Shown: piece after piece, positions 1 through 26,955 of the stretch
How the letters are laid out: each line of letters opens with the position of its first letter
Numbering within the stretch: position 1 is the first letter of the stretch
Virus record (IMG/VR): IMGVR_UViG_3300044657_001121
Span: 1-26,955 of that record
DNA from: a virus
Taxonomy: Duplodnaviria; Caudoviricetes
Reading direction: 5' to 3' (one strand)
DNA length: 26,955 bases
Position numbers and translations under genes: made by a program
The notes under the pieces: model-generated
What the model saw: the letters and a program-made list of their open reading frames with translations, nothing else
What the model was told of the DNA's origin: nothing
The model's database searches: none

Positions 1-1021
1 CGTCTGGTATGACCTCAGCAAAGGCGCGGGCATGATTCCGTGGGACGCGGTTATCGGTTCCGGTACGAATCTCACGTTTCAGCCCGTTAGCGACACCACG
101 ACCACCACCGCAGCGACCGCAGCCACGTCCGGCTCGATTGCAACAACGACATTCACGGACACCACGCACGGAAGCGGACGCTTCACTGTCGGTATGGCGC
201 TAACCGGCACGGGCGTTGCGGCGGGTACTTACATCACTGCTCTAGGCACTGGTACAGGTTCAAACAACGGCGGCACCTACACGGTCAACATCTCGCAAAC
301 GGTCACGTCACAGACGATCACCGGCACCGCAACAGCGAGCTTCATGCAGCACGGCGGCAACGTGAGCGCAGCGGTAAAGCAACTGCTGAACGCAAGCGTT
401 GTGAGCGCGTCCGCTACTTCCGCGCCGTCGTTTTTCCAACTCGTTGACATCATCGGATTTATCCCGGTTTCGACAGTTACGCTCACCACCGCGCAAACCA
501 TTCTCGGCTCGCAGACTTACCCGCGATACGCAGACGGCAAAGGCGTTCAAGCCTTCATTGTGCCGGTCGTTGTCATGGGCGCGGGCACGCCTACGCTGAA
601 ACTCAGCTACACCAATCCAGCGAGCACCGCCGGACGCTTAACACCGGTCGCTCCATCGTTGCCAATTGCCAACACTGCCGCGCCGGTTGGACAGATTCTT
701 TACTCTGGTACGGGCGTGGGCAAATGCGGCCCCTTCATGCCGCTGCAAGGTGGCGACAACGGCATTCTCTCGATTCAAACGATTCAACAGAGTGCCACCA
801 TGACAAGCGGTGTTTACTGCATCGTGTTGTGCAAGCCGGTTGGGTTGCCGCTACCGCTCACAACGTTGGGCGTTCCCGGCGAACGTGATTACTTTAATCA
901 GTTGCCGTCTATGCCGATCATTCCCGATGGCGCGTGCCTGAGTTGGCTACAGCTTGCCGGTTCAGCGACGCCGGTTAACACGCCGTACAACTTCACGATT
1001 CAAAGCGTCTGGAAGGTCTAG
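1..1021 (+). CDS. Putative virion structural protein, 5'-truncated (Thr/Gly/Ala-rich, beta-rich)
   Basis: Frame is open from position 2 ([10 protein letters not shown]..) through the annotated ATG at 32; lies upstream of the head-tail connector; beta-strand T/G-rich composition. Confidence 0.6.
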
Positions 1022-1858
1022 ATGCTGCTCGGCAATTACTCGGTGCTGCACAAAAGCCCCGCGAAGTATTTGACCGGCACCGTAGGATTTAACGACCGCG
1101 CGAACTGGAACAAACCGGGCATGATGCGTAGTCGTGGCGCGGGCGTTGCAATGTTCGCATTCGACGCAGTGCCTGCTGGATTCATGGCGGGCAGGGCGTT
1201 CTTTGCGCCGCGCACCGCAGGCCGCGTCGTGACGCGTAACGCGTTCGCCGTTGATGGTGCTGCGGTGGGCGCAATGGGGTTGCCCGGTGCGGCTGTGGCC
1301 TCGTTTGCGATTGAAGGCGCAGCAATTGGCGGCTTGATCGCGGGCGGCGTGGCAAACGCAAGTTTCACGATAACCGGCACGGCAAGCATCGCCGGACTGG
1401 CAGCGGGTAGCGCGGCTGGCACGATCGCCGTGAATGCGTCTGCAATCGGTGGCGCGACAGCATGGGGTATTGCTTCCGGCACCATGACGGTTGCCGGATA
1501 TTGCCAGCCCTACGCACTCGGATACATGACCGCAACGACGGTAGACAGTTCGGCTTTAACGCCGGTTTCTGTCGCGTCGGCAGTGTGGGCGGCGAACGCA
1601 GCGACAAACAACGCCGTAGGTTCAATGGGCGAAAAGCTAAACGACGCAGGAAGCGCCGCGAACCCATGGACAGAGGTTATCGAATCTGGCTACACCGCCG
1701 CCGACATTTTGCGATTGCTCGCAAGTCACGCAGCGGGCATGGCGACGGGCTTGGAAGGCGCAACGCCGCGCTTCAAATCTCTCGACGGGACAAAGATTCG
1801 CATTGACGGAACTTACGCAGCTGGCGAGCGCGGAATCACAAGCTTAGACGCATCGTAA
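1022..1858 (+). CDS. Ala/Gly-rich putative virion structural protein
   Basis: 278 aa ORF abutting the previous stop; small-residue repeats; located in the head/neck module. Confidence 0.6.
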   Translation: MLLGNYSVLHKSPAKYLTGTVGFNDRANWNKPGMMRSRGAGVAMFAFDAVPAGFMAGRAFFAPRTAGRVVTRNAFAVDGAAVGAMGLPGAAVASFAIEGAAIGGLIAGGVANASFTITGTASIAGLAAGSAAGTIAVNASAIGGATAWGIASGTMTVAGYCQPYALGYMTATTVDSSALTPVSVASAVWAANAATNNAVGSMGEKLNDAGSAANPWTEVIESGYTAADILRLLASHAAGMATGLEGATPRFKSLDGTKIRIDGTYAAGERGITSLDAS

Positions 1859-2142
1859 TGCAAGGCAATTGGTTAGGCCGGTGGGCTGGCGAATGGTTCG
1901 GACGAGTTGCCGACGCAGTTGCAATCGTCATCGGTTCAAAGACCGGACGCGAGCAACCGAACGCAGACAGGCCCGGCCAAACGTCTAGCGACCGACAGCC
2001 ACAAATTTACACAGCGCGAACCGCAGAGCAATCCGCAGATCGCGCCGATACAGAGCAAGCAGACAGAGCATCGCAGGCGAGCGCGGCGCGCGTATTAGCG
2101 ACCGCCTCACCCCGCAACAACAAACAAACTTCACGCAGGTAA
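1858..2142 (+). CDS. Hypothetical protein (W/G-rich N-terminus, Q/R/A low-complexity tail)
   Basis: TAATG coupling to the upstream gene; fills the gap to the connector gene. Confidence 0.55.
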   Translation: MQGNWLGRWAGEWFGRVADAVAIVIGSKTGREQPNADRPGQTSSDRQPQIYTARTAEQSADRADTEQADRASQASAARVLATASPRNNKQTSRR

Positions 2143-2145
2143 ACA

Positions 2146-2700
2146 ATGGGCTGGAAAGTCATCACGCCACCGACAGAGCCGGTGACGCTGGCAGACGCGC
2201 GCCTGCATTTACGCGTTACTGATACCGCAGAAGATGCGCTGATTAGCGCGCTCATCACTGCGGCGCGTGAGTATTGCGAGCACTACCTGCAACGCGCGGT
2301 AGGTGCGCAAACGCTGGAACTCGCGCTAGACGAATTTCCCGAAGGCCCGATTGAATTGCCAATGGGGCCGGTCGCATCGATAACCTCGATTAAGTACATC
2401 GACGCGAATCAGGCAGAACAAACGCTGTCCGGTTCCGCGTACACACTAGACGACTATTCCGAAAAGTCGTGGGCGATTCCTGCTTACGATACGGAATGGC
2501 CTGAAACGCTAGAAGCCGCAAACGTGGTGAAGGTGCGTTATGTCGCAGGCTCAACGCCTAGTGCGGTCATCGCCGCGATGAAACTCATCATCGGGCACCT
2601 CTACGAAAACCGCGAGCAATCGATTGTCGGCGTGTCGATTACCGAGCTTCCGCTAGGCGTGAAGGCGTTGCTCGACACTAAACGGATTTGGTCATTGTGA
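2146..2700 (+). CDS. Head-tail connector protein (phiE125 gp8 / gp6-like)
   Basis: PTEPVTLADARLHLRV..ED.LI..LI.AARE.CE and AMKLIIGHLYENRE motifs. Confidence 0.9.
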   Translation: MGWKVITPPTEPVTLADARLHLRVTDTAEDALISALITAAREYCEHYLQRAVGAQTLELALDEFPEGPIELPMGPVASITSIKYIDANQAEQTLSGSAYTLDDYSEKSWAIPAYDTEWPETLEAANVVKVRYVAGSTPSAVIAAMKLIIGHLYENREQSIVGVSITELPLGVKALLDTKRIWSL

Positions 2701-3026
2701 GAGCGGGACGGCTGCGCAACCTCGTCACGATAGAGCGCAAGACAAGCGCGCGTGATGACGACGGCGGCGAGCGTGTTACATGGGCAACGCTCGTGAGCGT
2801 GTGGGCAGCAATAGAACCGCTAAACGGCAAAGAGTTTTTAGGTAGCGAGCAAACGCAATCCGAGGTAACCGGGAAAATCGTCATGCGCTACCCGGTAGAC
2901 GTTAAGCCGCAAGACCGCATTACCTACGGCGGTAAGACTTACGCCGTGCATGCTTTGCTGCAAACGCGCCTTGACCGCCGTGAAGTGGTGGCGCTGGTTT
3001 CTGAGGGCGTACACGATGGCCGCTAG
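2697..3026 (+). CDS. Head closure / head-tail joining protein (SPP1 gp16-like)
   Basis: RAGRLRNLVTIE..W..VWAAIEPL.GKE motif; GTGA overlap with the connector gene. Confidence 0.9.
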   Translation: MRAGRLRNLVTIERKTSARDDDGGERVTWATLVSVWAAIEPLNGKEFLGSEQTQSEVTGKIVMRYPVDVKPQDRITYGGKTYAVHALLQTRLDRREVVALVSEGVHDGR

Positions 3027-3444
3027 TTTCAAGATTGAGGGCGGCGCTGATTTGTCGCGTCGTTTACTTGAACTCAACGACAAATTGCAGAAGAAGATTT
3101 TGCGCTCGGCTGTTGTTGCCGGTGCGCAGGTTGTCAAAAAGCGCGCAAAGCAGATCGCTGCAGACAAAAGACTCCGTGATACTGGCGCGCTGATTCGCAA
3201 CATCGCGGGCAAGGTTGAAAAACAACGCTCGCCCGAATACGTGCAAATCAACATCGGCGTTCGTCACGGCAAGCCGGACCCAAAAGCAAAACGTCAAGAC
3301 GATCCGTTTTACTGGTGGCAGCATGAATTTGGCAATAGCAAGATGGCCGCGCGTCCTTTCTTGACGCCCGCATTTGAGGAAACAAAAGAGGATGTGCTTG
3401 ACGCAATGGTGGATCGCGTGAAGAAGGGGCTAGAGAATGCTTGA
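3016..3444 (+). CDS. HK97 gp10-family tail component
   Basis: DTGAL.RNI and PFYWW..EFGNSKMAARPFLTPAFE motifs; start placed at ATG 3016. Confidence 0.9.
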   Translation: MAASFKIEGGADLSRRLLELNDKLQKKILRSAVVAGAQVVKKRAKQIAADKRLRDTGALIRNIAGKVEKQRSPEYVQINIGVRHGKPDPKAKRQDDPFYWWQHEFGNSKMAARPFLTPAFEETKEDVLDAMVDRVKKGLENA

Positions 3445-3790
3445 AACATCGCTCTACACGCTTCTATCGCCGCTTGTGAGCGGTAAGGCATACCCGCTTG
3501 TTGCGAAGCAAGGCGACACCGCGCCGTTCATTGTGTTTAGCGCGGTTTCAGCCGTGCAGGATGTTTCCATTTGTGGTTCAACGCGCGACGCTGACCGGCT
3601 TTTTCAGGTCGATTGCTACCACACGAACCACAAAGACATGTGCACCTTGCGCGAGGCAACTATCGCCGCGCTGCAAGGCTCATCAATTATCGAAGCCGTC
3701 GAAAGCTTCGCCACGGACTACGAACCCGACACAAAGCTCTTCAGGGCATTGATTCAGGTTCGATGTTGGGAAAACGCCGCGAGCGTTTAG
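3437..3790 (+). CDS. Tail terminator / completion protein (DUF3168-like)
   Basis: YPLVA....PFIVF..VS, FQVDCY and DYEPDTKLFR motifs; synteny before the major tail gene. Confidence 0.85.
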   Translation: MLETSLYTLLSPLVSGKAYPLVAKQGDTAPFIVFSAVSAVQDVSICGSTRDADRLFQVDCYHTNHKDMCTLREATIAALQGSSIIEAVESFATDYEPDTKLFRALIQVRCWENAASV

Positions 3791-3810
3791 TTACTTAGTC
3801 ACAAAAACCA

Positions 3811-3833
3811 GACCCGCTACGGCGGGTTTTTTT
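3811..3833 (+). terminator. Intrinsic terminator-like hairpin upstream of the major tail gene
   Basis: ACCCGC-TACG-GCGGGT followed by a T run. Confidence 0.8.
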
Positions 3834-3853
3834 ATTCCTGAAAGGAAACAATC

Positions 3854-4504
3854 ATGGCATCAGCCACACGCTTCGCGGGTTCCGAACTCTGGATTCCCGT
3901 CACCAAACCAGCAACCAAAACGATCACCGCTGTAACGAAGGCTAACCCCGCCGTTGTGTCGGTAGCATCTCACGGCTTCGCCGCTGGTGACATCGTCTAT
4001 ATCGGCGCAGTAACGGGTATGCCTGAATTCGTTGCGGGTTGGTATTGGGTAGGCGCACCGGCGGCGGGAACCTTCACAATCAACCTCGACACGACAGGCT
4101 ATGTAGCAGCAGGCACGGGCGGTAGCGTTCAGCCGTACACATGGCAGAAGATGTGTGAAGCCAAAAACTTCAACAGCACGAACCCTGCACGGCCTGAAAT
4201 CGACAGCACCGGTATGTGTGACAGTGTGTCTACCTTTGAAGCTGGCGTAGGCGGTTTGGGTTCAATCTCGATTAGTGGCAACCAACTGCCACAAGGCGTA
4301 GTGCAAAAAGCACTTCGCGGCTACGAAGCAACGGGCGAAACGTTCCCGGTAAAGGTCAACTTTCCAACGCCCGCAACCAACGGCGCTTACTACGTGCCAG
4401 TGTTCGTTCAGAACTTCAACTGGCAGGGCGCGGTTAATGGCATTTGGACGCTTGACGGCTCGCTGAAAAAAGCGGCTGCAGAAGTGTTTTTTATTCCGGC
4501 TTAA
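3854..4504 (+). CDS. Major tail tube protein
   Basis: SD AAGGA; TITAVTKANPAVV..SHG..GD.V N-terminal domain; EIDST tube-protein motif; directly precedes the chaperones and tape measure. Confidence 0.85.
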   Translation: MASATRFAGSELWIPVTKPATKTITAVTKANPAVVSVASHGFAAGDIVYIGAVTGMPEFVAGWYWVGAPAAGTFTINLDTTGYVAAGTGGSVQPYTWQKMCEAKNFNSTNPARPEIDSTGMCDSVSTFEAGVGGLGSISISGNQLPQGVVQKALRGYEATGETFPVKVNFPTPATNGAYYVPVFVQNFNWQGAVNGIWTLDGSLKKAAAEVFFIPA

Positions 4505-4518
4505 TCGCCGATTCTCAC

Positions 4519-4539
4519 GCCGCCTTCGGGCGGCTTTTT
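4519..4539 (+). terminator. Intrinsic terminator after the major tail gene
   Basis: GCCGCC-TTCG-GGCGGC (cUUCGg tetraloop) followed by TTTTT. Confidence 0.85.
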
Positions 4540-4557
4540 ACCTTCTAAGGAAATCGA

Positions 4558-4872
4558 ATGAGCGACATTCGCAAAGCAATTCACGCCCGTATCAGCGAAG
4601 GGCCACGCAAAGAAATCATCGAAGGACTCGACACGCCTGTGTACTTCCGGCGCATGCGCATGGATGACTACATCGCGATTCGGGAACTCAACGAACTTGA
4701 CGAAGCGGGCAAGGCTAAAGCGCTACCACGCATTCTTGCAACGCTGCTGTGTGATGAAAGCGGTAAAGCCGTTTACGACGCAGCCAACGAAGACGACATG
4801 AACGAACTCGGCGCGCTCGATTTATCGATGCTCGTCAAACTCAACGAGGCTCTTAACAAAAGCCCAAACTAG
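4558..4872 (+). CDS. Tail assembly chaperone (lambda gpG equivalent)
   Basis: Between the tail tube and tape measure genes; LCDE.GK.VY motif; ends at a slippery site. Confidence 0.85.
   Translation: MSDIRKAIHARISEGPRKEIIEGLDTPVYFRRMRMDDYIAIRELNELDEAGKAKALPRILATLLCDESGKAVYDAANEDDMNELGALDLSMLVKLNEALNKSPN
4863..4869 (+). other. Programmed -1 ribosomal frameshift slippery site C CCA AAC
   Basis: X XXY YYZ heptamer in frame just before the TAG; the -1 frame is open and in frame with ORF 4893-5186. Confidence 0.85.
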
Positions 4873-5186
4873 CACCGGCACTCCGCGAGTGCATGCGTCT
4901 AGCGTTGTCGCTCCGCATGCCGCTTGCAGAACTCGCGGAAATGCCGGGGCACGAGTTTGAACTTTGGGCCGAATACATGCGCACCGAACCAATCGGACAG
5001 CGCAGAGACGACATGAATTTCGCGCTACTCCGCATGCAAATCGCGGGCATAGCAGGCGCGAAAAACCAACATATCGATGACTACTTGATTCCGTGGGGAG
5101 AACAACCCGAAGCGGAAGAAATACCCGTTGCCGATGACCCCGCTTTCTACCGAGAGCAATTCCAAAAAATGGTGAATGGTGAATAA
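4863..5186 (+). CDS. Tail assembly chaperone C-terminal part (gpT equivalent, read by -1 frameshift)
   Basis: RLALSL...LAEL..M...EF..W.EY...EP.G motif typical of gpT-like ORFs. Confidence 0.8.
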   Translation, partial: PKLAPALRECMRLALSLRMPLAELAEMPGHEFELWAEYMRTEPIGQRRDDMNFALLRMQIAGIAGAKNQHIDDYLIPWGEQPEAEEIPVADDPAFYREQFQKMVNGE

Positions 5187-5189
5187 CGA

Positions 5190-8100
5190 ATGGCTGCACT
5201 AGGTCGCTTAGTCGCTGAACTCGCGCTTGATTCTGCGCAGTTCACCGAAGGCTTAAAACGCGCTGAAAAAGGCTTTGCCGATTTTGAGCGCTCACTAGGC
5301 AAAGCGGCGACCGGTGCGCTCACGTCTTTTGCGGGGCAACTACTCGCCATAGAGACGGCTTCGCGCGTTGCTGACGCTGCTATCAAGTCATTCACCGAAA
5401 CCGTTAAAGGGCTGGCCGCTCTAGACGACGCCGCAGAGAAAACCGGCGCTACCGTTGAATCGCTCGCAAAGCTACAGGCGCAAGCGAAGATCAGCGGGCA
5501 AGCGTTTGAAGGCATCGAATCCGCGCTGATAAAACTCAACAAAGGGCTGTCAGGCTCTGAGGATGAGACGAAAGGTGCGGGCAAGGCGCTTGAGTTTTTG
5601 GGCATCAAAGCCAAAGACGCACAGGGAAACTTGCGCGACTCTGGCGAGATCACGTTAGAGGTCGCTAAGAAGCTGTCAGAGTTCAGCGACAAGGGGCCGG
5701 GTAAAGCCGCGCTTGCTATGGATTTGTTCGGCAAGTCCGGCGCGCAGTTGTTGCCGTTGTTTAAGGACATGGCGAGCAACGCGCAAGAGCTTGAGAGCAT
5801 CTTTGTCGGCAACACGGAAGCCGCTGACGAATACGAAAAAGCGATGGCGCGGCTTGCCCTGCAAAGCGAGCAATTGCGCCGTGTTGTTGTGTCGGAAATC
5901 CTACCGGCAATCAACGACTTTCTAACCGCGATCCTGAACCTTAAAAAAGATGGTGACGGGCTACAGAAAACAATCGCTGACTTAGCCGCTGACGGCTCGC
6001 TAGCGAAGTGGGCGCGCGAGGCGACTATTGCAATAGGCCAAACGATTGATTCAATCGTTGTCGGCATCAACCAATTCCGAGCGCTGCATTTAGAGGTTGC
6101 TGCACTCGCACAGGGCGCGAAGGGCGCGCTCGATTTATTGGCTGCTGGTGCCGCGCGCGCGGCTGGCGATTACGGTTCATCCCTTAAATTGTTTGCGGAG
6201 GCTGACGACCGCTTTGCGAAGGCGCGCGAGCTATCCGCAAAAGCAAGCGAATTGGCCGCTACCAAATACAGCGTTTACACGACTGCGATCAGCCAACAGG
6301 CGGGCGTGTTTGATGATGCGCGCGACCGTGCGTTGAAAGGTGCGGCGGCGACGGAAGAAATATCAAAGAAAACCGCCGAATACACGACAACAGCAACCGG
6401 CGCAAAAGACGCCGCTGACAAGTTCGCCAAGTCACTAGCCGACTTGCTCGATAAGCTGGAATCTAAAGGCAGCGGGCAAGACGCATCGTTCTACAAAGAC
6501 ACGCGTTTACTCGACGAAGCGCTCGCAAAAGGCAAGATCACACTAGATCGCTACTTCACCGCGCTCGATACGATTTTCAAGCATAGCCCCGGCTACATCG
6601 CAGAGACTAAACGGTTAGAGGAGGCAACCCGCGAATTAGCGAAAGCAGCCGAAGCCGAATATCAGGCCGCACTTAAGAATTACGATGTCGCGCGCATGAC
6701 AGAAGATGTCTACGGCGACTTGTGGGCTTCGATGCAGAAACAGCTAGAAGCCACGAATCAAGAGCTTGCGCTTGCAGGGTTGACCGGCGCGGCGCGCGAG
6801 AAAAAGCTTGTCGATATGAAGCTTGAGATTGCGCTGACGCAAAAGCTGACCGACGCAGAGATTCAGGCGCTAGACGCTCAAGCGCAAAAGCTCAAGGCTG
6901 CGATTGACAACAAAGCAGCCGCAGAAGATTCGCTCAAGTTCTTGGAAGAGCAAGCCAAAGCCACAGAGCAAATATCGAAAGGCTTTGAAGATTTCTTTGT
7001 TGACCTGTTCAACAACGGGCGTGATGCATTCTCGAATCTCGGCAACACGATAAAGCAGTTTTTCACGAAACTTGCTGCGCAGTTCGCAACAAAGTTTGTT
7101 CTGAACATCGTAGTGGGTGGCGCGTCTGGCGGTATCGGCGGCATTGCTAGCGCGCTCGGTTTGGGTGGCGGCGATTCATCCGGCGGCCTAGACATTGGCG
7201 GCATTGCCGGCATTGGCGGCTTATTGGGTGTCGGTTCGTCCCTATTGGGCGGCACCGGCCTTGCGGCTGCTGGCGGCGTGTTTAGCTCCGTCCTAGCGGG
7301 CACGGGTTCAATCTTGCAAGGGCTTACCGCTGGCCTCTCTGCACTCACGGGCGGCGCTACGGCGTTCCTTGGTGTGCTCGGCCCTATCGGCTTGGCTGTG
7401 GGTGCGATCGCCGCGCTGTGGAAGGCGTTTGCCGCTGACGAAAAGGGCTTTAAGTTCGATAACTCGCTACTAACTGGCGACAACCGAAAAGGCATCATTT
7501 CTTCATCGCTCGGCGACTTCGACTTTGCGGGCGATTTCGAGAACAAACTCGTTGAACCGTTCATTTCTGCGATCAACCGCATTGACGACGTTTTCGCTAA
7601 AGACCTGTTCAACGCGCAAACGCTTGCGGACGTCAAAGACCAAATTCAGAACCTTGTAAACCCCAATTGGTACGGCGGCAATTCCGAGGAAGAGATTAAG
7701 GCCAATATCGAGGCCGCGTCTAAGCAGTTCCTACAGGCGCGCTACGGCGTTGCGTTCGACGCGTTAGAAGCGGGAGCGGGTAACCTCATTCGCAGCTTTG
7801 CCGGTACAGCCGACGAATTGATTCAGTACATCGTCAAGTTGCAAGGTGCTGCGGTCGCAATCGAAAAGCTGAACAAGATTGTCCCCGGCCTGAATCTCTC
7901 GCTCGCGGGGTTCGCTGCGCTGTCTGATTCAGCGCGTGAAGCGGTTGCGGTGCTCGCTGTATCAATTGAAGCGTTCAGCACCGACACCAGCAAAGCGGTT
8001 GAAGATTACATAGAGGCGAGCACACGCGGCGTTGTGGCGTCCTACGAATTGCAGGCGGCAAAGCTCGCGGAAATGCGCGACCAATTAGCCGACGGCACTA

Positions 8101-8672
8101 TCGGCATTGAGACGTTTGCAAGCGGCATTACCGCGCTTGCCACGGCCTACGCATCAGCGACCGCGAAGATTGCAGAGACTAAAAGCGCGCTCGCTGAATT
8201 GTTCGGCAACACGCAAGAAGGTTTCTTCCTGCAAACGTTGGGTGTCGAACAGAAATACAAATACTTTCAAGACCAAGCCGACGCGCTTTTTGCTGCGTTG
8301 GGTGCTGCGACCGACCCAGAAACGATTGACCGCCTCGCGCGCCAAATCGACGCACTACAAAACAGCGCATTCGGCCTATTGTCTGATGCGGACAAAACGG
8401 CGCTATCGGGTCAATTCATCAGCGGAAGCAAAGCGGTTGAAGAACTTGTGCTGCAACGCTTGCAAGCCGCTGGCGATGCGCTGGACAAGCAAAACAACAA
8501 CCTGAAAACCGTCATCTCTGATGCGCTCGCAGACTTCGCGGCACAGATTAAAGAGACGGCTGATTTAGATCGTGAGACAGCGCTGATTGACCGTGACACC
8601 GCGTTGACTCCACGTCAGTTGGAAATCACCGTCAAGAACGACGGGAACGTGGAAGTGCGGGGCAACGTATGA
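5190..8672 (+). CDS. Tail tape measure protein
   Basis: 1160 aa, Ala-rich helical; LG.LV.EL.LDSAQF N-terminus; AMDLFGKSG.QLLP motif; Gly-rich hydrophobic segment. Confidence 0.95.
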   Translation: MAALGRLVAELALDSAQFTEGLKRAEKGFADFERSLGKAATGALTSFAGQLLAIETASRVADAAIKSFTETVKGLAALDDAAEKTGATVESLAKLQAQAKISGQAFEGIESALIKLNKGLSGSEDETKGAGKALEFLGIKAKDAQGNLRDSGEITLEVAKKLSEFSDKGPGKAALAMDLFGKSGAQLLPLFKDMASNAQELESIFVGNTEAADEYEKAMARLALQSEQLRRVVVSEILPAINDFLTAILNLKKDGDGLQKTIADLAADGSLAKWAREATIAIGQTIDSIVVGINQFRALHLEVAALAQGAKGALDLLAAGAARAAGDYGSSLKLFAEADDRFAKARELSAKASELAATKYSVYTTAISQQAGVFDDARDRALKGAAATEEISKKTAEYTTTATGAKDAADKFAKSLADLLDKLESKGSGQDASFYKDTRLLDEALAKGKITLDRYFTALDTIFKHSPGYIAETKRLEEATRELAKAAEAEYQAALKNYDVARMTEDVYGDLWASMQKQLEATNQELALAGLTGAAREKKLVDMKLEIALTQKLTDAEIQALDAQAQKLKAAIDNKAAAEDSLKFLEEQAKATEQISKGFEDFFVDLFNNGRDAFSNLGNTIKQFFTKLAAQFATKFVLNIVVGGASGGIGGIASALGLGGGDSSGGLDIGGIAGIGGLLGVGSSLLGGTGLAAAGGVFSSVLAGTGSILQGLTAGLSALTGGATAFLGVLGPIGLAVGAIAALWKAFAADEKGFKFDNSLLTGDNRKGIISSSLGDFDFAGDFENKLVEPFISAINRIDDVFAKDLFNAQTLADVKDQIQNLVNPNWYGGNSEEEIKANIEAASKQFLQARYGVAFDALEAGAGNLIRSFAGTADELIQYIVKLQGAAVAIEKLNKIVPGLNLSLAGFAALSDSAREAVAVLAVSIEAFSTDTSKAVEDYIEASTRGVVASYELQAAKLAEMRDQLADGTIGIETFASGITALATAYASATAKIAETKSALAELFGNTQEGFFLQTLGVEQKYKYFQDQADALFAALGAATDPETIDRLARQIDALQNSAFGLLSDADKTALSGQFISGSKAVEELVLQRLQAAGDALDKQNNNLKTVISDALADFAAQIKETADLDRETALIDRDTALTPRQLEITVKNDGNVEVRGNV

Positions 8673-9196
8673 GAAGCCTCTCAAGCCCAACACTAACCGC
8701 AACCGTTCAGACCATCACGGAACCGCGCTGGTTTTTGGAGTTAGGTTTCTCGACAACGATTCGCCTTTCGACTAACGGCGCGATGATGTGGAATTCGCAG
8801 TCGTGGGCAGACGGCGCGTTCACTGTTTCCGGTTTGACATGGGGCAACTCAATAGACCAATCGGTAAGCATCAATTTTGATGACGCTGACAACGTAATCG
8901 CCGCGTTCGTCCTGAATGAAGAAATCGCAGACCGCACTTGCAAGCTCTGGATTTTTGACGCTAAGGCTACGGCTACCGGCGATCCGGTGCTCGTATTCGA
9001 TGGCGTGTGCGATTCAGCCAACGGCGGCAACGGCGCATTGAAGCTAACGGCGAAACGCCTGAATAGCAAGACCGTTGAAATCCCGCGCGGCACTTACTCC
9101 ACGTCGTTACCCGCTGAACTGTTCGCGCCTGCTGGCACGGTCATTCAATGGGGTAACGGCACGATTGTTCTTAACCCGCGTTCGGAGTTGACGTAA
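8669..9196 (+). CDS. Minor tail protein (gpL/hub-like)
   Basis: ATGA overlap with the tape measure gene; DPVLVFDG.CD and C-terminal WG motifs seen in siphophage hub proteins. Confidence 0.55.
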   Translation: MRSLSSPTLTATVQTITEPRWFLELGFSTTIRLSTNGAMMWNSQSWADGAFTVSGLTWGNSIDQSVSINFDDADNVIAAFVLNEEIADRTCKLWIFDAKATATGDPVLVFDGVCDSANGGNGALKLTAKRLNSKTVEIPRGTYSTSLPAELFAPAGTVIQWGNGTIVLNPRSELT

Positions 9197-9531
9197 TGGC
9201 CACCTACCCTATGCCCAAATGTGGCTTAACCGTAGGCTCGGACGTTGAAACGCTTGACGCGCTGAAACTGTCGCGCACCGAAGCTGGAACGCTTCGCGGC
9301 GTGTCGTTATGGCCTACGCCAAAAAAGCGCTACACACTGATTCATGCCGCTTGCTCTGTCGCAGAAGCCGACGCATTAGATGCGAGCTACGCAACCAACC
9401 GCGCGAGCGCTACCGTTGATTTTACTTGGAAGGAATCAGGCACAACGGTTACGGCTCGGTGGGTATCCGTTAAACGTCGCGCAATCGGTAAGTTCCGCGT
9501 GTCGGTTCAGTCGGTTCTGGAAACGGTATGA
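9196..9531 (+). CDS. Minor tail protein (distal tail / gpM-like)
   Basis: 111 aa; TEAGT.R, FTW and C-terminal ETV pattern resemble gpM-like Dit proteins. Confidence 0.5.
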   Translation: MATYPMPKCGLTVGSDVETLDALKLSRTEAGTLRGVSLWPTPKKRYTLIHAACSVAEADALDASYATNRASATVDFTWKESGTTVTARWVSVKRRAIGKFRVSVQSVLETV

Positions 9532-11972
9532 CAGAGCGCAGCGGTGGGCCGGGTCTACGTTTGCCACCAGCAACCCCAACCGTTCCGATCATCCCGAACT
9601 ACGTGCTCACCGGCACGGGTTCAATTTCTCGCGCGCCACAGAACACGCTTGAAAACGTCAGTCGTGACGCCTACGAAACACGCTTAAACGTCGCCGCGAT
9701 TGACGAGCCGATACGTATTGTCTTTGGACGCGTGGCTTTGGGTGCGTCACTTGCTCGCGCATTAAAGTTGGGCAACAACGCGCTAATCATTCTCTTGTGG
9801 TGCCGTGGCGAAATCGACGCTATCGAATCCATCACAATGGGTGGCGTTGCGTTGCCTTCGGGCGCAACGGTTACGCACTACACCGGCACCGCTTCGCAAA
9901 CGGTAAACGCGTCAATGGTGACAGCGTTCGCGAGCATCGGCGTTACTTGGACAAACCCGCTCGCCGGACTAGCCTACAGCGTTGTAAATCTCCCGCCGAC
10001 AGATTCGTCGGGAAACCTTGTCAGCATTGGCGACTTCATTGCGACCGTTCGCGGCCTGAAGTGTTACGACCCGCGAGACGGCGCGCAGTCCTACGCATCG
10101 CCCGCTACGTGGCTGTACACCACTAACCCAACGCTGCACACGGCGCGCTTGCTGTACGACGATACGCTCGGCTTAGGGATGACGCCTACATCTGAATTCT
10201 GGGCAGACGTTACAACCAACGCGAACAACAACGACGTTGCGCTATCGGGCGGCGAGAAAACCCGCGAACTGAATCTGGCAATCGAAACGCAGCAACCCGC
10301 CGAAAGCTGGATTAAGGCAATGGGCGAATACGCCGGTTGTTTCGTAGTCCCCGAAGGCTCGATTTATCGACTGATTCCCGATGCAATCGGTTCAAGCGTT
10401 GCAACCATCGTTACTGACGACATTGTGGACGGCTCGTTTTCATGGGGCAAAAAGACCCAGCGCAACCGGCCTAACCTCGTCTTTATCCGCTACACCGATG
10501 GCGTCGGCGGCGTCCCGTCAATTGCTCCGCGTGGCTCCGATATTCCCGCTTTGCCGTCTGGCGAAAAGCGACGTGGCACCGTTGTTCCAATGCCGGGATT
10601 CATTAAGTATTCACAAGCGTTGCGCTACTCGATAGAGCGCCGCAACCACTTGTACCTTGAGGATTTAGAGCTAGAGCAAACGATTTTTGACCGTGGGCTT
10701 GCGCTGCAAATGGGCGACATCATCACCGTCACCTATGGCGCACTGTTTGCATCAAAGCTGATGCGCATCATGTCGATTGCGTTTGTGAGTGTTGGTCGCT
10801 GGCGTTTAAAGTTGGACGAATACGACCCCGCAAGCTACAGCACATTAGTTCAGACCGCTCCGACCTACGTAGACAGCGGGTTAGCGCTACCCACAGCACC
10901 GCCAAGCATTACGAACCTAGTCCTGACCGAAGAAGCCGTGAGCGTGGCCGCTGGCGCGTTGCCGTTGTCAAAGGTGCGCGCGTCGTGGACTGGCGTGACG
11001 TACCCGTTTTTTCAGTCGTACAAAGTTGTAATCACCAACAGCGCAGGCGTGGTGGTAGACGAGGGCACGACCACCAACACGACCTATCTATCGACTGCGC
11101 TGAACGCGTTTTCGACCTACACCGTGTCCGTGCGGGTGCTGTCGTCTGTTGCGCAAGGCGCTGCGGTCACGGGCACGATCACGCTGGTTTCTCTGGGGAT
11201 TGATTCACTTGCTACGGTGTGGTCTGGGGCGATTAGCGGCAGCCCGTCGGGTTGGTATTTCTACCTGACGGAGCAATACAAAATCTGGCCGGGTGACACC
11301 GCGATGCGGATACGTACCAGCGCGAGCAGTGAGCCGCTAGAGGCGACGGTTTACACCGGGCCAACTCAAGCCACACCGGGAATGCCGACGCAGCTTCTTG
11401 ATATAGGTTTTGTGTCAAGTTCATCGTACCCGGTTGCGCGGACACCAATTTTTGATATGGGCACAAGTCGCGCAGCCGTATTCGCTCTGTACGGCATTGC
11501 GCGGTGGGTCAATACGTACAGCACGACGATGTACATGGTCGCGGAGGTTTCAGACAGCGCGACCATGACTTATCCGACAAACGTTGGTTTTGGCGATAGG
11601 TTTTTAAGCGCTGGCCGGTATGTGCGCTTTGAGTTCAAGCCTTTAAGAAACAGCATAGGCAATGAAGCCGGTTTTTTCGCCGTCGAATTCGACCCCGGCG
11701 GCATCGCTGCGCTTATGCCCACGGTCACCGACACATTCAGCGCCAATTCAAGCGCCTCCGCTGGCGTGACGCTCACGCTGTCGCGCAAATACATCGTCGT
11801 CACTTCCATACAAATCACGCCGCTGTCGCTCACGTCCGCAGCCGCGAGCTACAGCAATCTAACCCTCTCAGAAACCCTCGACAACACAATGGTCTTGCAC
11901 TGCTACGACAGCACCGGCACGCGCATCGCCGTGCCTTGTTCCATCGCAATCACAGGAGTACCCGCCGAATGA
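9528..11972 (+). CDS. Tail tip / host-specificity protein (gpJ/Tal-like) with an FN3-like domain
   Basis: IRIVFGR, GEIDAIESI, VRGLKCYDPR, W.YTTNP.L, L.MGDII.V, L.EYD motifs; FN3-like SW...Y.V...Y.VSVR segment. Confidence 0.9.
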   Translation: MTERSGGPGLRLPPATPTVPIIPNYVLTGTGSISRAPQNTLENVSRDAYETRLNVAAIDEPIRIVFGRVALGASLARALKLGNNALIILLWCRGEIDAIESITMGGVALPSGATVTHYTGTASQTVNASMVTAFASIGVTWTNPLAGLAYSVVNLPPTDSSGNLVSIGDFIATVRGLKCYDPRDGAQSYASPATWLYTTNPTLHTARLLYDDTLGLGMTPTSEFWADVTTNANNNDVALSGGEKTRELNLAIETQQPAESWIKAMGEYAGCFVVPEGSIYRLIPDAIGSSVATIVTDDIVDGSFSWGKKTQRNRPNLVFIRYTDGVGGVPSIAPRGSDIPALPSGEKRRGTVVPMPGFIKYSQALRYSIERRNHLYLEDLELEQTIFDRGLALQMGDIITVTYGALFASKLMRIMSIAFVSVGRWRLKLDEYDPASYSTLVQTAPTYVDSGLALPTAPPSITNLVLTEEAVSVAAGALPLSKVRASWTGVTYPFFQSYKVVITNSAGVVVDEGTTTNTTYLSTALNAFSTYTVSVRVLSSVAQGAAVTGTITLVSLGIDSLATVWSGAISGSPSGWYFYLTEQYKIWPGDTAMRIRTSASSEPLEATVYTGPTQATPGMPTQLLDIGFVSSSSYPVARTPIFDMGTSRAAVFALYGIARWVNTYSTTMYMVAEVSDSATMTYPTNVGFGDRFLSAGRYVRFEFKPLRNSIGNEAGFFAVEFDPGGIAALMPTVTDTFSANSSASAGVTLTLSRKYIVVTSIQITPLSLTSAAASYSNLTLSETLDNTMVLHCYDSTGTRIAVPCSIAITGVPAE

Positions 11973-12394
11973 GTGGCTACACACAAAAGGCTTATCCGAA
12001 CGCTGGAAGCTATGGCGTATCGACCAACGCCGACAAAGTGCGCGAGCACACGCAAAACTTGCTTGAAATGGTCGGGCAGGGCGCAGGCGCGCCGGGCTTC
12101 GACATTCCCGTTTCCGGCGGCATGACCTACAGCGGCGGCAACTTGACCGGCGTATTGATGCAGGAATCCACCGCAAGCGCCGCAGCCGACGTGCCGTCAC
12201 GTTCTGGCGCGCAGCGCTACTACCTACGCCAAACGCTCACCTACACCAGCGGCAACCTCACGAAAGTGCGCTACGAAATCAGCTACGACAGCGGGTCGAC
12301 GTGGAGCAATTGGACAGACGCCGCAGGCAACAGCTACCAAAACCTAACCTACAACGCAAACGGCCTCGAATCGGTCATCTGGGGAGCCTCGTAA
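11969..12394 (+). CDS. Hypothetical tail-associated protein
   Basis: ATGA overlap with an AGGAG SD; repeated TYSGGNLT/TYTSGNLT/TYNANGL units. Confidence 0.6.
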   Translation: MSGYTQKAYPNAGSYGVSTNADKVREHTQNLLEMVGQGAGAPGFDIPVSGGMTYSGGNLTGVLMQESTASAAADVPSRSGAQRYYLRQTLTYTSGNLTKVRYEISYDSGSTWSNWTDAAGNSYQNLTYNANGLESVIWGAS

Positions 12395-13038
12395 TGGATG
12401 CAGCAACAACGGGCGCGCTACTCTCGAAAGTAAACGCCGTCACCAACCGTGGAGCACGGATAACCACAACCGGAACAGCAAATTACACGGCAACGATAAC
12501 CGGTTGGCATCTTGTGCGTGCGCAAGCGGGTGGCGGTGGCGGAAAAACGACCGTGGGGCAGCAAGGCGGGCAGGCGGGAATGTATGTAGAGATGCGCCAC
12601 TTTTTAACCGCTGGCGTGGCGTATTCATACACAGTGGGCAGCGGCGGTGTTGGCGGGTCAACGCCTACGGCGGGCGGTAATACGAGCTTCACTGGGCCGC
12701 ACATAACGCAGGTCGCCGTTGGCGGCGCTGGCGGTGGTTTCGGCTCTGCTGCGCGTTATGACGCCTCACCCGGAGCAGGGGCAGCGGCGCTTGACCAATC
12801 AGGCGTTATTGGCGGCGCAATGGGAGGCAATAACTCGGGGCCGGTGCAAGGCGGCTACTGCGGCGCGTTCCTAGGGGGGGCATCCACGGTCAGCGGCGGC
12901 GGTGGTGGCGCAAGTAAGTTCGCAGCAGGCGGCACAGTGAACACGGCGGGCACGCTTGGCTCTGGTGGTGGCGGCGGCGCAAGCGCAGGCGCAGGTGGCC
13001 CGGGCCTTATCGAAATCGAATATATCGGAACCAACTAA
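12394..13038 (+). CDS. Glycine-rich tail fibre/spike-associated protein
   Basis: TAATG coupling; AGGGGG..GG.AG, YTVG.GG.GG, GGNTSF and GG.GLIEIEY glycine-rich-domain motifs. Confidence 0.75.
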   Translation: MDAATTGALLSKVNAVTNRGARITTTGTANYTATITGWHLVRAQAGGGGGKTTVGQQGGQAGMYVEMRHFLTAGVAYSYTVGSGGVGGSTPTAGGNTSFTGPHITQVAVGGAGGGFGSAARYDASPGAGAAALDQSGVIGGAMGGNNSGPVQGGYCGAFLGGASTVSGGGGGASKFAAGGTVNTAGTLGSGGGGGASAGAGGPGLIEIEYIGTN

Positions 13039-13041
13039 GCA

Positions 13042-13230
13042 ATGCAAAAACAAGACTACATAGACGTTTTTAAGGTGCTGTCGATTAACGCTGCATCAAT
13101 CACGCTTGCGGGTGTGGAACAGTTTTTAGGCATCGTCGCGTTGTGCGTCTCCATCGGCTACACCTGCTGGAAATGGTACATGGGCTGGAAGCGTCACAAG
13201 CCCTTAGATACGGTCACGGGTGACAAATGA
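13042..13230 (+). CDS. Small membrane protein, putative holin/antiholin
   Basis: 62 aa with a hydrophobic helix followed by a basic WKWY..WKRHK tail; first gene of the lysis cassette. Confidence 0.6.
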   Translation: MQKQDYIDVFKVLSINAASITLAGVEQFLGIVALCVSIGYTCWKWYMGWKRHKPLDTVTGDK

Positions 13231-13448
13231 AACTAATCGAAAACTGGCGATCCGTAGTCGGGAAAAGCTGGGCATTTTGGCTGTCGATTCTCTCGGCGGC
13301 GCTGTCTGCGCTAGAGGTGTGGCTACCTATGGCGAACATCCTATTCCCGCCCAAAACGTTCGCAATTGCGTCTGGCGTTGTTGCCGTACTCGCTGCGGTT
13401 GCGCGCGTGGTTTATCAGGCGTCATTACATGAGGAGAAAAAAGCATGA
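13227..13448 (+). CDS. Putative holin (2 TM)
   Basis: MKLIENWR...KSW..WL N-terminus, two hydrophobic helices, ARVVYQ; precedes the endolysin. Confidence 0.75.
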   Translation: MKLIENWRSVVGKSWAFWLSILSAALSALEVWLPMANILFPPKTFAIASGVVAVLAAVARVVYQASLHEEKKA

Positions 13449-13888
13449 ACAAAAACACGATAGCTGCGGCGGTGGCGGCAAGTGTCGCAGCGCTAGCAGG
13501 TCTCTCGATTGATGACAAGCCGGAAGATGCAGGGCTGTCTGAATATCAAGGCCGCTGCGCTCACGCGTTGGCGCACTTCATCACGCAAATTCCAGCGATT
13601 GAAAACGGGCGATACGCCGTGACGTTTGGCGAGACATTCCGTAGTCAATCGGTGGCGATGGCCTATGCAAAACAAGGCATCGGAATCGCTAACTCGCTTC
13701 ATACAAAACGGCTCGCGGTAGACCTCAATTTATTTGACCGTGGGCGCTTTGTTGAATCCAGCGAAGGGCACAAACCACTAGCTGATTTGTGGCTGCAAAT
13801 CGGGTCGCATTTCGGCATCAAACCCGCCGCCGGGTACTACTTCAACGACGGCAATCATTATTCATGCCAATGGCAAGGAGTTAAGTAA
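13445..13888 (+). CDS. Endolysin, M15-family Zn peptidase (L-Ala-D-Glu peptidase-like)
   Basis: GETFRS..., SLH..RLAVDLNLF (SxHxxxxAxD) and DGNHYS (DxxH) motifs. Confidence 0.9.
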   Translation: MNKNTIAAAVAASVAALAGLSIDDKPEDAGLSEYQGRCAHALAHFITQIPAIENGRYAVTFGETFRSQSVAMAYAKQGIGIANSLHTKRLAVDLNLFDRGRFVESSEGHKPLADLWLQIGSHFGIKPAAGYYFNDGNHYSCQWQGVK

Positions 13889-13996
13889 ATGAGCTTTATT
13901 TTCGGTGTAGTAGTAGGCGCGACCGCGTGGCATTTCTTCGGCGCGATGGCGATTGAGTCGGTCAAGACCTTGCTCAAAAAGAAAGACGCGCCATGA
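13889..13996 (+). CDS. 35-aa small membrane protein (not in the ORF track)
   Basis: MSFIFGVVVGATAWHFFGAMAIESVKTLLKKKDAP; AAGGAG SD; ATGA overlap with the next gene. Confidence 0.6.
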   Translation: MSFIFGVVVGATAWHFFGAMAIESVKTLLKKKDAP

Positions 13997-14478
13997 CCGC
14001 GCTATTGGCGATTCTGACTAACCGTTACGTGCTGTATGTCGTTGGCTCGCTCGCGTTGATGACAGGCGGCTATTTCGCGTGGCAACACTACGTGGCAGAG
14101 CCGTATCGACAGCAGGGGCGCGTAGAGGTTCAAACCAAATTTGACGCCTACAAAACCAAAGTCACAGCCGCAGCGGAAGCCGCACAAAAAGCCGTTGACG
14201 TTTTGGCCGCGCAACACCTCGCCACGTCAAACGCAGCGAGTCGCAAATTCGACCGTCAGACCGTCGTTATCAACCAAACTACACAAGAGGCCAAACGTGT
14301 TATCGAAAGCGCTCCTATACCTGATTGCGTTCTGCCTGACGGGGTGCGCGACGCAATCAATACCGCCCGCCGTGGTGCTGCCGCCTCCGTTGGTGGTTCC
14401 TACGAGCCTCAAAGCGCCGTGCGCGAAACCGGAAGAGACGAACGGCAAGCTCGCGAACCTCGCGCAGCTGTCCGTTGA
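13993..14478 (+). CDS. Inner-membrane spanin (Rz-like)
   Basis: N-terminal TM, coiled-coil-like body, C.LPDG..DAIN near the C-terminus; follows the endolysin. Confidence 0.8.
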   Translation: MTALLAILTNRYVLYVVGSLALMTGGYFAWQHYVAEPYRQQGRVEVQTKFDAYKTKVTAAAEAAQKAVDVLAAQHLATSNAASRKFDRQTVVINQTTQEAKRVIESAPIPDCVLPDGVRDAINTARRGAAASVGGSYEPQSAVRETGRDERQAREPRAAVR

Positions 14479-14563
14479 CGACGCACGAAACCTAGCTGAT
14501 TGCGCCGCGAAACATGGCGCACTTGTAACCATCATTAACGATTATCAAGGTGGTAAACCATGA
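14297..14563 (+). CDS. Outer-membrane spanin lipoprotein (Rz1-like), overlapping Rz
   Basis: GTG start with a GAGG SD; signal peptide with LTGC lipobox; Pro-rich; CAAKH.AL C-terminus; +1 frame overlap. Confidence 0.8.
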   Translation: MLSKALLYLIAFCLTGCATQSIPPAVVLPPPLVVPTSLKAPCAKPEETNGKLANLAQLSVDDARNLADCAAKHGALVTIINDYQGGKP

Positions 14564-15246
14564 ACAGATTTTGTTTAATACTGATCGCGGCGGCGCTCCT
14601 TATTTCAGGCTGTGCAACTACTGACTCACGTCGAATCGACGCATGGAAAGCCGTGGCGCTGGAAGAACAGAAGTCAGAAGCGGCGAAGTGGAAAAGCCTC
14701 GAGGCGCTCGGTCAAGGTGCAGACCCGCACACGAAGGACAAGCTCGCAATGGCATGGATGGCCGCATCAATGTCTGGCGGGCAGAAGCAAGCCACGCCAA
14801 TGCCTGCTGAACCTGAATCGGCATTCGATAAGACGCTGCGAGCGTTGACCATCCTCGCGCCTATTGCCGGTCAAGTCGGCTTAGGGGTTGTTCAGTCTCA
14901 AGGCGCGGTCAAGATTGCCAAGTACACGACCGACGCAAATACACGCATCGCCGAAAGCCGAGACAAAGCCGAAACTGACCGCTTAATCGCAGCCGGAAAA
15001 GCTAACGTAGACATTGCCGGAAAGATTCAAGCACCACCCGGAACGAACATTCACATTGGCGGTGACGGCGTTGTAGGCGACGGCACAATCAACAAGCTGA
15101 ACCTTTGCCAAAACACCACCGGCACGGGCGGCAATGGCGGCAACAGCGCGCCGGGCGGTGCAGGTGGCGAGAATGGTTCGGGCGGCAACAATACGGCAGG
15201 CGCGGGCGCTCCTAGTGGTGCTGCGCCTTGTACGATTGCTAAGTAG
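14560..15246 (+). CDS. Lipoprotein of unknown function with a Gly-rich C-terminus
   Basis: MNRFCLILIAAALLISGC lipobox; ATGA overlap; last gene of the late operon. Confidence 0.75.
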   Translation: MNRFCLILIAAALLISGCATTDSRRIDAWKAVALEEQKSEAAKWKSLEALGQGADPHTKDKLAMAWMAASMSGGQKQATPMPAEPESAFDKTLRALTILAPIAGQVGLGVVQSQGAVKIAKYTTDANTRIAESRDKAETDRLIAAGKANVDIAGKIQAPPGTNIHIGGDGVVGDGTINKLNLCQNTTGTGGNGGNSAPGGAGGENGSGGNNTAGAGAPSGAAPCTIAK

Positions 15247-15436
15247 GCTCGCGCTGATTTATCGCGCCGCTTTGTTGCGGTTCAGCGTAGGCGCTCATCA
15301 TCAAGTTGTTTTCTTGATGCTGCCACGCCTCGCACTCGCAGACGTAACGACCCGCAGCGTGTGACGCCATACGGTCAAAGCCATGCGGCGCGCGCGGGTC
15401 ATCGCTGCAAAAAATCATTGAAACAACTTCAGCCAT
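15239..15436 (-). CDS. Hypothetical protein (His/Cys motif PHGF.R..SH..GRYVCEC)
   Basis: AGGAG SD; last gene of the leftward operon. Confidence 0.65.
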   Translation of the reverse strand: MAEVVSMIFCSDDPRAPHGFDRMASHAAGRYVCECEAWQHQENNLMMSAYAEPQQSGAINQREPT

Positions 15437-15471
15437 GCGTCATTCTCCTACAGGTGCGCGCTCGGTGCTCA

Positions 15472-15753
15472 TCAGTACAAATTCTCACTGTAGAGCTTCT
15501 TGTCATCACCGCCGCACCGATAGATGCGCTGACCGGCTGCGATGGCTACCGTTAGCGCTTCCTCTCGTGACATGAAAATGCCGTCTTGGTCGATGAAGCC
15601 TTGCTCAAACTTCGCGCTGAGTTTGACGTTGGCGAGTCGCATTTGCATGGTCATCGCGCTATCGAAGTGACGTGCGCCTAGAAACACCCATCCGGTCGTT
15701 GTTTCTTTGTTGGCTGCGCAAACCACGCGGCGCGGCTGTGTTGGCTCGGTCAT
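15472..15753 (-). CDS. Conserved phage hypothetical protein
   Basis: VVCAA..GARH.D..QGFIDQ.G.FMSREEA..LYSENLY pattern; coupled start. Confidence 0.75.
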   Translation of the reverse strand: MTEPTQPRRVVCAANKETTTGWVFLGARHFDSAMTMQMRLANVKLSAKFEQGFIDQDGIFMSREEALTVAIAAGQRIYRCGGDDKKLYSENLY

Positions 15754-15863
15754 TTTGACTGCACCTTTTTCTGCTCAGGATCGGGCATCCACTTGCGGTA
15801 GAACTCGTTCCAATACTTGCCCGGCGGTACGCGGAACGGCTTTCGCTCTGGTTGTGTGCTCAT
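15750..15863 (-). CDS. 37-aa hypothetical protein
   Basis: MSTQPERKPFRVPPGKYWNEF..; ATGA overlaps at both ends. Confidence 0.55.
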   Translation of the reverse strand: MSTQPERKPFRVPPGKYWNEFYRKWMPDPEQKKVQSK

Positions 15864-16087
15864 TTCAAATCATCCAAAGTGAAGGTTTCCGGCGCGCGCT
15901 TTCTTGGCGGGTTCAGGCCGATTGATGCGACGGCGAGCGTTAAAGCCAATACCGAATTAGCGCGAGAGCTTCCGCGCGGTCGCAGCCGTTCAAGCCGTGC
16001 CGCTTCCTCAGCTTCGCGCGCGTTGCGTTCAATGGCGAGCTTTTGGCGCTTTTCAAAGCTACCGCGTTTGTTGGCTTCGCCCATCAC
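15860..16087 (-). CDS. Hypothetical protein (MGEANKRG motif)
   Basis: Coupled ORF in the leftward operon. Confidence 0.6.
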   Translation of the reverse strand: MMGEANKRGSFEKRQKLAIERNAREAEEAARLERLRPRGSSRANSVLALTLAVASIGLNPPRKRAPETFTLDDLK

Positions 16088-16422
16088 GCACCGCCTTTCA
16101 TTGCGTCGTCGATTGCTCTATCTTCGTCTTTTTGATTCAAGGCCGCGCCGTAGCTGGAATAAAAACTCACAGACCATTGAACATCGGCTTTTGTCAAGCT
16201 GGAAAAGTTCTCGATGTGCCAGTTCTGCGCTTTCAAAAACCGATACCGTGCTGCGTCGGCCTCTTGCGCTGCGAGCTTGTCGGCTCGGATGTATTTCACA
16301 TCGTTGTCGTTTATTTGTTCGGCTTCCCATGTGACATCGTGGCAGTCCTTAAATGTGTCGCCCGGTTCAACGCCCTCAATCACGAGGTAAATTTCTTCCG
16401 GCGTGTCTTTGATGATGCTCAA
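16084..16422 (-). CDS. Hypothetical protein (PEEIYL..YIRAD..DAARYRFL modules)
   Basis: 4-bp overlaps; short motifs common in phage early accessory genes. Confidence 0.7.
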   Translation of the reverse strand: MSIIKDTPEEIYLVIEGVEPGDTFKDCHDVTWEAEQINDNDVKYIRADKLAAQEADAARYRFLKAQNWHIENFSSLTKADVQWSVSFYSSYGAALNQKDEDRAIDDAMKGGA

Positions 16423-16640
16423 TTAGTCTCTCCTAGTGCGGCTATGGTGGCAGCCGCGCGCCTCTTTACCCAATCCTCAAATTCTGTTCGTGGGCACGAT
16501 AGCTCAGCCCATTTGCGCGGATCAGAGTCAACGAAGAATTGAAACTGTTCCTTGCACGTTTCGACTTGCGCCCGCAACCGCGCGTTTTCCGCTTGCAGTG
16601 CTGCGGCTTGTTCGTCTGTTAGTACGGTGAAGTTGGTCAT
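16419..16640 (-). CDS. Hypothetical coiled-coil protein
   Basis: Coupled ORF. Confidence 0.65.
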   Translation of the reverse strand: MTNFTVLTDEQAAALQAENARLRAQVETCKEQFQFFVDSDPRKWAELSCPRTEFEDWVKRRAAATIAALGETN

Positions 16641-16900
16641 TGTTGCGACTTCTTTATCGCGTCGTATGTACGCACCAGGAAGTGCCAGTCGGCAAGCGAC
16701 AGCCGTTCCGTTGGAATTCGTCCGCTCGTTGATTTCACAAGATCAGCAAACGGCCGGATTGCGACCATAAGTTCAGCAATCCGCGTTGCCTGTTTAGCGA
16801 TGGTCGCTTGTGCCTCTTGCGCTGCGGACTGATAGCGCTTTGACGTGCTGGCGTCGTGCGCTGCTAGCTGCTCTGGCGTGAGCACGGTGAAGTCGGTCAT
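16637..16900 (-). CDS. Hypothetical protein
   Basis: Coupled ORF; N-terminus similar to the neighbouring gene. Confidence 0.65.
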   Translation of the reverse strand: MTDFTVLTPEQLAAHDASTSKRYQSAAQEAQATIAKQATRIAELMVAIRPFADLVKSTSGRIPTERLSLADWHFLVRTYDAIKKSQQ

Positions 16901-17166
16901 ACAGGCTCCAGCATCGACAGAACTTGCTGCTCGTGGTGGCGTTGGCAGGCCGCGCGCGCGGCTTCAATGCGGACGTTCTTTGCCAAAACGAGAAAAACAT
17001 AAGAGTTTGGTTTATGAAAATCCACGTCGCAAAACACCCGCTTACCTTGCGATGGTGAAATTTTGTACTCGCCAAACGCTGATTTGGCGCGCTCTAGATT
17101 GCGGTTGAAAACAGTCCACACCAACGGCTTAACGCGCAGCCCTACGGCTTCAAGGTTGATGCTCAT
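16897..17166 (-). CDS. Hypothetical protein (VKPLVW..ARAACQ.HHEQ motif)
   Basis: Coupled ORF with a recurrent phage early-gene motif. Confidence 0.7.
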   Translation of the reverse strand: MSINLEAVGLRVKPLVWTVFNRNLERAKSAFGEYKISPSQGKRVFCDVDFHKPNSYVFLVLAKNVRIEAARAACQRHHEQQVLSMLEPV

Positions 17167-17321
17167 GATTCGCTCCGTGGTGGTTGTGGCGTGTCGTCGT
17201 AAAGCCCGTTAGCCTGACCCCAATCAACTAGGTCTTGCAGGGCTTGCTCTTGCTCAGGCGTAGTAAACACTTCGATTCGCTCGCGCTTTTCTTGCGCTGC
17301 CTTGCGGTATTTGGCTTTCAT
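17163..17321 (-). CDS. 52-aa hypothetical protein
   Basis: MKAKYRKAAQEKRERIEVF..; exactly fills the gap, with an ATGA overlap. Confidence 0.55.
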   Translation of the reverse strand: MKAKYRKAAQEKRERIEVFTTPEQEQALQDLVDWGQANGLYDDTPQPPRSES

Positions 17322-17323
17322 GG

Positions 17324-17587
17324 CTAAAAAGGAATACTCGAATCGTCATCAAGCGGTGATTGATTTCTCGCGCGTGTCTGTGTAGCCGCTGGCGCGCTTG
17401 TCTTGCCAGCTTTGGCTCGGAAGCCGAACGAGAAGAACTTACCGTTCTTGCCTTCTTTTAACCATGCGTTCATGTAGTACAGCTTCCCGTCAACCATGCA
17501 CTCGCCTTGATAATCGGCGTGGTTTGGTTGCTCTTTGCGGTCGTTGCGAAAGAGGGTGCCGCTGTTGTCGCGTTGTTCGTAAGCCAT
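17324..17587 (-). CDS. Short single-stranded DNA-binding protein-like
   Basis: NSG.LF.ND.K...HADY.G..W.K motif and acidic SSB-type C-terminal tail DDDSSIPF; next to bet. Confidence 0.75.
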   Translation of the reverse strand: MAYEQRDNSGTLFRNDRKEQPNHADYQGECMVDGKLYYMNAWLKEGKNGKFFSFGFRAKAGKTSAPAATQTRARNQSPLDDDSSIPF

Positions 17588-17589
17588 GA

Positions 17590-18438
17590 TTAAGCCTCAG
17601 CCTTTTCTGTCTTGTCTGCGTTAAAGAATTTGGTGAACGCCGTTCGCACGTTCGACGGGAAACGCGAGCGAAACGCTACTTGCGTGTCACTATCGAAGCT
17701 GTCGCGCGTTTTTGCGTACAGGTCGTATGCGCCGCGTTGGTCGGTCTCGAATAGCGTCAAAATCGGCGCGGCCTCGCGGTTGAGCATGTCTTGCGTGTCT
17801 GCGTCTTGCTTTGCAAACTCTTGACCCGCAACACTGGTGCTTTCGACGTGCTCGCGGAATTCGCCGTCAATGGCCTTACCTTCCATCTCCTCAGCGGTAG
17901 GAAGCGCGCCAAGCTCTGGAAACGCAGCGCGTAGTGCTTGCGCCTGCGCACACTTCGCAAGCTGTCCACGAGGCCGTTTAGCCCACATAGCGTTCGGTGC
18001 GGTGGATTTATCTGCGCCGCCTTTGACGGCGTAGTTTTCAAGCCAGTATTCAATGGCGGTGAACTCTCCGATATGACCGCTCGCAAGCTGGCGGCGCACG
18101 GTAATCTTGCACCACTCAGGAAAGCTGAATTTCTGCTTGTCCAGCGTTTGCTCAATCGTTGGCCCGAATTCCGGCTCACTCATTCCGGCAAACTGTCCGG
18201 TACGATTTGCGCTGGTGCGATACAGGCCAATGCCCGGCATGATGACATCCTGCATGCACTTCAATTTGCCGTTCCACATCGGCACGATATGAACGGGTTT
18301 CTGCATCGGGTCAAGACCGGCGGCGCGGCAATAGCTCAAAACGAGCTTGATGCTGTTCGCGCTTGCTGTCGGGTACAGGCTAGAACCTAAAACCTCGACT
18401 AAACTATCTTCGTTGTGTGTTGCTAGTGCTGTGCTCAT
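17590..18438 (-). CDS. bet: Phage single-strand annealing recombinase Bet (RecT/Red-beta family)
   Basis: YC...GLDPM.KPVHIVP, GI.LYR..A.RTG, MWAKRPRGQLAKCA.AQALR.AFP..PTAEEM motifs. Confidence 0.92.
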   Translation of the reverse strand: MSTALATHNEDSLVEVLGSSLYPTASANSIKLVLSYCRAAGLDPMQKPVHIVPMWNGKLKCMQDVIMPGIGLYRTSANRTGQFAGMSEPEFGPTIEQTLDKQKFSFPEWCKITVRRQLASGHIGEFTAIEYWLENYAVKGGADKSTAPNAMWAKRPRGQLAKCAQAQALRAAFPELGALPTAEEMEGKAIDGEFREHVESTSVAGQEFAKQDADTQDMLNREAAPILTLFETDQRGAYDLYAKTRDSFDSDTQVAFRSRFPSNVRTAFTKFFNADKTEKAEA

Positions 18439-18590
18439 TTACAAAATCCTCGTGCTTCGTCGTGTGTCATCGCCACGCGCAGAATCGGAGTCCGGCACTC
18501 TGGCGACCATGAAATAGATTGATTCGCTGTTACTGCTGGCGTCATGCTTAAAGCGAGCAGTAGGGCGAAGGTTGTTAGGCGGTCGGTCAT
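18435..18590 (-). CDS. 51-aa putative secreted peptide (signal peptide, two Cys)
   Basis: MTDRLTTFALLLALSMTPAVTA-NQSISWSPECR..FCK; ATGA overlap with bet. Confidence 0.55.
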   Translation of the reverse strand: MTDRLTTFALLLALSMTPAVTANQSISWSPECRTPILRVAMTHDEARGFCK

Positions 18591-18598
18591 TTCTTCGC

Positions 18599-18862
18599 CT
18601 ATTCCTTTGCGCGCGGCAGCGTCTTTTTTGCCGCAATCGCGCGTTGGTTCTCGACTTCGATGTGCAGAAACTTTGCTGCGGCTTTTGCAACTTCTTCAAT
18701 CGACGCGGCGCACGTCAAAAATATCTGTTCGATGTGGTGGTCGTTCAGGTTGAGCGAGACTTCTCCGCGCTCCCCCTCAAAAACGGCCTTACCGCTGAAC
18801 TTGTCCGGCTCTTTGCTCCACTGCGAATTGCGAGCAATGCGTAATTCTTTGAGAACCATCAT
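18599..18862 (-). CDS. Hypothetical protein
   Basis: 87 aa coupled ORF. Confidence 0.65.
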   Translation of the reverse strand: MMVLKELRIARNSQWSKEPDKFSGKAVFEGERGEVSLNLNDHHIEQIFLTCAASIEEVAKAAAKFLHIEVENQRAIAAKKTLPRAKE

Positions 18863-19032
18863 CGCAGCACCACAGCCAGAACACGTTCAGCCGCAAACAA
18901 CACCAACACCGCAACGGCGAACCACGTCACGGCGTTCAGTTGCCGATCCTTTGCTGCGTCGGTTTCGTGAATGCTCGGAGGAATGCCTTTGAACAAGCGG
19001 CGGCGCTTTACGTTTGGAAGCTGCGTAATCAT
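18859..19032 (-). CDS. Small membrane protein
   Basis: Start at ATG 19032 (ATGA overlap); C-terminal hydrophobic helix. Confidence 0.55.
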   Translation of the reverse strand: MITQLPNVKRRRLFKGIPPSIHETDAAKDRQLNAVTWFAVAVLVLFAAERVLAVVLR

Positions 19033-19442
19033 TTCGCCCGCTCCATAGCCCGTTCCAGAATCAGCTTGCGGGCGTCTCGCGCTGCTATTGCGTCGTCGTT
19101 CGTGGCGAAAACATCGCCATACGCATAAGACGCAATTGCCATATCTGAAAGCGCGCTGCAACAGATAACCTTGTCCCACCGCAATACAAACGCGCATAAA
19201 TCAGGCCCGGCTTCATCGCGTCCAAAAATCGGCGCAGGCATCCTAACCCCGTCGATTTCAATCGTCTTGCGCGGCGGTGACGTGGGCTTTTCGCCGATTG
19301 CGAAGTAGTTATCTGTGTTTGGGCTATACGTCAGAGAAGAAAGGTTTGACTCATACCACGCTTTTATGCGGGTGTGCCAAATCCACACATTAAGCCCTTT
19401 CTCAAGAGCTTCGATAGCCATTGCTGTATTGATGTACTTCAT
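19029..19442 (-). CDS. Hypothetical protein
   Basis: 137 aa; KTIEIDG...PAP and VFAT.DDAIAA modules. Confidence 0.7.
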   Translation of the reverse strand: MKYINTAMAIEALEKGLNVWIWHTRIKAWYESNLSSLTYSPNTDNYFAIGEKPTSPPRKTIEIDGVRMPAPIFGRDEAGPDLCAFVLRWDKVICCSALSDMAIASYAYGDVFATNDDAIAARDARKLILERAMERAK

Positions 19443-19519
19443 TCGCCATACTCCTTCAACATTTCAAGAATCGCCTCAAGCTCGCGGCCCGCTGCTAAAA
19501 GTGCTTCGTCGGTGGTCAT
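19439..19519 (-). CDS. 26-aa peptide
   Basis: MTTDEALLAAGRELEAILEMLKEYGE; ATGA overlaps on both sides. Confidence 0.45.
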   Translation of the reverse strand: MTTDEALLAAGRELEAILEMLKEYGE

Positions 19520-19806
19520 GCTTCGCCCCGTGCTTTTTTGAGTGCCTTATTCGCAATGCAAAGAGCTTTGTGCATAGCGCTTGACCTGTCGTCGATATAC
19601 AGCGCTGCGATTTGCTCTAGCGCCTCGTAAAGTTCCGGCGCACTGGCTATTAGTGCGGCGTTGGCTCGACGTTGTTCTTCTGTTGCTCCATTGACGCCAA
19701 CGTCAGAAACTACCGATGAATCTTCTGCGCAAATATCTAAAAACACATCATCGCGTTCTATGGTTTGCTCGGCAAACCACGGGCCTTTTGTGAACTTCGT
19801 ATTCAT
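19516..19806 (-). CDS. Conserved phage hypothetical protein (FTKGPW..ANA.LIA.APELYEAL)
   Basis: Recurrent phage early-gene motif; GGAGG SD. Confidence 0.75.
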   Translation of the reverse strand: MNTKFTKGPWFAEQTIERDDVFLDICAEDSSVVSDVGVNGATEEQRRANAALIASAPELYEALEQIAALYIDDRSSAMHKALCIANKALKKARGEA

Positions 19807-20126
19807 TTGAATGCCTCCAAAATCTGCTGCGTCGTTTCTTCAAGAATCCGCTCGCGCTCGGTTGCTAACTGCGTAAAGTCGCCGCTAATAAGCATCGCCA
19901 TTACATGGTCATCGTTCACTAGGTTTTCACCAAAAAAACCGCAGCATGAACGCGTGCCGCCGTTGCTTTCCGCGTACTCGCGCGCATCTTCTTCGCGTGT
20001 GATGCGGGTTGCTTTTATTGCGTAGCCGTCAGCAATCTGCTTGGCTTGTTCGTCGGTCATGCGTGGTGGTTTGAGGTACGCACGCAAAGCTGCTTTCGCT
20101 TCTTCTTCGATGGTCATTGCTGGCAT
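19803..20126 (-). CDS. Hypothetical protein
   Basis: GGGAG SD; 107 aa; coupled to the downstream gene. Confidence 0.65.
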   Translation of the reverse strand: MPAMTIEEEAKAALRAYLKPPRMTDEQAKQIADGYAIKATRITREEDAREYAESNGGTRSCCGFFGENLVNDDHVMAMLISGDFTQLATERERILEETTQQILEAFK

Positions 20127-20152
20127 TTCGCTCTCCCTATTGAATTCGCTTG

Positions 20153-20181
20153 CTGGTGCGCCTTATCGGAGTGCGCACCAG
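20153..20181. other. Perfect 9-bp stem hairpin in the leftward intergenic region
   Basis: CTGGTGCGC-N11-GCGCACCAG. Confidence 0.55.
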
Positions 20182-20199
20182 TAACCAAACTCTGTTGCT

Positions 20200-20363
20200 A
20201 CAGTGTGTTTTGGAGAGTGGGCCGGGCTTGATACCGACTCGGTGAAGGTGGTTCACGCAACGCCATGGCCATGTATCGGTTACCTCGCAGCTCCGGGCGA
20301 TTCGTTGCACGCTACCCACACAGCGCGTGTCCATCCACGCCGCCACTCCACAAAACACACTGT
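20200..20363 (-). ncRNA. tRNA-elbow-like structured ncRNA
   Basis: 13-bp perfect closing stem plus GAGTGG/CCACTC; D-arm-like GCGUG-GAUGGA-CACGC; T-arm-like GUCGG-UAUCAAGC-CCGGC. Confidence 0.7.
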
Positions 20364-20375
20364 TTCACTACCCTG

Positions 20376-20777
20376 CTACTCAAAAGCCAGACCGTGATAG
20401 CCTGCCAAATAAATGGCCGACTGCATTAAGCACATCGTTTCGATTCGGTCAGGTTTGTTGTCCCAATGCCGCAGCGCTTCTGCCAACGTGAACCAGCGGC
20501 AACCCGCGCCGATGTAGGCGACACCTTTTACGTTTGCGATGCACTTGCGATAACCGTCTGCAAAGCCAAGATCTAGCGCCCAAGATGCGTTAGCGCCGAT
20601 GCTTGCCCCTTCGCCGATGCTTGCCCATGCGCCGATGCTTGCCCCTTCGCCGATGCTTGCCCCTTCGCCGATTCTTGCCCATGCGCCTTCCGTAATCCAA
20701 CTCAACCCGGCAGGAGCAATAGACCAACCGTAAGAGTTTTTAGGCCAAAGTGCCGCAATATTTCCTGCTTCGATCAT
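20376..20777 (-). CDS. Hexapeptide-repeat (left-handed beta-helix-like) protein
   Basis: ASIGEG repeats; C-terminal IGAGCRWFT..EA..HW domain; AGGAG SD before ATG 20777. Confidence 0.75.
   Translation of the reverse strand: MIEAGNIAALWPKNSYGWSIAPAGLSWITEGAWARIGEGASIGEGASIGAWASIGEGASIGANASWALDLGFADGYRKCIANVKGVAYIGAGCRWFTLAEALRHWDNKPDRIETMCLMQSAIYLAGYHGLAFE
20594..20687. repeat. 18-bp tandem repeat x5 (CGCCGATGCTTGCCCCTT / ..CATG variants)
   Basis: Read directly; encodes the hexapeptide repeats. Confidence 0.95.
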
Positions 20778-20954
20778 TTCGACCACTCCTAATTGATTGA
20801 TTCGCTACTACCTACCGCCGCTTACTTCGCCGAACCCGAGGGCATAAGGCTTTTCGACACAGAGCGGATCGCTACTCCCTCACTCCCTTGTTACTGCGCC
20901 TTCGCTCTAAGGGACTCTGCTTGCGGTGCCTCGGTGTTTTGAGGCAGTAAGTAA

Positions 20955-20995
20955 ATGCTAGGGGATAACATTCCGCGTGTCAACACATTTCGTGC
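20955..20995 (-). promoter_or_regulatory. Leftward early sigma70 promoter (PL-like) with an 18-bp box
   Basis: Minus strand TTGACA(20983-20978)-17 bp-TAGCAT(20960-20955). Confidence 0.8.
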
Positions 20996-21040
20996 AAATA
21001 ACTCATTTATTTTGCTGTCGATATGGAAAACGCACAGGAT

Positions 21041-21069
21041 TTGACGTGCGAACAACAATCGTATACATT
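21041..21069 (+). promoter_or_regulatory. Sigma70 promoter driving the RNA cassette
   Basis: TTGACG-17 bp-TACATT; the predicted +1 falls at the base of the first hairpin. Confidence 0.75.
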
Positions 21070-21076
21070 ACGCGAA

Positions 21077-21158
21077 TTGCTGCGGACACAGCGAATAGTG
21101 AAGCCCTCAAGCTCATGCACATTGTGTCCGCAGTGTGCAGCAGCGCGAGGGCTTTTTT
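21077..21158 (+). ncRNA. C4/CI-like antisense RNA with its cognate target hairpin and a terminator tail
   Basis: Hairpin loop CGGACA (21083-88) exactly complements loop TGTCCG (21125-30); outer stem AAGCCCTC/GAGGGCTT with a T-tract. Confidence 0.7.
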
Positions 21159-21177
21159 ATTGCCCGTTCGCTGCGAA

Positions 21178-21580
21178 CTGATGACTAGATTATGGTCTTA
21201 GCTCCTTTGGGGTCATCGGTGTTACAGACGCCTACAAAGCACACAAGGGCGTCGCGGTGGGAGTGGATAGCAGCGACACATTAGAAATGCAAAGAACGAT
21301 ACCAGCGGCTTAAATGCGTCGTGGGGTAAGCCTGAAAAGAATCAGGAATCGGAAACGTAGCAAATGTGCCGTGATAGCTCGCCTAGAGCCGTGTGTGGGG
21401 ATCGATTAAATGGGTCTAAAGTCTAGGCAGGTGCGATGGAACATTATCGATAAGCGCACCCATTCAGAAAGCAACCGGAAACCTCAAATTACGCTGAATG
21501 ATTCCCTCAACCTACAGCTCATTGTGGGTTGGGGGAGTATTGAACCTAACCGCCCCGTTTCCTAAATCCGCTGTCATTGC
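21178..21580 (+). ncRNA. Putative large multi-branched structured RNA
   Basis: At least 7 local stems and 2 nested long-range helices; 17-bp hairpin with 4 G-U pairs; no ORF of 60 aa or more in the track. Confidence 0.6.
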
Positions 21581-21601
21581 TTAACTAGCACGGTAGAACA
21601 A

Positions 21602-21802
21602 ATGGATAGCCAATATCTTTGCAGGAAGTCAAAACCTAAAGTAGCGCATTTATGGAATGGGCGCGATACTGAGTGCAGGCAGCATTCGACGGGTGGGCTA
21701 AACCCGCGTAAATATGTCGTTTGGCGAAAGCTCCCTGAATTGCCAATATGCACAATGTGCGAAGCGGTGTGGCGTCGAAGCCAAGAAAAAAAGACCGCAT
21801 AG
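21602..21802 (+). CDS. 66-aa basic protein with a putative Zn-binding His/Cys/CxxC set
   Basis: AHLW....TEC...ICTMC; ends exactly at the right 18-bp box. Confidence 0.7.
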   Translation: MDSQYLCRKSKPKVAHLWNGRDTECRQHSTGGLNPRKYVVWRKLPELPICTMCEAVWRRSQEKKTA

Positions 21803-21842
21803 CACGAAATGTGTTGACATACGGCGTGTGGCGTGTTCCACT
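21802..21842 (+). promoter_or_regulatory. Rightward early promoter (PR-like) with an 18-bp box
   Basis: TTGACA(21814-19)-17 bp-TCCACT(21837-42) preceded by TGn; ATG 6 nt downstream. Confidence 0.65.
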
Positions 21843-21848
21843 ACGGAT

Positions 21849-22058
21849 ATGAAAAAGAAATCCCCTAAAGACTGTCTAGCGCAAGCCATTAAGGATGCGG
21901 GCGGTGCTGCGGCAATCGCAAAGCAATTTAAGTTCCCGTACACCAGCACGGTCTATAACTGGCAGTCGCGCGAAATCCCCGTCAAATGGGCGGTGAAGCT
22001 GTGCAAGATTAAAGGCGTGACCGTTACCCCTAACCAACTCAGGCCGGACGTATTTTGA
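21849..22058 (+). CDS. Cro-like HTH regulator (YdaS/Cro family)
   Basis: AI..AGG.AAIA...STVYNW...IP..LRPDVF signature; true start at ATG 21849. Confidence 0.88.
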   Translation: MKKKSPKDCLAQAIKDAGGAAAIAKQFKFPYTSTVYNWQSREIPVKWAVKLCKIKGVTVTPNQLRPDVF

Positions 22059-22141
22059 TTACCCCTCTCGACTGGATGATCGTCCTAATGTGCGTGGCCG
22101 CAGTAATGCTGGTCATCACGTTTATCGACCCCGATACATAG
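22055..22141 (+). CDS. 28-aa single-TM peptide
   Basis: TTGA overlap; MITPLDWMIVLMCVAAVMLVITFIDPDT. Confidence 0.4.
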   Translation: MITPLDWMIVLMCVAAVMLVITFIDPDT

Positions 22142-22179
22142 CCGCCTCCCCTCGGCTCGCGCGTCACGGGCGCGCGTTC

Positions 22180-22202
22180 GCATTCCTCGGAGTGCATTTT
22201 TT
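22180..22202 (+). terminator. tR1-like terminator after the cro-like gene
   Basis: GCATTC-CTCG-GAGTGC followed by ATTTTTT. Confidence 0.55.
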
Positions 22203-22290
22203 AAGGCATCGCATGTTTCCCTCCGGCTGGCGAGCTCTTCAAAAAGTAGTTTGCGCCTGAAATCGTTAAACCAGAACAGGGAGCGCTTGT

Positions 22291-22497
22291 ATGAGCACTA
22301 GAAACCAATGCCTGGCGATAGTCGCCGCGTTCAAGAACCGCTGGTTTGACACCGGCATCGCGTTCGACCATTTGCGCGTGCAAAGCATCCATCGCCGATT
22401 GTCAGACCTAGAAAGCATGGGCTACACGGTAGAGCGCAGGAAGCATCCGACGATTAAGCGCGCCAAGACGTACCGCATCACGGGGAAGGCAGCGTAA
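22291..22497 (+). CDS. Small winged-helix protein
   Basis: SIHRRLSDL...GY.V.R.....K.YRI pattern; GGGAG SD. Confidence 0.7.
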   Translation: MSTRNQCLAIVAAFKNRWFDTGIAFDHLRVQSIHRRLSDLESMGYTVERRKHPTIKRAKTYRITGKAA

Positions 22498-22781
22498 TGG
22501 AACACGCCCGCCACCTAATCAACGAAATGCTTCACCGCAAGCGCGAGCGCGCAAACGTTCAGCCAGTCAAGCGACCTGAGCGCTGCAACACGTTTCTAGC
22601 GACTCAGACCGTACTCAAGATGATTCCGCAAGAAGGCGAAATATCCCGCCAAGACATCATCAAGCGAACATCGTTCACGGAATTGGAGATTAAAGCCGCT
22701 GTGAACGCGTTAATGCGATCAGGCCTCATCCATTTCCGGCGCAATGGCGTCAACAGCTTTTATCGACTGGCACCAGTTTGA
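22497..22781 (+). CDS. Putative winged-helix DNA-binding protein
   Basis: ISRQDI...AVNAL.RSGLI...FYRL; TAATG coupling. Confidence 0.65.
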   Translation: MEHARHLINEMLHRKRERANVQPVKRPERCNTFLATQTVLKMIPQEGEISRQDIIKRTSFTELEIKAAVNALMRSGLIHFRRNGVNSFYRLAPV

Positions 22782-23140
22782 TGGGCAAAACATCACGCAC
22801 CAAAGGCCGCGCCGGTCAAACACAAGCCCGTCAATTGCTCGAATCACGCGATTGGACGTGCGGCGATCTGTCGGGCGGTATTGAGTCGGAAGATTTGCTG
22901 GCGATTGATGGCGACGGCAATACGTGGGCTGTAGAGGTCAAGAACACGGCTTCTATAAACGTCCGCGCTCACAAGAAGCAAGCCATGACGCAGGCCACAA
23001 AGCGCCGCGCTAAGTGGATGCTGATGTGTCGGATTGATGGATATGCAGGCGCGTGGTTGGTCTTGCGTCAAGGTTGTAACCCGGTTGTGTGGAGCGTGAG
23101 TAGTGATATGATTGAGCCTCAACACAACTCAACACGTTAA
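22781..23140 (+). CDS. Holliday-junction resolvase-like PD-(D/E)xK nuclease
   Basis: MGK.SR.KG, DLL, W.VEVK and QA..QA motifs. Confidence 0.75.
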   Translation: MGKTSRTKGRAGQTQARQLLESRDWTCGDLSGGIESEDLLAIDGDGNTWAVEVKNTASINVRAHKKQAMTQATKRRAKWMLMCRIDGYAGAWLVLRQGCNPVVWSVSSDMIEPQHNSTR

Positions 23141-23142
23141 AC

Positions 23143-23862
23143 ATGTACGCAAAAGTTTTCTCTCAGATATTCGACGGGACGCTCTGCACTGTTGGCCCGT
23201 GGGAATCGCTGGTTACGTTTCAGCAGTTGTTGATTTTGGCTGACCAAGAGGGCCACGTTGATATGACAGCAACGGCAATAAGTCGCCGAACGACTATTCC
23301 TATCGAGATCATCGAAAAAGGCATTGCGGCATTGTTGCTGCCAGACCCTGAGTCGCGCACTCCAACTGAGGAAGGACGGCGCATAGTGCCATTGTCTGAG
23401 GGCAGGGCATGGGGATGGCGCATAGTCAACTACAAGCACTATCGACAGCTAAAACGCGAGGAAGATCGCCGCAGTTACCACCGCGAGTACTGGCACACAC
23501 GCAAAGATAAAACTCAACACACTCAACAAACTCAACCGAATCAACCTATAGCAGAAGCAAAGGCAGAAGCAATAAATAAAACGGGGGTTAGGTTTGATGA
23601 ATTCTGGGACAGTTGGCCTAAAAACGAGCGCAAGCAGGATAAGAAGAAATGCCGCGATCGCTGGCAAACTGCAAGGTGCGATGCTCTTGCGGAAAAAATC
23701 CTAGCGGACATCAGCTTGCGCAAGCAGGGCACAAAATGGGCAGACCCTAAGTACATCGAAGCGCCGCTGGTGTACTTGAACAACGAACGCTGGAATGACG
23801 GGTTTTCCCTTATTGCAGCAACAAAGGCGCACAACAGCTATTCCGACAGGGTAGCGTTATGA
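23143..23862 (+). CDS. Phage replication initiation protein
   Basis: W.IVNY..YR; internal iteron-like repeats; C-terminal FDEFW..WPK...K..YI..P..YLN.ERW.D domain; upstream of the helicase. Confidence 0.85.
   Translation: MYAKVFSQIFDGTLCTVGPWESLVTFQQLLILADQEGHVDMTATAISRRTTIPIEIIEKGIAALLLPDPESRTPTEEGRRIVPLSEGRAWGWRIVNYKHYRQLKREEDRRSYHREYWHTRKDKTQHTQQTQPNQPIAEAKAEAINKTGVRFDEFWDSWPKNERKQDKKKCRDRWQTARCDALAEKILADISLRKQGTKWADPKYIEAPLVYLNNERWNDGFSLIAATKAHNSYSDRVAL
23512..23547 (+). repeat. Iteron-like 9-bp repeats x4 (ACTCAACAC consensus), probable ori
   Basis: ACTCAACAC ACTCAACAA ACTCAACCG AATCAACCT followed by an A-rich tract, inside the initiator gene. Confidence 0.65.
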
Positions 23863-24791
23863 GAGCGCTAACCCTCGAAGAAATGAACGTAGCTGTTGGG
23901 AAACTTTACTCCAACGGATTGAAGCGCGGACTCTCGACGCCGTGGCCTTTTTTGACGAAGCTGTACACCGTCGCACCGTCGCAGCATACCCTTGTCACGG
24001 GCTACCCCGGCTCTGGTAAATCCGAGTTTTTGGATGCGCTCATTATCGAACTGTTGCGAGCGAATCCGACAGCGCGGGCAGCGTTCTACTCGCCTGAAAA
24101 CAAGCCTTACGAGCTGCACATTTCCAAGCTCTTGGAAAAGCACAACGGGCACCCGTTCAGCGAAGGGCCGAACCCACGCATGACCGCAACGGAAGCCGCC
24201 GACAGCTTCAAATGGCTGACAAGCCGCGTTCGGTTTATCGACGATGGCGACGGCGCACAGTCAATTTTTGACGTGCTGTCGGACAAATTCCCCGTGGAAG
24301 ATTTGTACTGGTGGGAACCCGGTCACGAGACGCGTAACGCGCCAAAAGAGCGGCCATTCTTTCTCATCATTGACCCTTGGAACTTCCTACACAAAGACAC
24401 CAGCAACGGACAAACGGAAGCCGATTATTTGAGCGAAGCGCTAGGCCGCTTAGACAAGTTTGTTCACGCTACGGGCGCTCACGTTTTCATTGTTGCGCAC
24501 CCGAAGCTGGTAGCAAAGAGCAAGGACGGCATTCAGCCCGTTCCTACTTTTTTCGATGTTGCGGGCGGCGCTCATTGGGGCAACAAGCTCGACAACATCA
24601 TCACGGTGCATAGGCCTGACAAAACAGACCATCGCGCGCCGGTAGAGGTTCACGTTCAAAAGATTCGCTTCAAACACATTGGAGAGGTAGGGCTATGCAA
24701 ACTCAAGTACGACAAGATAAACGGTCGCTACAGCACGTATCTGGAGGCGGTGCCAACAGAGAGCTACAGCGCGAACTCGAAAGACTGGTAA
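23859..24791 (+). CDS. SF4 replicative helicase (DnaB/T7 gp4/Twinkle-like, helicase domain only)
   Basis: Walker A GYPGSGKS, SPEN, Walker B IIDPWN, VAHP.K, GGAHW..K.DN, KIRF. Confidence 0.9.
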   Translation: MRALTLEEMNVAVGKLYSNGLKRGLSTPWPFLTKLYTVAPSQHTLVTGYPGSGKSEFLDALIIELLRANPTARAAFYSPENKPYELHISKLLEKHNGHPFSEGPNPRMTATEAADSFKWLTSRVRFIDDGDGAQSIFDVLSDKFPVEDLYWWEPGHETRNAPKERPFFLIIDPWNFLHKDTSNGQTEADYLSEALGRLDKFVHATGAHVFIVAHPKLVAKSKDGIQPVPTFFDVAGGAHWGNKLDNIITVHRPDKTDHRAPVEVHVQKIRFKHIGEVGLCKLKYDKINGRYSTYLEAVPTESYSANSKDW

Positions 24792-24796
24792 CGACG

Positions 24797-24919
24797 ATGT
24801 GCCAGCGAAATTCTCCTGAAAACTGGCGCGACGAAGCGATGGATTCAATCGGCGAAGTTAACGAGTCAATTGAGCGCGGTGAATTCACGGTTGACGACTG
24901 GATAAAGGCGCTGAGTTGA
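24797..24919 (+). CDS. 40-aa hypothetical protein
   Basis: ATG just after the helicase stop; overlaps the next start. Confidence 0.4.
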   Translation: MCQRNSPENWRDEAMDSIGEVNESIERGEFTVDDWIKALS

Positions 24920-25125
24920 CATGCACCCACAAACCAACCGACCTGAAGTGTGTTTCCTGCTGCGCCCAGCTACTCGCAAACGTGCCAAACGGGCAAGCGA
25001 AGCGAGCGCATCAGGAAGGGATTCTGGAAGTAATCAGACGACAAAGCGGCGCACCACCACGCGCGGAAGTGCTCAATGAACTGCGCAGGCTGCGATTACT
25101 CGGCACTAGCCGAAAAACCGATTGA
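24916..25125 (+). CDS. Small Cys-rich hypothetical protein
   Basis: C.....CVSCCA motif. Confidence 0.55.
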   Translation: MTCTHKPTDLKCVSCCAQLLANVPNGQAKRAHQEGILEVIRRQSGAPPRAEVLNELRRLRLLGTSRKTD

Positions 25126-25246
25126 AAAGGGCGTGATGATGCTTGAACTTACGTGCTACCGGCGGCAATCGTCCGGCTACCTGAAGCCAGCTAAGGCGGT
25201 GTGCGGCGAATTCATGCGGCATCACGGCGATAAGGATGGCGAGTAA
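25076..25246 (+). CDS. 56-aa Cys-containing hypothetical protein
   Basis: MNCAGCDY..C..C; TAATG coupling to the next gene. Confidence 0.45.
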   Translation: MNCAGCDYSALAEKPIEKGVMMLELTCYRRQSSGYLKPAKAVCGEFMRHHGDKDGE

Positions 25247-25452
25247 TGGGGCTTGCTGAACTGTTTTTCGTCGTGTTGATTCTTGCCCTCATCGTATGGC
25301 GCGCGCTGTCATGGCGACGCGATGCGCGGGACTACAAGGCCATTTGCAAAGACCACCAGCGCACGATATTGCTGCAAGAGCGGGAATTGCTCGACTTGCG
25401 TCCGTACAAGCGGAACCACGACCACCGCGCAGATAAAAGGGCGATGCTGTGA
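25246..25452 (+). CDS. Small membrane-anchored protein
   Basis: N-terminal TM helix. Confidence 0.6.
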   Translation: MGLAELFFVVLILALIVWRALSWRRDARDYKAICKDHQRTILLQERELLDLRPYKRNHDHRADKRAML

Positions 25453-25580
25453 AAAAGCCACAACCGAAACGCTTAGACGTTTTCACCGATCAAAAACGCG
25501 CGGAAGCTGAAAAGCGCCGCATTGCCGAAAGCGTGGCGTTTATGGCGAGCCTGAAACCGTCGAAGTGGGTGAAGTCATGA
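25449..25580 (+). CDS. 43-aa hypothetical protein
   Basis: GTGA and ATGA overlaps at its two ends. Confidence 0.45.
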   Translation: MKKPQPKRLDVFTDQKRAEAEKRRIAESVAFMASLKPSKWVKS

Positions 25581-25969
25581 TTCGCCGCAACGTCGAAAAC
25601 GAGATTCACCTTCGGGCAGTCTACGCAAGCATGGCGAGCATGCCGCGTCCGTTCAGTGTGGCCGTCGGTCAACCGATCAAGACTCGCGACCAAGAAGCCA
25701 AGTTCCACGCGATGCTAGGAGAGATCGCAGAGCAGGCGCAACACATCGGCAGCAAGTGGGACGTTGATAGCTGGAAACGGCTAATCGTCGATTTGTGGAG
25801 TCGCAACGATTCAGAAAGCCCTAGCGCTCGCGTTATTCCAGCCCTAGACAGCGCCGGAATCGTGCAGCTAGGCATTCAGACGCGGGCACTGACGAAAGAG
25901 CGCTACGGCTCGTTAATTTCGTTTACGCAGGCGTGGTGCGCGGATAACGGCGTGGAGTTGAGCGAATGA
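25577..25969 (+). CDS. ninB: NinB/Orf-family recombination protein
   Basis: TRDQEAKFHAML.EIA.Q..W...WKRL..G.QT..L...LI....AW.A..GV pattern. Confidence 0.8.
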   Translation: MIRRNVENEIHLRAVYASMASMPRPFSVAVGQPIKTRDQEAKFHAMLGEIAEQAQHIGSKWDVDSWKRLIVDLWSRNDSESPSARVIPALDSAGIVQLGIQTRALTKERYGSLISFTQAWCADNGVELSE

Positions 25970-26331
25970 GCGAAACGAAGCAATGCAGTAATTGTGGAGA
26001 GACGAAGCTACTGGATTTGTTTCGATCTCGCAGAAACAAATGCAGGGCTTGCGAATCAAAAAATTCACGCGCTTGGGCAAAACGCAACCCTAAAAAAGTT
26101 CGCCAAATAAAAAACAGTGCTCGCGGTAAGTATTTAGAAAAAGCGCGGGAGCGGACATTGTTAAGTACAGCCGTTTTGTCTGATAGGTATGTCAAGCAAA
26201 CGATTCATCTTGCTTCTGGTTTGCCTTACGAAAAAATTACTGACGAATTGGTTAACGTGAAGCGCAAGCACCTTCAAATTTTGCGCGAAATTAAAGGAAA
26301 ACAAAATGACAAGCGAAGCAAAAACACTTGA
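25966..26331 (+). CDS. Basic protein with an N-terminal CxxC..CxxC zinc ribbon
   Basis: KQCSNCGETK.L..F..CRACE; AT-richer codons. Confidence 0.7.
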   Translation: MSETKQCSNCGETKLLDLFRSRRNKCRACESKNSRAWAKRNPKKVRQIKNSARGKYLEKARERTLLSTAVLSDRYVKQTIHLASGLPYEKITDELVNVKRKHLQILREIKGKQNDKRSKNT

Positions 26332-26545
26332 CGACCTGAATACTGACTTGTCGCAACTTTATGACGGCTTGAAAAGCGGTCAGATTGAATTGCCAGTAGC
26401 GCAAGAGCTTGCCAATATCGGCGGGAAGCTATTCAAGGTTCAGGCGCTTATGTGGGCTAAGGAAGTATTTGCGGCTGACCCGCGAACGGGCGGGCGTTTG
26501 GTTCGCGAAGAACAGCCCGCGCTTCCAGAAAAACCCGCTAAATAA
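26306..26545 (+). CDS. Hypothetical helical protein
   Basis: AAGGA SD; L...YD.LK.G.I....A.ELAN..GK pattern. Confidence 0.7.
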   Translation: MTSEAKTLDDLNTDLSQLYDGLKSGQIELPVAQELANIGGKLFKVQALMWAKEVFAADPRTGGRLVREEQPALPEKPAK

Positions 26546-26551
26546 GCCAAC

Positions 26552-26842
26552 GTGCGTAGCAAAAACCACAAAGCCATAACCGCATTTGAAAGCGCTCACC
26601 TAGCGCGGGTGAAAGAACTCCCGTGCTCGGTATGCGAGCAACCCGGCCCGAGTGACGCGCACCACACGGAGCAACAAAACCACTTCACCACGATAGCGCT
26701 CTGCAAGGACTGCCACCAAGGCAGCTTAAACGGCTACCACGGACAACGCAGGATGTGGAACGTACACCACATGAACGAAAACGACGCGCTGAACAAGACG
26801 ATAGGGGCGCTGTTGCGTGGAATGGCTAAGGAGGCCGCGTGA
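26552..26842 (+). CDS. HNH-like zinc-binding nin-region protein (DUF968/Ref-like)
   Basis: LPCSVC..AHH..IALC.DCHQG. Confidence 0.75.
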   Translation: MRSKNHKAITAFESAHLARVKELPCSVCEQPGPSDAHHTEQQNHFTTIALCKDCHQGSLNGYHGQRRMWNVHHMNENDALNKTIGALLRGMAKEAA

Positions 26843-26955
26843 AAAAGTCGGTAACTAGGTTGGTGCATTTTGACTTTTGCCGATCTATGGTTAAGCAATT
26901 TGTTGCAACTATGAGTGCGCCTTCTTTTCCAGTTGAGAGCAAGCAAATTCTTAGC
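26839..26955 (+). CDS. Hypothetical protein, 3'-truncated
   Basis: AAGGAGG SD, GTGA overlap, frame open to the window end. Confidence 0.5.
   Translation, partial: MKKSVTRLVHFDFCRSMVKQFVATMSAPSFPVESKQILS

Follow-up and report, generated by a model that had tools for sequence, protein, structure and literature searches.

A Recurrent RNA Cassette of Tailed Phages and Its Possible Role as an RNA-Primed Replication Origin

Genome Context of the Cassette

The window analyzed here, i.e., the whole stretch of DNA of 26,955 nucleotides (record G000 in its entirety), represents a partial tailed-phage genome. Its tail and lysis genes are directed rightward. Bet-like and SSB genes occupy the left arm, which reaches the late genes at about 15240 with no integrase between, and the right arm includes cro, RusA, an O-type initiator, a helicase and NinB. 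Near-identical DNA is present in estuary, wastewater and freshwater runs. The features discussed below are the following:

20955..20995, − strand: PL, leftward promoter (TTGACA-17-TAGCAT) with two flanking 13-bp operator-like palindromes (20968-80, 20983-95); holds the left 18-bp box
21041..21069, + strand: the cassette's own sigma70-type promoter, predicted; both hexamers are kept and the spacer is replaced in relatives
21075..21160, + strand: leader, a predicted attenuator composed of a 5' hairpin (loop 21083-88) and a long terminator hairpin, the apical loop of which is complementary to 21083-88
21178..21537, + strand: large non-coding RNA of about 360 nt, predicted to be knotted; two crossing interactions are predicted in it, and its 3' hairpin (21502-37) is C-rich/G-rich
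21602..21802, + strand: 66-aa protein, predicted to be zinc-binding, with conserved H16/C25/C50/C53
21802..21842, + strand: PR promoter, TTGACA (21814-19)-17-TCCACT (other alleles have TGTAAT); its two operator-like palindromes are at 21802-14 and 21817-29; holds the right 18-bp box
21849..22058, + strand: Cro/YdaS-like HTH protein, a likely binder of the four palindromes
23143..23862, + strand: full-length replication initiator of the O type, iteron-like repeats being located at about 23513-23546; the conventional origin of the phage, outside the cassette

The first-pass annotation placed the cassette in the slot of a cI repressor and stated that no HTH/S24 repressor ORF is present there. This description stands: no long leftward ORF was found in 20955-21848, no S24 match occurs anywhere in the record (about 43% complete by CheckV), and no integrase was detected in the window.

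The identical inverted 18-bp boxes, described earlier as brackets of the cassette, do exist, but they are not its ends. Each box consists of a 13-bp operator-like palindrome together with the TTGACA of the outward-directed PL or PR. Two such palindromes, 15 bp apart, are located at each of the two promoters. The palindrome pattern has eight occurrences in the window, which is about chance overall; four of them are clustered at PL and PR and are probably Cro operators. The −10 element of PR has two alleles among relatives, TCCACT and TGTAAT (window 21836-21848), and the ATG of cro is located 7 nt past this element, so the cro mRNA is likely leaderless. A 16-nt inverted match (15/16) between 21830-21845, in the −10 region of PR, and 22493-22508, at the start of a downstream gene, could be due to chance.

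Promoter and Leader

The inner promoter-like site at 21041-21069 was confirmed by comparison: the TTGAC and TACATT boxes are kept and the spacer is replaced in 4/4 relatives, with 23 of the 53 columns around the spacer varying among four metagenome relatives. The promoter match taken alone is at chance level (3 found versus 3.4 expected).

The kissing-loop/terminator element that the first-pass annotation placed at 21077-158 was also recovered. The leader folds as a 5' hairpin and a terminator (z -5.1), and the loop-loop pair, which is part of an 11-bp complement (21080-90 / 21123-33), covaries. One loop base per leader hairpin co-changes in 3/4 relatives and in contigs of three runs, possibly all from one event. 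Calculated duplex energies are -24.2/-24.9 for matched loop alleles versus -18.8/-20.9 for crossed ones. Once the downstream sequence is included, the terminator fold and the alternative helix are within about 5 kcal/mol of each other. A short same-strand RNA complementary to its own leader, a property of P4 CI and P1 C4, is predicted for the cassette. An opposite-strand promoter of the RNA I type was not found over 21061-21420 by a simple pattern; one weak minus-strand site (21216-21189) is at chance level.

Contigs of run X2 leave the window after the inner promoter (21072) and rejoin it just before the stop codon of the ORF (21796). These ends suggest that the slot holds another cargo in some members of the population, and it is possible that a single allele accounts for both ends. 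Contigs from RNA libraries were considered as evidence of expression and set aside, since their coverage is even over the entire region and they could derive from DNA.

Zinc-Finger Protein and Recurrence of the Cassette

The 66-aa His/Cys protein belongs to a real family of 308 clusters (full HMMER scan, phmmer), in which H16 and C50 never vary and C25 and C53 almost never do. A word-index protein search and a single-protein locus search missed this family, and full phmmer retrieved it; the Atlas result for the protein is weak. Longer relatives are fused to HNH, DUF5710 or PIF1 helicase, and no PHROGs family is common to the members. The structure model is a confident one (pLDDT 94); the fold search yielded a best Z of 2.7 and no Foldseek E below 0.001, an outcome that is not evidence of a new fold. 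The protein could be expected to bind zinc and nucleic acid. Its gene was found at one locus in 185,579 prokaryote genomes versus 87 viral hits, the search patterns having differed between the two sets.

Eighty viral loci with the 66-aa protein were collected, 76 of them with enough upstream DNA. Leader, large RNA and zinc-finger gene recur together, a co-occurrence that the annotation had proposed to test: a long terminator hairpin is located about 240-475 nt upstream in 45 of the 76 loci (6 duplicates included) and at 12 of 292 control positions. A stretch of at least 7 nt that can pair with the inside of the terminator was found in the 5' part of 26 of 37 leaders, versus 10% in cross and shuffle controls; the script missed 4 of 41 leaders, that of the window included, and some of its matches are stem extensions. 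The recurring design comprises a promoter, a kissing-loop terminator, an RNA of 250-450 nt and a zinc-finger or HNH gene. The RNA between leader and gene belongs to one of several classes, including Betaproteobacteria-1 of Rfam. Among candidate loci gathered by other means, seven viral 17-mer matches (L002-L008) and two box matches (L013, L014) were rejected as unrelated, and two of five later matches (L129, L131) as chance.

The neighbor of the 45 leader-bearing loci is terminase in 16 cases, a half initiator (see below) in 10, helicase or primase in 10, and none of these in 9. Helicase or primase also adjoins 15 zinc-finger loci in which no leader was detected. In L035 and L047, the RNA and the zinc-finger gene directly follow primase, and the leader terminator was not detected. 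A cassette-like unit is located on the left arm in L150/L160. Many further phages thus carry the cassette, at positions that are not confined to the cI slot.

Relatives are also found among cultured phages. The HNH family that follows the RNA at some loci (see below) is preceded by a gap of 460-640 nt in Xanthomonas phage Kintu, Vibrio phages 2.095.A and 1.178.O, and Sulfitobacter phage phiGT1. Kintu and both Vibrio phages have the promoter, 5' hairpin and terminator, and the leader of phiGT1 is less clear. The loop-bulge complement was scored in the Vibrio pair and identified by eye in Kintu. The RNAs of these cultured carriers do not match the class I and class V profiles described below. 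In Vibrio 1.178.O, the cassette is located among head genes, with DUF1376 and DnaB elsewhere. In phage Mwe-JY08, the gene of this HNH family has no such gap before it, and a DUF1376 initiator and a LexA-like gene come next.

Large RNA and Its Classes

In the first predicted crossing interaction of the large RNA, helix 21253-58/21388-93 is crossed by 21381-87/21422-28. The second is a predicted loop-loop pairing of about 21401-12 with about 21442-51. The annotation had called this sequence densely paired, which the single sequence does not support (z +0.4 for 21178-21480, z -2.0 for 21178-21548); the claim of structure is based on comparison with relatives and not on single-sequence stability. 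Among close relatives, 0/441 RNA columns and 1/201 ORF columns vary, versus 15/207 in cro.

The Rfam scan suggested in the annotation gave no hit in the window at gathering score, with chance hits only up to E 10, leaving the cassette without a C4/CI-type or any other match. ARAGORN found nothing in the window. No blastn match of the cassette was obtained in phages or plasmids (72,556 plasmids, PLSDB), nor for three other RNA classes in phages and one in plasmids.

Three loci found via the protein have the 3' portion of the RNA in common and define class V (the L050 group); the window matches the profile of these three with E 0.0018. A motif scan yielded 19 loci; the distinct full-length sequences number 14 in all. 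Against the profile of all 14, the window scores E 2e-5, a partly circular value, and the match is limited to the 3' approximately 130 nt. The class-V structure, drawn by hand, has 59 pairs; pairing holds in 99% of cells, and both sides change at 18 of the 59 pairs. None of 500 shuffles reaches the observed value and slid controls give 28-39%, the control taking no account of relatedness. The loop-loop helix is invariant within the 14 and so has no covariation of its own. The window forms 13/13 equivalent class-V helices with different sequence; these were assigned by hand and eye, which makes the result a matter of consistency and not an independent test. The window RNA is a diverged member of the covarying class-V family. 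G-U pairs favor the + strand.

Class I RNAs are shorter, have central pseudoknot words in common with the window, and contain a P3-like helix that covaries. In class I loci L024, L029, L031, L046 and L128, a split inner segment resembles DNA at or past the 3' end of the RNA. This segment varies with the 3' end in some members, individually not above shuffles, and in the window or class V the signal of an inner copy of the RNA 3' end does not exceed that of shuffles. The same slot is occupied by at least six additional RNA classes, grouped by eye (L020/L025, L030/L035, L054/L089, L063/L091, L066/L068, L073/L077, L085/L087), and those scanned have no Rfam match. Betaproteobacteria-1 (RF02932) RNA fills the slot in L015, L018 and L123.

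An RNA or RNA-protein particle that acts in trans in some other role, e.g., counter-defence or exclusion of competing phages, would agree with the compact fold with its crossing helices and invariant loop-loop pairing, and the possible alternative cargo of run X2 suggests an accessory slot. Such a function would leave the half initiators unexplained, and we consider it improbable.

Downstream of class-V RNAs, a zinc finger, an HNH gene or an unrelated small ORF is found. HNH follows the RNA directly at seven class-V loci (six by PHROGs; L102/L111 share the start of the HNH protein). Where a primase adjoins a class-V RNA, its match is confined to the toprim part at the N-terminus of longer profiles. 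The seven HNH loci allow the cassette to be viewed as a selfish mobile unit, in which the RNA partners or scaffolds the HNH nuclease that spreads it and the zinc-finger-only form of the window is non-autonomous. Fusion to this HNH family is seen in the closest N-terminal relative of the 66-aa protein (P0002), cassette positions vary widely, and the low variation of RNA and ORF relative to cro is as after a recent sweep. The class I inner segment, which resembles DNA past the RNA 3' end and co-varies with it in some members, could also be expected of such a unit. Many carriers, however, have no HNH adjoining the RNA, the alignment shows no variable segment resembling a guide, and the inner-copy signal does not exceed shuffles in the window or class V. 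Selfish spread alone would also leave the link to half initiators unexplained; on balance it is unlikely.

Alternatively, leader and large RNA could form a cis-acting gate that times transcription or translation of downstream genes in an IsrK-like or antiterminator-like manner. The unit always heads a co-oriented gene block, and IsrK of Gifsy-1 is described as a terminated leader acting in trans on its own read-through transcript (PMC4825925). The downstream genes, however, are unrelated between loci, cro has its own promoter PR here, and 250-450 nt of several unrelated folds would be far beyond the need of a gate. This function appears rather unlikely.

Lysogeny and Immunity

RNA-based control of immunity or of a carrier state in place of cI was the first idea proposed for the cassette. 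It is in line with the position of the cassette in the cI slot of the window and with leader logic resembling that of P4 seqA/CI/seqC as described in PMC4825925; allele-specific loop pairs could define exclusion groups. Four carriers that are 93-100% complete have neither an S24 repressor nor a tyrosine integrase, plasmid-type carriage being possible. The probable carrier phiGT1 forms clear plaques, has no integrase and was published as lytic (PMC7427195). The cassette is nearly absent from host genomes, is mostly located outside the cI slot and has no C4/CI Rfam match.

An immunity role is unlikely because of the neighbors outside the cI slot, the carriers without S24 repressor and integrase, and the near absence from hosts; to the original idea as a whole we assign very little probability. 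Absence of cI does not require the cassette either, because L164-L168, which have the window's initiator type, show cro adjoining the left arm with no cI and no cassette detected. The probe is weak: over 33 initiator relatives the cI probe retrieved itself alone and Pfam named few of the 64 ORFs. None of the 33 loci with this initiator type has the zinc finger or a class I/V RNA. What remains of the earlier functional proposal is the attenuator-like leader before a large RNA and a small protein, and replication timing, now the leading reading; control of lysis versus lysogeny, or immunity in place of cI, finds no support.

Comparison with Known Systems

ColE1 combines its own promoter, a transcript of about 500 nt, antisense-type loop-loop control and a small protein (PMC5935869). 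The cassette likewise has a predicted promoter, a predicted transcript of about 500 nt as the putative primer, predicted loop-loop control of the antisense type and a small protein downstream. It differs in being located in phages, in having no opposite-strand promoter that could be found, and in apparent control by a same-strand terminator leader; its protein has a His/Cys domain and is not Rom, the fold of which is helical. Similarity to ColE1 RNA II/RNA I was not found, with no blastn match in the 72,556 plasmids of PLSDB and no Rfam match.

P1 C4 is a short same-strand RNA that pairs with its own leader. In P4 seqA/CI/seqC and Gifsy-1 IsrK, such an RNA is reported to govern read-through (PMC4825925), which is the logic proposed for the cassette leader. 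In the cassette, by contrast, the leader is followed by a large RNA and not by an antirepressor or kil ORF, no match to the C4-type Rfam families was obtained, and the carriers checked show no sign of lysogeny.

In L015, L018 and L123, Betaproteobacteria-1 (RF02932) occupies this slot, preceded by a leader of similar kind and followed by the zinc-finger gene. Other cassettes match its covariance model, but the window RNA does not; the Rfam model is of 120 nt only. The ARRPOF, GEBRO and PAGEV motifs (223-349 nt, structured) have been proposed to take part in replication, and ARRPOF is described as needed for Rep-independent plasmid replication (PMC5737381). Unlike the cassette, they are plasmid-associated; Rfam matches to them were obtained neither in the window nor in the 20 + 10 + 5 related loci scanned.

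In many relatives the large RNA adjoins an HNH gene, which resembles the HEARO/OMEGA arrangement. OMEGA systems contain an IscB/IsrB-type nuclease with RuvC and an omega RNA. In the relatives, the HNH protein is small (about 140-205 aa) and often absent, no guide segment is evident, and no RuvC family occurs among the PHROGs hits listed for them. The window cassette has no nuclease, and no HEARO match was found. Group I introns have a P3/P7 pseudoknot followed by P8 and P9, a helix order that the large RNA resembles. It does not interrupt a gene, however, and has no Rfam match, and the P7-equivalent strands and guanosine-binding pair positions differ by eye between the window, class V and class I.

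Possible Replication-Origin Function

The cassette is a real, widespread RNA cassette and most likely a variant of RNA-primed origin. In the form preferred here, it would be a self-contained, attenuator-gated origin of lytic phages, with the large RNA as a ColE1-like primer or as an R-loop RNA, a reading that is taken from context only and to which we assign a probability of about 0.45. Early transcripts would read through the leader into the large RNA. Terminated leader RNA would accumulate and pair with the 5' loop of new transcripts, changing read-through in an allele-specific manner. The folded RNA could remain on the template near the G-rich 3' hairpin and open or prime DNA, and the zinc-finger or HNH protein could assist or spread the unit. 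The window phage would have acquired the cassette recently, as a second origin next to its iteron origin, whereas other lineages have apparently lost the half of the initiator that binds iterons. R-loop origins are known in T4 and T7.

The primer-origin reading is favored because half initiators occur together with the leader. The 80 zinc-finger loci include 10 hits to O-type initiators, all of which are of 101-165 aa, comprise the C-terminal half only and have the leader, with the limit that the profiles were built from C-terminal halves and other full-length families may be missed. The pairing of half initiator and cassette is also found in L123, L128, Kintu and phiGT1. Four leaderless loci seem, by eye, to be followed by longer initiator-like ORFs. 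It is further favored by G006/G007 and Kintu. In G006/G007 (100% complete), the cassette directly precedes the half initiator, and no helicase, primase, polymerase or full initiator was found in the 40/106 ORFs scanned (early and non-structural regions). The annotation of Kintu names none of these either. Mwe-JY08 is the converse case, with HNH, no gap and a DUF1376 initiator. The toprim-only matches of the primases at class-V RNAs, the parallel with the ColE1 layout and the precedent of ARRPOF also speak for an origin.

The same reading is weakened because the window, L150/L160 and Vibrio 1.178.O keep a full initiator in addition to the cassette, because terminase is the commonest neighbor (16/45), and because helicase or primase also adjoins 15 loci in which no leader was detected. 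The half initiator of MW202484 without an adjacent non-coding gap, the lack of a plasmid match for the two RNA classes tried and the negative pattern search for an RNA I-type promoter on the opposite strand also count against it, as do the run X2 contigs, which leave the cassette at both ends, so that part of the population may be without it. GC skew turns at about 21000, where the direction of transcription also turns; two long relatives have no clear switch, and skew is therefore uninformative.

A bolder form of the origin reading is possible but doubtful. According to it, the cassette would be a widespread mobile all-RNA origin module, built on knotted RNAs that can replace one another and are governed by a terminator sensing its own product. 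Each RNA would open the DNA at its 3' end, perhaps aided by a nick from HNH, and many lineages could thereby have dropped the iteron-binding half of the initiator. If so, Betaproteobacteria-1 and several unnamed RNA classes would receive one function, and the window would represent an intermediate stage with both origins.

Many small aquatic phages have no recognizable replication start, and two complete genomes have a half initiator only. This gap would be closed if the cassette is an origin, and ColE1-like priming would extend to lytic phages, with a same-strand leader sensing its own product. Whatever its function, the cassette includes a large covarying RNA family without an Rfam model, and the repeated architecture around it accommodates one Rfam orphan as well. 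No published description of it was found in the full texts searched, which include few subscription papers. A set of 8,495 short IMG/VR motifs is described in PMC10690425, and this set or the supplement of PMC5737381 may hold fragments of these RNA families. Cultured carriers such as phiGT1 make the cassette directly testable.

Other Features of the Early Region

A 21-bp inverted repeat at 20200-20363 of the window surrounds a 122-nt inner part that varies between relatives. It has no Rfam match and looks like a separate structured RNA of the left arm, possibly C4-like. The first protein of the left arm contains hexapeptide repeats (Pfam Hexapep), which are encoded by an 18-bp tandem repeat at 20576-20687. 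In the near-identical relatives L140 (1-760) and L141 (1-1715), an HNH-like insertion or a helicase-like and methylase-like block, as read from the sequence, is located between cro and the initiator; the early region thus appears to be mosaic.

Follow-up and report, generated by a model that had tools for sequence, protein, structure and literature searches.

Can a phage decide with its own RNA how far transcription of an early cassette proceeds? This question is raised by a leader with two hairpins that lies between the two early promoters of a phage genome fragment and that the sequence-only reading had presented as a single-loop antisense switch of the C4/CI type. The comparisons reported here indicate that this leader is real, i.e. 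a conserved RNA element of a new family and not a chance observation. It is likely a switch with a sequence code, through which RNA of the phage itself controls whether transcription continues into a long non-coding RNA and the downstream genes. It does not belong to C4, CI or IsrK and most likely works like a one-piece P4-type attenuator with the mechanics of a riboswitch.

Phage fragment and cassette

The window, i.e. the whole stretch of 26,955 nucleotides that was analysed, is a 27-kb piece of a lambdoid tailed phage that carries tail and lysis genes, a leftward recombination operon and then rightward cro, initiator and helicase genes. Near-identical DNA is present in freshwater, estuary and wastewater runs. 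No integrase was found among the 45 ORFs scanned in the window, and head genes fall beyond the contig; the interval between the two early promoters of the window holds no cI, the contig not taking in the whole phage. A tRNA/tmRNA search found none, and the GC skew of the window tracks gene direction and is uninformative on the origin. A cassette of 806 nt, in which the leader is located, separates the two early promoters, which are included in a 28-nt inverted repeat. Apart from the leader, the following features are involved:

20968..20995, minus strand: left arm of the inverted repeat (28 nt), containing the -35 of the PL-like, leftward early promoter and forming the left border of the cassette
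21180..21601, plus strand: non-coding payload of 420 nt, near invariant in four relatives, with a pyrimidine/G-rich hairpin at its end (about 21495-21545)
21602..21802, plus strand: 66-aa ORF of a genuine, unannotated Cys/His-bearing family (308 clusters), relatives of which often stand behind a similar leader
21802..21829, plus strand: right arm of the inverted repeat (28 nt), containing the TTGACA of the PR-like, rightward promoter
21849..22058, plus strand: Cro/YdaS-like gene

The PL-like and PR-like promoters are thus one duplicated 28-nt inverted repeat. The core 17-mer of this promoter repeat was tried as a marker of the leader and rejected, since it occurs in 42 other viral contigs from unrelated phages that lack the leader. 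On the other side of the left arm, the leader of the leftward operon (20812-20960) is replaced by other hairpin-rich segments in the close relatives L175, L187 and L189, and the first leftward gene (20376-20786) includes an array of hexapeptide repeats (18-nt DNA repeats) that varies among contigs.

Organization and predicted folding of the leader

The leader consists of the following parts:

21041..21069, plus strand: leader promoter of sigma-70 type, TTGACG-17-TACATT; relatives keep hexamers and spacing but differ in spacer sequence
21077..21094, plus strand: hairpin 1, loop CGGACA at 21083-21088, extendable to 21080-21090, the target (a)
21095..21100, plus strand: variable linker, holding three of the six substitutions that separate the window from L187
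21101..21158, plus strand: long terminator hairpin (21101-21154) and U6 tract (21153-21158)
21123..21133, plus strand: antisense (a') at the tip of the terminator hairpin, TGTCCG being 21125-21130
21166..21176, plus strand: tail, a second complement of the 5' arm and loop of hairpin 1, transcribed only on read-through

The promoter-like element places the +1 near 21076 and ends 7 nt upstream of hairpin 1. As had been proposed, this hairpin starts at the predicted +1 and has a CGGACA loop. The second hairpin, with its TGTCCG tip and U6 tract, was also recovered, but not the 6-nt tip ascribed to it: the minimum free energy structure given by ViennaRNA closes T21125-G21130 and leaves 4 nt, a tip of 6 nt occurring only in the kissed state. 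This terminator carries the CT-CA-TGC / GCA-GY-AG internal loop of the family (21111-21117 / 21137-21143). The two loops are indeed exact complements, and their complementarity extends to 11 nt (21080-21090/21123-21133), the sole exact copy within the window. The statement that no second target exists proved half right: no same-sense copy was found in 600 nt (best match 6 of 11 nt), but a second complement, the tail at 21166-21176, had been overlooked.

The stretch 21076-21160 folds with a z-score of -5.5, which none of 200 shuffles reached. When both strands of the 27-kb window were scanned for any two hairpins whose loops are complementary, this pair alone was returned. However, a looser scan found at least 222 chance pairs in 1.03 Mb of other loci (125 loci), so that the two-hairpin pattern alone is not rare and the real proof is covariation.

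When the transcript of the window is folded by length, hairpin 1 forms first, followed by the a:a' helix (P = 1.0 for ends 21132-21148), and the terminator appears only from 21152, which agrees with the proposed competition between an alternative helix and the terminator. In-silico blocking of a restores the inner terminator stem to P = 1.0, and the tail helix is predicted from 21172 with the terminator intact. The polymerase covers the last transcribed bases at the U-tract and, for this reason, the a:a' helix would in this model still stand when the U-tract is reached.

Close relatives and module borders

A metagenome scan in which the stems were fixed and the loops left free returned 19 matches, namely four relatives (L175, L187, L189 and L192), 14 chance matches and one (L180) outside the pattern. 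One of the relatives, L175, has the same loops as the window. The three others carry CGGTCA/TGACCG, an A-U pair being swapped for U-A through changes in both loops (A21086T and T21127A); the second change is present in three of four runs. The swap-carrying relative is 95% identical to the window, and the 85-nt RNA differs from that of L187 by six substitutions and one deletion. The swap accounts for two of these substitutions, the linker for three and the +1 for one, and none affects a stem base. The swap of the L187 type is a single event, the chance of which was estimated by a simulation that used five substitutions (six being observed) at 0.006 over all positions and 0.05 over unpaired positions only. 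Compensatory loop changes, which had been named as a check, were thus found at close range (L187, L189 and L192), as they were at family distance (see below), and sequence comparison supports the view that the loop complement is under selection.

Other routes to relatives failed. The exact two-loop pattern gave no match in viral contigs, and the 48 viral matches of the stem-anchored, free-loop pattern are all chance ones (0–4 of 6 pairs). A BLAST search with the cassette among phage and plasmid records returned nothing useful, and loci found through Cro and helicase do not reach the leader.

The leader is not fixed in its cassette but is a swappable module, with a right border near 21175. In run X16, the same promoter is continued from 21072 by a different sequence, which can be read as a hairpin whose 6-nt loop differs too, and in run X7, another payload follows the leader after 21175, each border being a loose end of 30 nt only. 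Furthermore, payloads are shuffled relative to leader types across the family.

Between 21147 and 21830, the four relatives show 0–1 differences in about 680 nt, whereas their flanks have diverged by several percent or have been exchanged for other sequence. This invariance could result either from a recent sweep or from strong constraint on the 420-nt non-coding RNA. RNA runs (37–48% of words) were considered as a sign of a 400-nt transcript and rejected, the cover being patchy and including the flanks. As contigs from RNA libraries also span the flanks, DNA is a possible source of them, and no expression is claimed.

A wider family with covarying loops

Among 46 loci located upstream of relatives of the 66-aa ORF in viral contigs, 18 show the same layout by eye, five of them with two targets. 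To these eye-chosen members can be added an unbiased set, obtained by a search for the terminator-stem motif that did not require the kiss and from which the re-pairing figures cited for the kiss and the tail are drawn. This search gave 125 matches, of which 15 close the stem and 110 do not. A 7–11-nt complement of varying sequence between the 5' region and the inner terminator was found in all 15 stem-closing members, versus 8 of the 110 chance matches. For the 14 distinct members, the cognate pairing sum is 119 versus 72±5 on random re-pairing, and none of 20000 re-pairings reached it. A TAnnnT box stands just upstream in 12 of these 14 distinct members.

The window was excluded from an alignment of 17 relatives, from which a covariance model was built. 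In this alignment, 85.7% of the 119 cells of the kiss helix are paired, double changes occur at 5 of 7 pairs and the covariation is 0.52. None of 500 shuffles reached the number of paired cells, and none the covariation, and slid controls paired 26–45%; taken alone, pair counts and pair types were reached by 39 and 44 of the 500 shuffles. At family distance, double changes concern 26 of 119 cells in the kiss and 67 of 323 in the terminator stem. The kiss is therefore no more variable than the stem, and diversifying selection on the address is unsupported. All these members are related phages and not independent samples.

The window-free model matches the element of the window with 37 bits (E 5.5e-7), followed by the reverse strand of the same element (13 bits). 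It also gave four more candidates among 91 loci (L044, L016, L025 and L027), each with a 7–10-nt complement. Two further members, L394 and MW202484.1, were likewise found by the model or BLAST without asking for the kiss and have complements of 7–10 nt, seen by eye in MW202484.1; the latter is one GenBank phage carrying the leader. One place per record was found in 14 of 28 records, many of which are the training set, and in 4 of 50 others. Five of the six titled true matches to genome contigs belong to Betaproteobacteria bins, and this group is the likely host.

In most members, a' forms a single-stranded stretch of 7 nt within a three-way junction; the side hairpin is missing from the window, which represents the minimal form of the family. 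The CT-CA-TGC/GCA-GY-AG motif is built into the members found by pattern, but it also occurs in L197, L202, L204 and L229, found through the 66-aa ORF, and is lacking in L193 and L218.

Spacing and competing helices were compared in 30 members, a set that leaves out L211, L217 and L175 (whose loops are those of the window). Spacing is ruler-like: in 28 of 30, a' ends 18–25 nt before the U-tract and, likewise in 28 of 30, a ends 9–18 nt before the terminator base. Ten nucleotides before the U-tract, the nested a:a' helix is dominant in 17 members; in the 13 others, the switch would need a pseudoknot, which is beyond ViennaRNA scoring. In a 14x14 matrix, the cognate duplex is the strongest in every row, in some cases narrowly. 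One swapped pair changes the duplex from -22.7 to about -18 kcal, so that the single-pair difference between the alleles of the window and L187 is, as modelled, a weak barrier.

Right behind the U-tract, the tail provides a second, looser complement of hairpin 1, whose pairing is cognate-specific in the unbiased set (-187 versus -144±11 kcal, reached by 2 of 20000 permutations, versus 11953 of 20000 for a control stretch). A downstream same-sense target word of at least 6 nt in full was found, among the 30 members, only in L320.

Proposed mechanism and comparison with known systems

The reading that we favour, with a probability of roughly 45%, is that of a self-addressed attenuator, in which pairing in cis hinders closure of the terminator and finished RNAs block the loop in trans and restore termination. 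Promoter, hairpin 1, long terminator bearing a', U-tract and the tail complementary to hairpin 1 are conserved together. According to the predicted folding, a' would emerge about 20 nt before the U-tract and pair with a. Zipping of the 22-bp terminator would then consume the 9–18-nt linker and strain the kiss, or would have to break it, so that some polymerases would read through. Terminated RNAs would expose a' and could act as donors; in read-through RNAs, the tail would bury a and free a', which might make them donors as well. Donors would bind the loop of new transcripts before these have made their own a', leading to an allele-specific negative feedback, and the consequence could be an early burst, then a shut-off and the exclusion of phages sharing the same address. 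The gated product would be the non-coding RNA of 250–440 nt and the following gene, which for the window would mean the 66-aa ORF and perhaps also cro.

We infer the trans step and its negative sign by analogy with P4. According to excerpts of PMC4825925, the P4 immunity leader (seqA/CI RNA/seqC) exerts its control by premature termination, with a same-strand target (seqA) located upstream of the antisense in one leader. The leader described here has the same arrangement and is also located where a repressor would otherwise act. Unlike P4, it has no downstream copy of the target (seqC) and no kil/icd ORF, its antisense lies inside an intrinsic terminator and its tail is a second complement. 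It is by architecture, and not by sequence comparison, that it is set apart from CI.

An unlikely but serious alternative is an attenuator or folding timer acting in cis only, in which the kiss would set a fixed fraction of read-through or answer a protein or the speed of the polymerase, the short RNA being inert. The a:a' and a:tail pairings are all possible in cis, the kiss covaries as much as the stem does, and a precedent exists. Indeed, according to excerpts of PMC11611296, in the guanidine-IV riboswitch, whose 5' hairpin loop also kisses a loop on the terminator, the kiss interferes with the terminator; as the latter grows, the linker becomes shorter and the kiss comes under strain, a cis mechanism that requires no trans partner. 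However, the letters of the kiss covary in the leader, 5 of 7 pairs changing on both sides, and no conserved ligand site is found; the leader also occurs in a phage context, with phage genes and no exporter gene as neighbours. As these letters vary freely, unlike a ligand pocket, a sequence address is likelier than a ligand site. The other hairpin and 6-nt loop behind the same promoter in run X16 (30-nt loose end) also argue against a cis-only device. So does the tail: it is made after termination and the terminator stays folded, so that the tail could not alter termination, which calls for a role of the finished RNA.

A structural lock is rather improbable. In this reading, the kiss would persist beside the complete helix, which would be bent at the conserved CA/GY loop, and would serve to stabilise a small compact RNA, an oligomer or the payload's 5' domain. 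The CA/GY motif, otherwise invariant and present also in the members found through the 66-aa ORF, would suit such a lock, as would the fixed length of the helix, the accessibility of both loops in the terminated fold and, in one payload family at least, a structured RNA (double changes at 28 of 99 pairs). But pairing reaches 9–11 nt by opening stems in many members, beyond a loop-loop contact; the linker goes down to 9 nt against a 22-bp helix (a geometric estimate); leaders and payloads are freely shuffled; and the motif is missing from L193 and L218.

The favoured attenuator would act negatively in trans, whereas in Gifsy-1, according to excerpts of PMC4825925, IsrK raises read-through in trans, i.e. 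with the opposite, positive sign. There too, a terminated short RNA coexists with a read-through RNA whose 5' part pairs with a sequence behind the terminator, and binding of short IsrK to the downstream complement in the read-through RNA raises the latter about 8-fold. A similar positive switch, in which hairpin 1 of the short RNA would bind a' or the tail in trans and turn on read-through or payload folding, is improbable here, even though hairpin 1 has two complements, both downstream. The window has neither a coupled uORF nor an anti-repressor, while IsrK activates translation of a coupled uORF-antirepressor and the payload of the leader is non-coding; the leader has a further complement inside the terminator and no Rfam match. 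Moreover, the cis partner would outcompete the trans one, and a' would be open for only about 20 nt of synthesis.

That the leader is a diverged C4/CI member, processed by RNase P and with targets up- and downstream, is highly improbable: the target does lie upstream of the antisense on the same strand, a' is placed next to a side hairpin within a junction, leaders with two targets fill the same slot in L196, L216, L217, L224 and L227 (by eye) and an ant gene lies two genes behind L193, but no Rfam match appears even at E 10 on short stretches, and there is no second loop, no downstream target copy and an antisense within the terminator. No Rfam family, including the C4 (RF01695), c4-2 and IsrK models, matches the window or the leaders in 40 loci, and the initial assignment to the C4/CI-like RNAs is not supported. 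Like the C4 RNAs (P1/P7, RF01695; c4-2), which excerpts of PMC5320573 describe, the leader has a short variable loop with a possible target specificity, but it has one antisense stretch instead of a' plus b', does not match the three-stem cloverleaf and has its target away from a ribosome-binding site. Indeed, no credible gene start is found at the target, and the next family-supported ORF is 440 nt further on. An ant gene lies near one of the annotated loci. The two-target, C4-like leaders with a terminator found in the same slot of the five loci were missed by both Rfam and the covariance model.

The excerpts of the literature searched, including PMC2864571, PMC5737381 and bioRxiv 10.64898/2026.09.22.753630, hold no description of the leader family, and six supplementary files of PMC10690425 gave no match; the family may stand unnamed in the other files of the latter or in the supplement of PMC5737381.

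Payloads and neighbouring genes

Payloads across the family are non-coding, 250–440 nt long and belong to several unrelated sequence families. In one of them (five sequences), 28 of the 99 predicted pairs show double changes. Of 29 payloads, only 8 have an exceptional folding energy (z <= -2; 12 shuffles each); the payload of the window folds at z -2.4, on the plus strand only, and by eye, though not by BLAST, has short stretches in common with L224 and L327. In L193 and L196, the payload behind related leaders is the Betaproteobacteria-1 RNA (RF02932), which is absent from the window and covers only 120 nt of payload, not the leader; this provides a first context for this orphan Rfam motif. 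In L209, a Betaproteobacteria-1-like sequence stands directly behind a primase-like gene without a leader (by eye). The payload of L216, L217, L218, L237 and L239 (about 370 nt), often directly behind a primase gene, is an uncatalogued structured RNA with many invariant single-stranded words. An HDV ribozyme in the L197 payload was rejected (15 bits versus a cut-off of 44; no conserved catalytic layout by eye).

The 66-aa family displays conserved His/Cys and an STGG motif and is also found fused to HNH nucleases and a helicase. A word-index search found nothing and a full search gave the 308 clusters, Atlas matches being unnamed; no PHROG or Pfam corresponds to this family. Its sequence suggests that the protein is likely a small zinc-binding domain. 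As no U-run of at least 4 is found between the leader and 22053, read-through could reach the Cro/YdaS-like gene.

Neighbouring genes vary across loci and include primase, terminase, recombinase, RusA, head, HNH and RNase H genes and bare O-like domains. In L245 and L320, the cassette precedes replication proteins cut down to the O-like C-terminal domain (in L320, after a cro-like gene), and terminase, head, HNH or unknown genes lie behind other members. Given this variety, the unit looks position-independent. It may be the payload, rather than the next gene, that the leader doses.

A possible replicon and wider significance

By analogy with ColE1, the cassette could be a portable, protein-free copy counter and origin, whose same-strand antisense leader, with its loop as an incompatibility address, would dose a folded, G-rich primer RNA. 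Phage DNA replication would start with this primer from an R-loop, as in a ColE1-like replicon run from one strand; the cassette would then stand in for a repressor or for the DNA-binding half of the initiator. Some data hint at this: there is one copy per record at a free genome position, G-skew is positive in 29 of 29 payloads versus 69% of 157 ORF pieces, many payloads have a G-rich 3' hairpin, and the cassette stands behind primase genes (6 loci), before bare O-like C-terminal domains (2 loci) or before an RNase H gene (1 locus). However, terminase genes are found at 6 loci and the phage of the window has a full initiator and helicase, so that this proposal is doubtful at best.

If the self-addressed attenuator is confirmed, it would be a compact, one-piece, RNA-only self-control of phages that combines P4 immunity logic with kissing-loop riboswitch mechanics and fits target, antisense, terminator and reset element into about 100 nt. 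It would lead on to orthogonal RNA attenuators, and natural alleles, one pair apart between the window and L187 and many across the family, are ready cognate and non-cognate controls. The leader also marks the 5' end of several uncatalogued phage RNAs of 250–440 nt. Finally, an unrelated two-hairpin kissing pair with a U-tract is found in another phage (L122, about 2840-2909, minus strand).

Follow-up and report, generated by a model that had tools for sequence, protein, structure and literature searches.

The 26,955-nt stretch of phage DNA analysed here (the window) very probably encodes on its plus strand a conserved, structured RNA, which belongs to a real and apparently undescribed family of large phage RNAs carried in a type of cassette that is likely antisense-gated. 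We put the probability that a conserved structured RNA exists at this place at about 0.95. Covariation among homologues, the match of the window to a covariance model built without it and the blank Rfam searches bear out the large, multi-branched, plus-strand RNA proposed by the first-pass annotation, which had overlooked the promoter and the CI/C4-like module lying upstream.

Genomic setting of the element

The phage is long-tailed, and the window is a 27-kb piece of its genome, 43% complete. Its tail and lysis genes run rightward and an arm with Bet and ssb runs leftward; past the element, cro-like, RusA-like, O-like initiator, helicase and nin-like genes follow in the rightward direction. 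The RNA element occupies the divergence point, between the arms of a 28-nt inverted repeat with a TTGACA hexamer in each arm (Table 1). Judging by its overlap with the -35 of the PL-like promoter, the left arm is a likely operator. In lambdoid phages, cI sits at such a divergence point. No cI-like ORF appears between the repeat arms in the ORF list and annotation of the window; in this phage the cI slot holds a promoter, a hairpin module, the large RNA element and a 66-aa ORF. The stretch was found in aquatic and wastewater sequencing runs from 12 studies. In the first leftward gene (minus-strand ORF 20376-20786), an 18-nt repeat present five to six times at 20580-20690 gives a hexapeptide-repeat stretch (PF00132), which shows high depth in one sequencing run.

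Table 1. Features of the divergence region, in window coordinates
Feature	Position	Strand	Evidence
PL-like sigma70 promoter of the leftward early arm (Bet-like recombinase, ssb)	20955-20983	-	TTGACA-17-TAGCAT, 10/12
28-nt inverted repeat, left arm	20968-20995		86% complementary to 21802-21829
Sigma70 promoter of the cassette, predicted start near 21076	21041-21069	+	TTGACG-17-TACATT, 9/12
Leader target (seqA-like), 11 nt	21080-21090	+	exact complement of 21123-21133 within the hairpin module
P4-CI/P1-C4-like hairpin module, terminator-like stem and U tract	21094-21161	+	21076-21180 folds at z -5.86, 0/200 shuffles
Anti-leader, potentially pairing with 21089-21096	21166-21173	+	8 bp
Large structured ncRNA, about 395 nt	21178-21572 (to 21580 with an alternative outer helix)	+	folding, family HMM and covariance model, covariation
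Two 5' hairpins, counterparts by position of family helices 1 and 2	21178-21219, 21227-21253	+	pairing; equivalence set by hand
Predicted pseudoknot PK1	21254-21258 with 21388-21392	+	5 bp, 2 G-U; family helix 3, 100% paired, 1/6 pairs two-sided
Predicted closing helix P1	21262-21268 with 21566-21572	+	7 bp; family helix 4, 95.9% paired, two-sided change 0
P2 domain, 21273-21282 with 21363-21372 around a multiloop with hairpins 21305-21322 and 21331-21346	21273-21372	+	9/10 bp; family helix 6, 4/10 pairs two-sided
Predicted pseudoknot PK2 (GGAAACG/CGTTTCC)	21351-21357 with 21556-21562	+	7 Watson-Crick bp; family helix 9, 88% paired, changes one-sided only
Four abutting helices	21381-21428, 21430-21460, 21461-21500, 21501-21538	+	of 36 model pairs the window keeps 33, 12 of them through two-sided change (in an alignment that was fitted to the model)
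66-aa basic His/Cys3 Zn-finger-like ORF	21602-21802	+	308 matches at E<=1e-3; H16, C25, C50 and C53 conserved; AlphaFold2 pLDDT 93
Inverted repeat right arm and PR-like promoter	21802-21842	+	TTGACA at 21814-21819; promoter assigned from the sequence, absent from the output of the promoter scan
cro-like HTH gene	21849-22058	+	phrog_8008, phrog_35; PF15943

Homologues and covariation

A profile of the 66-aa ORF, made from 59 sequences (the query plus 58 out of 150 listed), led to 67 viral loci, one of which (L127) weakly matched the window RNA (E 0.007). A pattern made from three sequences then retrieved 16 viral loci, 15 of them homologues, and a second pattern added one more, its 34 matches comprising 15 loci already known, one new locus (L273) and 18 chance matches. 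A chance match (L152) and two duplicates (L161 and L166) were dropped before counting. The 14 homologous loci that were aligned lie on other phage contigs, 13 of them are distinct, and they are 72-100% identical. With the window counted in, RNAs of this family measure 355-395 nt.

Covariation in this alignment lies far above both controls. RNAalifold found 89 pairs in the family alignment, 25 with two-sided change. In an 86-pair family model with three crossing helices, 97.3% of the cells are paired and 26 pairs change on both sides, compared with 15.5 in shuffled alignments (26 being reached in 0/500) and 0-6 in slid alignments; the model was derived from the same sequences on which it was tested, and the cells count sequences, not events. 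Twelve pairs show one-sided variation only, by way of G-U. Of the long-range helices, PK1 has one two-sided pair in the family alignment and P1 and PK2 have none; the alignment also contains long invariant unpaired runs.

The window itself was recovered by models from which it had been excluded. An HMM made from 13 members matched it with E 7.6e-5, and a covariance model of the 3' half, built from 13 homologues, matched 21376-21541 over all 167 positions with 39.4 bits and E 1.8e-10, a roughly calibrated value, the next best score within the window being 7.3 bits. In the corresponding alignment, which is fitted to the model itself, the window is 50-58% identical to the family and three of the 36 model pairs are broken. 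The model of the 5' half matched neither the window nor 19 other loci, and this half rests on hand mapping.

Thermodynamic folding was less informative. As the first-pass annotation had proposed, we compared the region 21170-21590 with shuffles: the plus strand folds at -140.6 kcal/mol (z -2.66, 2/100 shuffles as good), the minus strand at z -0.11 (41/100 as good). Among eight homologues the strand bias is inconsistent. Folded singly, these eight gave z values of only -1.5 to +0.9, no better than shuffles, so the case for an RNA rests on covariation and not on folding energy.

The family has no match in Rfam, and the first-pass annotation had not recognised it either. Rfam returned nothing for the window at gathering score, for 20800-22300 at E<=10 or over the RNA in nine family loci, its models including group I/II introns, RNase P, tmRNA and small ribozymes; ARAGORN found nothing in the window. 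By eye the element resembles RNase P and group I/II motifs, and this likeness was rejected as the motifs stand in the wrong order. Coding by short ORFs, which had been named as an alternative, was not found: no plus-strand frame is open across the family members, and in the window the element has no run of more than 51 codons free of stops. By blastn, named phages gave no match to the window and one 30-nt chance match to the family members, and plasmids gave none; no exact 20-mer was found in viral contigs. The 66-aa protein as sole query gave nothing, and a copy of the RNA was absent from all loci fetched through the Bet, helicase and cro-like proteins. A metagenome scan produced 90 matches, of which four are copies scoring identically to the window element and the rest are due to chance. 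None of the seven matches to the one pattern run against GTDB was real, and neither a prophage copy nor a host was found by that pattern. The Atlas returned only unnamed clusters with a low recognition score.

Predicted structure of the RNA

All nine stems listed by the first-pass annotation pair as written and where they had been placed, the 17-bp hairpin 21501-21538 has exactly four G-U pairs, and the last four stems abut with spacers of 1, 0 and 0 nt. The long-range arrangement had to be revised. Of the two helices said to enclose these stems, GGAAACG/CGTTTCC is kept as PK2, and CAGCGG/CCGCTG (21303-21308/21568-21573) is replaced: its strands are able to pair, and it has no counterpart in the family model, where 21566-21572 pairs with 21262-21268 and 21305-21309 is part of a local hairpin. 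Rather than being nested, the long-range helices likely cross, giving a pseudoknotted fold.

In the 5' half, family helix 1 shows two-sided change in six of its seven pairs. The four helices predicted there from the family (PK1, P1, P2 and PK2) were all located in the window by hand mapping, in order, and were found all together in 0/5000 shuffles of the 5' half under rules set after looking. A short helix, P2a, found no pairing in the window in the register tried. Hand mapping of the 5' half supports the three predicted long-range helices. The last of the four abutting helices has a G-run on its 3' strand. A 28-nt direct repeat, 75% identical, links the upstream hairpin module (21099-21126) with this last hairpin (21499-21526).

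Close variants of the window carry six substitutions and one deletion inside the RNA, and one of the substitutions (21529) breaks a model pair of the last hairpin. Most of the differences fall in the upstream module (21095, 21096, 21098, 21127 and 21146), with no change listed for 21178-21479 in four runs. Such clustering may represent immunity-type variation; for the variant at 21127, in the module loop, no matching leader change is listed.

The upstream CI/C4-like module

The order within the cassette is promoter, hairpin-terminator, large RNA and a variable ORF. The promoter scan reported three sites against 1.6 expected, which is weak alone, and promoter-like hexamers are visible by eye upstream of the homologues. 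Of 57 distinct loci with the Zn-finger ORF (ZnF loci), 31 have a module like that of the window at a distance of 238-458 nt upstream of this ORF, compared with 0/163 control windows; the script that detected them missed the window's own module, which has 7 bp in the script's register. Complementarity between leader and loop reaches at least 7 bp in 27 of the 31 module loci, the control mean being about 5, and leader and loop change together across loci. Three module types interchange before the same RNA family. By analogy with the phage systems compared below, the large RNA is likely gated by this hairpin. No terminator was seen after the large RNA and the ORF follows close behind in all 14 homologues, so that a cis-acting leader fits equally well.

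Downstream ORFs

The 66-aa Zn-finger-like family is widespread in phages and has no Pfam or PHROG name; fold searches with it gave nothing at E<=0.001. Its conserved His and Cys residues suggest that it binds zinc. The ORF next after the RNA is an HNH gene in eight of the 14 homologues, a truncated HNH-type gene in one, the Zn finger in three and another ORF in two; given this variety, no single gene goes with the RNA. The first-pass annotation had considered a riboregulator of the downstream ORF. As the 66-aa ORF comes next in no more than 3/14 homologues, a regulator dedicated to it is unlikely.

The HNH proteins of the family are about 200 aa long and gave no RuvC match, and the ORF at L156 matches HNH families only. 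A scan for HNH downstream of ZnF loci gave 0/31 and 0/25, the scan having no positive control. Zn-finger-like domains are also found fused to HNH, DUF5710 or a Pif1-like helicase (P0002, P0036, P0034, P0050 and P0077); the Zn finger of P0002 is 50% identical to that of the window and is joined to the HNH type of the family loci.

Other RNAs in the same slot

The Rfam family Betaproteobacteria-1 (RF02932) occurs shortly upstream of the Zn-finger ORF in five loci (L085, L087, L088, L107 and L121), four of which have the hairpin module. It occupies the same slot as the large RNA, but its 120-position model matches neither the window nor nine family loci, and the large-RNA family models are unmatched in its loci; it could represent a sister, or a fragment, of some larger group. 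At about 2200-2400 of L085, L087, L088 and L121, Betaproteobacteria-1 lies behind a CI/C4-like module and seemingly extends past the 120-position model to the Zn-finger ORF.

In another group, that of L118 (four sequences), 16 of 99 pairs are two-sided. A model including the window gave no significant match in 20 loci with other RNAs in this slot, and its top four (L120, L148, L113 and L140, E 0.17-0.47) are all on the plus strand just upstream of the ORF, a placement that hints at an RNA superfamily. The models R1 and R3 gave no significant match in other RNA groups. In a Bet locus, L020:11365-11476 weakly matched a covariance model (20.6 bits, E 0.0016), which may be due to chance.

Several loci present further elements. 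A stretch of about 590 nt with promoter, module and RNA-like element (L122:1905-2494) is absent from the close relative L134, whose locus is otherwise 81-89% identical; this insert is a cassette of another RNA type. L089, L093, L102 and L103 have an RNA-like element of 230-310 nt, of another sequence type, behind a like module and directly after the terminase gene, and Rfam is blank there. In the 200 nt upstream of the ORF, L097, L104, L115, L133 and L137 carry ORF-poor leaders that end in a hairpin with two long G-runs on its 3' strand; that of L104 follows an O-like initiator gene. A G-run motif at most 200 nt upstream of the ORF, which the window also has, was found in 20/56 ZnF loci compared with 13/321 controls, nine of the 20 being one close group. 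L003:84-754 and L002:1-1714 are near-identical replication modules with different inserts (genes named by eye): in L003 an endonuclease-like ORF interrupts the first gene, and in L002 helicase- and methyltransferase-like ORFs lie upstream.

Family phages and expression data

The four near-complete family phages encode an SF2 helicase and a primase, with a ParB-like match in three (62/196 ORFs scanned), and in three of the four the distance from the primase to the RNA after it is at most about 1.5 kb. A tyrosine integrase was not found in these four genomes. Other cassettes adjoin terminase genes (42/89 ORFs scanned), and tRNA genes lie near two of the seven family loci scanned. When 15 kb were divided into 30 bins, reads of four RNA runs covered 27, 28, 6 and 22 of them, a spread in keeping with DNA carry-over. 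RNA-seq shares of 0.3-0.45 were rejected as a sign of a discrete RNA and are no evidence of expression, because coverage spans the whole phage.

Proposed function and alternatives

The reading that we prefer, at odds slightly short of even, is a stable, compact, processed phage RNA that would act in trans by binding protein, being released on read-through and gated by the antisense hairpin. It is preferred because stand-alone RNAs best match the predicted end-joining helix, the size and the lack of dependence on which ORF comes next. Transcription would likely start from the cassette promoter, and most transcripts would stop at the U tract near 21160, yielding a short antisense RNA that could pair with the leader as the P4 CI RNA does. 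Read-through would produce the large RNA, whose ends the three long-range helices would bring together. This RNA would likely be cut out as a stable, compact, protein-binding species. As lytic growth begins, it might act in trans, either as scaffold or as decoy, with the Zn-finger-like protein as a candidate but not obligatory partner.

An RNA of the put type, a factor-independent antiterminator, would act in cis on the nascent transcript, letting RNA polymerase read through downstream terminators in place of protein antiterminators. It has some plausibility, if an unlikely reading overall: a promoter precedes and a co-oriented ORF follows the RNA in the window and in 14/14 homologues, the RNA has the orientation of the terminase gene in the four near-complete phages examined, and the Q family PF06530 is present in 0/4 of those genomes, a negative that covers this one Q family. 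HK022 put likewise follows an early lambdoid promoter where no Q has been detected, with putR about 270 nt from its promoter; put RNAs, however, consist of two stems in about 70 nt (PMC9378689), compared with about 400 nt here. The RNA would also be unable to relieve the first terminator, because it lies after it. A role as replication primer, in which the RNA would hybridise to the template through its G-run and be controlled by antisense RNA, is more doubtful. ColE1 RNA II is the replication primer to compare. Primase or helicase neighbours are frequent (G002, G003, G005, L113, L118, L120, L143 and L122), the G-run is enriched upstream of the ORF as described above, and 0/5 family phages have a homologue of the window's initiator; yet an O-like initiator lies 1.5 kb downstream in the window, other cassettes stand beside terminase genes, the L118 group has no G-run, the GC-skew turning points are at least 3.6 kb from the RNA, and the G-run is base-paired in the model.

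The remaining alternatives are less probable. HEARO/omegaRNA is the RNA partner of IscB, a RuvC and HNH nuclease, and the family RNA might likewise be the guide or mobile element of the HNH protein downstream, with Zn-finger-only loci as nuclease-less derivatives. The similarity is in layout, an RNA of about 350 nt directly upstream of an HNH ORF, as in 8/14 family loci; the fusion in P0002 and the presence of a different RNA cassette in L122 at a locus where L134 has none agree with such a role. The family differs in having no Rfam match and a stand-alone HNH of about 200 aa without RuvC match, and the HNH is dispensable: it is missing in intact form from 6/14 loci, truncated in L157 although the RNA there is identical to that of L167, and replaced in the window by the 66-aa Zn-finger-like ORF. 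No variable unpaired guide segment is evident in the family alignment, and we regard this partnership as improbable. Equally poor are the prospects of a ribozyme of a new class cutting or processing its own transcript. Large size, pseudoknots and long invariant unpaired runs, seen or predicted here, are reminiscent of catalytic RNAs, but no ribozyme or intron family appeared even at E<=10, no gene is interrupted and no junction skipping the RNA was found in seven alignments over six runs (contigs only). Chance stems in an intergenic spacer, or a structure selected in single-stranded DNA, would account for the modest z of the window and the near-zero z of the homologues; this reading is strongly disfavoured by covariation far above both controls, by the covariance-model match made without the window, by the 12 pairs varying on one side through G-U alone, and by the promoter and terminator module upstream.

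Beyond the trans-acting RNA preferred here, a wider scheme can be put forward tentatively: an all-RNA developmental switch of non-integrating aquatic phages, in which a CI/C4-type antisense RNA would gate a superfamily of large pseudoknotted effector RNAs replacing cI, N or Q, or the replication initiator. These RNAs would work on the host's RNA polymerase or serve as primers for DNA replication. The L118, L113 and L140 groups would belong to the superfamily, and perhaps Betaproteobacteria-1 as well.

Comparison with known systems

Neither the RNA family nor the cassette is described in the parts of the literature covered by a full-text search, among them those of PMC2864571 and bioRxiv 2026.09.22.753630; a term search of bioRxiv 2026.09.15.751765 showed no mention of phage. 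Six motifs were absent from those supplement files of PMC10690425 that were searched, and a fragment of the family RNA may be among the 10,000 candidates of that work.

The module of the window shares with P4 CI and P1 C4 the anatomy of leader target and antisense hairpin. In P4 and P1 small ORFs follow the antisense module, whereas in the window cassette the large RNA stands in their place. The Rfam C4 model (RF01695) is unmatched in the window, and as to a second downstream target (seqC-like) only the anti-leader 21166-21173 was seen. Antisense RNAs of this class are processed by RNase P and cause termination in trans. The P4 CI system is described as consisting of a promoter, a leader target, a short complementary hairpin RNA and early termination (PMC4825925), and processing of the CI and C4 RNAs is cited in PMC5499578.

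The large RNA itself is best compared with ROOL and GOLLD, which are described as phage-encoded, large, multi-junction, pseudoknotted RNAs of unknown function (PMC12286853, PMC5737381), their structures being solved without revealing a function (PMC12286853). Few bacterial or phage RNA classes are so large and complex, and these are enriched for catalytic or unusual functions (PMC5737381). The family has the same kind of large multi-junction, pseudoknotted predicted fold with covariation, its pseudoknots covarying weakly. It differs in that the Rfam models of ROOL and GOLLD are unmatched in the window and nine family loci, in length (ROOL and GOLLD, which form abundant, discrete RNAs that assemble into homo-oligomers, have about 580 and more than 800 nt) and in lying behind a CI/C4-like module with an ORF directly after it. 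The family adds a new fold of large ornate phage RNA, and the cassette itself offers hints to its role: the RNA has a promoter to itself, a likely antisense gate whose type has been studied well, a protein that may be its partner and, in the window, the place that the repressor occupies in lambdoid phages. Because the whole cassette measures less than 800 bp, it makes the function of a large ornate phage RNA directly testable.
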